Shown here: one piece after another, positions 1-64,000 of the stretch
Position numbering within the stretch: the first letter of the stretch is position 1
Layout of the letters: every line of letters begins with the position of its first letter
Origin: Candidatus Spiroplasma holothuricola
GTDB lineage: Bacteria > Bacillota_I > Bacilli_A > Mycoplasmatales > MT37
Assembly (NCBI GenBank): GCA_002135175.2
Contig: CP022928.1
Span: 179,805-243,804 of the forward strand
Direction: 5' to 3'
Length of the DNA stretch: 64,000 nucleotides
Notes under the pieces: generated by a model
What the model saw: only the letters and a program-made list of their open reading frames with translations
Databases searched by the model: none
What the model was told of the DNA's origin: nothing
Position numbers and translations under genes: made by a program

Positions 1-370
1 TTTAGTAATTGCCCTTATTTATGATCTGATTTTTATTAATTCAATTTTGTTTTTAGGAAGAATGGCCTCCGAACCACATTACCATTCAAAATCAATCAAA
101 TTTTTTTGATTTTTTTCTCAAAAAAATTTATCTGTAAGAACTATTTTTTTTGTAATATTAATTATCGTTGCTCTGGTTGCACTATTTTTTTCATTTGGAT
201 ATTCATCAACTGTCGTTTTATTATTAATGTTTATTAAATTTAACATTTTGCTTTTTTATTACAATCTCAAACAAATTATGATTTATTTAAAAATAAATCA
301 ATGAAATTCTCGTTTGAAAACAGGATTAAATAATGCTTATACTAACTTACCTGCTAAATATCAAGAATAA
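1..370 (+). CDS. 3' end of a membrane-protein gene (start lies upstream of the window)
   Basis: The frame starting at nt 2 is open to TAA 368-370 when TGA is read as Trp (two in-frame TGA). It contains a hydrophobic stretch (TIFFVILIIVALVALFFSFGY...). No family recognised. Confidence 0.45.
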
Positions 371-390
371 ATCTTTATTTATATAAAAAA

Positions 391-1722
391 ATGATTAACC
401 AACAACCACCCAGAGGATTTAATGATCATTTTGATCAACGACAACAAATCCGTGAAAGATTGATTGCTTTTTTAAACTTTCGGGCTCAACAATTCGGTTT
501 TGTTGCATTGGATGTACCCATCGTCGAAAACAAATCTGTTTATGACAAACCAATTGGCGATACAACAGCCATTAGAACAACTGATTTTTTTTCATTGTCT
601 TCAAAAAAAGAAGGGCACGAATTAGTCTTGCGTCCGGAATTCACTTCCGGTGTGATTCGAGCAATTCTCAAACAATTTGGTCCTCATAATCGGGGAACTA
701 AAAACTTTTACAGCAGTGGTCATTGTTTTCGTTACGAAAGACCTCAAAAATTTCGTAGTCGTCAATTTTTACAATGAAATTTAGAATCAATTTGAGTGAA
801 TGATGAAAAAAATAATTTGTTATATTTATTTCTTTATCATCTGATTCAAGAAATATTTGTTAATAGTAATCAAAAGCTTTCAATGAACTTTAATTATATT
901 AGTTGACAAAATGCCCAAAACATTGGTGCCATTATTGAAAAATCTGATTTATTTGATAAGCTTTGTTTGTTTTGTCAAAATCGTTTCAACAAAAAAGCTT
1001 TTTATCAAATTTTAGATTGTTCTGATTGTGACAAAATTATTCAAAAAGTTAAAGACGAAATTAATGAATCTTTTGAAGAACACAACTCAATCAACTCAAT
1101 TAACATTTTTGACATTTTTTCTTTTGCTTCAAACAAAACTAATTATCAAAAAACTCTTGGCCGAGGATTAAGTTATTATTCTGGACCGGTCTTTGAATTT
1201 GGTTTTTCAAGTGAAATTAGTAACAATCGATGAATTTCTTTAATTGGTGGAGGGAGTTATCTTTTAAATTGTTTTTATGATGATTTTCGTGATCAAAAAG
1301 GAGCTGGCTTTGCAATTGGTATTGATCGAGTGTGTGAAATTCAAGATTTAAGCCACTTATCAGCTTTAAATCTTACATTACAAAAAATCAAAATATTATT
1401 CGTTTTGGAAAAATCTTTTTCTGTTATTCTTAATGAAATGCAAGGTAATCCCTCAAAAATTAAAGCATTTTTAGCAATTCAAAAATATTTTGTTCAAGCA
1501 AATTATCAAATTTGTATGGACTTGAGTGGGTCAAACCCAAAACAGATTAGTAAAAAAAAGACTAACCAAAAATGTGATTATTTGCTTTATTTTGATGATC
1601 AATTTTGAACTAATTCTAATGCTAAAATTCATTTTCAGAATTGTCAAAAATCGAATGATTCCAGTGAATTGTTAATTTTTTCTGAAATTAAAAAATGATT
1701 CACAAACAATAATTCTGTTTAA
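391..1722 (+). CDS. hisS: histidyl-tRNA synthetase
   Basis: Track ORFs 391-777, 967-1233 and 1330-1608 share frame 1 and are separated only by TGA. Motifs: LRPEFT, CFRYERPQKFRSRQF (class II motif 2), GGGSY, GAGFAIGIDR (motif 3). The true stop is TAA 1720-1722. Confidence 0.95.
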
Positions 1723-1758
1723 TCAAAATAAAATCTTTAAATACTGGTTAATGTTCTC

Positions 1759-3408
1759 ATGTTTTTTAATTATTTAACTAAAGATCTTTCTCAAAAAAAT
1801 TTAAATCAAAAAATTTTTTTGAAAGGATGAATTCAAAAAAATCGACGACTTTCTTCGCTGTGTTTTTTAGAATTTCGAAATCACGGTCCAATTTTGCAAA
1901 TTGTTGTGACCGACAAACAACTTTTGTTGTTTAAATTAGTACAAAAATTGACCAAAGAAACAGTGGTCAAAGTAACCGGTATCTTTTCCATTCGTCAAAA
2001 CAAAAATCCGAAAGAACATTTGGGTGAATATGAACTTAAATTAACAGATTTAGAAGTCATCAATAAATCTGAAACACCCCCATTTTTAATTCAAGATCAA
2101 ACTGATGGATTGGAAAAAATAAGATTAGAGTATCGATATTTGGATTTAAGAAGACCACATTTACAAAACTCTTTAAGAATGCGTTCAAAACTCATGCAAT
2201 CAATTCGTGTTTTTTTACATTCTCAAAAATTTACAGAAATTGAAACACCGATTTTATCAACCCCAACCGAAGAGGGTGCCCAAAATTTTTTAATCAATTT
2301 TCATTCACAAGTACAAAAAGAGTTTGCGTTGCCCCAATCACCACAACTTTACAAACAAATGTTAATTGCTGGAGGTTTTGAAAGTTATTTTCAAATTGCT
2401 CGTTGTTTTCGTGATGAAGATTCTCGCCAAGATCGACAGCCAGAATTTACCCAACTAGATATGGAAATTGCTTTTGCTTCGTCAGATGACGTTATTCAAA
2501 TAACAGAGGAATTAATCCACTCACTTAAATCTTTTTTTCCTTCAACCAAGATCCCTCAAAAGTTCCCCGTTTTCGATTATTATGAAGCACTTCGCCGTTT
2601 CGGGACAGATCGTCCTGATTTAAGATATGAACTGGAATTGCAAGATTTTTCCCATCTTTTAGAAACAAAAAATTCCGAATTAAGTTTATGAGGAATCGTT
2701 GCTGATCACAAGCTCAATGATCAAGAATTCGTGATTTTTAATAATGAACTGGAAAAAAAATGTCTGCCTCCATTGAAAATTTTTTCTCATTTAAGAATGG
2801 TTAATTTATCTTTAGGTTTGATTGAAAGTCTCAAAAAAGAAATTACTAATTGAAAAGAAAAAACAATTTTTTTGGCAACTGGTTCGATCCTTGAGACTCA
2901 AAAGCTATTAGGAATTACCCGGACAATTATTGCTCATATTTGAAAATTAACAGAAAATAAAGATCATCAATTTTGTTGAGTAAAAAATGGACCTTTGTTC
3001 ACATGATCTGCCCAAAAAAATAAATATACATTTCATCATCATCCCTTCACAATGCCCAGTGATCCCCAAAATCTCGTCACTGATTGACGTAAAATGTCTG
3101 CTATTGGTTATGATCTTGTAATTAATGGTGAAGAAATTGGTAGTGGAAGTGAACGAATTTATAATGCTGAACTGCAAAAACAAATTTTTATTTTGCTTGG
3201 ATATACACCAGCAAAAATTGAAAAAAACTTTGGTTTTTTGTTGAAAGCAATGAGTTATGGTTTTCCTCCCAGTTCAGGGATTGGTCTCGGTTTAGATCGA
3301 TTAATGATGATTTTGCAAAAAACAAAAAACATTCGTGATGTAATTGCTTTTCCGAAAACTCTTAATTTCAATTGTTTACTTACGTCATCACCGAAAAAAA
3401 AAATGTAA
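1759..3408 (+). CDS. aspS: aspartyl-tRNA synthetase
   Basis: ATG 1759 is in frame 1 with ORFs 1894-2691 and 3094-3408, and the gap contains only TGA. Motifs: [24 protein letters not shown] (OB fold), [42 protein letters not shown]. Confidence 0.95.
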
Positions 3409-3421
3409 ACTTAACACAGTT

Positions 3422-3507
3422 GCGGAAGTGGCGGAACGGTAGACGCGCTAGCCTTAGGAGCTAGTGTCAGCAATGGCGTGAGGGTTCAATTCCCTTTTTC
3501 CGCACCA
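3422..3507 (+). tRNA. tRNA-Leu (anticodon TAG)
   Basis: A manual cloverleaf fits: acceptor GCGGAAG/TTTCCGC, anticodon stem CTAGC/GCTAG with loop CTTAGGA, a long variable arm, T-loop TTCAATT, and an encoded CCA. Confidence 0.9.
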
Positions 3508-3560
3508 TATTGTTTTTTTAATTTAAAATTCATTGATATTAAGATGCATTTATTTTTGTG

Positions 3561-3776
3561 ATGGTTTGATTGTATTTATTAATAGGATTCGTTTTTTTCT
3601 TAATTGGTCTTCTTGTTGGTTTTTTTCTTACTCGAATGATCATTATTCGAGAACTAAAAAAAAACCCACCGATTAATGCCAATATGATTCGAGCAATGTA
3701 CAAACAAATGGGTCGAAAACCTTCGGAAACACAAATTCAAGCAGTTGTATCAGCGATGATGCGACACAAGCAATAG
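3561..3776 (+). CDS. UPF0154 (YneF-like) small membrane protein
   Basis: One N-terminal TM helix followed by LKKNPPINANMIRAMYKQMGRKPSETQIQ, which closely resembles the conserved YneF core (KKNPPINE.M.R.MM.QMG.KPSQ). ATG 3561 lies upstream of the track start and is reached through a TGA codon. Confidence 0.8.
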
Positions 3777-3791
3777 TCAAAAACTCAGATT

Positions 3792-3947
3792 ATGGCCAGA
3801 GTAAAAATAACGTTACAGTGTCAAAATTGTAAAACTCGAAATTATTTCATGAGTAAAAACAAAAAACTTCATTCAGAAAAATTATTGTTAAAAAAATTTT
3901 GCCACAATTGTAGAAAAATTTTTCCACACTCTGAAAAAGAACTTTAA
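3792..3947 (+). CDS. rpmG: ribosomal protein L33
   Basis: A 51-aa ORF, too short for the track: MARVKITLQCQNCKTRNYFMSKNKK...FCHNCRKIFPHSEKEL. It has the two CxxC pairs typical of L33. Confidence 0.9.
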   Translation: MARVKITLQCQNCKTRNYFMSKNKKLHSEKLLLKKFCHNCRKIFPHSEKEL

Positions 3948-3958
3948 TTTTTTTCACT

Positions 3959-5434
3959 GTGAATTTTCTTTTTCCCTTTCTGTTTTTTCAGATCAAGACC
4001 AAAGTTAACTTATGAATTTCGCATTTTAGTGAAGATTCTTTTTCGTCAAATGAGAATACTCAAACTTCATCACCAAATGAAAACGAAGATTTTTCTGGAA
4101 AAATTAACGTCAACAAAAATAACAATTCTTCTAATAATTACTTATTAAATTTATTATCGGAGCGTTGATTTCGAATTGCATTTATTCTTATTCTTGTGAT
4201 TGTTGGGTTTTTATTACTCAACCTAATTGGTCCCCGAATTGCTCTTCTTTTCTTTACAATTTCGCCCTTGGTTATTGGTTATGGTTTGGTTTCAGCATTG
4301 CAACCACTTCAGCGTTTTTTTCAGCATTATGTTTCTCAGCGAACTGCCAAAATTGCTGCATCAAGTATCTTTCTGTTCATTATTTTGATCATCATTATTG
4401 GAATTTTTGTTGTCTTTTTTTTCGAATTAGAAACTCTTTATAACAGATTAATTAAAGCTGATGGAGATGAAGAAATTAATAAACTTTTACAAAAACTCAA
4501 TGGTGAAGGGAAGGATGGGATTAAGCTTTCTAATATTCATAAAATTGATTTCGTTCATAGTAGTAAGCAAGGAAGTTCATCAGAAGTTCACAAACTGACA
4601 ATATCATTGATTAATGGTGAAGATGAAATGGCTGAATATTCAGGAGAAAAGGTCGGAAGTTTATACACTTTAATTTTTTGATTGATTGATAGTGTTCCTA
4701 TACTCAAAAGCATTGGCATTAATTTAATTCGAACAGCCTACGGTTGAGGGCATACTGGTTACATTGAACGAGTTTTTTTGAATTATGCAATCGTTTTTGG
4801 ATTTGTTTATATAATTTTCTTCTCCTTAATCATCATGATGTTTGCTGTTTTTGAGCCACCACGAAATTTTTTTCGTCGAATTTGAAGTTTTTTAATTCAT
4901 GGTCAACCTTCTCAAATCCGAACAGAACTAGAATTTAAATTAAAAAAAAAATTAAAAGGATGATTGCGGGGATTATTTTTGGATCAATTGTATGTACTAA
5001 TTGGCACGGCCTTAGTCTTGCTTTTGATGGGCATTATTTTCCCCGAATCTAAGTTGTTGGGTAATGTAATTGTTTTGTCAATTATTGCGGCTTCATTTAA
5101 TCTAATTCCATACATTGGGCCATGAATTGGTGGTATTTTCATTGGAGGATTTGTTCTTAGCACTGTCGTTGAAACTGATGCCTCTCAATTTGTTTCATGA
5201 TTGCCATTTATTTTCACAATGATTGGCATTTTAATTATTCAAATCGGAGAATCAGCCCTGGTTGCACCCATTGTTTATTCGAATAATGTTCAATTAAGTC
5301 CAATTGCAATCATCATTCTTTTGTTGGTTTTTGGTGTCTTGTTCGGAATTTGATCAATGCCATTTGCAATTCCTGTTTTGTTAATTGCCCAAACAGTTTC
5401 GGAAGTTGTTTATAAGTGAAAATGAAAGCTTTAA
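3959..5434 (+). CDS. AI-2E / PerM (UPF0118) family transporter-like membrane protein
   Basis: Frame 2 is open from about 3959 to TAA 5432-5434, with 8+ in-frame TGA. It includes track ORF 4196-4681. It is multi-TM with the family motif NLIPYIGPWIGG. The start is uncertain: there is no in-frame ATG, and GTG 3959 is the first candidate. Confidence 0.65.
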
Positions 5435-6813
5435 CGCATCAAGAATTAAGAGCAAAATGATTCACATTTTGACAAAATCGAAAACATTTGGTTTTGCCAT
5501 CTGCTTCACTTGTGGCCGAGGACAATGGTTCATTGCTTTGGAATAATTCTGGTGTTGCTGGATTAAAACAATATTTTTTAGGGAATAAGAAACCTCCAGC
5601 ATCACGATTAACCAATATTCAAAAATCATTAAGAACAAGTGACTTGAGCTTAATTGGAATAACAAACCGCCATCTTAGTTTTTTCGAAATGATGGGTAAT
5701 TTTGCCATTGATGATTATGATCGTCGCCAAGCAATTTTATGAGCATGAGAATTTTTAACTAGTGTTCAAGAATTGAATATTGATCCTCAAAAAATCATTA
5801 TTGTTTATTTCAAAGAAGATCAAAAAACTTATCAAATTTTAAAAAATGATCTTAAATTAACTGATCAACAAATCGTTTCGGCCGGTCGAGAAACAAATTT
5901 TTGAGATTTAGGTGTTGGTCCTTGTGGTCCTAATCTTGAATTTTATTATGACTATGGTTCAGTTTTTGATGAGCAAAAACAAGGAATCAAGCTTTTGGAA
6001 AAGAACATTGAGAATAAACGTTATTTAGAAATTTGAAACATTGTTTTTTCGGAATTCATTAATGATGGCACCGGTAAATATCGACAATCTCCTACATCGA
6101 ATATTGATACGGGAGCCGGTTTGGAAAGAATATTGATGGTTTTGCAAAATAAACAAAACCCTTTTGAAACAGATTTGTTTGATTCAGCTCGAAAAAAATT
6201 GGAAAAGATATCAGGTGTTAATTATATTTCCTCACTACCTAATCAATGAAATTCAAAAATTTCTCAAAATAATTATTTTTTTCAAGTTATTCTTGATCAT
6301 ATTCGAGCCACAACCTTTATGCTTTCTGACCTATTAGCTTCAAATGAAAAAATTAATTTTCAAAAGGGTAGAGGATATATAATTCGAAAAATGATTCGGA
6401 CAGCAATAATGAAAACAAAGTTTTTGAATTCCAAACCTTTCATGATATCGACTTTAATTTCGTCATTTGTTGATTCGTTTCAACCCTTTTATCCAAACCT
6501 AGGCAAATACAAAAATACAATTGAACAGATTGTGATCAAGGAAGAAAATCAATTTCGATTACTCTTAAATCATTTAAAAATAAAGCAATTATTTGATAAA
6601 CCCCCACAATCACTTTCAGCACAGACGATTTTTTTACTAGTTACAAGTTTAGGATTCCCTTTAGAATTTATTGTGAACATTGCCCACCAAAAAAGTATTA
6701 AGTTAGATCTTGAGAATTTTCAAAAACTATGAACAAAGCACCAAAAACTTTCAGCTGATAAAAAAATAAAAAAAACATGAATTGAAAAACCAAAAAACTT
6801 TATTAAAAAATAA
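5422..6813 (+). CDS. alaS: alanyl-tRNA synthetase, catalytic plus tRNA-recognition part only (about 463 aa)
   Basis: ATG 5422 is in frame 1 with ORFs 5488-5742 and 6319-6732. I checked every codon of the gaps. Motifs: LWNNSGVAGLKQYFLG, RHLSFFEMMGNFAIDDY, GPCGPNLEFYYD, EIWNIVFSEF, DTGAGLERI, GRGYIIRKMIRTA, GFPLEF. It ends at TAA 6811-6813. Confidence 0.9.
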
Positions 6814-6964
6814 AATACCCCACAACTACGAAAAAAACTATCACAAAAGGTCAAGCATGATACAAGACTATTGACGAATTATTAAAAGAAGCCAAAGCAT
6901 GAATAAAAGAAGAAGAGAAAAAGCTGAAAAAATAAACTAAGTCTTTAAATTGATAATAATTATT

Positions 6965-7297
6965 ATGATAAATAATTTTTTATATAATCTTTGTGTCGTA
7001 TTTGCCAATGATAATGGTGATTACAGTACTGGGTTAGTCGTTGCTGTGGTTATTTTTTATCTTCTGCTTTTAATTGTGCTTATCGGTATCATATTTGGAT
7101 TGGGTTGTTATTTGACGGTGCAAGGATATAAACAAAAATCTGCCATTAAAACGGTTGTTGGTGTTTTTTTTACAGGCCTGTGATTTGGATTAATTTTAAT
7201 TTTCCTGTTAAAAGTGTGAGAGCAAAAACAACCTGATTTAATTAAAAATTCACAAACTAAAAGAAGAAAAATAAAAAAATCATTATCAAAAAAATAA
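6965..7297 (+). CDS. hypothetical small membrane protein
   Basis: Track ORF 6950-7183 extends through two TGA to TAA 7295-7297. It has two to three hydrophobic helices and a Lys-rich tail. The first ATG is at 6965. Confidence 0.45.
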
Positions 7298-7643
7298 TCT
7301 TGGTATTTTCTGTGTTCTTTGCAATTTTACTTATTGGTGGTAGTGTGATAATTTATGAAATCAACCGCCAAGCAAGTGATGATGAAAAAGTTAAATAATT
7401 GACCACCTGAATTAATAAAAATCAATCATTAATTTTAAATGACAAACAATAAAAAATTCAGAACATGCCGAACTTGAAAACTTAAAAACTGAATACCAAC
7501 CAACATTTAAAGCCAGACATGACAAAATTCCACACAATTGATTAAAAATAAATTTCAAATAATAAATTAAAATATTAAATCTTTTAATTTTTGTTAAAAA
7601 ATAATTAAAATCATCATGATATTACCAAAAATTTAATTTCATT

Positions 7644-8003
7644 ATGAAAACAAATTATCAAAAAAAACAAAAATTCAATCCATTGTTATCTCTTTTTTTT
7701 GTATTCTTCATACTTTTTTCTGTTTACTGTAGTTTGCTAATTCATAATCAATTTTTAGTATTTAATTCAATAGAAACCAAAATTAGAAATTCATCAAGTC
7801 CATCATTGCATGAATCACGAAAACAAGAATTGACTAAGGTTTTAGAAAGATTGCGATCAAATGGTGACATTAAAGATGCAATTGCTGACATTGATGAGCA
7901 ATTTTATACTCTCAAAGATTTTATAAATAAAGTTAATAACGATCAAAAATTTGCTGAAGGTGATTACGTGAAAAGCTTCTTAGATAAATTTAAAAAATTT
8001 TAA
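7644..8003 (+). CDS. hypothetical membrane-anchored protein
   Basis: An intact 119-aa ORF with one N-terminal TM helix followed by a charged, probably helical domain. No family recognised. Confidence 0.5.
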   Translation: MKTNYQKKQKFNPLLSLFFVFFILFSVYCSLLIHNQFLVFNSIETKIRNSSSPSLHESRKQELTKVLERLRSNGDIKDAIADIDEQFYTLKDFINKVNNDQKFAEGDYVKSFLDKFKKF

Positions 8004-8061
8004 AAAATTTTATTTTAAAAGCTTTTAAATGGGCTCATACTAAAATGTTAAAATTAACATA

Positions 8062-8703
8062 ATGAACTTACCAGGAATGCATGTTTCATTGTCTAATCGG
8101 ACAAAACTAGAAATTCTTGATGTCCTTCAAGGAATTTCTCGTTATATATCTGGAATCCACATCGAAAAACCCTTAGTTGACTATGAAGGTGACGATATTT
8201 TTTTATTTTTAAAAAAACGTTATCCAACCAAAGACATCATTTTGAGTTTAGCCAACGAAACGGAAGTGACACCTGAACTTTTGCAATTGGTTCGTCACAA
8301 TTTCATTAGAATTGTTGCTATTTCGACAAAGTTAAAAGATTTGCAAAAATTTGTTGATTCATTACGTTCTCAAAAGAAAAAAATAATTCTTATTGGTACA
8401 GAATTTGATGAAAGTTTTTTAATTAAAAACAATATTAAAAATTTGTTTTTTTTTCAGCCTCAAAAAACCGGTAAAGTTTTGATTTGAGAAAATAAAATAA
8501 TTAATCAAATCAAAAAATATTCCACTGGTAATTACAATGTGCTGGTTGGAAGCATTAATGCACACAATGTAATGCAATTTCAAAAATTGGTTATTCAAAC
8601 TTTCGTTGTTCGTGAAGAATTATGTAGCTCTTTTAATTCAATTGGTACTTGTAAAGATATTTTTCAACAGGTTAAAAATTATTTTCTTGATGAAGATGCT
8701 TAG
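8062..8703 (+). CDS. hypothetical protein with a weak resemblance to ribulose-phosphate 3-epimerase-type TIM barrels
   Basis: ORF 8062-8487 continues through one TGA to TAG 8701-8703. The spacing of hydrophobic strands loosely tracks Rpe (see finding). The functional call is weak. Confidence 0.5.
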
Positions 8704-8734
8704 TTTTTAAAAATAAGTCAAAACTTTTTTGTTT

Positions 8735-9774
8735 ATGTCTAATTACCGTCTTTCTGATGTTGTCTACCTACCAATAAATCGAAGTCGTGAGTTTTATCCA
8801 TTTGCTTTTTTGTCTGAAAAAGTAAACAAATGAATTACGATCATTTTTGCATCTTTGCTATTTTTATTAGTATTTTCCAGATATCTGCCTGATATTCTTG
8901 TGTTTGTGGCAGAAATAATTGAAGTTAATGTTGTCCTTCAATATCCTGATACTAAGTTAATAAATCTTTTGGGTTTAACACTTCTTCTTGATTTATTAAT
9001 TTGGTTTTTGATGATTATTGCTGTCATTTATTTCTCTTTTATTTCAAATCCAAATATTGAATTTTACAAATTGTCTCCATTTTTATTTTGAGCCATTATT
9101 TCACTTTCAGAAATTATTGCTGGTAACATCATTTCCGGATTTCCAGATGCAACCAAGGATTCTAAACGGCAATTATTATTTATATTTTCCAACATTGTCA
9201 AAACCATTTCTGTTTTTTTGTTTTTCATTTTAAGTTGAAAATATTGAAAAAATGTTTTTTGAAAATTTCTTGAAAAACCACACAATATTTTTCTTTTCAT
9301 CATTGTTTTATGTTTTTTTTATTTCTATGTATCTTCACACTTTGATGAAATAAATTCAAAAAAAGAAAGCGGTACTAATCAAGATAACCTCGAAAAACTT
9401 TATGCCAACGGGGATAGCACTTTTAAAATATTTTTCATCATTGTAATTGTTGTTCTAGGAGTTCTTTTTGAAGAAATCGTTTTTCGTTTTGCTATTTTTC
9501 AGATTTTTGGCCGTCGTAATGCTTTGTTTGCCATTATTATTTCATCATTATTTTTTGCAACTCTTCATCATAATTCATTGTTAGCAGATAAATTTATTAA
9601 TAATGAAACTGCATACAATGTAAATGATATTGGTAAACACTATAAGTTACTACTGCCTTATTTTTTCATTGGATTATTATTTGCTAATTACTATGTTTTT
9701 AATGATTATGTATTGATTTATTCAATAGTTGCACACTCGATTCACAATGGATTTGTTTTAACAAAAATCCAATA

Positions 9775-9775
<1 letters not shown>
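8735..9775 (+). CDS. CPBP (CAAX/Abi) family intramembrane metalloprotease
   Basis: ATG 8735 is in frame 2 with ORFs 8855-9091 and 9524-9775, and the gap contains only TGA. It is multi-TM with the family motifs FEEIVFRF (EExxxR), FFATLHH (FxxxH) and HSIHNG (HxxxN). Confidence 0.8.
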
Positions 9776-12145
<2,370 letters not shown>

Positions 12146-12159
<14 letters not shown>

Positions 12160-12484
12160 GATTCAAGATTTTAAATTTGATTTGCAATTCATTACGCATT
12201 TACTTAACCGGACAAGAGTTGAGTTCACACCTCAAGAAATTAAAATTTTTCAAAGAAGATTAAAAAATTACATAATACCAGCTCTTGCAATTCTCGACCA
12301 AATACCATTAGATAAAAAAGAATCAGATTACTGACCAATAATTCCTTTGAGTACAAAATTGAGATCGACTCAACCATCTCCAAAACAAAAAAATTTGTTT
12401 GAATTGAACAAACGGCCTTTGACTAAAGAGAAACTTTTTCTTATCAAAAATGTTCGTTCTAATTTAGAAAAGAATGATGATTAA
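12146..12484 (+). CDS. gatC: Asp/Glu-tRNA amidotransferase subunit C
   Basis: A small ORF in frame 2 immediately upstream of gatA and overlapping it. The size and position are typical of gatC. There is no ATG, so the TTG 12146 start is a guess (the track starts at 12104). Confidence 0.6.
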
Positions 12485-13925
12485 AAACTTTACTGACATT
12501 TCTAAATTAACTGCCTATTTATCTTCTGACTACAAAAACTTTCTATCTTTTTATCAACAAATAATTACTCTTTTAAAAAAAGAAAATGTTAAAAAAATTG
12601 CTTTTTTTACTAAAATTTTTGTTGAAGAAATTCAGATGAAACTTAATGTTGATTTTTGAAAAAAGAATCGTCATAAATTATTGTTTGCTGTTCCTTACAC
12701 AGTAAAAGATACTTTCATCACTAAAAATGGATTTACAACCGGAAGTTCAAAAATGCTTGCTCAGTTTAAAGTGGATGAAAATGCTTCAGTTATTAAATAC
12801 ATCAATGAAAATGGAGGAATTCTTGTTGGCAAAGTTCATCTTGATGAATTCGGTGCTGGTGGTTCTGGTCTTTTTTCATCTGTTGGTGAATTTTCCCATC
12901 CCTTTGATTCAACTCGAATTGTTGGTGGTTCGTCAAGTGGTTCGGTCTTAAGTTTAATCCATCAAATTGCCAGTTTTTCCATTTGTTCGGATACAGGTGA
13001 TTCTGCTCGTTATCCCGCGCTTTTAAACGGATTATATGGTTATAAGCCAACATTTGGATCAGTTTCAAGATATGGAATGCTCTCCTGTTTTGCTCCTTCA
13101 CTTGATACAGTTTCCCTAATCTCCAACGACTATAGAAATTTTCGAAAAATTTTATCTATTTTAATTCATAATGATGAACAAGATGCTGCCAATTTTGAAT
13201 ATTCTTTTCCCATCAAACCAACGTTAACTCAACCTAAAAAAAAGAAAATCGGTTATTTTGAATTAACTTCCGAAATTGCTAGTGAACAAGCGATTCAAGC
13301 TCATAACTTATTGATTGAGAAACTCAAAAAAAGAGGATTCAAAATGCACAAAATTAAAATTCCGGAAAATATCACCAAAACCTTGTTAATGGTTTATGAA
13401 CTGACTGCTTATCCAGGTTTGTTGTCAACTTTATCAAATCTTAATGGTTTAAATTTTGGTAAATTATCTGAACCTGATTCATCTGACAATTATTTGACAA
13501 AAATTCATAAACTGCGAACAGCAAATTTTGGTAGTCAAATAAAACAAAGACTAATTTTTGGAACATTTTTTCTTGATTTTGAATACACTCATTATGTCCA
13601 AAAAGCACATCAATATCGACACTATATCACCAAGTATATTTCTAAATTACTCAAAAAATATGATTTTTTATTTCATTTAGGAGCTGATTTGCCTCCAACA
13701 ATTAAAGAGACCAAAGAAGAAGGAGATAATTTCTCTGTTGATTTTTCAGTATGATTTTTATTTGCTAATTTTGGAGGATTTCCTTCTTTTTGTTTGCCAT
13801 TTACATGAATTGATCATCTCCCGCTCGGAATCAATCTTTTTACTAAAATTGGTCAAGACTCTGATCTCATTGATATGGGTTCAGCTCTTGCTGAAGTTTT
13901 CAATTTTACTACCCGTTTTCAATAA
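12474..13925 (+). CDS. gatA: Asp/Glu-tRNA amidotransferase subunit A
   Basis: ORFs 12474-12659 and 12681-13754 plus a tail are all in frame 0. It has the amidase signature (VKDTFITKNGFTTGSSKML, GGSSSGS, SDTGDSARYPA..YGYKPTFGSVSRYG). Confidence 0.9.
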
Positions 13926-13936
13926 ATAAACATTGA

Positions 13937-15391
13937 ATGAATAAATCAGCTTTTTTCGTTATTCCCAAAATTGGATTAGAAATTCATTTCCAACTAAATA
14001 CAATAACCAAATTATTTTCCAATGTTTTAAATGCACCGAAAGACACCCCCAATACCAATGTCAGTAAATATGATTTAGGGTTTTCGGGTATTTTGCCTGT
14101 TCCTTCTTTAGAATCAGTAATCTTGGCCATTCGTGCATGTGGAATTTTGAAAGCAAAAATAGCCAATATCTTGAAATTCGATCGAAAGCATTATTTTTAT
14201 TTTGATCTTCCTCATGGTTATCAAATTACTCAAATCAGGGAACCAATTGGTCAAAAAGGACATCTGTCAATTAATGTTCCTTCTGAAAAAACAAAAAAAA
14301 TAACAATTGAATTTATTGCCCTCGAAGAAGATACAGCCAAAACGAAATATTCTGGTAATAATGTCTTGCTTGATTACAACCGGCATGGTGTTCCATTGAT
14401 TGAAGTGGTCACTGCCCCCGAATTCACTTCGATTGTCGAAGTGAAGATTTTTTTAAAAAAACTTTTTGCTTTGTTTTTTCAAGCTGGTGTGAGCACTTGT
14501 TCCTTGGCCGACGGGACAGTTCGAGTTGATCTTAATGTTTCTTCATCAATCAATGACCAAACTCATTTACGTACTGAAATTAAGAATTTAAATTCTTTAA
14601 ATAATTTAGAAAAAGCTTTTGTTCAAGAAATGGCAATTCAAAAAGAACATTTAATTCAAGAACAAATTCCTCAAACAAGTGAAACAAAAAGATTTTCTGA
14701 ATCAACCCAAAAATTAATTAAAATGAGAAAAAAATTTACTCCTGCCGATTATTTATTTTTTCCAGAGTTTTTGATTGCACCCATTAAAATTGAAAAAAAA
14801 TGAATCAATAATGGTCAATTTCATGGTCAATCAATCTTAGCGATTCATGAAGAATTTCTTGAAGAAATTGCCAGCCAACCAATCATTGATCAAATTTTTA
14901 TGATTGATCATTTTATGCTTCAACATCTTTACACATCATTATTTAAAAAATTTATTAGTTTCAAAACTTCAATTCTTTTCTTTCGAGAGTTCTATCTTCC
15001 TCATGATGTTTCTTCTGCTTGAATTTTAAAAAATATTAGTTTAATCGTTAAGCTATTGACAGTTTACGAAAGTAAAGTTATCAATTTTGATTTTGTGAAA
15101 AGCAATTTACTTGCTTTGTTAAAAAATGATAATTGAAATGTCTTAAATGAAATTAAAAACAAAATTTTGGAACATCCAAAACAACAAATAACAGAAACTG
15201 CAATCATCAACATCATTGAGCAACTTTGTGTTGCCGACCCATCAATCAAAAAAAGATGAATTAAAAATCCAGAAGCAACGGCACGATTTTTAATTGGACA
15301 AATTTTAAAAAAAACAAATCAAAAAGCTGATCCATCCTCAACTAAAAAGATTATTTATAAGATAATGGTTTCCCCGAAAGACACTATTTAA
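13937..15391 (+). CDS. gatB: Asp/Glu-tRNA amidotransferase subunit B
   Basis: ORF 13937-14803 extends through five TGA to TAA 15389-15391. Motifs: GLEIHFQLNT, FDRKHYFYFDLPHGYQITQ, ALEEDTAK. Confidence 0.9.
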
Positions 15392-15502
15392 ACGAAATTA
15401 ATAAAACTGAAATAGTTATTTCTTTTCAAATCATACTCACCAATTGATGATTTTTTAATAAATTTAAAAAAATGTTTTTTTGTTAAAAGGTAAAACTACA
15501 AC

Positions 15503-16504
15503 ATGCATTCTTGTAAGGTTTTTTCCAACATCTTTTTTGGTCGTTCACCATCAATTCAAGACAAAATTCTCAAACAAATTAATGATGCTTCCATTGTGAT
15601 TTGTTTGTCCAAAAAGATACCTGATGGCAATGCTTTAGGTTCACAATTTGGTTTGAAAAGCTTTATTAAAGCAAATTGACTTGATAAAGAAGTTTATGCT
15701 CCCGGAAACGGGAATCCAAGCCTGAGTTTTTTCGGCACACCTGACAAAATCGATGATAGTAAATACAAAAATGCACTCGTGATTATTCTTGGTGTTCCAA
15801 CTAAAAACTTTTTAACAGTTGACTATGCTTTTTTAAAAGCCAACGCCAAATTCATTATTCGAATCGATCATCACCCCTTAACCATCCCTTTTGCTAATCT
15901 CGAATGAATTGATCCCACGTCGCCTTCAACGACTCAAATGTTAGCGATTTTAGTGGCTGGTCGAAAATATGTTTATCCTTCACTCATGGCTCGTAATTGA
16001 TTTGGTGGTCTTGTGACTGACACTGATCAATTAAATTATGGAATGATTGATAAACGAACCGGAAATGTATTACAATTTTTATTTGCCCAAAATTTTGATG
16101 TTCAAGAAATTTTACGAAAAATCAACAATCGTTCTTCAGAACGAGTGATGATTGAAAATTATGTATTACAAAATATTAACTTTCATAACAATTCAGGTCT
16201 GATTACTTGTACAATTCCTCATAAAATAGTGGCACAGGTACCACAACATTCATTGAATAATTTGATTGGAATTTTGTGAGGAGTGAGTAATGCCCAAATC
16301 ATTGCTTTTGTCACAATTGCCGAAGATCAACAAAATGCCATTGGCCAAATTCGAGCCATCAATGTTGTTCATGGTGTTGCTGAAGTCGCCCAAAAATACA
16401 ATGGGGGAGGTCATGATTGATCAGCTGGTGCTTATTTTTCAAGTGATCGAATTGATGATTTTTTTGCTGACTTAGAAAAACTTTTAATTCCTGATCAAAA
16501 TTAG
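15503..16504 (+). CDS. DHH-family phosphoesterase (NrnA-like)
   Basis: ATG 15503 is in frame 2 with ORF 16013-16279, and I checked the gaps. Motifs: PDGNALGS, RIDHHP (DHH), GGGHDW (DHHA1). Confidence 0.85.
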
Positions 16505-16583
16505 CTTTTTTGTCAGCTTTTTAGCCACTAATTTCTTCTTTTTTAACTGATGAATATGATAAAATTTTTAGATATCAATATTA

Positions 16584-16874
16584 ATGAAAAAAGTAGTTTT
16601 GCCTCTTTATCAGAAACAAATTTTGACTGGTCTTGTTGTCAAAAAAGTGCTTGATAAAACGGTTACTGTTGCTGTTGTCCGCAAATTTCGTCATCCTATT
16701 TATAAAAAAGTTATCCAAACAACAAAAAAATATTTAGTGGATGATCCAAAAAATGAAGCAAAAGAATCTGATCGAGTGAAAATTATTCATGTCCGACGAC
16801 TTTCTGCTCGCAAAAGATTTCGAGTTTTGAAAATTTTAAGCTCTCCTTCTCTTAACTCAACTGTTACAAAATAA
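16584..16874 (+). CDS. rpsQ: ribosomal protein S17
   Basis: An intact ORF: GLVVKKVLDKTVTVAVVRKFRHPIYKK... Confidence 0.95.
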   Translation: MKKVVLPLYQKQILTGLVVKKVLDKTVTVAVVRKFRHPIYKKVIQTTKKYLVDDPKNEAKESDRVKIIHVRRLSARKRFRVLKILSSPSLNSTVTK

Positions 16875-16877
16875 ATC

Positions 16878-17243
16878 ATGGTCAACCAAGAAACTAGATT
16901 AAAAGTAATGGATAATACGGGAGCAAAAGTTTTGTTAATGATTCGTAACCTTGCTTCTCGGAAAAGATATGCTCGTGTTGGGGATATCATTGTTGGAACA
17001 ATAAAAAGTGCTACCCCTTCAGGAATGGTTAAAAAAGGAGAAGTGGTAAAAGCAGTGATTATTCGAACAAAACGTTCCATTCATAGAAAAGATGGAACAG
17101 TGATTACATTTCCAGACAATGCTGTTGTTTTAATTAACAACAATCTGCAACCAAAAGGAACCCGAATTTTTGGTCCAGTTAGCTTTGAATTAAAAGCACG
17201 AAAATTTGACAAAATTGTTTCATTGGTTACAGAAGTTTTATAA
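16878..17243 (+). CDS. rplN: ribosomal protein L14
   Basis: An intact ORF: [17 protein letters not shown]... Confidence 0.97.
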
Positions 17244-17247
17244 GATT

Positions 17248-17553
17248 ATGCGTTTAAGAAAAGGTGATTCTATCATTGTCATTGCCGGTCGGCATAAAGG
17301 ACAAAAAGGTCAAATCATTAAAATTGATCACAAAAATCAACGAGTGATGTTGGATACAATTAAATGTATAAAACACGTCAAACCAAAACAAGATCAAAAA
17401 CAAGGAGAAATCAAAGAAATTGCCAAACCAATTCACGTTTCCAATGTTGCTTTTATTGATAAGAAAAGCAAAGATAAACCAACAAGAATTGGTTATAAAT
17501 TTGATCAAAAACAAAAAATTCGTATTACTCGAAAATCAAAAACTGTTATTTAA
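17248..17553 (+). CDS. rplX: ribosomal protein L24
   Basis: ATG 17248 lies within track ORF 17206-17553. KOW motif: RKGDSIIVIAGRHKGQKGQI. Confidence 0.93.
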   Translation: MRLRKGDSIIVIAGRHKGQKGQIIKIDHKNQRVMLDTIKCIKHVKPKQDQKQGEIKEIAKPIHVSNVAFIDKKSKDKPTRIGYKFDQKQKIRITRKSKTVI

Positions 17554-17558
17554 ATAAA

Positions 17559-18107
17559 ATGCCAACCAATAATTCTTCTTTTCGTGAAACTTTTCAAAAA
17601 CAAATTCGTCCTGAAATGCAAAAAAAATACAATTATAAGTCAATCATGGCTGTTCCTGAGATTGAAAAATTAGTGATCAATGTTGGTCTTGGTGAGGCTA
17701 CCGTTGACAAGAAACACATTGCCGATGCAATTAAAGAATTCACAATCATCACTGGCCAAAAACCAGCTTTTACCACGGCTCGTAAATCAATTGCTGGTTT
17801 CAAATTACGAGAAAAAATGCCAATTGGCATTAAAATAACATTACGGAAAACACGAATGTATAAATTTATTTTTCGATTAGTACATATTGTTTTTCCACGA
17901 ATTCGAGATTTTCGAGGAATACCCAAAACCGGGTTTGACAAAAACGGGAACTACAATATGGGTTTGAAAGAGCAAATTGTTTTTTCAGAAGTAAATTATG
18001 ATCAAATTAAAATTAATAAAGGAATGAATTTAACATTTGTTATTCGAAACAGCACTCCCGAAAAATCCCTCCAGCTTCTCAGAGAAATGGGATTTCCAAT
18101 CCGTTAA
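17559..18107 (+). CDS. rplE: ribosomal protein L5
   Basis: An intact ORF with operon position between L24 and S14: VINVGLGEA...GFPIR. Confidence 0.95.
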   Translation: MPTNNSSFRETFQKQIRPEMQKKYNYKSIMAVPEIEKLVINVGLGEATVDKKHIADAIKEFTIITGQKPAFTTARKSIAGFKLREKMPIGIKITLRKTRMYKFIFRLVHIVFPRIRDFRGIPKTGFDKNGNYNMGLKEQIVFSEVNYDQIKINKGMNLTFVIRNSTPEKSLQLLREMGFPIR

Positions 18108-18116
18108 TTATTTTCA

Positions 18117-18302
18117 ATGTCACGTAAAGCTTTAGTTGCCAAACAAAAAAAATACAATCGATTTACATCACGAAATTATACAAGATGTTCAAGTTGTGGC
18201 CGGTCACGTTCTGTTTTTCGAAAATTTGAGTTATGTCGAATTTGTTTTCGAACAATGGCTCACAATGGTGAATTGCCAGGAATAAAAAAGGCATCATGAT
18301 AA
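18117..18302 (+). CDS. rpsN: ribosomal protein S14 (type Z, zinc-binding)
   Basis: A 61-aa ORF with CSSC...CRIC. The conserved C-terminal ...KASW needs TGA 18297-18299 read as Trp before TAA. Confidence 0.95.
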
Positions 18303-18338
18303 AATTTTCTTGTTTTTTTATTTGTTATTAAATTATTT

Positions 18339-18737
18339 ATGAGTGTTATTTCCGATCCAATTGCTGATTTACTAATTCGTCTCAAAAACGCCACTCTTGT
18401 CCATCATGAATCTTGTTTAATTCCTTCTTCAAAACTCAATGGTCAAATTTTGGAAATCTTAAAAAAAGAATCTTATATTCTTGATTACGAATCAGTCAAA
18501 GATTCCTGACCCCCAATGTGAACAGTGGGTCTTCATTACAATAAAAAAATGTCAGTCATTCAAGGAGTAAAACGAATTTCAAAACCTGGAGCAAGAATTT
18601 ATGTCATTGCCTCCAAAATGCCCGTTGTTCGTACCGGTATTGGAACAGCAATTGTTTCAACTTCATCAGGATTAATGACAGCCAAAGAAGCTCGAAAAGC
18701 AAATGTTGGGGGTGAAGTCATTGCTCATATTTGATAA
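18339..18737 (+). CDS. rpsH: ribosomal protein S8
   Basis: ATG 18339 is in frame 0 with ORF 18525-18734. The N-terminus [18 protein letters not shown] is typical of S8. It contains three in-frame TGA. Confidence 0.93.
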
Positions 18738-18742
18738 AAATT

Positions 18743-19294
18743 ATGTCATTAATCGGTCGTCGTCTTTTAGTTATTCCAGTTGAAGTTACTGTGAAAATCA
18801 GTGAAGATTTTCGACAAGTTGAATTGACGGGTCCGCTTGGAAAAGTTTCCAAAAAGTTTTCAGGCAAAATTATTATTGAACAAAAAGATCAGCAATTAAC
18901 GACTAAACTTCGTCCTAATGCTGCCAAAACCGATAAAGCTTTGTGAGGAACAACCAATTCGATCATCCAAAATTTAATTGATGGTGTGATGAAAGGTTTT
19001 GCCAAAAAATTGTTAATTAGTGGTCTTGGTTACAAAGTAATTCACAAAAATGACACTTTAGAATTATTTCTTGGTTTTTCGCATTCAATAATATTTCCCA
19101 TTCCAGCTGATATAACAATTAACGTTCCCAGTCCAACAGTAATTGAGATCAGTGGAATTGATAAAGAGCGTGTTGGATTAATTGCCAGTCAAATTCGAAA
19201 ATTCAAAAAAACAGAACCTTACAAAGGAAAAGGGGTTCGTTATCATGATGAAGTTCCTCTGCGCAAAGCGGGTAAAACAACAACAAGTAAATAA
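18743..19294 (+). CDS. rplF: ribosomal protein L6
   Basis: ATG 18743 is in frame 2 with ORFs 18731-18946 and 18986-19294. Motif: EPYKGKGVRY. Confidence 0.93.
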
Positions 19295-19320
19295 ATGATT
19301 TTGTTTCAATTCTGTTAATT

Positions 19321-19674
19321 ATGCCTATTTCTTCTCGTTTTAATGCTCGTCAATTACGTCATGCCCGAATTCGGAAACGAATATCTGGAACAGCTGCTCG
19401 TCCTCGATTGGCTGTTTTTGTTTCCAACCGTCATTTTTGTGCCCAAATCATTGATGATGAAAAGCACCACACATTAGTTGCTCATTCTACTTTAGAAATG
19501 AAACAAAAATTATCACTCAACAAAAAGACAGCTACTTTGGTTGGTGAAGCAATTGCTAAAAAAGCTTTAGCAAAAAAAATTACGGAAGTAGTTTTTGATC
19601 GTGGTGGTTATCTTTTTCATGGCCGAATTGCTGCTTTTGCCACAGCAGCTCGTAATGGAGGATTAAAATTTTAA
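19321..19674 (+). CDS. rplR: ribosomal protein L18
   Basis: An intact ORF: RHARIRKRISGTAARPRLAVF...FDRGGYLFHGRIAAFA. Confidence 0.95.
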   Translation: MPISSRFNARQLRHARIRKRISGTAARPRLAVFVSNRHFCAQIIDDEKHHTLVAHSTLEMKQKLSLNKKTATLVGEAIAKKALAKKITEVVFDRGGYLFHGRIAAFATAARNGGLKF

Positions 19675-19680
19675 AAAGTG

Positions 19681-20583
19681 ATGAGTGATAATTTAATTGA
19701 CCCGAAGAAAACGATTGATTTAAAAAACACAAAAGCATCTGTTCCTTCAACAGAAAAAGATTTGTCTCAATCAAAACCAACAGTTGCAAGCATTAAAACA
19801 ACGTCTGCATCAAAAACACCTGACAAACCAATTGTTTCTTCAAGTCCAAAAATGACGAGAGACTCTTCACAAAACTCAATCAAACCTCAACCAATAGCTG
19901 ATAATTCATCATCACCAACACCAGATCTTGCTTCTAAAATTGAAGCTGGATCCTCAACTCAATCATTAGCAACTGACTCTGTCAACAAATCTTTAGTCAC
20001 TGAAAAATCAATTCAAGCAGAAATCGATGAACAACAACAAAAAAGACAAAAAGAAATGGAACGTCGAAAAATTCTTTGAAGAAAGACGCGTACTGTTCAC
20101 GACCGAACCAAAAACATTTTTAAATTTAAATTAATTGAAGTGAAGCGAATTACAAAAGTGACTAAAGGCGGTCGTCGTTTTCGTTTTTTTGCTGCTGCTC
20201 TTGCTGGTGATGAAAATGGGAAAGTTGGTGTTGGTTTTGGTAAAGGTAATGAAGTTAATTCAGCTCGAATCAAAGCATATGCCCAGGCTGAAAAAAAAAT
20301 GATAAAAATTCCCATTGTCAATGGCACGATTCCTCATGAAGTTACTGGTCGTTTTTGTAGTTCACATATTTTCTTTAAACCAGCTCCCGAGGGAACCGGA
20401 ATTGTTATTGGAGGGGCATCTCGAAACGTTATTGCTCTTTTGGGTATCAAAAATATTCGTGGCAAATCACTAGGTTCAAATAATAAAATGAACTTAATTC
20501 AAGCAACAATGAAAGCTCTTCAATCGTTGAAAACTCATTCTGAATGAAAAGCCCTTCGTTTTGGCAATTCTAATGATGATTAA
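19681..20583 (+). CDS. rpsE: ribosomal protein S5 with a long N-terminal low-complexity extension
   Basis: ORFs 19678-20079 and 20140-20547 are in the same frame, joined by one TGA. The canonical S5 core is [16 protein letters not shown]...[11 protein letters not shown]. Stop is TAA 20581-20583. Confidence 0.9.
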
Positions 20584-21076
20584 TAAAGAAAAATTTTCTC
20601 CTGTTCGAACAACTATTGATCGCAAACGTTTAGGTCGAGGGATTGGATCGGGTCACGGCAAAACTTCTTCACGTGGTCATAAAGGTCAAAGATCACGTTC
20701 TGGTCACAAAATTAGTGTCAGCTTTGAGGGGGGGCAAATGCCTTTTTATCGTCGAATTCCCAAAAATCGAGGATTTAAACGAACCTGAAAAGTACCTTTT
20801 CAGGTAGTCAATTTAAATCAACTCATTCAAAAAGATTTAACAACAGTTACTCCGACAATTCTTTATCAACTCGGATTGATTCGTTCGATGACCAAACCTG
20901 TCAAAATTTTAGGAACAGAAAAAATAACGAAACCAATAATGATTCATGCCCATGCTATTTCCAAATCTGCAGCTGATGCAATCGAACTCGGTCAAGGAAA
21001 ATTTGAAAAATTAGAAATGCCGGCACGTCGTCAACCTCCAAAAGAAAAATTTGCTGATAAATTTTCTCGTAGTTAA
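20573..21076 (+). CDS. rplO: ribosomal protein L15
   Basis: ATG 20573 is in frame 2 with ORFs 20561-20788 and 20876-21076. Motif: [24 protein letters not shown]. It overlaps the end of rpsE by 11 nt. Confidence 0.93.
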
Positions 21077-21105
21077 TTTTTCTTGCTTGCTTTCTTTGTT
21101 TGAAC

Positions 21106-22470
21106 ATGAAAAAGCCCATTAGTCATTTTAAGAAGTACAAAACAATCTATCGACGAGTTTTCTTTACTTTGTTTTTTATTTTTCTCTTTCGACTTGGGAC
21201 GTTGATCACTCTTCCTGGTATTGTCTGAAAAGATAATCCAGATACCGGAATTGAATTTTTAAGTACACTTGCTGCTCTAGGTGGTGGTGTTCTTTCCCGT
21301 TTTTCATTTTTTGCCGTTGGTATTTCTCCATTTATTACTGCTTCCATTCTTGTCCAATTATTGTCTACTGGTTTAATTCCGGCTTTGATGCGATGAACAA
21401 AACAAGGACGTAAAGGCCAAGTTAAATTGAACTATTTAACAAAATTAATCACTGTTCCTTTAGGTTATGTTCAAGCACTCGGAATCATTTTTGCTTTGGA
21501 GCAAATAAAAGTGATTGAAATTGGCGGTGTTTTGGATAAAAATGTGTACAAATTCTTTTTTTGTCCCATTGTTCTTCTTGGTGGAACGATGATTACTTTG
21601 TTGTTTGCCGATTTAATTTCCAGTAAAGGAATTGGGCAAGGGACATCAGTTATCATCTTTACCGGAATCTTGGCTGTGATTCCCGGTCAATTAATTCAAG
21701 AATTGGGGAAACTAGTATCTTCACCACAAGCAATTCTTTTGGCTCGAACATCCTGGATAATATTGAGTGTTGCTACTTACTTTTTAATTTTGTTTTTTTT
21801 AATTGTTCTCATTGTTTATTTTCAAAATGCTGAACGACGGATTCCGGTTCAACAAACCGGTTCTGGATTACGCTTAAAACAACAAGAAAAAAGCTATTTG
21901 CCATTAAAACTTAATCCTTCGGGCGTAATTCCAGTCATTTTTGCTTCTACATTTTTTTCTTTGTTTGGGGCAATCTCAAAAATTATTGCTGGAAATCAAA
22001 GCCAAAGTGCCCAAAACTTCGTTGCTTTTGCTGATAAATTTCTTTCTTTTGAAACAGCAGCCGGCATTGCTTTTTTTGCTTTGTTTGTTTTTTTGTTTAC
22101 CTTACTTTATGCTCATATTTCCATTAATAGTGAACAGTTATCCAAAAATTTTCAACAATCTGGCTCTTACATTCCGGGAATTTTACCAGGTCAAAACACA
22201 ATGAATTATGTCTCCCGAATAGTATCGAGAGTTTCTTTGTTTGGAGCAATTTATCTTGCTTTTTTAGCGTCTTTTTCTTTTCTGGTCAATCGTGTTTTAT
22301 TTGAAGAACAAATCAGTGGTACTCAAGGAATAAATTTAGGTATTAGTGGAACCAGTATTTTAATTTTGGTTTTGATTGGCGAGAATATTCTGCGACAAAT
22401 TCAAGATTTAAGAATACAATCACGTTATATTGATTTAAGATCTTCACAAAAGGATATTTTTCTATGGTAA
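21106..22470 (+). CDS. secY: preprotein translocase subunit SecY
   Basis: ATG 21106 is in frame 1 with ORF 21427-22470, and I checked the gap codon by codon (two TGA). It is multi-TM and has the motif FAVGISPFITASILVQLL. Confidence 0.95.
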
Positions 22471-23120
22471 ATTTAGTACTCACATTTATCGGTCCTCCTG
22501 GTGCTGGCAAAGGACATTTTTCTTACTGAATAGTCAAAAAATTTGGTTTCAAACGGCTTGCTTCTGGTGATATTACACGAAAATATGCTGATGAACCAAC
22601 AGAAATTGGTTTAAAAATCTCTAAATTAATGGAACGAGGAGAATTGCTTCCTGATGAATTGATTTCTCAACTTTTTTTCTTAGAACTAGAAAAAATTCAC
22701 TCAAATGTAGTTCTTGATGGTTTTCCCCGAACCAAAATTCAAGGAGTTTTTTTGCATACTTTTTTACGAAAAAAAATGTCTAAAAATAAGTTTATTGTTA
22801 TTATTTTAAAGACCAAAAAAGAAGATTCTGCTTATCGAGTTCAGGGACGATTGTTTTGTGCAATTTGTTCAGCAACCTATCATCCTAAACTTTCTCCTCC
22901 ACGAGAAAGTTTTTTTTGTGATAATGACAACACCAAACTTTCACGACGGGCTGATGATGAACATTTTGCAGAAAGATGAGCCACTTATGAACGCAAGACT
23001 TTGCCTTTGATCAAATTTATGAAGGCACGAGTGAATCCGAAAAATTTATTTGAAATTGGCAGTGATTTATCAAAAGAAGAAATTAAGAAAATTTTGGAAA
23101 AAATAGTTGAAAAAAATTAG
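22464..23120 (+). CDS. adk: adenylate kinase
   Basis: ATG 22464 is in frame 0 with ORF 22629-22979. It has a P-loop (GPPGAGKG) and a LID segment (C..C...C.ND..RADD). It overlaps the secY stop. Confidence 0.93.
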
Positions 23121-23122
23121 TT

Positions 23123-23893
23123 GTGGCTATTATCAAAAATGATTCCGAACTAAAATTGATTCAATTTGCTGCTTCTGTTGTAGCCAAAATTTTACAAAAA
23201 ATTAAAAAGACAATCAAGCCTGGAATAACCGGAAAAGATCTTGAAACTATTGCCTTGAAAATAATAGAAGAACATGATTGTCAACCCAATTTTTTAGGTT
23301 ATGAAGGATTTCCGGCTGCCATTTGTGTGTCACGAAATGATGAATTAATTCATGGTATTCCCAATGACAAACCTTTTCACCCAGGAGATTTAATTAGTGT
23401 TGATGTTGGTTGTCAATTTAAAAATTTTCATGCCGATGCTGCAATTTCTGTGGGAATCCCACCAATCAACCCAGCTACTGCTAAAATTTTGAATGTGACT
23501 AATGAATGTTTGACCAAAGTGATTGAACAAATCAAACCCGGTATGGAAATCAGAAAAATTGGAACAATTATTGAAACCATTGCTCAAAAAAATGGTTTTA
23601 GTCTTTCAACTGAATATTGTGGCCACGGCATTGGGCATCAACTCCACGAAAATCCAAACATTTACAACACCACCAAAGAATATGGAAGAAACAAAAAAAA
23701 ATTGGTTCCAGGAATGGTTTTTTGTGTTGAACCAATGCTTTTGGCAGGAAAATCAAAAACAAAACTTGATCAAGATCATTGAACAGTTCGAAGTGTTGAT
23801 CATCAAATTAATTGTCACATGGAGCACATGCTTTTAATGACCAAACATGGAGTAAAAGTACTCACCACTAATGAAAGATTTATCAACAATTAA
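23123..23893 (+). CDS. map: methionine aminopeptidase type I
   Basis: ORF 23123-23782 (GTG start) extends through one TGA to TAA 23891-23893. Metal ligands lie in VDVGC..HADAA, GHGIG, FCVEP and HMEH. Confidence 0.93.
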
Positions 23894-24089
23894 ACGATTC
23901 ACAGGAACCGTAATTACCAATCTCGGCCGGGGGCTTTATCGTGTTCGACTTGAGAACAATAAAGAAATCATTGCCCGTGTTAGTGGTAAAATGAGGAAGT
24001 ATTCGATTCAAATTCTCGTCAATGACACTGTTGAAGTAGAAATTTCAATCTATGACCATACTAAGGGTCGTGTTGTGATGAGAAAATAG
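23871..24089 (+). CDS. infA: translation initiation factor IF-1
   Basis: An intact 72-aa ORF with an S1-like fold: YRVRLENNKEIIARVSGKMRK. It overlaps map by 23 nt. Confidence 0.93.
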   Translation: MKDLSTIKRFTGTVITNLGRGLYRVRLENNKEIIARVSGKMRKYSIQILVNDTVEVEISIYDHTKGRVVMRK

Positions 24090-24101
24090 AAATAAATCAA
24101 A

Positions 24102-24215
24102 ATGAAAGTACGTACTTCAGTCGTTAAAATTTGTAATTCTTGTAAATTTGTTCGCCGAAAAGGAAGAATTGCCGTAATTTGTTCGGTTCCAAGACACAAA
24201 CAACGCCAAGGATAA
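24102..24215 (+). CDS. rpmJ: ribosomal protein L36
   Basis: A 37-aa ORF not in the track: [37 protein letters not shown]. Confidence 0.93.
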
Positions 24216-24229
24216 AATATTAAATATTT

Positions 24230-24610
24230 ATGATCAGAATCGCTGGTGTGGATTTACCCAAAAAAAAGAGTATTCTGATTGGTTTGACTCACATTCATGG
24301 AATTGGTAGAAGTGCATCTCACAAAATTTTAACAGTAGCTGAAATTGATGAAAACAAAAAAATTGATAAAATAACTGATGCCGAAGCAGTTGCCATTCAA
24401 GCAGCAACATCAAAGTGAAAAACCGAAGGTGAAGTCCGTCGATCTACTCGTTTGAATATTAAAAGATTAATGGAAATTGGTTGTTATCGAGGTATTCGTC
24501 ATCGTAAGGGGTTGCCAGTTCGTGGTCAGATCACTCAAAAAAATGCCCGAACATGCAAAGGACCTCGAAAAACAGTAGCTAATAAAAAGAAATCAGTAAG
24601 TAAAACATAA
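24230..24610 (+). CDS. rpsM: ribosomal protein S13
   Basis: ORF 24230-24418 extends through one TGA. Motifs: [27 protein letters not shown]. The stop TAA shares an A with the rpsK ATG. Confidence 0.95.
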
Positions 24611-25023
24611 TGGCCAACATCAATACTCGTAGTCGTCCCGGAACAATTGCTCGTCGCCAAAAAAAAATTAAAGAAGTGGTCAATCATGCCATTATTCATA
24701 TTCACTCAACTTTTAACAACACAATCGTCACTCTTACTCGAACCAACGGTGAAACAATTGCCCAAGAATCAGCCGGAACAATTGGTTATAAAGGAACAAA
24801 AAAATCAACGCCTTATGCTGCTCAGGTTGCAGCCAGCAAAGTGTTAGAAATTGCCCGAAAGTATGGAGTGAAAGAATTAGATGTGAAAATTAATGGAATT
24901 GGTTCTGGACGGAGTTCAATTTTGCGAACTCTCGAAGGTTCTGAATTTCAAATTTTATCGATTGCCGATGTGACAGCAATTGCCCACAATGGCTGTCGTC
25001 CGCCGAAACGTCCACGAGGATAA
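24610..25023 (+). CDS. rpsK: ribosomal protein S11
   Basis: An intact ORF: HIHSTFNNTIVTLT...GSGRSSILR...HNGCRPPKRPRG. Confidence 0.96.
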   Translation: MANINTRSRPGTIARRQKKIKEVVNHAIIHIHSTFNNTIVTLTRTNGETIAQESAGTIGYKGTKKSTPYAAQVAASKVLEIARKYGVKELDVKINGIGSGRSSILRTLEGSEFQILSIADVTAIAHNGCRPPKRPRG

Positions 25024-25072
25024 TTGATAAAAGTTGTTGGAATCGTTTTTTTATAATATAATTTAATAAAAA

Positions 25073-26047
25073 ATGCAGAAGTTTTATCTCCCCGAATTTC
25101 AAATTGAAAAAACAAAAAAAAAATCTGATGAATTTGAGTTCACGGCTGCACCTTTAGTCCAAGGTTTTGCTGTTACATTAGGTAATTCTTTACGTAGAGT
25201 GATGATTTCTTCACTTTTAGGAACAGCAATTTTTGCAATTCGAATTGAAGGAGTTTTTCAAGAATTTCAAAATCTAAAAGGAGTACGAGAGAATGTTTTA
25301 CAAATTGTCTTAAATTTTCAAAAGGTTATTTTGGCAACAATTCCTAATACATTGAAAGAAGGTGACATCGTCAGCCTTAAACTTTCGGCTCAAGGTTCAA
25401 AAACAATTAAAGCTAAGCATTTGGAATTACCACCTGAATTGAAGTTAATTAATCCAAACTTAGAATTATTTACTATTGTTGATGAAAAAGTGAAAGTAAC
25501 AATTGATTTATGAGCATATCGTGGTCGAGGATTTTCAAGTTTTGATGAATCAAAAGAATTGATCAAAACAATGAAATTATCAGAAATTGGTATTATTGCC
25601 CTAACGGCTAATTTCACTCCTGTGCTTTCGGTTTCTTCTCATATTGAAGAAATCAAAATTGGTGAGCGGGCCGTGGTTGAAAAATTAACAATGAAAGTGA
25701 AAACAAATTCAGCAATCGAGCCCAACGAAGCAATTGCTAATGCTGCTAAAATTTTCCGATCTCACCTTAGTTTTTTTGAAAACTTAACAGAAAATGCCAA
25801 ACTAAATGAATTTAACTTTGCCAAGAAAGAAATAATTAAACCAGTTGAAAAAGATATTTCGATTGCTCAATTGAATTTTTCTAAGCGAACTGACAATGCT
25901 TTACAAATGGCTGGAATCAACAAATTAAAAGATTTACAAAATGCAGAACTATCTTCACTGCGAAGAATTAAAAATTTAGGAACAAAATCAATCAATGAAA
26001 TTATCGAAAAATTAGAAAAAGAATACAATTTTTCATTTAAAGATTAG
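25073..26047 (+). CDS. rpoA: DNA-directed RNA polymerase alpha subunit
   Basis: ORFs 25073-25513 and 25559-26047 share a frame and are joined through TGA. Motifs: GFAVTLGNSLRRVMISS, and in the C-terminal domain LNFSKRTDNALQMAGI..L..LRRIKNLGTKS. Confidence 0.95.
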
Positions 26048-26075
26048 ATTTTTCTGATTTAAATTATTCTTTATA

Positions 26076-26438
26076 ATGTCACGTCAACCAATAACAGCCC
26101 ACGTTCGTTCTAAGAGAATGCAAATCATTCGCAATCTTGCCACGGAATTAATTTTGCATGGTCATGTGACGGTGATCAAATCTCGAAAACAAGATTTAGA
26201 AAAAATGATTTCTCAATTAATTAATTGAACCAAAAAAGATACATTACACTCAAAAAGATTAGCAATTAGTAAATTAACAAATACTGGTCATGATTGACCG
26301 GTTACTCAAAGACCTTTAGCATTATTAAAAACACTAGCTGCACGCTATCCTAACCAAAACAGTGGTTATGTTCGTTCTTTTCTCTTGCCGCCACGAACTG
26401 GTGATAGTGCGGTTTTATTTCGAATCCAATTACTATAA
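26076..26438 (+). CDS. rplQ: ribosomal protein L17
   Basis: A 120-aa ORF with two in-frame TGA, broken up in the track. RNLATELILHGHVTVIKSRKQDLEK...GYVRSFLLPPRTGDSA, plus its position after rpoA. Confidence 0.88.
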
Positions 26439-26442
26439 ACGA

Positions 26443-27288
26443 ATGCATTATACAAAGAAAGAAGTCATTCAATTTGAAAAAGTTTCTTTTGCATATGGAA
26501 AGAATAAAGATCCAACACTTATTGATTTAAATTTCAATATTTATAAAGGAGAATACATTGTGGTTGTGGGTGTTAATGGCAGTGGTAAATCCACTTTTGG
26601 AAATCTTATTGCTGGATTATTAAAAAAATATAGTGGAACAATTCGTTTATTTGGAGAATCACTGAAATCAGAAAATCATGCTAATCTTATCCAAAAAGTG
26701 GGTGTGGTTTTTCAAAACCCTGAAAGTCAATTTATCGGCAGTAATGTTGAAAAAGATCTTGTTTTCGCAATGGAAAATCTTTGTTATTCACCAAATGTAA
26801 TGCGAAACAAACTTGCTCAAATTGTCAAAAAAATGAATTTGCAATCAATTTTATTTTCTCAACCATCAGAGCTTTCTGGTGGAATCAAGCAAAAAGTTGC
26901 TTTTGCTGCTTCCACAATCATTACTCCTGAAATCATGATATTTGATGAACCAACAAGTCTTTTAAGTCCAGTGGAAAAAGAAGAAATTTGAAAATTGATT
27001 AATCAACTCAACAAAAAAAGAAATTTGACAGTAGTCGAACTTACTCACGATATTAATCGTGCTTTGCAGGCAGACCGCTTGATGATTATTAACAAAAACA
27101 AGATTTATTTTTTTGATACACCAACCAAGATCAAAGAATTTCATCTTGCACCTTTGATTGAAGCTCTTGGTAATAATTTGCCACTTTTTTATCAATTAGT
27201 TATTGCCTTGCTTAAAAATAAAATTATTACTCAACCAATTTGAGATGAGCAATCTTTGATCAAAAAATTAGTTCAATGAAAAAAATAG
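26443..27288 (+). CDS. ecfA1: ECF transporter ATPase component EcfA1
   Basis: ATG 26443 lies within ORF 26362-26991 and continues in frame with ORF 26995-27243. It has Walker A (GVNGSGKST), signature (LSGGIKQK) and Walker B (IMIFDEPT). Position rplQ-ecfA-ecfA-ecfT. Confidence 0.9.
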
Positions 27289-28145
27289 TTGTTAAAAATT
27301 TATCTCATACATTCACGGAAATTGATGGTAGCAAAACAATTGCTTTGCATGATGTGAGCATTAATTTTCCGATTGGTAAAATTACTGCTTTAATTGGACC
27401 ATCTGGTTCGGGAAAAACAGTACTTTTGAAACATTTAAATGGTTTATTATTACCGACGCAGGGCTCAGTAAATGTATTTAATTTCAATTTGTCATCTAAC
27501 CAAAAAAAAATTAATAATATTAAAGAATTACGAAAAAAAGTTGGTTTCTTATTTCAGTTTCCTGAACAACAATTGTTTGAAGAAACCGTCGAAAAAGATG
27601 TCTTATTTGGTCCAAACAATTTTGATATTAATCACGAAACGGCAATGAAAAATATTTATAAATCATTTGATCTTTTAGGTTTGTCTCGTTCGTTTCTACC
27701 GAGACAGCCTCTTGAATTATCAGGTGGAGAAAAAAGAAAAGTGGCCATTGCTGGTGTTCTTTCATCCAACCCCGATTTGATTTTGATTGATCAATTAGGT
27801 CGTGGTTTGGATATTAAATCCCAAAAACAATTTTTAAATATTATTCAAACTCTTAAAAACCAAAAAAAAACATTTATTTGTGCAGCCAATGATTTGGATG
27901 CAGTTTTAGAAATTGCTGATTTAATTGTTTATTTGGATCAAGGAAAAGTAAAATTAATTGAAACACCAGAAAAATTATTCTTTAATCAAAAAATATTAAC
28001 TGATAACAAAATTAAACTGCCAAAAACAATTGCTTTTTTAAATAAATATCAAGCTGCTGGTGGTGACATCAAAGGAATCAACTTTCGGAAAAAAGAAGAT
28101 TTGATTCATGATCTGATTAACAAACTAAAAACTCCCAAAAAATAA
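27276..28145 (+). CDS. ecfA2: ECF transporter ATPase component EcfA2
   Basis: An intact 289-aa ORF with GPSGSGKT and LSGGEKRKVAIAG. Confidence 0.9.
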   Translation: MKKIVVKNLSHTFTEIDGSKTIALHDVSINFPIGKITALIGPSGSGKTVLLKHLNGLLLPTQGSVNVFNFNLSSNQKKINNIKELRKKVGFLFQFPEQQLFEETVEKDVLFGPNNFDINHETAMKNIYKSFDLLGLSRSFLPRQPLELSGGEKRKVAIAGVLSSNPDLILIDQLGRGLDIKSQKQFLNIIQTLKNQKKTFICAANDLDAVLEIADLIVYLDQGKVKLIETPEKLFFNQKILTDNKIKLPKTIAFLNKYQAAGGDIKGINFRKKEDLIHDLINKLKTPKK

Positions 28146-28147
28146 TT

Positions 28148-29155
28148 ATGTCTGTACCGATCAACCATTTTGTTCCCCGAAATTCAGTTATTCACAATTT
28201 CGATCCACGACTCAAATTTTTGTCTTATTTGATTTTATTAACAATGATTTTTTTGTGACCAGCAAATTTTTTTCTTTATTTTTTTTATCTTTTTTTTTAC
28301 ATTTTCCTTTTCAAGTTAGCAAAACTTCAATTTCGGCATCTTCGACCAATTTTGTTTTCATTGTTTTTGGTTTTTATTTTTCTTTTTTTATTTAATTTAA
28401 TTAACATTAATCTTCCCGAACATGATCACGAACATGGTTTGTCCAATGAAACAGATTCTAAAATTGGACAAAGTGATTCTGAACATGATCATGATGATCA
28501 TGGCCATATTCATGAACATGGTCATGATGAACATTGGTTTACAGAATCTTTTCAATTGTGAATTATTAAATTTAATTGATCAGTGATTACCAGAACAATT
28601 TTTTATACATTAAGAATTTTCTTAGTTATTTTCCTTACTTTTATCTTTTCATCATCAACTTCTTCTTATGAAATTACATTTGCTATTTCGAGTTTGCTTT
28701 CACCATTAAAGTTGATTGGTTTTCCCGTGGTTATTTTTGCCACCATTATTTCTCTCACATTGCGATTAGTTCCCACTTTAGTTCAAGAGGGTAAAGTGAT
28801 TTTAGATGCACAATCATCACGAGGCTTAGACTTTCAAACCAGCAAATTTATTACTAAAATTAAGATTTCTATTGCCCTAATTATTCCATTGCTCGTCTCG
28901 ATTTTCAAAAAAGCTGGTGAGATGGCCAATGCCATGGAAAGTCGTGGTTATAATCCGAACAAAACTCGAACAACATATCAACAATTTGCCATTCGTCCAA
29001 TTGATTGATTTATTTTCTTGTTTATAATTTTGTTTTTAGTTTCGAATATTCTATTTATTTCATTAATCATGAGTAATCTGGAAGAGGGGGGCGTCTTTGA
29101 GGAATTTTTTCATCAAATTAATGAATCATTAGATTCACATGAACATGATGATTAA
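28148..29155 (+). CDS. ecfT: ECF transporter transmembrane component EcfT, with a His-rich insert
   Basis: ATG 28148 is in frame 2 with ORFs 28352-28561 and 28583-29008. It is multi-TM with the conserved coupling region ILDAQSSRGLDF and MESRGY. It sits directly after ecfA2. Confidence 0.85.
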
Positions 29156-29238
29156 TCAAAAAATCTTTGGTTAATATTAATTGTTTTTGTTTATGAATTG
29201 GAAAAAAGCCTTTATAGATATAATATTTAAGAATAGTG

Positions 29239-29676
29239 ATGACAAATTTAACACCAACCGTTAGTGCTTCCAACCATATTAAAAAATGATTATTATTTGA
29301 TGTTAGAGGATTACCTCTTGGTCGGGCAGCAAGTAAAATTTGTCGTTATTTAAGAGGCAAAGATAAGGTTTATTTTTCACCAAACATTAATTGTGGTGAT
29401 AATGTTGTGGTAATTAATAGTCAAGAAATTATTATGACTGGCAAAAAATGAACAGACAAAATTTATTATTCACACTCAGAATATCCCGGTGGATTAAAAA
29501 TGAAAAGTGCAAAATTTATTCATGACAAGGATCCAACCAAATTGATGCAAATGGCTATTCAAAGAATGCTCCCAAAAAATCGATTAGCCCGAACACAAAT
29601 GAGTTCATTGTACATTTATCCTCATGAAGAACATCCTCATCAGGGGCAAAAACCCATTGTTGTAAAGTTGGATTAA
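29239..29676 (+). CDS. rplM: ribosomal protein L13
   Basis: A 145-aa ORF with two in-frame TGA, absent from the track: WLLFDVRGLPLGRAASKICRYLRGK...YYSHSEYPGGLK. Confidence 0.9.
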
Positions 29677-29680
29677 AGAA

Positions 29681-30112
29681 ATGATAGCTTCCAAAATCAT
29701 TCGTGCTACTGGTCGACGTAAATCTTCGATTGCCCAAATCATGGTTCGTCCTGTATCCAAAAAAATCGAGTCGAACATCTCAATTTATCACCGTCATCAA
29801 AATCTTTCAAAAGCACTGTCATTAAACAAATTTTTCCCCAGCAAAATTTTTGTTCAATTAATCGAAAAACCATTAGTAGCCACAAAACTAGAAAATAAAT
29901 TCAACATAGTTCTCAAAGTTCATGGAGGAGGTTTTTCTGGGCAAGCCGGAGCAGCTCGTTTAGCACTTTCAAGAGCTTTATCCAAAATAAATGTTGATAA
30001 TCGTAAAATATTAAAAGCAAACGGGTTGTTGACACGTGATGCTAGAGTTAAAGAACGCCGAAAGCCAGGATTAAAAAAGGCCCGAAAAGCCCCACAATTC
30101 TCAAAAAGATAA
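29681..30112 (+). CDS. rpsI: ribosomal protein S9
   Basis: An intact ORF: GGGFSGQAGAARLALSRAL...TRDARVKERRKPGLKKARKAPQFSKR. Confidence 0.96.
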   Translation: MIASKIIRATGRRKSSIAQIMVRPVSKKIESNISIYHRHQNLSKALSLNKFFPSKIFVQLIEKPLVATKLENKFNIVLKVHGGGFSGQAGAARLALSRALSKINVDNRKILKANGLLTRDARVKERRKPGLKKARKAPQFSKR

Positions 30113-30115
30113 TTT

Positions 30116-30190
30116 GGGATTATAGCTTAGCGGCAAAGCACACGATTTATAATCGTGAGATCATGGGTTCGATCCCCATTAGTCCCACCA
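30116..30190 (+). tRNA. tRNA-Ile with genomic anticodon TAT (reads AUA)
   Basis: A manual fold fits: acceptor GGGATTA/TAGTCCC, D stem GCTT/AAGC, anticodon stem CACGA/TCGTG with loop TTTATAA (positions 34-36 = TAT), T arm ATGGG-TTCGATC-CCCAT, and an encoded CCA. Confidence 0.85.
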
Positions 30191-30207
30191 TTTTTTAAAT
30201 ATTTAAA

Positions 30208-30282
30208 TGGAACCCGCCACCAGAATCGAACTGGTAACCTAATTTTTAGGAAAAATTTGTTCTACCATTGAACTAGACGGGC
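30208..30282 (-). tRNA. tRNA-Arg (anticodon CCT)
   Basis: The reverse complement folds as acceptor GCCCGTC/GGCGGGT, D arm GTTC-AATGGTA-GAAC, anticodon stem AATTT/AAATT with loop TTCCTAA, T arm ACCAG-TTCGATT-CTGGT, and CCA. The amino-acid identity is inferred from the anticodon only. Confidence 0.75.
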
Positions 30283-30329
30283 ATAATTTAATTTTAGAAA
30301 GAATTTAATTTTGTTGGTAATAAAAAAAT

Positions 30330-30872
30330 ATGTTCAAAGTTTTTTCCAAAAATAATCAAACCCAAAATATTTGTGAAATTGCCGTGATATCGGCTCTTTG
30401 AATTGTTTTGTCTTATATTTCTCTTGCTTTTCGTCCACTTATTTTCAATGGTTTATTTCCAGTTTTTTATTTTTTAGTTTGAATAAGTGGGCTGTTTTTT
30501 TCTCCCCAAAAAGCTTTTGTCACAACCTTTATTGGTCATTTTCTTTTTGATGTATTTATTTTTTTCAATATCTTTTTTATCTTTATTTGATTTGCTTCAG
30601 GTTTATCATCCTTTTTGATCTCGATCTTAAAGTGAAATACTTTTTTTCTTTCAGTTGCAGCTTTTTTTCTGATGCCATTAATCTATTTTTTTGCCTTTTT
30701 TACTATTGGATCGATCTTTTTTCCAAACCCAATTGCTTATTTTGTTACCTATCCCGGTCTGACCTTTGCATTATTTTTTGTCAATCCTGTTTTTAATTCT
30801 CTAGTTTTTTATTATTTCGTAAAACCGAATTTTTCATTAAAAAAAATAAACAAAATAATTACAGTTTATTAA
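30330..30872 (+). CDS. small six-helix membrane protein, probable ECF transporter S (substrate-capture) component
   Basis: ATG 30330 is in frame 0 with ORF 30672-30872 and there are five in-frame TGA. It is about 180 aa and almost entirely hydrophobic. The size and topology fit an S component, and the ecfAAT module is close by. The substrate is unknown. Confidence 0.5.
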
Positions 30873-30884
30873 TAATTTGTAATC

Positions 30885-33428
30885 TTGAATAAAAATAATT
30901 TCGCCCCTAATTGAAAAAGGATTGGTGCCCGTTGTACTGATATTGGATTAAATATTATTTTTTTAATTATTGTCACAGTCATTTACAATTTAATTATTTT
31001 TGGTGAATTTCAAATTTTTGGCATACTTCAAGTAATCCAACAATTAATTCTTCTTTCACTTCAATTCATCATTTTTTTAATTTATTTTGTTGTGATTTCG
31101 ACACTCACCAAAGGGCAGACTTTGGGCAAAAAAATATTTTCTATTAGATTGATAACAGAAAATAAAAATAAAATTCCAATGCGAGTTTATTTTTTTCGAG
31201 AATTCTATATTCTTGTTTTGCCTTTGATAATTTCTTATTTATTGTTTATAATTTTCTCTACAATCTTTTCATCACCCTATCAATCCCAAAAGCTTGCTGC
31301 AAATTTTTTATTTTTTTGATTTTTTTTCTTATTTTTATTTCAAAAAATCAATAAAAATCATTGTTTATTTTATGATCGTTTTTTTCAAATTTTCGTTGTT
31401 AATGACAACAAAAAAATTGAAAAAGAAAAATTAAAAATTTTTAAAAATTTTTTTAAATCAACTTCTATGCCAACAAACACTGACAAAATTTTCGAAAAAT
31501 TAAACAAAGAACAAATGAAAGCCGTTGTGGCTTCTGATCAAAAAAACGCCTTGATCATTGCCGGTCCCGGAACTGGCAAGACCACAGTTTTGATTCACAA
31601 AATCATTCATTTAATTAAACACTATCGATTATTGCCTTGAAGAATTCTGGTGCTCACATTTACCAAAAAAGCTGCACTAAATGTTCGTGATCGACTCAAC
31701 AAAAAGATTAAATTGGATACTGATAAATACCAAATTTATACTTATCATGGTTTTTGTTACAGTTTTTTACTTGAAGAAATTAATTGAATAACGGAACTAA
31801 AAAATTTAGTAGTTATGGATGAAACGGATCAGAAAAACCTAGTGAAAAGCCTCATTATGGAAATCAGAGACCATCGAGAAAAAAAACTTGATGCAACAAC
31901 ATTAAAAACCGTTATTTCGTTTATCAATTTGAAAAACAGAAAACTTATTCAAAATAAAAAAAAATTCAGCAAATTATTCACAGAATACACAACTCTCAAT
32001 CAAGTTGATGATAAATTCATTGATTTTATTTGAACTATATCTTTAAAATATTCTGATTATAAAAAAAACCAAGGATTGATGGATTTTAATGATTTGTTGA
32101 TTGAAACTTACAATCTACTCAAAAATAATGTTAATTTATTGAAGAAATGACAAAAACGATTTGATGCAATTTTGATTGATGAGTTTCAAGACACCAGTTA
32201 TCTTCAGTACAGATTAATTGAATTGTTAACAAGTAAAGGAAAAGAAATCAAAACAACAGTGATTGGTGACCCTGATCAAACAATTTATGGATGAAGAGAT
32301 GCCAAAATTGAGTTCATTTTAAATTTTTGCAAAAATTTCTCACCGGCTGAAGAAATTAATTTAGTCAAAAACTATCGCTCAACAATAGGTATTGTCAATG
32401 TGGCCAAGCAGTTAATTCGAAATAATGAAAATCGTTCAAAAGGGGCACTCGAAGTTGTCAATTTTAATAATGAAAAAGTAAAAATATTTTATGAAAATGG
32501 TCGTTATACTCAAGCGAATACAATTGTTTCGGAAATAGAAGAATTAATTGAAGATGGAGCAAATCCCAAAAGTATTGCTATCCTTTATCGTTCACATTTT
32601 CTTTCTGGTGCATTAGAAAACTTTTTAGTCCAAAAAAAAATTAGTTATGTCATTTTCAAGGGTGTTCGATTTTTTTTGAGGTTAGAAATTAAGGATATGA
32701 TCAATTCACTTTCATTATTTTCCAAACCCAGAGATTTCAATGTTTCTTCAATTTTGCTATGAATAAAGGGATTAGGAGCTACTTCGGTGATCAAAATTCA
32801 AAAAATGGCCAAAGCTTACAATTTATCAATTTTTGAATTAATTGAAACCAATGATTTGTTAATGGTTAATACAAAAACAAGAACTGCAATTAAAAACTTG
32901 TTTGGACAAATTCCAAATTTTAAAAAATTAATGCAAAAAGAAGAAAGTTTATTAGCTTTTACGAAACAAATTTTTGATAATTTTTACAAACCATTTTTTG
33001 ACCAAAATTATTTGGATAAAGATTGAAGAATTAAACATATTGAAACATTTTTAGATATTGTTGATAACTTTGACAAAATGAATCTAAGATTATCATTAAA
33101 AGAAAAAATTCATCAATTTCTAAATGAAATCAAAATTAGCACTGATGCTGATTTCATCAAAGAAACAGATAGTATCAGCTTGATGACCATTCACAATGCC
33201 AAAGGACTTGAGTTTGATCATGTTTTTGTATTTGATGTCAGTCAAGAAATTTTCCCCACCAAAAAAAGTGAATTGGAAAACTTAGAAGAAGAAAGACGAA
33301 TTTTTTTTGTGGCCTTGACCCGAGCAAAGAAAAAATTATTTATTTTTACTAACATTTTTAATCAATCAATTTTCATTGATGAAATTGAGGATAGTGTTCA
33401 TATTGAAAAAAAGAAAGGTTATTTCTAA
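30885..33428 (+). CDS. RDD-domain membrane module fused in frame to a UvrD/PcrA-type SF1 helicase
   Basis: Frame 0 is continuous from TTG 30885 to TAA 33426-33428 (ORFs 31092-31319, 31815-32033, 32400-32762, 32787-33026, 33078-33428; I checked every gap codon and found only TGA). The N-terminal 190 aa is RDD-like (R.GARCTD..., KGQTLGKKIFSIRL, 3 TM). The helicase motifs are AGPGTGKT, DEFQDT, GDPDQTIYGWR, NYRS, TIHNAKGLEF and FFVALTRAKK. The internal ATG 31467 is an alternative helicase start. Confidence 0.8.
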
Positions 33429-33437
33429 AAAAGTTAA

Positions 33438-34106
33438 ATGGCTAAACAAAACTTTGTTCTTCCCCAAAATTTTAGTTGTCGTTCGTGTGATGCTAACGTT
33501 TCAAATACTGCTGATGTGCAATGAAAACAAACAACACTTGAGAATCAAGTGTTTTTTAGTACGAAATGTCAATTATGCAACCAAATGATTTATTTTTGAC
33601 AAAACAAACAAAACAATAATTTTTATTACATAAATAAAGTGAATATTGTTTTATATGAACCAGAAATTCCGGGTAACGTTGGGGCAATCATTCGACTGGC
33701 ATGTGCTTTTGATTTCACCGTTCATTTAATTGAACCATTTGGTTTTATTTATTCAGAAAAATGATTAGGACGGGCCAGTGCTGGTCATTTTCAATTAAAT
33801 AAACAAAAATTGTATTCTTCTTGAAATGAGTTTATTGAGAAAAATAAAGATGGAAAATTTATTTTGACTTCGTCTCATGCTCAAAAATATGTACATGATT
33901 TTGATTTTCGTCAAATAACCAATCCTATTTACATTGTTTTTGGTCGTGAATCTAGAGGTCTTCCCCATGAAATCACTTCCAATCCACAACACATCAATTT
34001 AAAAATTGCTCAAACCACACTTGCCAGTAGCATTAATCTTGCTCAAGCCGTTTCGATTTTTAGTTTTTTTTTACGTTCCCAATATGGAAATTTTGAGTTC
34101 TTTTAA
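33438..34106 (+). CDS. trmL: tRNA (cytidine/uridine-2'-O)-methyltransferase TrmL (SpoU family) with an N-terminal CxxC...CxxC extension
   Basis: ATG 33438 is in frame 0 with ORF 33864-34106. The TrmL core begins at GTG 33639 (VNIVLYEPEIPGNVGAIIRLACAF, GRESRGLP, SINLAQAVSIF). The upstream 67 codons are in frame with no stop. Confidence 0.8.
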
Positions 34107-34171
34107 TTCTTGAATGTTTTGGGTGACATTAATTTTAATTAAACTCTATGTTAAAATTTTTTCAGTTGATT

Positions 34172-34245
34172 GCAGGCATAGTTTAATGGTAGAACTCCAG
34201 ACTTCCAATCTGTCAGTGAGGGTTCAATTCCCTTTGCCTGCTCCA
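34172..34245 (+). tRNA. tRNA-Gly (anticodon TCC)
   Basis: Acceptor GCAGGCA/TGCCTGC, anticodon loop CTTCCAA, T arm GAGGG-TTCAATT-CCCTT, discriminator T, and an encoded CCA. Confidence 0.88.
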
Positions 34246-34254
34246 TAAATTTCA

Positions 34255-34782
34255 ATGAAAAATCGTCAACCAATTAACCCACCAACTTGAACTCTTTATT
34301 TAAGTTTTTTAGGAAATAAATTGTTTCTTGCCTTTGCCCATTCTCTTACTTTATTTATGGGAACTATAATTTATTTAAGTCAATACCATCCGAGCATAGG
34401 GTTACCAGAAATTTACAATTTCAATTTAGTATTTCTCATTATCATTGCACTTTGTTTCGCTTTTTATTTAATTTTTCTGTTCTATGTTTTTTCCATTCGT
34501 CAATTAAAATTGACCAAAAAATCTTTATGATATTTTTTAGCAATCTTTTTAGGTATTATTACAACATTATCTTTGGCTGTTTTTTTTTATATTTATGCCG
34601 AATCAGGTGAGGGGTGGTCTGGTTTTGAAATATTTTTCTTTATTTCTCTTTTTGCTATTTTAATTTCAGTAGTTGTTACCTATTTCAGTTCTTTTAATTT
34701 GACAATGTATTGAGAAAAAATTGAAAGAGAAAGAAAAAATCAAATTGAGAAAGAAAATTCAAAAAATCACGAAACAAAATAA
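34255..34782 (+). CDS. hypothetical integral membrane protein
   Basis: ATG 34255 is in frame 1 with ORF 34321-34530 and there are three in-frame TGA. It has four predicted helices and a Lys/Glu-rich tail. Confidence 0.5.
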
Positions 34783-34791
34783 AATTGATTT

Positions 34792-35775
34792 GTGAAAAAA
34801 AATTTAATTACTGGAATCACAATTTCGGGTGATTTGACCTTAGCTAATTATTTGGTTGTTATTAAACAACTTAAAGAAATAGCCAAACAATATAACATTT
34901 TTTTGTTTATTGCTGATCTTCATGCAATTACAACTAAGCATAATCCTCAAGAACTCAAATCATTAAAACTAAAAACTGCTATTGAGTATATTGCTTGTGA
35001 TGTTCCCGGAAATATTTTTATTCAATCTGAAGTGAAAGGGCATACAGAGTTGGCTTTTGTTCTTGGTTGTCATACAAAAATTGGTGAACTCTCGAGAATG
35101 ACACAATTCAAAGATAAAAAACAAGCTCAAACAACGTCTTTTGGATTAATGAATTATCCTGTACTGATGGCGGCCGATATTTTGCTTTACAGAGCCGATG
35201 TCATTGTTGGACCCGATCAAAAACAACATTTGGAGTTAGCAAAAACTCTCGCTAAAAGATGCAACGATCAATTTGGAGAAATTTTTCATGTTCCTCAATT
35301 AGTTCAAACGTTGAGTACAAAATATCGAATTCGTAATTTACTTGAACCCACAAAAAAAATGAGTAAATCAACCAAAAATAAGAAAGGAATTATTTTTTTA
35401 TCCGAAACACCTGAACAAGTTAAATACAAGTTCAAAATTGCCGTTACTGATTCAGAAAACAAAATTGAATTTGATTTTGATTCCAAACCCGGAATTTCTA
35501 ATTTGATCTTAATATATTCACTTGTTAACAATCTTTCAATTTCCGATGCCACCAAAATACTTCAGACCAATTGTCCTAACTACTTAATTTTGAAAGAAGT
35601 AATTGCCAATTCCGTTAATCAAATGTTTGCTCCTATTCATTTGCAAATGAAAAAACTTAAAAAAGATTCCCAAGTGGTAACAAATATTCTCAAAAAAGGA
35701 AAACAAAATGCTCAAAAAGTAGCCAATCAACAATTAACAAAAATGAAATTATTAGGGTTTAATTTCAACGATTAA
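34792..35775 (+). CDS. trpS: tryptophanyl-tRNA synthetase
   Basis: An intact 327-aa ORF (GTG start). Motifs: GDLTLANY (the TIGN-type HIGH variant usual in TrpRS), GPDQKQHLEL, KMSKS. Confidence 0.95.
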   Translation: MKKNLITGITISGDLTLANYLVVIKQLKEIAKQYNIFLFIADLHAITTKHNPQELKSLKLKTAIEYIACDVPGNIFIQSEVKGHTELAFVLGCHTKIGELSRMTQFKDKKQAQTTSFGLMNYPVLMAADILLYRADVIVGPDQKQHLELAKTLAKRCNDQFGEIFHVPQLVQTLSTKYRIRNLLEPTKKMSKSTKNKKGIIFLSETPEQVKYKFKIAVTDSENKIEFDFDSKPGISNLILIYSLVNNLSISDATKILQTNCPNYLILKEVIANSVNQMFAPIHLQMKKLKKDSQVVTNILKKGKQNAQKVANQQLTKMKLLGFNFND

Positions 35776-38225
35776 ATAATTTTTCCCAAAACTTCACGAA
35801 TGTGATTTACCCCTGGGGCACTGACTACATTTTCATTTTCTAGTTTTTCACAAATTCGTGCTGAACGGTTATAACCAATTCCAAATTGTCGTTGTAGCTT
35901 AGAAATAGTGATCGTTTTTTGTTGTTTTACTCATACCTTGATTTCTTCATACATTTCGTCATTAAAATTAGCATTGACATTTCTTTGATTATTATTTATT
36001 TGTTCTTCATTTAAGTTTATAAATTCATCTCAATAATAGTTTTTCCAATTTTTGTTTTGTCAAAAATCAGTCATAATTTCAATTTCCGACTCGTTAACAT
36101 AAAATCCTTGAGCTCGAATTAAATTGTTTGTTTTTGGATCCAAATAAAGCAAATCGCCTCGACCCACTAAATTTTCTGCTCCTTTTTTATCCAAAATCGT
36201 TCGTGAGTCAAATTGATTTGTCACACTGAAAGCAATTCGTCCAGGAATGTTTGTTTTAATTAAGCCAGTAATAATATCATTTGATGGTCTTTGTGTTGCC
36301 ACAATCAAGTGAATGCCAACAGCTCGACCAATTTGGGTGATACGGACAATTTTGTCCTCAACTTCTTTGTGATAGACCAAAATTAAATCAGCCAGTTCAT
36401 CAATAACTACAACTAATTTTGGCATTCTATTTTGAGGATTAGCTCTATTAAAACTGTCGATATTTTTGAAACCATTATCTTCGAATTTTTTGTATCTTTT
36501 CTCAATTTCTTGCAAAACCTTGACAAACACTAGGGGAGTTAATTTAGTATTCGTAATTATTGGTCCTGCCAAATGAGGAATATTTTTGAAAACAGAAAGT
36601 TCTACTCTTTTCGGATCGATCAGTAGCAACTTTAGGTCAGTGGGAGTTTTTTGATAAATCATTGCCATAATGAGTGTGATTAAACAAACTGATTTGCCAC
36701 CACCTGTGCTTCCAGCAATCAACAAATGGGGGAGACCTTCCATCTCCAATAAACAAGTTTTCCCAAAAATATTTTTACCAATTGGTAATTTTATAGTGAT
36801 GCTATCATTTCTTAAATCTGTAATTGCCTCTCTTCACCCAACAATTGTTGAAAAGCTATTAGGAATTTCAATTCCCAAAGAATTTTTTCCAAGAATTGGT
36901 GTATCAATCCGCACATTTTTTTCCGCCAACCCCAGCTCAATTTCTTTTTTGATATCCAAAAGAGTGTTTACTTTTGTCCCTTTTTCCAGAACAAGTTCAT
37001 ATTTTGTAACATTTGGCCCTACATAGAAATTCACAATTTTTGCTTTTACTTTATGTTGAAACAAAATGTCTTCTAATTTCTTTTTCTTGTCTTCAGCACG
37101 TTTTAAATTAGCTTGTTCTTTTTCTTCATTTCCACTTTTAATATATGGTCATAACTCAATTGGAGGTAATTCTGTTGTTTCAGCAAAAGCTTTATCTTCG
37201 AAATTAGTATTTTTTCCATCTTTTTTATTTTCTTCATCTTCGTAATAAATTGGTTCATTAGCATCGGGAAGAATAGATAAATTCACTCCTATTTTTTCAT
37301 TTTTATCATGAACATTTATGTTTTCTTCTTCTGTGATTCATGATGTCTTTTGAATTTTTTCGTTTTTATTCTTATCAATGATCAATTGATGCAATTCTTG
37401 GCTGTTTGTAAGCTTTTTTGATTGTCTTTCATTATTTATTTCCTGATCAATAATTTTTTGTGATGTTGGTAATTCCATTGTAAAATCTTCATTTTTAATT
37501 TTGTACATTGTTCGGCTGATATGACGAAACCGCTGTTTTTGATTTAAATTGATTCAAATGATTCTTTTTTTTTTCTGATCACCAAAAAAATAAAAAAAAG
37601 GATAATTTGTAGAAATATAACTGCAAAGCAAAAAGATCGTAAAAATGATCAACAAAAAGGCACCAATAAAATAAAAATAACAACTTATACTGGCAATCAA
37701 AAATCCCAAAAAACCACCACCTTCATATTTATTGAAAAAAGGTTTATTTCATTTGAATAAATCTTCTCATTCAAAACTTTCAATCCCAAATATACTATTT
37801 TCTTTTCAGTTATTTAAGTATGGAATAAATTGTTTGTCAATTAGATAATTCGAATAGTTTAAGACATTATTATCTGACGATTTATTGGCAACAAGAATAA
37901 TTAAACCTGTTAAACCACAAATTCAAAGCAAAATTGAAAAAAATCAAAAAAAAGAAATGATCTTTTTTTTGGTTAAATAGTTTGTTTTGAAATTGATTTT
38001 TAATAGATAAGCAGTGATTCCAAAAAAAACTATCAAATAAACCAAATGACGTGCTCAACCAAAAACAAATCGAAACAAACAATCATCAAGAAATTGTCCA
38101 ATAATAGTAATTCTAAAAATAGCAATTATTCAAAATAAAACAAATATTCCTCAAATTATTTTTCTTTGGTTTTTGATGTCATTTTTTGGTGTTTTTTCGA
38201 TTATTTGTGAGTATGTTTTTTCCAT
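35772..38225 (-). CDS. ftsK: FtsK/SpoIIIE DNA translocase
   Basis: Minus-strand ORFs 36060-36749 and 36834-37064 plus flanks share one frame. I scanned 36750-38225 for TAA/TAG and found none. It has N-terminal TM helices, Walker A (GSTGGGKS), VVVIDELADL, ATQRPS, and a C-terminal gamma winged helix (SKLQRQFGIGYNRSARI). Start is ATG 38225. Confidence 0.9.
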
Positions 38226-38267
38226 TATATTTATTAGTGATATTTTAACTTTTGCTCTTTGAATTAT

Positions 38268-39206
38268 CTATTTATTTGAGCTATTTTGTATTTGAAAATA
38301 ACCAAGAAAGCCGATCATTGCTGCATTATCTGTACAGTATTCTTTTGTAGGCACAAGCAATTTTATTTTTAGATTTTGTTTTAATTGCTTTCTCAAAATT
38401 TGATTAGCAGCAACACCACCACCCACAATTACTGTTTTTGCTGAGTATTTTGCACAAGCTAATTCAATTTTTGAAACAAGAAGATCAACAATTGTTTTTT
38501 GAAGAGAATAAGCAAAATCATGAATGTTCTGTTCATTTTTTTCGATTTTATTTCAAGTCTGTAAGGCATGAGTTTTTAAACCAGAAAAAGAAAAGTCAAG
38601 ATTTTTTTTGTTCTTATAGACATTTAATTTGTATTTTGATTTTCCTTTTTGAGCAAGTTTTTCAATTTTTGCTCCACAGGGATAACCAAGACCCATTTTT
38701 CTCCCAATCTTATCTAAAACTTCACCAGCGGCATCATCCATGGTTTCTCCCAAAACTTCAAAACTAAGATTTTTCTTCATGTAATACAGTTGGGTATGAC
38801 CACCACTAACCACTAGCCCAATTGCTGGTCATTCAATTTTTTCGTCATACTGTGCAATATAAAGATGTGCATGCAAATGATTAATTGGAATTAATTTTGC
38901 TTGAAAAAACAAAGCTAAAGTTTCAGCAAAACCTCGACCAACGTGAAGACAACCAATTAATCCAGGTTTGCTGGTGTAAGCAATATATTTAATTTTTTTC
39001 ATAATATCGGGATATTCATCAATAATTTCGTTCAACAAAATTGGCAGATTTTGGCTATGAAGTTCACTGGCAATGTTGGGGACAACTCCTCCGTATTTTT
39101 GAAAATATTTGATTTGTGTTCAAGTTCAACATTTAATAATTTTGTTATCTTTCATTAAAGCAACACTTGTTTCGTCACAACTTGTTTCAATTCCCAGTAT
39201 ATACAT
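38268..39206 (-). CDS. tsaD: tRNA N6-threonylcarbamoyladenosine synthase TsaD (Kae1/Gcp family)
   Basis: ORFs 38553-38813 and 38829-39038 plus flanks are in one frame. Motifs: ILGIETSCDETS, KPGLIGCLHVG, INHLHAH, VSGGHTQ, DDAAGEVLDK, GGGVAAN. Confidence 0.92.
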
Positions 39207-39280
39207 TGTTTTGTTTTCGATTTTTTTAATTCAAATGTTTTTCAAAATAAACTGAGCCGCGAAATGTTAAAATCATAGCT

Positions 39281-39427
39281 ATGATTACAAAAGTTTTTTT
39301 ACGAGAAAGCGAAACTACTCTTTCGTTGATCAAGAGATTTAATCGTATGAGCAATTCGAAAAAAAAAATGTGCAGAGCAAAAAAATACTTTATCAAACCA
39401 TCAAAACGCTCAAAATTTCAAAAGTAA
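39281..39427 (+). CDS. rpsU: ribosomal protein S21
   Basis: A 48-aa ORF not in the track: MITKVFLRESETTLSLIKRFNRM...KKYFIKPSKRSKFQK. Confidence 0.8.
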   Translation: MITKVFLRESETTLSLIKRFNRMSNSKKKMCRAKKYFIKPSKRSKFQK

Positions 39428-39430
39428 TTT

Positions 39431-39856
39431 TTATTCTGTCAATTTTTCATAAATATTTTTAAGTTTAGAAGTTGAGGATGGGTTGCTTTTTAAAGTTGTA
39501 ATCAAACCAAAGTTTTTTTCATATTTAGGAATCAAATGTAGATGGTAATGGTTGATTGCTTGACCGGCAATTGAATTAAAGTTGTTGAGAAAATTTAGAC
39601 CTTTGGGTGAAAATTTCGTCATGATCAACCCAGCCATTATTTTTTGTGCTTTTGCAACGGCAATCAAATAATTTTCAGGCAATTCTAAAATGTTAGGAGC
39701 ACAATATTTAGGAATGATCAATAGGTGACCATCACTTGCCGGAAAAATATCAAGTAAAACAATCACATAATCATTTTCAAAAATAACATTGTTTCGATTT
39801 TTTTTAGAAATAATTTCACAAAAAATGCATTTGTCAATATTTATATTTTTTTTCAT
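39431..39856 (-). CDS. HIT-family (histidine triad) nucleotide hydrolase
   Basis: An intact 141-aa ORF: CIFCEI, DGHLLIIPK, and the triad HYHLHLIP. Confidence 0.9.
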   Translation of the reverse strand: MKKNINIDKCIFCEIISKKNRNNVIFENDYVIVLLDIFPASDGHLLIIPKYCAPNILELPENYLIAVAKAQKIMAGLIMTKFSPKGLNFLNNFNSIAGQAINHYHLHLIPKYEKNFGLITTLKSNPSSTSKLKNIYEKLTE

Positions 39857-39994
39857 TATCTTTTTGCTATTTTATTAACTATATTAATAGTATTGAAAAT
39901 ATAAATATACAAATAAATTTAAATGTATAAATATGTGAGTTCTGTCTTTTGAAGACTATCTTAAAGATTTCAATCTATTTATTATTTTAAGGCT

Positions 39995-42919
39995 ATGTTT
40001 TTCAGAAATTATTTTCTCTTTTTTAAATCAGAATTTTGAGTAGCTAAAAAATACACATTCAAACTCTTTTCATTTTTGGCTGCCGTCTTCTTGTTTGTTT
40101 GTATTTTTTCTCCAATTTTAAAAAACAATATTGCCAATTATTCTTGAGAACAAAAATTAATTAATAAATCAGGCAAATATGATTATCGAATCGAACTGCC
40201 TGATCATAGAACTTGAAGCAAAATTCGAGACCATCAGACTCAAAAACATGATAGCTTCAAAGATTCAATCAATTATTTTTTCAAAACAAATCCTGTTGAA
40301 AACGAAGCCGGTAATTGAGATTTTCTTTTTACATCTTCTGTCTATTTTAATGATATTGAAAAAGGATTTTTTTACAAAATCTTGACTGTTCCTCTAAAAG
40401 AAAAAAATTTAAATAAAGTTGTTAATATTCTTAATCAAAATTCAGACAAAAATCTGGGTACAGATTTAATAATTGGCCAAGCCATTGTCAGTAATGGTTT
40501 TTTGCGGGCAAATGATCAGTATTTTGTTGGTGGAGATATTACAATTTTTGACGAAAAATTAAAAATCATTGCTGCCGGTGAAAACTTAAGTAGCCATAGT
40601 TTTGAATCAGTGGATTTAGGAAATATCATTTTGAGCTCAAAATTTAAAGCAGTTCCTTATCAAAAAGGAGCATTTGTTCATGTTTCGGAAACTCAATTTA
40701 AAAATTGAAGAACAGCTAAAAAGTTTTTTGATAATAAGAATTTTTTGTTTATTCGAGAAAAACAAAATCTTATCCGGTCTGCTGATCCGAATAAACTATT
40801 TTCTGAATTAAGAGATTACATAAATCAACCAATTAAAAATGTTGCTTTTGGAAATGAATTGAGTTCCGGATTCAAAATGCGTCTGACTCGTATAAATTTA
40901 ATTTCTTCTCTTGTTATTTTTGTTTTTGTAGCTTTAATCATTATTTTTATTTTTGTTTTCTTTAGTCAAAGTGAGATTAAATATAAAAAAAATATTTATC
41001 GCCATTTGTTCGCCAATGGTGTTAGTTTGAAAAATATTTGTTTAATTCAGGGCATCAGAAATTTTATTTTTTTTGCCATATTTTTCACTTGTGCTTATTT
41101 TTTGGGAATATTAGTTGGTTATCAATGAATTTTACAAAATTGATTGAACTCCGCTAACAAAGTCATTGATCCACAATATTTTTCAACTTTTTCCATAATA
41201 GCAACAGCCATTATCGTGCCTTTGTTCTACTCCATAATCATTTATTTTTATGTCTATCGTTTTGCTGTGAATCAAATGTTATTATCTAAAAATCAAATTG
41301 ATTCGAGTATTTTTATTGATAAAAGATCAAAATTAGTGACATTTTTGTTTTTTAATTGATTGGCTATTCGTTTTCAAAGATCAAGAAAATACATTATTAC
41401 ATTTTGATCATTTAAAAGGCCATCTAAACAAATTTTTTTCATTTTTATCGAAATTAGCATTATGATTGTAATTTTCTTTTCTGTTTTTGTTAAGGTTTCC
41501 TTTAATAACTATATTGGTTCATCAATAAAATTTTTAAGTTCAAGTGCACAAAGTGTGACAGAAATAAAAAATTCATTATCTCTCACAGAAGATGGGAAAC
41601 AATTGCAAAGTCTAATTATGTTCGTCACAACAAAAAAGACTGACAATTTTGCAGAAATTACGGATCGGACTGATTTAACTACAAAAATTATTGGAGGAAT
41701 TCTTGGGAGCAGGAATTTTGTTCAAACACAAACAAATAGAAATTTCAAAATAACAAAAAACATAAAGATACCAGAAATTAAACGTTACATGGAAGAATTC
41801 GATTTGAATGAAATTTATTTTGGAGTTGCCCCTTATGATAAAGAGTTAGACCTTCCAGCAACCAACTTAAATTTTGAATATCCAAATTTACAAAAAAAAG
41901 GTTTTTTGAAAACAGCATTTGCTAAAAATGATGACACAATTGCTCCCCCATTGAATACGTCAAGAATTTTGTTTATTGATGATTTATTCATGCCTGGAAA
42001 AATCACAAAATTTTTATCAATTGAAAATAATTTTGTTGAAAGACTTTCCGATCAAATGAAAAATTTTCAAATTGAGAATGGAGATGTTTATGTCACTGAG
42101 CAATTTGTAACATCATATGGTTATAAATTAGGAGATAAAATTTCCGGAAATTTAAAATTGGATCAAAAAAAAATAAAAAATGAAAAAGAATTTCGAATTG
42201 TTGGAGTGATTAACTCGAAAATTTACATTAATCCTTTGATGTTTGCTGATTACAAATATATTAAAAATAACTTAGTAAGTGATAGTGCTGCAACATACTA
42301 CAACATCATTATTAGTACATCTCATTTGAGGCATTTCAATCGTTTTTTGGTGATTGATTTATATGAAACAACAAAAAGACTTAAAAACTTGTCATTATCT
42401 GATTTTGATGGTAATTTTGTAACCAAATTAGTTCGTTATCTCAGTATTGCCAATGTAAAATCTCTATTTTTACACAAAGTTGATGATATTTTTGTTTTTC
42501 ATTTTGGTAATTATCAAAATTCATTGACATATTTAATGTTTCTTTTGATCTTTATTCTTGCTGTTTCTATTTTTATTTCTGCCTACTTTTTATTTGAAAG
42601 TGAAAAAATTCCTTTCAACAACTTGAGAGTTTTGGGTTACCACTGGCATGAGTTGATTAAAGTCATCATTGTTTTTGGAATGATTAGGTTGTTCTATGTT
42701 ATTCTGATTGCTCTGGGAGTGAATTTTCTTTTGTTCGGTTTTGTCAATTACTGAATAAAAGACTTTTCATCAGTATCATTAAATATCGACAATATTCACC
42801 AATCGTTAATTTATTTGGTTCTTAGTTATGTGATTTTAATTTTGTTCATTTTGTTTGTTCAATGAATAGTCTTGAAAAAACAAAAATTATTTACTTACAA
42901 AATGAATAAAGATTATTAA
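39995..42919 (+). CDS. large membrane protein with two FtsX-like permease domains (MacB-type ABC permease family)
   Basis: ATG 39995 is in frame 2 with ORFs 40382-40708, 40745-41128, 41144-41359 and 41462-42754, and I checked the gaps. The topology is TM, large soluble domain, TM cluster, large soluble domain, TM cluster. FtsX-like segments: LFANGVSLKNICLIQGIRNF and LRVLGYHWHELIKVIIVFG. Confidence 0.65.
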
Positions 42920-42965
42920 AAATGAAAATTTAACATTTTGGTTTTAGATAAAATATTTTAGTTGT

Positions 42966-43041
42966 AGAGCGTTAGTTCAGTTGGGAGAATACCTGCCTTA
43001 CAAGCAGAAGGTCGCCGGTTCGAGCCCGGCACGCTCTACCA
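42966..43041 (+). tRNA. tRNA-Val (anticodon TAC)
   Basis: Acceptor AGAGCGT/ACGCTCT, anticodon loop CTTACAA, T arm GCCGG-TTCGAGC-CCGGC, discriminator A, CCA. Confidence 0.88.
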
Positions 43042-43046
43042 TGTTT

Positions 43047-43124
43047 GCTGACTTAGCTCAGTTTGGTCAGAGCACCCGCCTTGTAAGCGGTAGGTCGTAG
43101 GTTCGATTCCTATAGTCAGCACCA
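43047..43124 (+). tRNA. tRNA-Thr (anticodon TGT)
   Basis: Acceptor GCTGACT/AGTCAGC, anticodon loop CTTGTAA, T-loop TTCGATT, CCA. Confidence 0.88.
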
Positions 43125-43125
43125 C

Positions 43126-43210
43126 GGAAGTGTAGCGAAGTGGTTAAACGCAGCTGACTGTAAATCAGCTCTCTCTGAGTACGGGGGTTCAAATCCCTCC
43201 ACTTCCACCA
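43126..43210 (+). tRNA. tRNA-Tyr (anticodon GTA)
   Basis: Acceptor GGAAGTG/CACTTCC, anticodon stem GCTGA/TCAGC with loop CTGTAAA, a long variable arm, CCA. Confidence 0.88.
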
Positions 43211-43222
43211 TAATTTTTTATT

Positions 43223-43297
43223 TGGGGCATAGCCAAGTGGAAAGGCAGAGGGTTTTGGTCCCTCCATGCGGTAGTTCGAATCTATCTGCCCCAGCCA
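43223..43297 (+). tRNA. tRNA-Gln (anticodon TTG)
   Basis: Acceptor TGGGGCA/TGCCCCA (the U1-A72 pair typical of bacterial tRNA-Gln), anticodon stem GAGGG/CCCTC with loop TTTTGGT, CCA. Confidence 0.85.
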
Positions 43298-43358
43298 TTG
43301 TTTTTATAAAATTGTTTATTTTTTTGAAATATTATTTAAACTATTAAGCATAGCAAGA

Positions 43359-43997
43359 ATGAAGAATAAAATGTCAAATTTTCTTATCATGTGATTTAGT
43401 AAAAATAAGATCTCAAACCCTTTTTTGAAACTTTTCAATAAAAATAAGAGATCAAGTTCTTCAGAATTTATGTTTTTGTTAATGAAAATTAATCCTGGTT
43501 TATTTACAAACGAGGAGCCTGTTCCTGGTTACAAAAGAGTAAGCAAAGGAATGTTTTATGTTAATCAATTTTTGTTTTTAGCACAGACATTGACTTTTAT
43601 GAAAACAAAAACTTTGATGTTTTCTGATGATTTTTTTGTTTGTGATCTTGGCATTTTTTCAGCAAAATCTTTTGAAGAATGAAAGAAAGTACTTGCTAAA
43701 TTTGAGTACTATAATGATGTTTTGGAACCTCATGAAATTGTTAGCAAAAATAAATATGCCTTGAAAATGGCTTACTTTTTAATTGATTATTTTGAAGATG
43801 CCACTATTGATGAACTTCTTTGAATTACAAAATTGAACATGGATTGAAAAAAACATTCACATGAAAACAAATCAATTAATTTAAAAGAAGAATTTAATTT
43901 AAAAAACATTCACAGTCTCAAAGTTTTCGAACCCGATCCTTCCACAATGAAATTTTTTACTCATATTATTAGTGAGTGAAAGAAATTTAAAATTTAA
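43359..43997 (+). CDS. hypothetical protein (orphan cassette, gene 1)
   Basis: ATG 43359 is in frame 0 with ORF 43425-43682 and continues through five TGA to TAA 43995-43997 (212 aa). No motif recognised. Confidence 0.45.
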
Positions 43998-44004
43998 ATA
44001 AATA

Positions 44005-44598
44005 ATGAATCAGCTTAAACCGAGTTCAATCGTTGAAAAAGGAGATATCATTCTTTTACCAATTATTTATCGAGAAAATTTTCAGCTTGATATTGGTTTT
44101 TATTACAAAAATACTGTCAAAAATTTGCATTATTGTTACGTTTTAGACGAACAAGAAGAAAACGGCAAAAAAGTGTTTACTGTTGTTCCTTTCAATTCAA
44201 CACGAGAAAAATATCGACAACGAAGAAAAATGGTAACAGAAAGCAAAATAATGAATGATGAAAAAGATGCTATTCAAAAAATTTCTTATAAGTTTGGTGA
44301 ATTAGAAAATGGAATTTATTACATCGAAACTGATAAATTACCGTATCTAACAGCACCAATTACTCATGATAGTCATCTAGATTTTGGTTGAAGACTGAGA
44401 ATTGTTAATTATTCTGGTCTATCATTTTTTGTATACAAAAAAAAATATTACCCTGAATTATTTGTTGAAATATCAGAAATTTTGAAGAATCATTCAATAA
44501 ACTATGAATTTGGAATGATTTTGTCTTCAACGATGAATGTTCTTTTTGATTTACATTTAGTTAATTCTCTAAAAAGTTCACGACAACGAAGAATATAA
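44005..44598 (+). CDS. hypothetical protein (orphan cassette, gene 2)
   Basis: ORF 44005-44391 extends through one TGA to TAA 44596-44598 (197 aa). No motif recognised. Confidence 0.5.
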
Positions 44599-44660
44599 TT
44601 TTTTTTTGTCTTCATAATTTTAGATATCTTATAATTAAACTAAGAACATTTATCTAATAT

Positions 44661-44735
44661 GTCCTGTTAGCTCAGTGGTAGAGCACCGGGCTTTTAACCC
44701 GGGTGTCGAAGGTTCGAACCCTTTACAGGACACCA
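44661..44735 (+). tRNA. tRNA-Lys (anticodon TTT)
   Basis: Acceptor GTCCTGT/ACAGGAC, anticodon stem CCGGG/CCCGG with loop CTTTTAA, CCA. Confidence 0.9.
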
Positions 44736-44736
44736 T

Positions 44737-44823
44737 GCCTGGGTGGTGGAATGGTAGACACAACAGATTTAAGATCTGTCGAACTTTATGTTTGTGCCGG
44801 TTCGAGTCCGGTTCTGGGCACCA
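44737..44823 (+). tRNA. tRNA-Leu (anticodon TAA)
   Basis: Anticodon stem ACAGA/TCTGT with loop TTTAAGA, a long variable arm, T-loop TTCGAGT, CCA. It starts 1 nt after tRNA-Lys. Confidence 0.85.
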
Positions 44824-44852
44824 TTAACTCAAAACTATTTTTAAAAAATTTC

Positions 44853-45173
44853 CTAATCAACCAGTTTCTCGAATTCAATTGATTGAGGATATTGTTTTTG
44901 AATGGTTTTTAATTGAACAAAGATTACAAATAACAAGTTTGTCAAAAAATCATTTTGATGAATCTGTTTGATATGTCCGTACCCATCCATTTGTTTGTAT
45001 TCAACTGTTTTTGAATCAATTTTTTTTGTAACAATTGCATTGATTGCTCCAAGAATCACTGTTGAAACAGCAAGACAAACAGGATCTGGATTTGTTTCGA
45101 ATTGAGAATGCCCACTGACATAGATGGCCTGAAGCCGAGTTTTTTCAATTCAAATTGTTTTAATATTAATCAT
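44853..45173 (-). CDS. prp: ribosomal-processing cysteine protease Prp (DUF464/YsxB family)
   Basis: A 106-aa minus-strand ORF that extends track ORF 44853-45059 upstream through one TGA to ATG 45173. It has the His/Cys dyad context VSGHSQFETNPDPVCLAVST typical of Prp. L27 in this window carries a cleavable-looking propeptide. Confidence 0.65.
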
Positions 45174-45947
45174 TTAAGAATATGGTTGTTTGATTGAACC
45201 ATGAAAATAGCAAATAATTTCTAGTTCAACATTTTTTGTCAATAGAAATTTATTTAAGTGAATTGGAAACAAATTGGTAAAAATTTCTTCACTGTGATGG
45301 CCCAACTCAATTGTCATCAATTCTTTTTCTGAAATTTGAATTAAATTTGATCATTTCAGTTCACCACAGATAAAAAGATCGATATTTTGATTACAAACGT
45401 TTTCAATTAAAAATCCGGAAGCCCCTGGTGCAATACCGATGGTTTTGACCATTTGTTTTTTGTTTCCAAAATAGTGAAAATTATTCGTTTTGAGTTTCTT
45501 TGAAACAATTTTTAAGATTTCTTCAAAAGTAAGTTGATCATTGAGTTCAAAACTTGTTAAAAGTTTCGTTTCATTATTTACTTTTTTTGGTGAAAAAAGG
45601 AAATCAGCAAGATCTTGCTTGAGGTACATATCATCATAATTTGTGTGTAATGAGATTAACCCAATTTGATTTTTTCGTAATAAGTAATATTTCAGTTTCT
45701 TTTCAGGATTTCTTCTTGCCTTAATTGGTCCTCCTCACAAAAAAGGATGGTGTGTAATGATTAAATCAATTTTTTCATCAATTGCTTTTTGAATGACTGG
45801 GCTGGTGCAGTCAAGTGTGATCAGAATTTTTTTGATCATTTTTTCATTATTCATTGGTACCTGAACACCAGAATAATCGTCTTTTAAACAATTGTTTTTT
45901 GGACAAAAAAGTTCTAATATTTTTTTGATTTCACCAAAACTAATCAT
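45174..45947 (-). CDS. NIF3-family dinuclear metal-centre protein (YqfO/YbgI-like)
   Basis: ORFs 45351-45629 and 45735-45947 plus a tail are in one frame. Stop TAA 45174-45176 abuts the prp ATG. Motifs: DLIITHHPFL, SLHTNYD, GHHSEE. Confidence 0.8.
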
Positions 45948-46599
45948 GTTTTAAAACTGTTTGAATTACATCAATTTCATCAAAAATAATTTTTGTTCTT
46001 AGGTTGTCTGGAACTTCGTTAATAATATCTTTTTTAAATTTTAACTGTTCAGTTCAATACTTTTTAAAAACTGGATCTTGTTCATGTCTTTGATAAACTC
46101 CAAACATTAAATCAAGATTATTCAGCACTTTTTTACCTTGATCTTTAGAAACGAAAATGGTGTGATAGTAATGATTATTTTCAAAAACAATTGTTTCTTT
46201 CAGAATAAAATATCTTTTTTCTTTTATTCATTTACGAATTAAGATCGGATTTTCTTTTGCTTGAAAGATATAGGTTTTTTTTCTTCAATCATTCAACTTC
46301 AAAATTTGAAGGATTTTGTGATTACCAAGGCCTGCTAGTACACAAATATCAATTTCTTCGAGAGGAATGGGATTAAATCCATAGCCTCTCTTTAGTGTTA
46401 TTTTTGTTTCAGAAGAAACTTTTGTTTTTAAAGCATTAATAGCAACTTCAGATAAATCGATGGCAAAAATTTTCATTTCAGGTCTTTTTTCGGCAATAAA
46501 TAAAGGTAAATGTCCATGATCTGTACCAATATCGGCCAATACTTTACAATTAAGATCATTCAATATTCACTCAGCAATTTTTAAAAGCCTATTTTTCAC
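45940..46599 (-). CDS. trmK: tRNA (adenine22-N1)-methyltransferase TrmK-like (YqfN family)
   Basis: ORF 46285-46563 extends both ways through TGA, and I checked the gaps. Motifs: ADIGTDHGHLP, FAIDLSE. It has the conserved yqfN-yqfO style adjacency to the NIF3 gene. The GTG 46599 start is a guess. Confidence 0.7.
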
Positions 46600-46637
46600 T
46601 TTTAAATTTTCACCAATTAGTTATGAGATTAATCGTC

Positions 46638-47585
46638 TTAGATTAACAAAAAGCTTTCTAATAAAGTTTTTTCAGTCCATGGTTGGGTTTTCATAAAAAC
46701 TTCCAGTCTCATTAATTTTTTTACTAATTTTAATAAATGTTCATTTTGAACTGTTCTGGACAAATTGAGTAATTTTGAAATGAAAAATATTTTTTTGTTC
46801 AAAATAATTGAAATTTCTTTTAGATTTTTTCCATTTTTATACAGTATTTCAACTTTTTTCATTGTGAGTAAATAGGTACCTAAAATCGTAGTTAAATAGA
46901 GAGCAGTTGTGCCAGTTTCTTCAAGATCCATATATTCTCTTACGATTTCCTGTTTATTGTTTTGAATTATTTGTTCAACCAGATTGAACACTTTTTCTTC
47001 TACTTGATAAAAAATTATTTTCTTTAAATCTATAATTGTTAAAACTTTTTGTTTTTGTGAATAATAAATTTCAATTTTATTCAATTCGTTTTTGACTCAA
47101 GAAAGTGTGTTAGGAAGAATTTTAACCAAATAATCCAACCCAACTGCTTCAATCAAAATTTCTTTTTCTTGAAAAAATTTTTTGATTCAACTTTTTTTAA
47201 TTTTTAAAGAAAAATCGGTCACTGCTTGAAAATTACAAATTTTTTTAATTTCAACGGGTAAATCATTTTTTTTATTACTGTTTTTGCTTCAAAAAAACAC
47301 CCAATTTCTTGTAATTTCTAGTGCTTCAATGAAATCCTTCATTTTTTCGACTGATATCTTTTCGAAATTTAAAATTTTAAAAATTAACTTTTTTGTTGCA
47401 AATAAATTTTTGCTTTTGAGAGAAATTATAAAATTAACACTATTTTCAATATCTTTTTGTTCATAAATTTCATTTTGCAGCTTTTTTGAATCCGAACGAT
47501 TTATTTTTAAAATTTCATCAACTTTATTTTCAAAAGAATCAAATTCTTTTGAATAAATAAAAAATAAATTGTTTTTTAATTCCAC
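46638..47585 (-). CDS. holA: probable DNA polymerase III delta subunit
   Basis: ORFs 46638-47084 and 47289-47585 are in one frame and I checked the gap. The call rests mainly on size (315 aa) and its position immediately downstream of comEC, as in Firmicutes. The sequence is weakly diagnostic. Confidence 0.55.
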
Positions 47586-49717
47586 GATTTATTTAATTTT
47601 TTTTCGATTTTTATTTGAAAAGGTTTTTTCAACAAAATGTTAATTGAACCCATTATATGGGTATTGTAAACTTCACAATTTACTTTTTTAAACTTTTCAT
47701 ACAATTCTAGTTTTTTGTTGCTTGATACCAAACAATATTCAGGACTGATCGTTTTTAAAAATTCCTTTGTTGAAGAAGTTTTTGATCCATGATGACCCAC
47801 TTGTAAAAATTTTATTTTTTTGACTTTTCGCTCTTTTAAAAGTGCATATTCAGCTTCTTTTTCTGCATCAAACGTCAAAAGAAAAGCATGATTTTGAATT
47901 TCAAATTGCAGAATCAGACTTCGATTATTTTCATTTAACATTGAATCGCTAAAATTAAATGCTAAGTTTGTAAAAATCATGTCGTTGACTTTATAAAACT
48001 GTTTTTGGTTGACGTTGTTGTAAATTTTTTTAATAACAAAGTTTTTGTTAAGGTGTTTTAGATTATTAAAATGATCTGTATGATTATGAGAAATAAAAAC
48101 TGCATCCAACTCCATTACATTGTATTTTTTGAGGAAATTACTAATTTTTTTTGTGTTATTTTCTCTCATTCAGCCACTACCAGCATCAAATAAGATATTT
48201 GTTGATTTATCAGGACTTTGGAGAAACATAGCTAATCCATGTCCAACATCAATAATATGAAAATGATAAAAATTCATTCCAAATCAATTGAATAAAAAAA
48301 TAATAAAAATGATTAAAAAAGATGGAAAAAAATTCTTGGATGGAGAGCCATATCATTTAGCTAAAAAAATGAAAAAAAGAAGAAAAAAATAGTGCAAAAA
48401 AATATAAATTGACTTCATTTCTCCAAAAGGGATGTAAAAAACCATTTGATCAAAAAAACTTAAACTTCATTGAATTGATTGAAATAACAAATGAAAGAAA
48501 GGATTCAAAAAAGGAATCCAAATAGCACTGAAAAAGATTGGATAGAAGATCAAAGCTCAACAACCATACAAAAAGATCAATATGGGAGACATTAAATTAA
48601 ATCGAAACGTTAAGTTAATTACAACAGGGAAAAGGACAATTCATATGAATAAGTTTGTTTTGAAAATTTTTCAAATTTCACGTTTTTTATTTTTTTGTAA
48701 ATTTTGACTAATAAAATTTAAACTTCAACCAGCCAAAAATGACAATTGAAACTCTAATTGATAAAAAATCAACGGATTGAATATTAAAAATACAAATCCT
48801 AAAAAAGCTGTTAATTCTGTTTTTTCGATTTTTATTTTGAATTTAGTTAAACGAATAAATACTAAATTAAAAATTAAGAAAATAAATGATTTGAGAGCAC
48901 TAATTTTTCAATTAGTCAAATATGTTAAAAATCCACAAAAAAATAATCCAATAATGATTAAGGAATACTTAGCTCATTTTTTCTTACATTTTGCAGAAAA
49001 ATAAAACCAAATTGCTCCAATTATTGTTAAATGAAATCCACTAACAACAAAAAGATGGGCGATTCCTAAATTGTAAATTTTGTTCTTGATTGTCGTAAAG
49101 TTAACAGATGAACTTTGAAATATTAAAAATAGAATTCAATCCTTGTTTTGTTTGTATTTTTGTTGATTAAAATAATTGATTAATCGATTGCGAACATTTT
49201 TATTTTGCTTCAGTGTTGATTTGTTCAAATCCAACAATTTCCCTTTTAAATAAGTTTTTTTGCTTGCTAAAAACAAATCAAATTCATTGTTTTGCAAACT
49301 TATTTTTTCCTGAACAAACACTTTTGCTTTGAAACGATCTTCTAAATTAATTCTTTTTTCCCCAATATTTTTTTTTAAAAAATAATTTTGGACATAGATT
49401 CTTTCGTTTTGAGAATTTGAAATTATTAGACTATTTTTGAATTTTTCTTTTATTGTATAAGTTGAGGTTTCTTCATAAACAGTGAAATTTTTGTGATGAT
49501 AGGGTCTATGTTGGAATCAAAAACTGATAAATATCAATAAAAATAACAAAATTAATGCACCGATTTTCCAAAATCGAATTTCTTTGTAAATTGTAAAACC
49601 AAAAAATATCAATATTGTTAAAGATACAACAAGTAAAAATCATCTTTGATGACTAACACAAAAAAAATCAATAATCGAAATGACAAGAATTAAAGAAAAA
49701 GAAAAAAATAGCTTCAA
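47576..49717 (-). CDS. comEC: ComEC/Rec2 family DNA internalisation channel protein
   Basis: ORFs 47576-48169 and 49136-49321 share one frame. I scanned the whole 48170-49717 stretch and it is free of TAA/TAG. It has a competence-domain motif (IAHLFVVSGFHLTII) and a C-terminal metallo-beta-lactamase domain (IDVGHGLA, SHNHTDH, VGHHGS). The TTG 49717 start is provisional. Confidence 0.85.
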
Positions 49718-50392
49718 TTAAATAAAATAAATACTTTCATACATTTTTTCAGTCACATTCTTGACGTTTGAAGGTGGAAAAACTTCAATAATTTTTCTTT
49801 TTATGGCATTTCAATCGTTTTTTTCATCTTGAAGAAATAACAAGAATTGTTTAATTGTTTGTTGTGATAGATTTATACTTCGTACATCAATCTTTAAGGC
49901 TGTCAGGTCATTCAAATCGATCAATTGCTGTCTTTGCATCAAGATTGAAGTTTTTAGCGGTTGATATGTAATATAATTTTGTTGAGTAATTTGTTTACGA
50001 AGTGTTTTTTCTGTCACATAAAAATATTTTTCTCAACCTGAATACCAAAAATCAAGAAAATTGGAAATGGTTCAATTTATTAAAATTTCTCCTTGAGCCT
50101 TTACAGTTGAAGGTATTTTTTTAATATCTGGTTTAAGAATACGAGTACTTCTCATTCTAAAAATGAATTTAATTGGCAATTCGTTATTTATTTCAGGAGA
50201 ATGCTGGAGTTCTACATTCTTAAAAATAGAATTATTATTTAAGTTGTTGGATTTGTTATTTTCAAAATGAAAAAAACCAGATTGTAAAGTGGTTTCTTCA
50301 TAACTTTTTTGAAGATAAAAGAAGCCAAACCCAAAAAGGCAAAAAGTAAAAGCAAACACACCAATTAAAATTAGTTTGTAGGACTTAATCAC
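49718..50392 (-). CDS. membrane-anchored protein, possibly ComEA-like (call by position)
   Basis: ORFs 49811-50017 and 50072-50392 plus a tail are in one frame. It has an N-terminal TM helix, and its stop abuts the comEC start. Only a loose similarity of IDLNDLTA... to the ComEA HhH entry motif. Confidence 0.4.
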
Positions 50393-50455
50393 ATGATTAA
50401 ATTAACAAAATATAATGTCTTTTACAAAAAGGTTTTTTTGATTTAAAATAAATTT

Positions 50456-50800
50456 ATGGCAAATATTAAACAACAAATAAAAAGAAAAAAAACTGATGCA
50501 AAAAAGAAATTAACTTCTCGTTCTTTTCTTTCTTCGGTAAAAACAGCAATCAAAAAAGCTGAAAAATTAATTGGAGCAAAATCAGACAATGCTGTCACAT
50601 ATCTAAGATTGGCCAAGAAAAAAATTGATAAGTTGGTGACAAAAGGCATTAAAAAGAAAAATTTTGTCAATCGAAAAAAAAGTCAATTAGATAAAAAAAT
50701 GAATGAAATGACAGAAGAACAAACAAAAACTGATAAAAATTCAAAAAACGAATCATCTTCAACTAAAAAATCATCAGATACAAAAAAAACTGATGTTTAA
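50456..50800 (+). CDS. rpsT: ribosomal protein S20 with a Lys/Ser/Thr-rich C-terminal tail
   Basis: An intact ORF beginning MANIKQQIKRKKTDAKKK..., typical of S20. Confidence 0.9.
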   Translation: MANIKQQIKRKKTDAKKKLTSRSFLSSVKTAIKKAEKLIGAKSDNAVTYLRLAKKKIDKLVTKGIKKKNFVNRKKSQLDKKMNEMTEEQTKTDKNSKNESSSTKKSSDTKKTDV

Positions 50801-50814
50801 AACTTTTTAAGTTT

Positions 50815-50901
50815 GCCCGTGTGGTGAAATCGGTATACACGATAGACTCAAAATCTATTAGAAGCAATTCTGTGTCAGTTCGAGTCTGACCATGGGCACC
50901 A
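50815..50901 (+). tRNA. tRNA-Leu (anticodon CAA)
   Basis: Acceptor GCCCGTG/CATGGGC, anticodon stem ATAGA/TCTAT with loop CTCAAAA, a long variable arm, T-loop TTCGAGT, CCA. Confidence 0.85.
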
Positions 50902-50902
50902 T

Positions 50903-51487
50903 TTACTTTTTTAAAGAATTATTAATTTGTTCAAATTTTTGATTTCAAGTTCTTTCAAACATTAAATTTTGAATTTTTAAAGATTGATCAAAAACTGATA
51001 GTTTAATTGATCCTTGATAATAAATCAAATTATGGTTTAAAGTGCCCGAAGGCCCAACCACTATGTAAATAAAGCCATGGTTAATTATTGGAATAGCAGT
51101 TTGTAAATCAAAAGCAACAGTTGTATAGGCTTTGTCAATTTTTTGTTTTAAAAAAAATTCTTTTGGTGCATTAGGATCTTTGATAATTTTTGATAATTGT
51201 GGAATTATCAAATTTCCTGTTTCTTCATCTCTTTTTAAAAAAAATGTATTGCTAGCTTTGATAACATAAAAAAGTTGAGAGCCATTCAAAACATGAATTG
51301 ATTCAACATGTTTTTTATAATCTTTGCTGACATTCAAAGACATAAATTGCTTTTTGTTTTTTAATCATCAAAAAAATCAATATCTATTTTCTAGTCGGGG
51401 CAAAAGTGCTAAAAAATTCAAGAAAATGAGAATTGTACTGACATATGAAGATAAAAATATTAAAACAATGGTAATTGAATCAGTCAT
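50903..51487 (-). CDS. hypothetical membrane-anchored protein
   Basis: ORF 50945-51343 extends through TGA both ways: upstream to ATG 51487, which adds an N-terminal TM helix, and downstream to TAA 50903-50905. Confidence 0.5.
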
Positions 51488-51494
51488 TATTTTT

Positions 51495-53987
51495 CTAAAT
51501 TTTATCTTTTAATAAATCTTTATATTTTTTTTTCTTTTCTCGTTCTTTTTCAACAATTTCTGGATTTGCCTTGTTAACAAAATCTTCATTAGCCAATAAT
51601 TTTTCAGTTCTTGCCAATTCTTTTTCAATTTTAGTTCGATCTAATTCATCAGTGCTTTCACTTTTTTGAATGATGATTTTTTGTTCTCAGTCTTTCACTA
51701 GACTCACTATTTCACATTGAAACGGGAAAAGCATGGCATTGAGTTTATTCTTATCATTTTCGGAAATTTTTTCAGCAGAAGGGCTTTGATAAATAATTTT
51801 TGTATTGCCTTGAAATTTTTCTGAGTTTTCTTCTTTTGCTTGCAAAACTTTAAAAAAAACGTTGATCATTGCACTAAATTTTTTCACTAATTTGATTTTT
51901 GGAAAATGGGATAAAGCCATTTTTTGATTGGTTCGTTTTACTCAAAGGTAGTAAGTCACTTGGGGCATAAAAGGGTGCAAAAAGATCAATAAAGTACTTC
52001 AAATTCAATTCATTGTTTTTTTCGTCTCTTCAACACTGATGTTTTGTTCAAAAAACGATCAAGCAACTCTTAAATAAAAATTACTAAAATCTTTTCATAT
52101 AAACTGAATTATTTTTTGAAGGGAAAAAGAGAATAGTTTTTGTTCATAATTTTTTTCGACATTGGTTCTTAAATTTTCAAACTTTTCCATAATTCATAGA
52201 TTAATTGGTTCTTCAATTTGATCTGGGGGTTCAATTTTTAATTGAACTGATAAATTTTTTTCTATAAATTGGTCAATATTAATCAATTTGTTAACAAATT
52301 GAGCTGATTGGATCAGTTTATCTTCGTCAAAAATCAGATCTTCTCCAATTTTGTAATTGCTCAAAAGATAAAATCGCAAAGCACCACTTCCATATTTTTT
52401 AATCAATTCATCAGGAGCAATGGCATTGCCTTTTGATTTAGACATTTTTTGATTGTCTTTGGTTCTGATTAATCCATGAATCAGCACTTGGTTAAAAGGA
52501 ATTTGCTTTGTAAAATGATGATGCAAGAACAACATTCGGGCCACTCAGAAGAAAATGATGTCATAACTAGTAACTAAACAAGTAATTGGAAAAAAAGGGC
52601 TCTTGATAATGCTACTCTCGTTTTTTCAATCAAAATTGACTAGAGTTCATAAACCAGAAGAAAATCACGTATCCAAAACATCCTCAGAACGAATTCAATC
52701 ATCACCAAGTTCTGTTTCACTGGCAACGATTTTTTTGGTTTTTGTATTTTGATAAATTGGTAATTGATGACCTCAAGTCAATTGACGAGAAATGCATCAA
52801 TCTTGAATGTTTTTCAATCAATTTCAAAGGTAATTTTCATATTTTTTTGGTATGAAATGGATTTGATTTTTCTTCTTTTGTAAATCTTGAGCTCATTGTT
52901 TTGTTTTTAAAAATCATTGATTAGTTAAAAGCGGTTCAATAACAGAATTACTTCGACTAGAGATTGGGAGTGAATATATGTGTTGTTCTTCTTTTACAAA
53001 AGCATTTTTAAGATCAAGTTTTTTGATTATTTTTTCACGAGCTTCCAATCGATCAATTCCATTAAATTCATCAGAAAGTTCATTTAAAGTTCCATCATGA
53101 TTCAAAACTGAAATAGGTTTTAAATTATTTTTAATTGCTAAATTAAAATCAAAAAAATCATGAGCTGGGGTACATTTCACTACTCCTGTCCCGAAATCTG
53201 GATTGATTGTTTCGTCACTTAAAATTGGAATTTTTTGATCGTTTATTGGATTAATTACAAATTTACCAATTATTTTTTTATATCGCTCATCATGGGAATT
53301 AACAAAAAGGGCACAATCAACAAACATTGTTTCAGGACGGGTGGTGGCCACAGAAACATGTTTTTGATCATTTTCTGCTAATTTGTATTTAAAAAAATAA
53401 ATTTTTCCTTTAATTTCTCTGTGTTCTACCTCTATATTGGAAATCGCTGTTTCCAATGTGCAATCTCAATTAACAAGCTTTTTTTCTTGATAAATTAAGC
53501 CTTCATTGTAGAGACTAACAAAAGCTTTTGTTACAGTTTCTTTAAAATTTTGATCAAGAGTAAACCTTTCTTTTTCAGGATTGATAAGTAAATTTAAATT
53601 AGTTCATTGTTTTCGTATTGTTTCTTGTTTTTCTTTGGCTCAACTTTCAAAATATTTTCTTTTTTGAATGAGGTTTTTGGGAGCTAAACGGTTTTTTTTA
53701 ATTCATTTGTTTACTAAAACTTCAGTGGCAATACCAGCATGATCAAAACCAGGAATTCATAAAGTTTCAACTTCTTGAATTCGATTTCAACGAATAATTG
53801 CATCTTGGATGAAATTATTTAAAGCATGACCAAGATGTAATTTTCCAGTAATGTTGGGAGGAGGCATCAGCAAAGAAATTTTTGCTTTACTTAGTTGAGG
53901 TTTTAAATAAATTTGAAAACCAGGAATGAATTCTTTAATTGAATGTTGGGAAAAAAATTCAATATTTTTGTTTTGGTCATTATTCAT
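51495..53987 (-). CDS. valS: valyl-tRNA synthetase
   Basis: ORFs 51687-51920, 52194-52544, 52914-53456 and 53787-54053 are all in one frame, and I scanned the gaps. Motifs: [14 protein letters not shown] (HIGH), editing-domain TTRPETMF and [20 protein letters not shown], and a C-terminal coiled coil. The probable start is ATG 53987. Confidence 0.93.
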
Positions 53988-54544
53988 TATATTTTCCTTA
54001 ATTCCTCTATGAATGTTGAATATGCAGAAACAGAACTGGGGGAACCAACCCACTTTAAGTTCTTTTCTTTGAATAACATAACAAATGGTGTTCCCAATGT
54101 TAGAACACTATCTTTAGTATTGTCTGTTTTTAGCTTTTTTCAGGTTTCATTGTCGTTAAATTTGTCATTAAGAAAACTAATTAATTCTTTTTTAAAAATT
54201 TCATAGCTAGTAGTTGATTTTTGTAGTCATGAATATTCATCATAATAATAATAAACAAAAGTTTCATTTGCTGAATTTCTTTTTTGGGTATTTACAATTT
54301 CTTTATTAAGTTGATGATTGGAATTTTGGATATTTTTGTAAAACTTTTTACAATGGGAACAACTTTTCGTTCCAAAAAATGCCATGAAAGTTTTGTTTTG
54401 ATTATAGTTATTTTTGAGATTATTAATGTTATAACCGGGATGAACTTGACGTATTTGAGCAAACATATTTGGCACAATTGTCACTACTGACGTTACCAAA
54501 ATCAAAACGGTGAAAATCAATAAAACTATTCCTAGTTTTTTCAT
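53987..54544 (-). CDS. membrane-anchored thioredoxin-fold protein (CSHC motif)
   Basis: ORF 54227-54544 extends through two TGA to TAA 53987-53989. It has an N-terminal TM helix and then [13 protein letters not shown] (CxxC) and GTPFVMLF, as in thioredoxin-like proteins. Confidence 0.6.
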
Positions 54545-54555
54545 TTTTGTACCCT

Positions 54556-54861
54556 TTAGTTTTCAAGCTCAACAACTGAAACAGCTCGTTTCTTTCGGCT
54601 TATGTAATGAAAATTGACTTTACCAATTACCGTTGAATACAAGGCATCATTATTTCCTCGTTTAACATTTTTACCTGGGTGAATTTTTGTTCCTCGCTGC
54701 ATATAAATGATTGTTCCTGGTCGAACAAGTTGATTTTGGTGTCGTTTAATACCTAAGAATTTCGATTTTGAATCACGACCATTTCTGGTTGAACCCCCAC
54801 CTTTTTTGTGAGCAAAGATTTGTAAATCATGAAAAAGAATCTTGACATTAATCATTTTCAA
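54556..54861 (-). CDS. rpmA: ribosomal protein L27 with an N-terminal propeptide
   Basis: An intact ORF. The mature-type sequence AHKKGGGSTRNGRDS is preceded by MKMINVKILFHDLQIF. Confidence 0.95.
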   Translation of the reverse strand: MKMINVKILFHDLQIFAHKKGGGSTRNGRDSKSKFLGIKRHQNQLVRPGTIIYMQRGTKIHPGKNVKRGNNDALYSTVIGKVNFHYISRKKRAVSVVELEN

Positions 54862-54870
54862 AAAGTGTTT

Positions 54871-55263
54871 TTATTGTGTTGTTATTTTTGCTTTTGATGA
54901 AGCATTCTGCACAAAATTAGTTATTTCTACTACAGTTGTTTTTTGTCGATGACCTTTTTTTAATCGATAATTTTTTTTAGCTTTATATTTAAAAATAATA
55001 ATTTTTTTCTCTTTTTTAAGAGGCATTATCACTTTACCTTCGATTTGAATACTTTTGAGATAAGGATCTCCAATTCGATCATTTGTTAATAAAACTTTAT
55101 CGAAAATTATTTTTTCATTTACTTTTGCTTCTTTTTGGAGAGGAATTGTGATTTTTTGTCCAACATTGACTAAATATTGCTGATTTTGATAATCAATAAC
55201 AGCAAAATTTGTTGTTTCGTTTTTTTGTTGTATTGAATTAGGGGTAGTGTTTTTAGCTTCCAT
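54871..55263 (-). CDS. rplU: ribosomal protein L21
   Basis: An intact ORF. The core FAVIDYQNQQYLV...KKGHRQKTTVVEI has short N- and C-terminal extensions. Confidence 0.93.
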   Translation of the reverse strand: MEAKNTTPNSIQQKNETTNFAVIDYQNQQYLVNVGQKITIPLQKEAKVNEKIIFDKVLLTNDRIGDPYLKSIQIEGKVIMPLKKEKKIIIFKYKAKKNYRLKKGHRQKTTVVEITNFVQNASSKAKITTQ

Positions 55264-55344
55264 TGAATCGTTTTTGTGTATTATTTATTTTATCCAATTT
55301 ACTGAAACAAAAACTGATTATTCAACAAAAAAATAAGCTTTTTT

Positions 55345-56634
55345 TTAAAAATCTTCAAGAGAAGAAGAACGGCTTCGCAACTTTTTATATGCTTTTGATT
55401 CAACTTGTCGAACTCGCTCTCGAGTAATTTTCAATTTTTTTCCAGTTTCTTCCAATGTCATTGGAATATTTTCGTACTTGTTTGCTTCTCTCTCTAAAGC
55501 CGTTCCTTCAACTAAAGGCATAATTTGTTTCAAAGAAGCATTTCAACTAATTCTTTTATCAACTAACAAACTCAAAATTTGTTTTTTTGCTGATTGATTT
55601 TCTGTAATTTTTAGTAAATCTTTGACCAACAAAGGGGGCTTGCCCAATCGCAAACGTAAAATTCTGTCTTCTTTAACACTTAGATACTGTTGAATTAATT
55701 CATTGGTTTTTCAAATAACTTGATTTCGATTTACCTCATCATTGGGTGATTTCACATTTTTATCTTCAAGCAAATCACCATATTTTGTGTCTTGTTTGTC
55801 ATTAAACTTTTTCTCAATACATCGAGGTAACAAAGAGAATTTTTCAATTTTTTTTACTTTTTTGGCCGTGAGATCTCTTCCTAAATGTTTGGCAATTTCT
55901 TCATCTGTTGGTATTCTTTGTAATTGTTGTGTTAAAAGTTTTTTGCTGGCAATAATTTTGTTGATTGTTTCAATCATGTGCACAGGAATTCGAATGATTC
56001 GAGCTTGATCAGCAATTGCTCGGGCAATTGTTTGACGAATTCACCATGTGGCATAAGTGGAAAATTTAAATCCACGAGTGTGATCGAACTTTTCGATTGC
56101 TTTTAATAATCCTAGTTCTCCTTCTTGTTTTAAATCCTCAAACTTGAGTCCTCGACCATTGTATTTTTTACAAATACTAATTACTAACTTTAGATTACAA
56201 CGAACAATGATACTTTTGGCACGACGTTTAGCAAATTCTGTTTTTGCTGCTTTATATTTAGTGAAATAATAAATCTCTTGTTCAGATGTCAATAAATTGG
56301 AACGACTGACTGATTGTCAATCAATTTTCTTTTTTCAATCAAGAAAACCTGTTCTTTTTTGGTTAAAGTTTTTTTGCTTTTTTTGGGTTCAAAAAGGGTT
56401 GATTTTTTCATAATCATTAGCATTGATTATCATTCGCTCAACCATTATGTTGACCAACAAACTAACTCAAGCCGAAGGAATTTTCGTAATTTCAACGAGC
56501 TTGCTTAAATCTTGTTTATTTAATTTAGTAACATTGTTTTTCTTTAAAAATTTAAAAAAATTGGTTGGAAAACCATACTTTATTTGATAATTATTTAATA
56601 TGACTGCTGTTTTTGTGGTGAAATTAATTCGCAT
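55345..56634 (-). CDS. rpoD: primary RNA polymerase sigma factor (sigma-70 family)
   Basis: ORFs 55345-55533, 55711-55983 and 56041-56292 plus an upstream stretch are in one frame, and I checked the gaps. Region 2 ([27 protein letters not shown]), region 3, and region 4.2 ([20 protein letters not shown]). Start is ATG 56634. Confidence 0.92.
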
Positions 56635-58405
56635 GTTTTTGTTTAGATATTTTCAGTTTTTTAATTAATTCTTCTCGTTCTTTAAAAAGATCTATTTTAC
56701 CTTTTTTTATTTCTTCAGTGTTTTTTTGTATTTTAAAATCAAGGGAACATTCGTAACACTTTTTTATTAAACTTTCCTCAATATTTTTATATTTTTTTTC
56801 TATAAAAGAGAGTTCTTCTTCAACTTCGTTAAATAACATTTTAAACCATGAAGACTGATCTTGAGCAGAAATTTGTTCTAAAAAGTCTTTTCAATTCATA
56901 TCTATATTTTCTTTTCATAAGTTTTGTTGAAGAACCCATTCTCAATTTTCTTGATATTCATTTGTGCAAAAAAATTTATTGAATTCAATTAATTTTTGTC
57001 GAAAGGAACTATCTTTAAATGCATAAAAAAAAGCTAATTTCTCTCACATTTTAACAAAAATTTTGTTCAAATCTTTTTCTTCACTAATGGGAGGCAGATG
57101 CTCAGACTCGATAATTTCTGTGTTTGTGTCAGTATCTTGGTTTGTAGTTGATTTTGTTCTTAAATCAAAAATTGTATTAGGTAATGAATATTTTTCTTTA
57201 ATTATTTTTTGAAATCAAAATTTTTCAACTTCATTAGCCAAAACAAGAAAAGGATTCACTTCTTCCTTGAATTTTTCCGTTTCTTTTTCATCATTTACTT
57301 TTTCGTGATGAGCAATAATAAAATTTATAGGAGTTACTATTTGTTGTTCGTGATTTTTAATAATATCCTTGTTTTGACGTATTAGTTCATCAGGATCAAG
57401 TTTTGATTGATGATTTCAAATTTTTACTTTTAAATTTCATTGTTTCATTTTTAAGCTATTTTTCAATGCTGATTGATAACCAGGTGCATCACCATCTGGA
57501 ACAATCACGAATTCAGAAAATTTTTTTTGAAGGGCATCAATTTGAGCATCTGAAAGCGAAGTTCCGAGCATAGCCACGGCCGGGATCTCGTTTTCTGTGA
57601 GCATAATCGCATCAGCAAAACCTTCAACAATATAAATTTTTTGAATAGTTTTAAAATTTTCTTGAATATATTTTCAATTAAAAAAAACCTGAGACTTTTG
57701 AAAAATAATATTTTCTCTTGAAATTAAAAATTTACTTGCAAACTCAGAATCAAGAGTCCGTCCAGAAAATCCGACTAATTCATTTTCGAAGTTATGCAGT
57801 GGAAAAATAATTCTTTCATGAAAATAATCTTTAATTTCATCTTCATTTGCTGTGAAAAGTTCAGTTTTCAAAATGTCTGATATTTTAAATTTTTTTTGTT
57901 GTAAAAATTCGAATAATGCTTTTTGATCCTCAGGGGCTCAACCCAATTCATATTTTTGAACGATCTTGCGTGTAAACATTCTTTGATTCATATATTTTCT
58001 CAATTTTTGTGGAGGGTTAATCATTTGTCCTCGATAAAAATTGTGAATTTCTTTTGTCAAATCAGAAACTAACATTTCATCAGCACTTCTTTCTCGGGGT
58101 TGAAGGTAACCAACATCAAGTGGAATGTTGTATTTGTCCACTAGTTTGATTAATGCTTCTTTAAACGAGTTTTTTTCGTAAAGCATCACAAACTTTATAA
58201 TTCCACCACCAGCACCACAAGAAAAACACTTAAAAATTTTTTTGGTTGGTTCAACTGTGAGTGAAGGGTTTTTATCATCATGGAAAGGGCAAAGACCTTT
58301 GAATCCTTTACCTGACTTAGAAAGAGTTAAATAACTTCCAATAACATCAACAATATCAACATTTTCATTGATAATTTTTAATGTTTTTTCTGGTTTAAAG
58401 TTCAT
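56624..58405 (-). CDS. dnaG: DNA primase
   Basis: ORFs 56624-56839, 57674-57871 and 57938-58405 are in one frame, and I scanned the gaps. It has a CHC2 zinc finger (CPFHDDKNPS...CFSCG) and a Toprim region (EGFADAIM...DGDAPG). Confidence 0.92.
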
Positions 58406-59702
58406 TTTTTAAAAAATCAATTAATTTATCTAATTGAATTTTTACTTGTTTTGTTGTGTCGCGATTTCGTACTGTAATTGTATTGGTTTTTTTCACATCA
58501 AAATCATAAGTAATTGAAAATTTTGTCCCAACGGCATCATGATAAAGATAACGAAAACCAATTGAACGCCGATCATCAAAAGCAATATTTCCGATTTTTG
58601 ATAGAACCAGTTTTTTATATAAACTTTTGGCATCATTTGTCAACTTGTTGGTCAAGGGCAAAACTGCTATTTGGTAGTAACAAAATTGAGGTTTGAGTTT
58701 TAAAACTAGTCTTTTTTTTTGATCGACAACTTCTCAAAATAAATGTTGATGAATCATGGCCATCATAATTCTTTCGACTCCAAAGGAAGGTTCAATCACA
58801 TCAGGATGAAAAGATTTTGTATCAGAACCCTTAACGACTAAATTGCTTCCACTTTTTTGACTGTGGTTTAATAAATCAAAATTTCCTCGAGCCGACAAAC
58901 CAACTATTTCTCTTCATTCGTTAGGAAATTTATATTCTCAATCAATGGTTTTTTTTGAATAATGGGGTAAATCTTGTGTAACATTAGTTGCTCTAATATT
59001 TGATGATTGTAAAAATAATTTTTCGGTTAAGAAGGTCCGAATTTGCTCATTTCAAAATTGAAATACTTTCTCCGTTTCTTTTGAGTTTCTTCCGTCAAAA
59101 AAATATTCAATTTCCATTTGTTCAAATTCTCAAGACCGCATAATGAAATTTTTTGAAACGAATTCTTTGCGAAAAGCTTTGCCAATTTGTGCCAAGCCGA
59201 AAGGTAATTTCAATTTCATTGCTCGAATTACGTTTTCAAAATTAATGAAAATGTTTTGAGCAGTCTCAGGACGTAAATAGACTTTTTGAATTTGAGAAGA
59301 CGTTTTGCTAAATAAAAATAGCTTAAACAAGGTTCCAAATGGAATTAGTAGATCTTCATTATAGATTTTGCCCGTTCGAACTATTTTCTCTGCGTTTATT
59401 TGATATTCTTCGAATTTATTAATCAAAATTCCTTTCATTTCTTGAAAATTACGATCATGCTCACTAGCAATCAGAATTTTTTCATGAGTGAGAATGCCTG
59501 AATCCATTTCATGAATATTAGCAATTTCTTTTACAAAAAATTGATATCACTCTTGTTTGATGGCTCTTTTTAAATGAGCACCTAAAGGTCCATAGTCATA
59601 TGTATTCATCAACCCCCCATAAATGGTACCATGTTGGAAAACAAAACCATACTTTTTTAAGTATTCAACGATTTCTTCAAAATTTAAATGATTAGTACTC
59701 AT
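58395..59702 (-). CDS. glyQS: glycyl-tRNA synthetase (homodimeric class II type)
   Basis: ORFs 58395-58661 and 59130-59507 share one frame. The N-terminus reads YGFVFQHGTIYGGL..YDYGPLG, then LAQIGKAFRKEF, with a C-terminal anticodon-binding domain. Start is ATG 59702. Confidence 0.88.
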
Positions 59703-59726
59703 CTTTAAAGAAATTTTATAACTTTT

Positions 59727-59746
59727 TTATCAATAATTATTGATAA
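59727..59746. promoter_or_regulatory. perfect 20-bp palindrome TTATCAATAATTATTGATAA upstream of glyQS-dnaG-rpoD
   Basis: I read it directly from the sequence. It lies between the BMP-protein stop (59799) and the glyQS ATG (59702), just upstream of a TATAAAAT -10-like element on the minus strand. Its role as an operator or hairpin is inferred. Confidence 0.35.
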
Positions 59747-59798
59747 TGAGTTTGCAATTCAATAAAAAAAATCTTATTTATTTGATTACTTTTTGGCA

Positions 59799-61331
59799 TT
59801 AAATTCATGAGTTGTTTTTCGATTTTGTATCAGAAATTAAATTACTTGTGTCTTTTTTCAATAAAGCAATAAATTGCTTTTTACGTTGTGTTACTATTTG
59901 GGCAGCGGCCGATCCTGGTGGTGCTCATTTACTTGCTTTGTCAACAATTTGATCAATGAAATTTTTGTTGGAATCCTTAGATTCCTTAACTCCAGCCTCT
60001 TTCACTTTGGCTTCACTATTTAATAATTTAATGAGTTTTTCTTTACTTGAACCTATCTTTGATTTAATTGTTGATCAAATATTATCATGATTACGAAATC
60101 GTTTCGGAATCGTTCCCAATTCTTCATTATTAGTATTTTCGTGACCATGGACAGAATATGTTCCGGCATTGTCTTTGTTTTCACTGATTTTTTCCATCAT
60201 GTATTTGATGGAAGAACGCAAACTGATTGTGGCAGAAGTGACAGTAATTGCCTTCTGTTTATCATCATCACGATATTTAACACTATCTTTTGATTCTCCA
60301 AAATATATTACCCCTTGATCAACATCAACCCCCACTACATAATGTTCAAATTTTGAATTTTTGTTAATGTCATAAGCAACAGTTCCAACATTTTTCGTGA
60401 GACTTCCAGCCACAACGAAAATAATGCTCACTTTTTTGTCATATAGTTTTTTGGCAATGAATTTCGTTTTATCACCGTTAGCAACAGGGTCGAAGCCACC
60501 AATTTCCTCATATTCATTGTGCACAAGTTCGATTGTTGTTTCAGTTTCCTTGTTATCTTTGAAATGATTTTTTAATTTAGCTGCTTGTTCGAGCCCGAGT
60601 TTGAATCCAAAAACATAATTTAAAATTGCTGCCACTGATTTACCAACAACCGAAGCAAAAAGAATTTGTTTGCCCTCTTTGTTTGGATCACCATCTTCGA
60701 ATTTTGAGGAATTTTTGAGGGCAAATGCACCCGTATAAAGCCCAGCATGATAACCAGCATAATAGTGGAGATAAGAAATTTGATAGAGATTTGTTGGTTT
60801 ACTTGTTCCGGTTGAATGTTGATAGTATGTATCAATAGAAATAATGTTGATTGACATTTTTTCTAATTCGCGAATGTATTTGTTTAAAAAATCTGTGAAA
60901 TTATATCCTGGTAAAATAAAATTCTTAATGCCCTGATTTTTATGAATATTAATAATATAATTGTAAATTTTTAATGGATTATCAGTAGTGCCGGCATATC
61001 CATAACTGGCATGTTCAGCAAATTCTGATCGAGTGTAATCACAATTTGTTTTGCCTTTATTCTCGATTGTTGCATATTTGAGACAAATACTTTCAACTGC
61101 TTGTTGATTGAATCCAGAATCTGCATATCCTTTTGAAGTGGTCAAAACAACGTGATAGTGCTGATTGGGATTAATTTGGTTGAAAGACAAAGTTGAACTC
61201 AATACTAAAACAAAAAAAGTTCCTAAAATAGTGATTAACAAAAGTAATGATCGTCCAAATTGTTTTCATGATTGATCACCACTTTTTTTAGAAGTTGTTG
61301 TTACTTTTTTAATTTGAGGATTTGTGTTCAT
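59799..61331 (-). CDS. BMP-family (PnrA/Med-like) ABC transporter substrate-binding protein
   Basis: ORF 60075-61241 extends both ways through TGA, and I checked the gaps. Motif: HVVLTTSKGYADSGFNQQA, typical of BMP/PnrA proteins. It has an N-terminal TM anchor and sits downstream of ATPase-permease-permease genes. Confidence 0.8.
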
Positions 61332-61344
61332 GATTGTTTTTGAT

Positions 61345-62313
61345 TTAATTTTTTTGATGATTTGGTCGCAATGGTGTTTTTGGTTTTTGCTTTTGAGCAC
61401 GAATAGAATTTAAACGATAACGTTTAATTGCTCCATAACCAATCATCACAAATAAAGGAATAATAAAATTAAAACTAAGCAACAATTCAGTGAAAGAATT
61501 TTTGTTATCATTTAATCATTCTCAATCGAAATTGGTGACAGCTAATTGGTTGGCAATTTGATAAAGAAACGCAAAAAAGCTGGAAAAAAATAGAATCAGC
61601 ATTAATCTTCGATTTGATAAAAGCAAAATTGCTAAACCTAAATATCCATAACCCCTCGCCGAACCATTAAATAAACTTTGATATTGAATAAAAAATATAG
61701 CAGCTAAGGTAACGAAAAAAGTAGCTAAAAATAAAGACAAATAACGATAATAATTTAAATTAATGCCAGTAATTTTGACGGCATTGGCATTTTTTCCAAT
61801 TGCCCGAATTCTAATTCCAGGTTTTGTTTTAAAAAAGAAATTATAAATTAATGGCAAAGAAACAAAAAGTAAAAAAATGGCAAATAAAACCAAAGGAAAA
61901 GATGAACGAAATTCAACGAATTCATTAGCGGGACCACCATTAAATGGGTCACCATTACCAAGTGTGTAAACACCAAATGTTGCCAGGGCAGTAAATATGA
62001 TGTTGAAAGCAATTCCAACCAAAATTTGATCCATTCGTAATTCAATGACAAAAAAACCAAACAAACTTGTTGCTAAAATCACACAAATTCAAGCACAAAT
62101 TACCGATAAAACAAATCTCAACACTTTAAGATAGTCATCGTTTCATCCCGCATCTTTGGTCAAAAATCCTAAAACCGTATAACCAAAAATTCCGGCAACT
62201 AATTGACCTTCAATGCCAATATTGATGATTCCTACATTTTCAGCAAAAAGAACAGCCAATGCCGTACTCATTAGGAGACCAATAATTAACAAAACTTCTG
62301 GATTATCAAACAT
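61345..62313 (-). CDS. ABC transporter permease (BMP-type sugar/nucleoside system, second permease)
   Basis: ORF 61522-62082 extends through TGA to ATG 62313 and TAA 61345-61347. It is multi-TM and sits within the operon. Confidence 0.75.
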
Positions 62314-62320
62314 AATTTTT

Positions 62321-63502
62321 TTACACCAAACGAGGGCTTATTTTGTGATTCATAATTTTTGGGGGTCCTTTAATCTTTGATTGAGGCTTGTTTTTCTTAA
62401 TTGATCGCAGTCAATCAGTTAATCGTTGTATTTTTTTTTGCAAAATAGGATCAACATAATATTGATTCACGAAAGAAATAAATAAAAGGGATAATCCAAC
62501 CAAAAGATTAACAATTTCGGCATCAACCGCACTCACCGGAATCACACTTTGTTGGGTTCGCAATCAAACAATAAACAATGTGGTAATTGGCAAAATAAAA
62601 ATCGAAGTTTGTGCTAATCAGACAATTGTCAATGTGTCAAAACCATTAGCTGGTAGTGATTCTTCTGCATATAAATTTGTGTTTTGAGGATCACGATAAT
62701 AGTAAAAAATACCAGCAATGCCTGCTAATAATCCGGCCATTGCAAAAGTACACAAAATTACTCTAACACTGTTAATTCCAGCATATTTTGTCGCTGCCCG
62801 AAATTCACCAATGACTTTTAATTTAAATCCAAATTGAGTTCGTCGTAACACAAAAGCAACAAAAAAAAAGATAGCAATGGCCACAAAAAAACTAATTGAT
62901 AAAACTTCTAAAAAAATGTAATTAAGACCAATGCTTTTTTCAAGTCCAAGATTTGTTGATAATGATGTGTCGTTTGTTCAATTTGAATATTTAACAACGG
63001 CTCGAAAAATATGGGAAACGATTGCATTCAAAAAAATGCCACTTAGGACTTCATTCACTCCATAATAAATACGAATGCAAGCAATAAATAAAGACATGGA
63101 AACCGAAATCGTTAAGCCGATAAAAACAATTAATGGTAGCCAATTGTAATTTTTAGTTTCTCCTTCTAAGCCATTTAAATTTCGACCAACAATATAAATA
63201 ACGAGCACAGTTGCCGCCATTTGGCCGGCAACATTTAAATTAATAAAACCAATTCGATAACAAATAAGAACGGCTAACGAACCAATCAAAAAAGCAGAAA
63301 AAGTAAGAACAATTTCTTGAATTCTTTGTGAATTTTTGAAAGGATTAACAAAAAAAGAGTTAAAAAGAGTGGCTGCGTCATAGTTCGGAACAATGGTCAA
63401 AATCAAAAAGACAACCAAAAAAGCAAGCGTTAAAGCAACAAAAGTAGCTGTAATTCGATTGAGTTTTTTGGAAGCAGCAACAAAATTCAACTTTTTTGAC
63501 AT
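62321..63502 (-). CDS. ABC transporter permease (BMP-type sugar/nucleoside system, first permease)
   Basis: ORFs 62618-62884 and 62978-63502 share one frame and extend to TAA 62321-62323. It is multi-TM. Its ATG shares an A with the ATPase stop (TAATG). Confidence 0.75.
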
Positions 63503-64000
63503 TATGTGTAAGATTTTGTAATCAAATTGAGAATCTCAGTCTTAGCATTTTTTGTATGGGGATTGACTTCTCCAACAATCTGTCCTGAACTCATTACCAA
63601 AACACGATCTGATAATGAAAGAACCTCATTCATATTAGAGCTGGCAAACAATAATGAACGACCAAGATTACGATGTTTCAAAAAGTTTTTGTAAACAAAA
63701 TTTTTTGAAAGAACATCAATCCCTCAAGTTGGTTGATCAACAAGGAGAAGTTCAATATTATTTTCTAATTCCCGGGCAATGATGAATTTTTGTTGATTGC
63801 CTCCTGATAAAAAACTTGCTTTTACAAGAGGTGATTTTGCTCCTTTGATTTGATATTTAGTAATTAAATTATTGGTTAAATCAATAACATTTTTGTTTTT
63901 AAAAATTCGCAAAAATCCCGAAGAAAAAAAGTCATCTTTTTCTAAATTGTTAAAAACGAGGTTGGTTGCAAGTGTCTCGGTTGGCAAAAGAGAGACATTA
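63502..64000 (-). CDS. ABC transporter ATP-binding protein (3' part; the gene continues beyond the window)
   Basis: ORF 63724-63987 extends through one TGA to TAA 63502-63504 and is open to the window edge. It has the signature LSGGNQQK and Walker B LLLVDQPTWGIDV. Confidence 0.85.

What the first reader, a model, noticed from the sequence alone, without database searches (positions are those of the whole stretch)
5422..6813. Alanyl-tRNA synthetase ends after the catalytic and tRNA-recognition domains, with no editing or C-Ala domain
What the sequence shows:
- I read alaS codon by codon from ATG 5422 to TAA 6811-6813, about 463 codons.
- It contains the class II core and the tRNA-recognition region, through GRGYIIRKMIRTA and the YDTYGFP-equivalent LVTSLGFPLEF, then about 40 more residues, and then it stops.
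- The next 135 nt have no AlaRS-like frame.
- The next gene (6965) is a small membrane protein.

What is known: canonical bacterial AlaRS continues for roughly 400 more residues, comprising the editing domain (with HxxxH/CxxxH zinc motifs) and the C-Ala domain. An N-terminal fragment of about 460 residues of E. coli AlaRS is known to be sufficient for aminoacylation.

Inference: this organism appears to charge tRNA-Ala without cis-editing of Ser- or Gly-tRNA-Ala. Editing of tRNA-Ala is usually regarded as near-universal. From memory, editing-defective synthetases have been reported in Mycoplasma (LeuRS, PheRS, ThrRS), but I do not recall this for AlaRS.
Basis: partly seen in the sequence, partly recalled or inferred. 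Interest (0 to 1): 0.75.

Follow-up and report, generated by a model that had tools for sequence, protein, structure and literature searches.

The report
Naturally truncated, editing-less alanyl-tRNA synthetase
A deep-sea sea-cucumber symbiont with a 424-kb genome makes an alanyl-tRNA synthetase that keeps only the tRNA-charging half and has lost its proofreading and C-terminal domains; the same loss happened independently in other tiny-genome Mollicutes, including all blood-parasite mycoplasmas examined, although this proofreading is usually described as near-indispensable.

Summary
With genetic code 4 (nine in-frame TGA-Trp codons), 5422-6813 is one intact 463-codon alaS ending in TAA. It encodes only the catalytic and tRNA-recognition domains. 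No editing or C-Ala sequence exists downstream or anywhere else in the 64-kb window.

The window comes from 'Candidatus Spiroplasma holothuricola' (chromosome of 280,592 bp; genome 424.5 kb). A family relative, 'Ca. Oceanoplasma callogorgiae', has an 880-aa alaS with an editing domain in the same gene order. The short gene is therefore the positional orthologue of a full-length gene that lost its 3' half in place. It is not an assembly error, a paralogue or a Nanoarchaeum-type split.

AlaRSs of 407-463 aa ending at the same domain boundary arose at least three times independently in Mollicutes. All five hemoplasma species retrieved have 441-447-aa enzymes. A published survey found no AlaX in any Mollicute, and Dtd only in Acholeplasma.

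Most likely this is the sole AlaRS and works like the engineered E. coli 442N fragment, without tRNA-Ala proofreading. I could not search the other ~360 kb of this genome. No paper I could read describes the architecture. Two relevant papers were unavailable.

The parts
5422..6813 (+). alaS, short form: 463 codons plus TAA, code 4 (9 TGA-Trp). Encodes the aminoacylation unit only.
5422..6171 (+). Class II catalytic domain (about aa 1-250; boundary approximate). The residues equivalent to E. coli R69, W170, N212, D235 and G237 are all conserved, within QKSLRTS, NFWDLG, EIWNIVF and NIDTGAGLER.
   Evidence: Alignments to 1riq and 3hxu; invariant columns in A1 and A2
6172..6759 (+). tRNA-recognition (helical 'Mid') domain, about aa 251-446; boundary approximate.
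6343..6366 (+). N308 (equivalent to E. coli Asn303, which reads U70), then E309, then the inserted KINFQK (aa 310-315) that other AlaRSs lack.
   Evidence: E. coli alignment; A1; relatives P0270 and P0271 also carry insertions here
6640..6645 (+). V407-T408 in place of E. coli Tyr399-Asp400, the residues that read the 2-amino group of G3.
   Evidence: role of Asp400 from PMC6055181
6760..6810 (+). Lys-rich C-terminal tail (aa 447-463, DKKIKKTWIEKPKNFIKK), predicted disordered. It occupies the start of the linker that leads to the editing domain in full-length enzymes.
6814..6949 (.). 136-nt spacer after the TAA. No AlaRS-like reading frame and no terminator-like hairpin.
3959..5434 (+). AI-2E-family transporter gene overlapping the alaS start by 13 nt. 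Synteny anchor: the same gene sits directly upstream of the full-length alaS in 'Ca. Oceanoplasma callogorgiae'.
8062..12159 (+). Downstream synteny anchors: a 213-aa ORF (8062-8703; equated with the 639-bp 'Oceanoplasmataceae only' gene by size and position only), an Rce1/CAAX protease (8729-9775) and a 794-aa ORF (9775-12159) called ligA from its position and sequence, not scanned against Pfam. gatA and gatB follow at 12474 and 13937.

Best explanation
This is a genuine, expressed-frame, naturally minimised alanyl-tRNA synthetase. In the lineage of 'Ca. Spiroplasma holothuricola' (424.5-kb genome, gut endosymbiont of a hadal sea cucumber), the 3' half of an ancestral ~880-900-codon alaS was deleted in place. 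[quoted passage not shown] What remains is the catalytic domain, the tRNA-recognition domain and a short Lys-rich tail. This matches the engineered E. coli N-terminal fragments that still alanylate tRNA-Ala. SHOWN: the ORF and its domain content; the absence of any editing or C-Ala remnant in the window; orthology by synteny to a full-length gene; conservation of the alanine/ATP-binding residues; and independent recurrence of the same truncation in other Mollicutes. [quoted passage not shown] The organism would then tolerate some Ala-to-Ser/Gly statistical mistranslation. This fits the general erosion of synthetase editing in host-restricted Mollicutes.
For: The ORF is intact under code 4, with 20-26 stops in the alternative frames. 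Only PF01411 positions 1-437 of 552 are matched, and TIGR00344 positions 1-439 of 847 at 391.8 bits, below the 457 cut-off. Fold and sequence both match the AlaRS catalytic fragments. No editing or C-Ala homology exists in the window, and the controls are positive. Source genome: P0001 lies on a 280,592-bp contig, and 'Ca. S. holothuricola' has chromosomes of 143,947 and 280,592 bp, 29.6% GC and a tRNA-Ile(UAU) (PMC5861454); the window has 29.7% GC and a tRNA-Ile(tat). Synteny: O. callogorgiae has hisS-aspS-UPF0154-AI-2E-alaS(2643 bp, PF01411+PF07973)-hypothetical-hypothetical-CAAX-ligA-hypothetical-gatA-gatB, the same order as the window. The distance from the alaS start to the conserved downstream gene is 1,416 bp shorter in the window. 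The closest relatives P0270 (912 aa) and P0271 (894 aa) are full-length with intact HxxxH and CxxxH motifs, and group with the window protein in 59/60 bootstraps. Recurrence: P0005, P0019, P0308, P0338 and P0368 all have real stops and no remnants. Five hemoplasma species have 441-447-aa enzymes, four of them on complete-genome-sized contigs of 0.51-0.76 Mb. The six short forms measured all end at E. coli-equivalent residues 439-455. Monophyly of the short forms was found in 0/60 bootstraps. Purifying selection: 3 of 3 differences between the strains L001 and L002 are synonymous. Literature: the minimal active E. coli fragment is 442N (PMC11392972); none of 39 Mollicutes, including 3 hemoplasmas, has AlaX, and only A. 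laidlawii has Dtd (PMC4014445).
Against: Only 64 kb of the 424.5-kb genome could be read. The search for a detached editing gene elsewhere was indirect and capped at the best 120 hits. The enzyme is the most derived of 30 compared, differing at 29 of 131 near-invariant columns. It has Thr where E. coli has Asp400, and D400A/N cut E. coli kcat/Km about 25-fold (PMC6055181). A review states that bacterial AlaRS needs C-Ala-mediated dimerisation for efficient charging (PMC8583063), so activity may be low. tRNA-Ala is not in the window, so its G3:U70 pair could not be checked. No biochemical or proteomic data exist.
Confidence: 0.8

Rival explanations
1. Split or trans-edited system. The editing function survives elsewhere in the genome as a free-standing AlaX-like protein or an AlaRS 'beta' subunit, or Dtd clears Gly-tRNA-Ala. 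tRNA-Ala would then still be proofread, in trans.
For: Nanoarchaeota encode AlaRS as two genes half a chromosome apart (PMC11392972). AlaX and Dtd are widespread back-ups (PMC6918089, PMC8583063). About 360 kb of this genome was not inspected.
Against: The Nanoarchaeal split lies at about residue 368, so its alpha subunit lacks the tRNA-recognition domain. Here the break is at about residue 455. Synteny shows a net deletion of about 1.4 kb at the locus rather than a relocation. No AlaX homologue was found in 39 Mollicutes, including M. suis, which has a 445-aa AlaRS; Dtd was found only in A. laidlawii. The window and 7 related loci contain no editing homologue. No protein from the 280,592-bp contig appears among the best 120 hits to the closest available editing-domain probe, and none from a 143,947-bp contig either (weak evidence).
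Confidence: 0.12
2. Decaying or non-functional gene. The short alaS is a pseudogene remnant or a repurposed 'AlaRS-related' protein, and alanylation is supplied by another copy or by the host.
For: It has the highest deviation at near-invariant positions (29 of 131). Thr replaces Asp400. It scores below the NCBI alaS equivalog cut-off, and NCBI labels the hemoplasma counterparts 'alanine--tRNA ligase-related protein' or 'hypothetical protein'.
Against: The frame is open for 463 codons in a 30% GC genome where other frames have a stop about every 20 codons. Every residue that binds alanine or ATP is conserved. It sits at the orthologous alaS position in a 424-kb genome with single copies of the other synthetases seen. 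The V-T/V-S substitution is shared with the full-length family members P0270 and P0271 and with a full-length Malacoplasma enzyme, so it is a lineage trait and not decay. The short state has been retained across hemoplasma species that are only 53-63% identical to the query hemoplasma enzyme.
Confidence: 0.05
3. Sequencing or assembly artefact: a frameshift, a premature stop from a read error, or a collapsed assembly created a false truncation.
For: Low-coverage assemblies do break alaS this way, as in L084 (2x coverage), L085 (1.1x coverage) and Mycoplasma sp. ATU-Cv-508.
Against: In those artefacts the editing and C-Ala pieces are still present downstream in other frames (E 1e-60 to 1e-86). 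The window has none. The flanking gene order is colinear with a relative. The genome is reported as complete. The same architecture is found in at least 10 other independent sequences.
Confidence: 0.02

Closest known systems
Engineered or crystallised N-terminal AlaRS fragments (E. coli 441N/442N, PDB 3HXU; Aquifex aeolicus N453, PDB 1RIQ)
   Same: Same two domains and the same fold (TM about 0.8). The natural protein ends at about E. coli residue 455, just beyond the 442N fragment reported as the minimal alanylation-competent unit.
   Different: Those are laboratory truncations of four-domain enzymes. This is a natural gene that appears to be the cell's only AlaRS. It carries Thr at the Asp400 position, an insertion after Asn303, and a Lys-rich tail.
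Hemoplasma AlaRS (M. suis 445 aa, 'Ca. M. haemolamae' 446, 'Ca. M. haematominutum' 447, M. ovis 443, M. wenyonii 441)
   Same: Same PF01411-only architecture, ending at the same boundary where measured, in very reduced, uncultivable, host-restricted Mollicutes.
   Different: Independent origin: the hemoplasma clade has 60/60 bootstrap support, while the window protein groups with full-length Oceanoplasmataceae enzymes in 59/60. Identity is only about 35%. The synteny differs (mnmA-alaS). I found no paper describing the hemoplasma state either.
Full-length Oceanoplasmataceae AlaRS ('Ca. Oceanoplasma callogorgiae' 880 aa; P0270 912 aa; P0271 894 aa)
   Same: True orthologues: same gene neighbourhood (for O. 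callogorgiae), 46-48% identity for P0270 and P0271, and shared family quirks at the G3:U70-reading sites.
   Different: They keep the editing domain (O. callogorgiae: PF07973; P0270 and P0271: HxxxH and CxxxH motifs; P0271 hits the AlaXM model over residues 475-697) and continue for about 200 further residues, not domain-checked.
Naturally editing-defective synthetases of Mycoplasma (LeuRS, PheRS, ThrRS; Li et al. 2011) and of host-restricted bacteria (Melnikov et al. 2018)
   Same: Same evolutionary setting and the same presumed consequence, a statistical proteome.
   Different: The accessible literature names LeuRS, PheRS and ThrRS. It singles out AlaRS editing as the activity under the strongest constraint, with uniquely redundant back-ups (PMC6918089). 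Here both the editing and the C-Ala domains are gone entirely.
Split AlaRS of Nanoarchaeota (alpha and beta subunits)
   Same: A stand-alone N-terminal AlaRS polypeptide in a tiny genome.
   Different: That split lies at about residue 368, so the alpha subunit lacks the tRNA-recognition domain and needs beta for G3:U70-specific charging. The beta subunit is retained. Here the ORF holds the complete aminoacylation unit and no second half is detectable.

Membership tests
Class II alanyl-tRNA synthetase, aminoacylation unit (Pfam PF01411) | Significant match to the family model across the catalytic and tRNA-recognition regions | tested here: met
   PF01411 E 2.9e-107, 359.9 bits (cut-off 30.3), model positions 1-437; PDB hits at 1e-61 to 1e-71
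Class II alanyl-tRNA synthetase, aminoacylation unit (Pfam PF01411) | Alanine/ATP pocket residues (E. coli R69, W170, N212, D235, G237) | tested here: met
   All conserved in the alignments to the E. coli and Aquifex fragments and invariant in A1 and A2
Class II alanyl-tRNA synthetase, aminoacylation unit (Pfam PF01411) | Three-dimensional fold of the AlaRS catalytic fragment | tested here: met
   AF2 pLDDT 86.7; Foldseek E 1e-33 to 1e-38, TM 0.78-0.86 to 3hxu, 1riq and 9jdn
Class II alanyl-tRNA synthetase, aminoacylation unit (Pfam PF01411) | G3:U70-reading residues Asn303 and Asp400 (E. coli numbering) | tested here: inconclusive
   Asn303 is present as N308 but is followed by an insertion. 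Asp400 is replaced by T408. Of 190 AlaRSs, 186 have Asp or Glu there. Thr or Ser is shared with the family members P0270 and P0271 and with a Malacoplasma enzyme. tRNA-Ala is not in the window.
Canonical four-domain bacterial AlaRS (NCBIfam TIGR00344 alaS equivalog) | Score above the curated equivalog cut-off over the full 847-position model | tested here: not met
   391.8 bits against a cut-off of 457.05, model positions 1-439 only. The family relative P0271 scores 637.3.
Canonical four-domain bacterial AlaRS (NCBIfam TIGR00344 alaS equivalog) | Editing domain (PF07973 tRNA_SAD; HxxxH and CxxxH zinc motifs) | tested here: not met
   Absent from the protein and from all six frames of the window. 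Present in L084, P0270, P0271 and O. callogorgiae.
Canonical four-domain bacterial AlaRS (NCBIfam TIGR00344 alaS equivalog) | C-Ala domain (DHHA1-like, PF02272) | tested here: not met
   No match in the protein or the window
Split AlaRS (Nanoarchaeota type) | Break at about residue 368, leaving the tRNA-recognition domain on the second subunit | tested here: not met
   The ORF extends to about E. coli residue 455 and includes the whole recognition domain
Split AlaRS (Nanoarchaeota type) | A second gene encoding the remainder elsewhere in the genome | not testable with these tools
   Only 64 of 424.5 kb were readable. The window is negative, and an indirect database probe was negative but capped.
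Trans-editing of tRNA-Ala (AlaX, Dtd) | Free-standing AlaX-type or Dtd gene in the same genome | not testable with these tools
   None in the window (for AlaX-type; Dtd was not specifically scanned). The literature reports none in 39 Mollicutes except Dtd in A. laidlawii (PMC4014445). This genome was not in that survey.
Naturally editing-deficient synthetases of host-restricted, genome-reduced bacteria | Host-restricted organism with a strongly reduced genome | tested here: met
   Identified as 'Ca. S. holothuricola', 424.5 kb, a gut endosymbiont
Naturally editing-deficient synthetases of host-restricted, genome-reduced bacteria | Measurable mistranslation (Ala to Ser/Gly) or loss of deacylation activity | not testable with these tools
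   Needs enzymology or proteomics

The most novel reading that the evidence does not exclude
At least three independent Mollicute lineages (this Oceanoplasmataceae symbiont, the whole hemoplasma clade, and one or more unnamed code-4 lineages) live with no proofreading of tRNA-Ala at all, neither cis nor trans. Each cut alaS convergently at the same domain boundary. The 'serine paradox' editing checkpoint, usually presented as near-universal and uniquely redundant, would then be dispensable in nature. Either proteome-wide Ala-to-Ser/Gly noise is tolerated, or these minimal enzymes or their altered tRNA-recognition sites have found another route to fidelity.
Probability: 0.55. Interest if true: 0.75.

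Novelty: new variant of a known kind. Interest (0 to 1): 0.6.

Why it matters
AlaRS is the textbook case of a synthetase that cannot avoid activating serine and glycine. Reviews describe its four-domain architecture as conserved 'throughout evolution' and its editing as backed up by uniquely redundant factors (PMC8583063, PMC6918089). Editing defects cause growth defects in E. coli and neurodegeneration in mice.

Natural organisms that have deleted the editing and C-Ala domains, repeatedly and stably, are a ready-made test of how indispensable that checkpoint is. They also show what a minimal AlaRS needs in order to work. They can reveal how much Ala-to-Ser/Gly noise a small proteome tolerates (4.6% Ala in this window).

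The enzymes are small and could be expressed and assayed directly. There is a practical side too. NCBI's annotation labels several of these proteins 'alanine--tRNA ligase-related protein' or 'hypothetical protein'. Completeness checks and minimal-gene-set analyses may therefore wrongly score these genomes as lacking alaS.

The finding is tempered because the hemoplasma sequences have been public since about 2011, and a 2018 survey that I could not read may already list them.

Tried and rejected

2. The look-up of encoding contigs had no record of P0001 or of two TGA-free ribosomal proteins of the window. The fetch of an annotated region does not hold CP022928 or CP022929. The rest of the genome therefore could not be read.

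3. Several short hits were artefacts, not natural short forms:
- P0034 (463 aa) runs into the beta-barrel and probably stops at a TGA read as stop (inferred from its C-terminus, contig not fetched).
- P0070 is one fragment of a broken gene in Mycoplasma sp. ATU-Cv-508.
- P0006 (L084) and P0109 (L085) are full-length genes frameshifted at 2x and 1.1x coverage.

4. The apparent 4-residue deletion in the 'SGKHNDL' loop relative to Aquifex and E. coli is also seen in the other Bacilli and Mollicute sequences examined. It is not an anomaly.

5. A first tree suggested that the three short forms plus L084 might form one clade (41-52% support). Adding the true relatives P0270 and P0271 and the hemoplasmas overturned this.

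6. I first took Thr at the Asp400 position as a sign of decay. It proved to be a family trait shared with full-length enzymes.

7. Probing the protein collection with L084's editing and C-Ala region for hits on the 280,592- or 143,947-bp contigs gave none. The list is cut at 120 hits (at least 166 bits), so this is only a weak negative.

8. He et al. 2018 (PMC5734040), Melnikov et al. 2018 (PMC6298100) and Guo et al. 2009 (PMC4559334) are not held.

9. No terminator-like hairpin follows the stop, and promoter-like matches are at chance level. This is uninformative.
Full report
**The observation**

Under the standard bacterial code the region is shredded into small ORFs. The window has 29.7% G+C and uses TGA for tryptophan (207 TGA against 19 TGG in 46 genes). 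Read with table 4, 5422-6813 is one ORF of 463 codons plus TAA. It contains nine in-frame TGA codons. The two alternative frames of the same stretch hold 20 and 26 TAA/TAG stops, so the open frame is maintained by selection.

Pfam reports a single domain, tRNA-synt_2c (E 2.9e-107), matched over model positions 1-437 of 552. The protein aligns end to end with the crystallised 'catalytic fragments' of Aquifex AlaRS (residues 3-425) and E. coli AlaRS (441 residues). An AlphaFold model built on 30 sequences (pLDDT 86.7, pTM 0.87) superimposes on these fragments with TM 0.78-0.86. It leaves only a disordered Lys-rich tail, residues 447-463. Counting from the conserved GFP motif, the protein ends at about E. 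coli residue 455.

An HMM built from the editing and C-Ala regions of seven relatives finds nothing in any frame of the 64-kb window (best E 0.59). The same HMM scores 1e-60 to 1e-86 on positive controls.

**Is it an artefact?**

Two low-coverage assemblies show what a falsely truncated alaS looks like: L084 at 2x coverage and L085 at 1.1x coverage. In both, the tRNA_SAD and DHHA1 pieces lie immediately downstream in other frames. Nothing like that follows the window's TAA.

**Where the window comes from**

The identical protein (P0001) is on record from an NCBI contig of 280,592 bp. [quoted passage not shown] It has a complete genome of two chromosomes, 143,947 and 280,592 bp, with 29.6% G+C and an unusual tRNA-Ile(UAU) (PMC5861454). 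The window has the same G+C content and a tRNA-Ile(tat) at 30116-30190. The accession of chromosome 1 is CP022928. The organism is now placed in the family Oceanoplasmataceae (PMC11535214; 2026 preprint).

**Orthology and mode of origin**

Supplementary Data 1 of PMC11535214 lists the gene order of the family member 'Ca. Oceanoplasma callogorgiae':

- hisS, aspS, UPF0154, AI-2E transporter
- alaS (2,643 bp; PF01411 + PF07973)
- two hypothetical genes, the second marked 'Oceanoplasmataceae only'
- CAAX protease, ligA, a small hypothetical, gatA, gatB

The window has the same order (gene identities from Pfam where scanned, otherwise from sequence and position):

- hisS at 391, aspS at 1759, a UPF0154-like ORF at 3570, AI-2E at 3959
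- alaS at 5422
- small ORFs, then a 213-aa ORF at 8062
- Rce1/CAAX at 8729, ligA at 9775, gatA at 12474, gatB at 13937

The short gene is therefore the positional orthologue of a full-length alaS. The distance from the alaS start to the conserved downstream gene is 1,416 bp shorter in the window. That is about the size of the missing ~417 codons.

In an exhaustive search of 1.84 billion representatives, the closest relatives are full-length: P0270 (912 aa, 46% identity) and P0271 (894 aa, 48% identity). Both retain the HxxxH and CxxxH zinc motifs. They group with the window protein in 59 of 60 bootstraps. The truncation is thus a lineage-specific deletion in place.

**Recurrence**

Other AlaRSs with genuine stops at the same boundary, and with no editing remnant in the fetched locus, are these:

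| Protein | Length | Locus | Notes |
|---|---|---|---|
| P0005 | 450 aa | L001, L002 | GC about 16%; two strains whose 3 differences are all synonymous |
| P0019 | 454 aa | L003 | GC 18.5% |
| P0308 | 441 aa | L086 | code 4 (in-frame TGA) |
| P0338 | 429 aa | L087 | no in-frame TGA |
| P0368 | 407 aa | L089 | mnmA-alaS-greA |
| P0388 | 446 aa | L088 | from CP003731, the complete 756,845-bp genome of 'Ca. Mycoplasma haemolamae' Purdue (identity confirmed in PMC12819477) |

Querying with the hemoplasma enzyme shows that the hemoplasma clade shares the state: M. suis 445 aa, 'Ca. M. haematominutum' 447, M. wenyonii 441 and M. ovis 443. All are PF01411-only and 53-63% identical to the query enzyme. 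Several are labelled 'alanine--tRNA ligase-related protein' or 'hypothetical protein'.

The window protein and the M. suis protein both fall below NCBI's alaS equivalog cut-off, at 392 and 380 bits against 457. The six short forms measured (window, P0005, P0019, P0308, P0338, M. haemolamae) end at E. coli-equivalent residues 439-455.

In a neighbour-joining analysis the hemoplasmas form a clade (60/60). P0005 groups with the full-length L084 and P0272 (43/60). The window groups with full-length Oceanoplasmataceae enzymes (59/60). Monophyly of the short forms is never recovered (0/60). There were at least three independent truncations at the same domain boundary.

**How it most likely works**

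According to PMC11392972, the E. coli 442-residue N-terminal fragment is the minimal variant that alanylates tRNA-Ala, while 368N is inactive. The natural 463-aa protein contains everything in 442N. It conserves the residues that hold alanine and ATP: the equivalents of R69, W170, N212, D235 and G237. I therefore infer that it is the cell's alanine-charging enzyme. I also infer that it works without the C-Ala tRNA clamp and without hydrolysing Ser- or Gly-tRNA-Ala in cis.

Trans-editing is unlikely but not excluded. A survey of 39 Mollicutes, including M. suis, M. haemofelis and M. haemocanis, found no AlaX, YbaK or ProX homologue in any of them. It found Dtd only in Acholeplasma laidlawii (PMC4014445). 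M. suis thus combines a 445-aa AlaRS with no known tRNA-Ala deacylase. For 'Ca. S. holothuricola' itself, only 64 of 424.5 kb could be inspected. An indirect probe of the protein collection was negative but capped.

Editing loss in this genome is not indiscriminate. ValRS in the window (51495-54053, minus strand) keeps the CP1 motif [12 protein letters not shown]. Alanine makes up 4.6% of the window's proteome. I infer this is below the level in larger-genome bacteria, which would limit the mistranslation load.

**A second peculiarity**

E. coli Asn303 and Asp400 read the G3:U70 identity pair. Tyr399, Asp400 and Gly403 are called strictly conserved, and D400A/N lower kcat/Km about 25-fold (PMC6055181). 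The window enzyme has N308 followed by an inserted KINFQK, and V407-T408 in place of Tyr399-Asp400. Among 190 AlaRSs, 186 have Asp or Glu at that position.

The full-length family members share the change (P0270 LVTSKG, P0271 LVSSSG) and also have insertions after the Asn303 site. A full-length Malacoplasma enzyme also has V-T. This is therefore a trait of the family and is unrelated to the truncation. It hints at a modified way of reading the acceptor stem. tRNA-Ala is not in the window, so this could not be pursued.

**Comparison with what is known**

The phenomenon belongs to the known erosion of synthetase editing in host-restricted bacteria: LeuRS, PheRS and ThrRS in Mycoplasma (Li 2011), and the broader survey of Melnikov 2018. 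What differs is the enzyme and the extent of the loss. Reviews describe AlaRS as four-domain 'throughout evolution' (PMC8583063). They describe its editing as protected by uniquely redundant mechanisms (PMC6918089).

It is not a Nanoarchaeum-type split. There the break is at about residue 368 and the beta subunit is retained.

Full-text searches found no paper describing a natural bacterial AlaRS that lacks the editing and C-Ala domains, in hemoplasmas or elsewhere. Three papers could not be read: the Melnikov 2018 survey, which included AlaRS according to my recollection of its abstract, the genome paper of He et al. 2018, and Guo et al. 2009. Prior mention therefore cannot be excluded. The hemoplasma sequences have been public for over a decade.

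**Verdict**

This instance is one member of a recurrent, convergent and apparently undescribed architecture. I rate it a new variant of a known kind, with interest 0.6. The decisive missing pieces are a whole-genome scan for AlaX, Dtd or beta-like genes, the tRNA-Ala sequence, and enzymology or proteomics.

Noticed in passing
window 6343-6366 and 6640-6645; also P0270, P0271, P0062: AlaRSs of the window's family (window, P0270, P0271) carry Val-Thr or Val-Ser in place of the 'strictly conserved' Tyr399-Asp400, and insertions next to the Asn303 site. These are the two contacts that read the G3:U70 identity pair. A full-length Malacoplasma enzyme also has Val-Thr. This suggests a modified tRNA-Ala recognition mode in these lineages, independent of the truncation.
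   Followed up: partly
P0415, P0417, P0418 (hemoplasma AlaRSs); window 5422-6813: The short AlaRSs score below NCBI's alaS equivalog cut-off (about 380-392 bits against 457). In RefSeq or GenBank they are named 'alanine--tRNA ligase-related protein' or even 'hypothetical protein'. Automated completeness or minimal-gene-set analyses could therefore score these genomes as lacking alaS.
   Followed up: partly
window 30116-30190: A tRNA-Ile with anticodon UAU, rare in bacteria. It matches the published tRNA set of 'Ca. Spiroplasma holothuricola' (no tilS) and helped identify the source genome.
   Followed up: yes
window 51495-54053 (minus strand): The 852-aa ValRS retains its CP1 editing region, including the motif [12 protein letters not shown]. 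Loss of editing in this genome is therefore selective and not global.
   Followed up: partly
window 5416-5434: The alaS ATG (5422) lies 13 nt inside the end of the upstream AI-2E transporter gene (stop 5432-5434). An in-frame GTG at 5416 is an alternative start. In Oceanoplasma the RAST call for alaS (start at 135297) likewise overlaps the transporter (135285-136625), while the DRAM call (135210) does not. An overlap would suggest translational coupling.
   Followed up: no
cluster of P0070 (Mycoplasma sp. ATU-Cv-508, 683,827-bp contig): alaS is present as five fragments (439, 266, 197, 107 and 84 aa), while the sister strain ATU-Cv-703 has an intact 846-aa gene. This is either a pseudogenising alaS or an error-rich assembly.
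   Followed up: no
window 30885-33428: An 847-aa ORF whose first ~170 residues look like a multi-pass membrane segment, followed by a UvrD/PcrA-type helicase with a Walker A motif (AGPGTGKTT). This is an unusual fusion if real. It was judged by eye only and not run through Pfam.
   Followed up: no
NCBIfam NF002436: NCBI curates a separate 595-position 'alanine--tRNA ligase' equivalog (PRK01584). Other intermediate-length AlaRS architectures may therefore already be recognised. I did not check which organisms it covers or which domains it lacks.
   Followed up: no
L087 (ENA ERZ27241723, 2.2-kb contig, GC 39.5%): A 429-aa AlaRS with a real TAA stop and no in-frame TGA. It branches outside the Mollicutes, near the Bacilli and the outgroup. 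Short AlaRSs may therefore not be confined to code-4 Mollicutes, but the contig is too short to judge the context.
   Followed up: no

Follow-up and report, generated by a model that had tools for sequence, protein, structure and literature searches.

How can AUA be read as isoleucine, and AUG not, by a bacterium whose tRNA does not receive lysidine? In the canonical system this task is performed by tRNA-Ile2, which is encoded with C34 and converted by TilS (CAU to LAU), so that AUA is read as Ile without AUG. [quoted passage not shown] The analysis indicates that it very probably encodes a functional AUA-decoding tRNA-Ile of this tilS-less organism, which acts independently of lysidine through its genomic UAU anticodon. 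AUA decoding without lysidine had been proposed in an earlier note on this DNA, and the proposal is supported by the TAT triplet, the Ile-like body of the tRNA, the Ile-like use of ATA and the published absence of tilS.

The host genome

'Ca. S. holothuricola' lives as a symbiont in the gut of a hadal sea cucumber and has a 424-kb genome composed of two chromosomes (143,947 and 280,592 bp) and a G+C content of 29.6% (Wang et al., 2018; NAR 46:2197; PMC5861454). The GC content of the window averages ~29.7%, its open reading frames are fragmented under translation table 11 and become long and orderly under table 4, and TGA codons stand mostly opposite Trp in homologues, which together point to a mollicute-type genome. 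By every available criterion the gene is the same as the tRNA-Ile(UAU) gene published for this organism (Wang et al., 2018; PMC5861454), and the window shares with the published genome its GC content (29.6–29.7%), TGA read as Trp, the UAA and CAA tRNAs for Leu, tRNA-Arg(CCU), tsaD and trmK. The earlier note had supposed that the DNA comes either from the Mycoplasma mobile lineage or from a further example of the same arrangement; it is the latter that stands, since the source is 'Ca. S. holothuricola'.

Judged from its proteins, the lineage is extremely isolated. In a collection of 5.8 billion proteins RpsI clusters with no other sequence, and its best match is an RpsI of only ~51% identity, so no close relative is at hand for synteny or covariation. 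No tRNA-Ile(TAT) gene follows rpsI in any of the relatives among the matches listed, which come from Actinomycetota and metagenome-assembled genomes of Bacilli (RpsI 42–57% identical). A search of metagenomes with CACGATTTATAATCGTGAG, the sequence of the anticodon arm, likewise yielded no contig bearing a tRNA with this arm: three matches were obtained, and these were rejected as chance matches, as ARAGORN finds no tRNA in the contigs; the one contig of the three that was profiled has a GC content of 52–55%.

The tRNA-Ile(UAU) gene and its anticodon

The gene (Table 1; sequence GGGATTATAGCTTAGCGGCAAAGCACACGATTTATAATCGTGAGATCATGGGTTCGATCCCCATTAGTCCCACCA) is called by ARAGORN as tRNA-Ile(tat). 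The Rfam tRNA model RF00005 was matched along its whole length (positions 1–71 of 71, over 30116–30187) with 72.6 bits (gathering score 29; E = 6e-14), and no non-canonical pairs were flagged in the alignment. Both ARAGORN and the covariance model place the TAT anticodon (positions 34–36) at 30148–30150, within a 7-nt loop TTTATAA (UUUAUAA in the RNA) at 30146–30152. The clean cloverleaf with TAT at 34–36, as described in the earlier note, is thus recovered by both approaches, and the covariance-model fold, through which a different triplet could have come to occupy these positions, still gives UAU. The thermodynamic minimum free energy (MFE) structure is likewise a cloverleaf (−22.2 kcal/mol, z = −2.8, equalled by 1 of 200 shuffles). 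The discriminator base is A73 and the 3′ CCA is present in the gene. The tRNA-Ile(TAT) gene is confirmed as real, well beyond chance.

Table 1. Features of the 64-kb window discussed in the text (positions are those of the window).
Feature	Position	Strand	Basis and remarks
rplM	29236-29676	+	table-4 ORF
rpsI	29681-30112	+	table-4 ORF; Pfam PF00380
tRNA-Ile(UAU) gene	30116-30190	+	ARAGORN, Rfam RF00005, cloverleaf MFE fold; nearest relatives are tRNA-Ile(GAU) genes
tRNA-Arg(CCU)	30208-30282	-	ARAGORN and Rfam; convergent with tRNA-Ile(UAU), 17 nt away
TrmL-like SPOUT methyltransferase (wobble 2'-O-methylase homologue)	33438-34106	+	Pfam SpoU_methylase, 99.6 bits; NCBIfam TIGR00185
tsaD, t6A37 synthase subunit	38268-39245	-	NCBIfam TIGR03723, 363.7 bits (cut-off 296.1)
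tRNA-Leu(UAA) and tRNA-Leu(CAA)	44737-44823 and 50815-50901		ARAGORN
TrmK (m1A22) family methyltransferase	45940-46599	-	Pfam PF04816, 116.7 bits (cut-off 27)
ValRS, class I synthetase, 852 aa	51495-54053	-	

Isoleucine identity and possible origin of the tRNA

In pairwise comparison with tRNA references that include those of E. coli and B. subtilis, the top identities of tRNA-Ile(UAU) are those to tRNA-Ile(GAU) sequences (64–71%). When 50,697 phage genomes were searched by BLAST, 19 matches were obtained, 13 of them annotated as tRNA-Ile, and the one in Ro1 is Ile(gat). As read from its sequence, the tRNA carries A73, A35, U36, A37, A38, U12-A23 and C29-G41, all of them identity elements of E. 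coli tRNA-Ile, as reported by Nureki and co-workers in 1994. The pair 4-69 is A-U, where the E. coli counterpart has C-G. The acceptor pair G3-C70 is of the Ile type and not of the Met type by the criterion of Silva et al., in which G3-C70 discriminates Ile from Met (Silva et al., 2006, NAR). The body of tRNA-Ile(UAU) is Ile-like, as judged by a similarity test that is not a formal isotype score.

The same comparisons bear on the origin of the gene. Its GAU-like body parallels a remark that Silva et al. made on the M. mobile tRNA, and it differs from what would be expected under the model of Taniguchi et al., in which a C-to-T change converts tRNA-Ile(CAT). Two candidate origins may thus be named, from tRNA-Ile(CAU) via a C-to-T change or from tRNA-Ile(GAU) via a G-to-T change, and they are listed here without ranking.

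Genomic context of the gene

Only 3 nt separate the stop codon of rpsI from the start of the tRNA gene. The scan around the gene, whose promoter and terminator hits are no better than those in shuffled sequences, found neither a promoter-like site nor a terminator-like site on the + strand within this gap, and the best promoter-like site lies upstream of rplM (29001–29028). Given the short gap and the lack of such sites between the genes, co-transcription with rplM and rpsI is the simplest reading, and tRNA-Ile(UAU) probably shares a transcript with this ribosomal-protein operon, from which it would then be trimmed to its encoded CCA end. Sparse small-RNA data did not establish expression of tRNA-Ile(UAU) in the study of Wang et al. 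(2018; PMC5861454).

Several further features of the window may be recorded. The anticodon CCU of the neighbouring tRNA-Arg is a rare one of this genome and belongs to the C34 tRNAs highlighted by Wang et al. (2018; PMC5861454), who found both U34 and C34 tRNAs for NNR codons. Both Leu tRNAs, with UAA and CAA, and tRNA-Arg(CCU) are all present in this reduced genome of 29.7% GC, and 3′ CCA is encoded in 11 of the 11 tRNA genes of the window. TTG (27 per 1000 codons) is far from rare when compared with TTA (42 per 1000), and AGG, CAG and GAG are rare. At 15503–17243, rplN (16878) opens a ribosomal-protein cluster right after gatB and a gene for a DHH/DHHA1 phosphoesterase; the part of the S10 operon that normally precedes rplN (rpsJ to rpsQ) is missing there, so that this genome has a split version of the conserved S10-spc superoperon. 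A PcrA/UvrD-type helicase (30885–33428, + strand; UvrD-helicase and UvrD_C domains) is fused at its N terminus to a membrane domain of the RDD family (Pfam PF06271, 48 bits), and this combination is an unusual architecture for a replication or repair helicase.

Proposed course of AUA decoding

In the lysidine-independent reading, tilS has been lost, the lysidine pathway is missing, and AUA is therefore decoded with a genomic UAU anticodon. The codon would be decoded by Watson-Crick pairing of U34 with A3, and a separate tRNA-Ile(GAU), encoded elsewhere in the genome, presumably decodes AUU and AUC. As a tRNA that reads ANN codons, tRNA-Ile(UAU) is expected to bear t6A at A37, and this modification would be put in place by TsaBDE: tsaD lies in the window, and tsaBDE is reported for the genome (Wang et al., 2018; PMC5861454).

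Charging would fall to the organism's own IleRS, which must accept U34 as the M. mobile enzyme does via Arg865. This residue is the counterpart of W905 in E. coli IleRS and of W890 in the S. aureus enzyme, and an enzyme adapted to U34 would have Arg or Lys in place of this Trp. The earlier note had pointed to M. mobile as a characterised case without tilS and with an adapted IleRS, and this is borne out by the work of Taniguchi et al. (2013, NAR), who showed that tRNA-Ile2 of M. mobile has an unmodified UAU anticodon, that it is recognized via Arg865 of IleRS, and that the ribosome rejects AUG. In 'Ca. S. holothuricola', misreading of AUG would be held down by competition from tRNA-Met, by properties of the ribosome, or by both, as in M. 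mobile. The gene encodes T34, and the window holds neither a tRNA with a CAT anticodon nor a PP-loop enzyme. Lysidine cannot be what keeps the tRNA from reading AUG. The components that would act here were sought in the window as well: ileS was not found, the sole large class I synthetase being ValRS, and the 16S rRNA and rpsL genes lie outside these 64 kb.

Another synthetase of the window deserves a separate mention. The alanyl-tRNA synthetase encoded at 5416–6813 (+ strand) has 465 amino acids and matches the Pfam tRNA-synt_2c profile at positions 1–437 of 552, i.e., the catalytic domain alone; the editing domain (tRNA_SAD) and the C-terminal DHHA1 domain are both absent. The open reading frames that follow (6950–7297 and 7644–8003) encode, by their appearance, small membrane proteins or unknowns. 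The product could be a naturally small AlaRS (mini-AlaRS) that lacks the editing function.

A TrmL homologue and the state of position 34

The alternative that survives best holds that U34 is not bare, and that a modification, e.g., Um34 made by a TrmL homologue, or some other chemistry, restricts the tRNA to AUA over AUG. What brings this to the fore is a well-conserved TrmL-like SPOUT methylase, encoded 3.2 kb downstream of the tRNA gene and the sole candidate modifier of position 34 noticed in the window. TrmL (TIGR00185) is its best NCBIfam family, matched over positions 2–147 of 154 with 108 bits, short of the 190.6 that an equivalog requires. In the PDB, the 17 best matches of the protein are without exception of the TrmL type (top match 7e3t, E = 6.5e-31), 14 of them being deposited as tRNA (cytidine(34)-2′-O)-methyltransferase, and all three SPOUT motifs align. 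The protein also has a Cys-rich N-terminal extension of ~65 amino acids (CxxC...CxxC), to which no Pfam family was matched. Wang et al. (2018; PMC5861454) name no gene for position-34 modification, so that this homologue apparently escaped notice; its presence is a difference between the window and the published account.

As this enzyme is encoded, U34 may be methylated at its ribose. The loop UUUAUAA of tRNA-Ile(UAU) differs from that of the window's tRNA-Leu(UAA), UUUAAGA, at positions 36 and 37 only, and marks of the Um type would be invisible in the data of Wang et al. (2018; PMC5861454), as the authors concede. However, the known substrates of TrmL, tRNA-Leu(CAA) and tRNA-Leu(UAA), are both encoded in the window; they are the expected substrates of the homologue and are enough to account for retention of its gene. 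Moreover, the anticodon of M. mobile tRNA-Ile(UAU) was found unmodified by mass spectrometry, the score of the homologue lies under the NCBI equivalog cut-off, and the link from the enzyme to tRNA-Ile is speculative. A modified U34 is therefore considered unlikely. Its specific form, in which the TrmL homologue may 2′-O-methylate wobble pyrimidines including U34 of tRNA-Ile(UAU), and Um34 favours AUA over AUG, is somewhat less likely again.

Other modification genes of this organism have been surveyed. Wang et al. (2018; PMC5861454) list trmD and possibly trmK, and report mnmE, mnmG and gidA as missing. Their own trmK call was deemed a likely false positive, whereas the TrmK-family protein of the window clears the Pfam cut-off by a wide distance (Table 1); its NCBIfam matches are weak and point to a generic methyltransferase.

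Search for tilS and a tRNA with a CAT anticodon

That both systems can be present side by side is documented by Lactobacillus plantarum and L. casei, the two lactobacilli in which tRNA-Ile(UAU) occurs together with tilS (Taniguchi et al., 2013). One may ask if tRNA-Ile(UAU) of 'Ca. S. holothuricola' is likewise a redundant or accessory tRNA beside a retained tRNA-Ile2(CAU)/TilS pathway, all the more as our own inspection covered 15% of the genome. The earlier note had suggested a search for tilS and for a tRNA with a CAT anticodon, and neither is present in the 64-kb window (of 424 kb): ARAGORN found no tRNA with CAT there, and no SGGxDS PP-loop motif of the TilS type occurs in any of the six table-4 frames. 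Genome-wide, the evidence that tilS and tRNA-Ile(CAU) are absent is the complete-genome analysis of Wang et al. (2018; PMC5861454), who reported that the organism is without tilS, has tRNA-Ile(UAU) and resembles M. mobile in this, and that ATG is served only by the initiator and elongator Met tRNAs. Two systems are also unlikely to persist in a 424-kb genome, and a redundant role is very improbable.

Use and meaning of the AUA codon

ATA makes up 223 of the 1,934 Ile codons in the genes of the window (11.5%; 11.9 per 1000 codons) and is found in 58 of the 62 open reading frames of at least 100 amino acids. Its visible use in rpmG (3792–3947), ligA (9775–12159) and the EcfT region (ecfT, 28148–29155), to which the earlier note had drawn attention, amounts to one, three and one codons, respectively. 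The A/T third-base ratio of ATA (0.16, as compared with 0.27–1.37 in the other boxes) makes it the most avoided of the A-ending codons, which fits a single weak decoder and is no proof of function.

The meaning of the codon was approached by alignment of the window proteins with homologues from 80 fetched loci. Opposite ATA, the homologues have V (27%), I (23%), A (14%) and L (11%), with more than half of these counts coming from three RpsI positions across 80 homologues. The profile opposite ATT is similar (V 29, I 27, L 13), as is that of ATC, and the residues opposite ATG are M (20%) and L (20%). Met is the majority residue at no ATA position of the alignments, nor is it among the six commonest residues aligned to ATA, each of which accounts for at least 4%. 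ATA is thus in regular use with an Ile-like meaning. Reassignment of AUA, e.g., to Met as in many mitochondria, with the UAU tRNA charged with a non-Ile amino acid, is hardly credible: a UAU anticodon is able to pair with both AUA and AUG, and the genome is already off the standard code at TGA, but the V/I/L/A residues aligned to ATA mirror those of ATT and ATC while ATG aligns with M and L, and the tRNA is of the Ile type in both its body and its acceptor stem.

Comparison with known systems

The lysidine-independent decoding proposed for 'Ca. S. holothuricola' resembles that of M. mobile, whose tRNA-Ile(UAU) gene was noted by Silva et al. (2006, NAR). Both organisms belong to the mollicutes, translate TGA as Trp, encode the TAT anticodon in the genome, are without tilS, use AUA genome-wide, and have a tRNA body nearest to tRNA-Ile(GAU). 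They differ in lineage, which is Spiroplasma/Entomoplasmatales here and hominis-group Mycoplasma in M. mobile, so the origin was presumably independent. They differ also in that M. mobile has kept mnmE, mnmG and mnmA, which are reportedly missing from 'Ca. S. holothuricola'.

The hemoplasmas (M. haemofelis and M. suis) offer a further likeness, being uncultured, genome-reduced mollicutes in which tilS was lost and a compensating T34 is present in tRNA-Ile; they form, however, another clade, and the residue of their own IleRS that contacts the wobble base is Lys or Leu. L. plantarum and L. casei share a Firmicutes-derived ancestry and a genomic TAT tRNA-Ile, but they retain tilS, which 'Ca. S. 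holothuricola' reportedly does not, so that AUA decoding is redundant in these lactobacilli. Genomic UAU tRNAs for Ile had been called rare in the earlier note, which overstates the case: by 2013 nine bacterial species without tilS, in three clades, and 371 metagenomic tDNA-Ile(TAT) sequences had been collected (Taniguchi et al., 2013), as had the two lactobacilli, and the hemoplasmas provide a second case among mollicutes.

Concluding remarks

The combination of tRNA-Ile(UAU) and tilS loss in 'Ca. S. holothuricola' is already published. The locus itself is nothing new, since the report of this gene dates from 2018 and the underlying principle had been demonstrated biochemically in M. mobile in 2013. 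The remaining value of the analysis lies in a probably independent case in the Spiroplasma lineage and in the presence of the TrmL homologue, which qualifies the published claim that the organism dispensed with position-34 modification. If U34 were indeed methylated, Um34 would be a solution unlike the bare U34 and specialised ribosome of M. mobile; that the published picture of a genome without such modification is incomplete in this respect seems to us unlikely, to much the same degree as the methylation itself. Decoding of AUA without lysidine shows that the otherwise essential TilS can be bypassed when a single base of a tRNA gene changes and IleRS and the ribosome are co-adapted, and such a bypass bears on theories of the evolution of the genetic code and on the design of minimal genomes.
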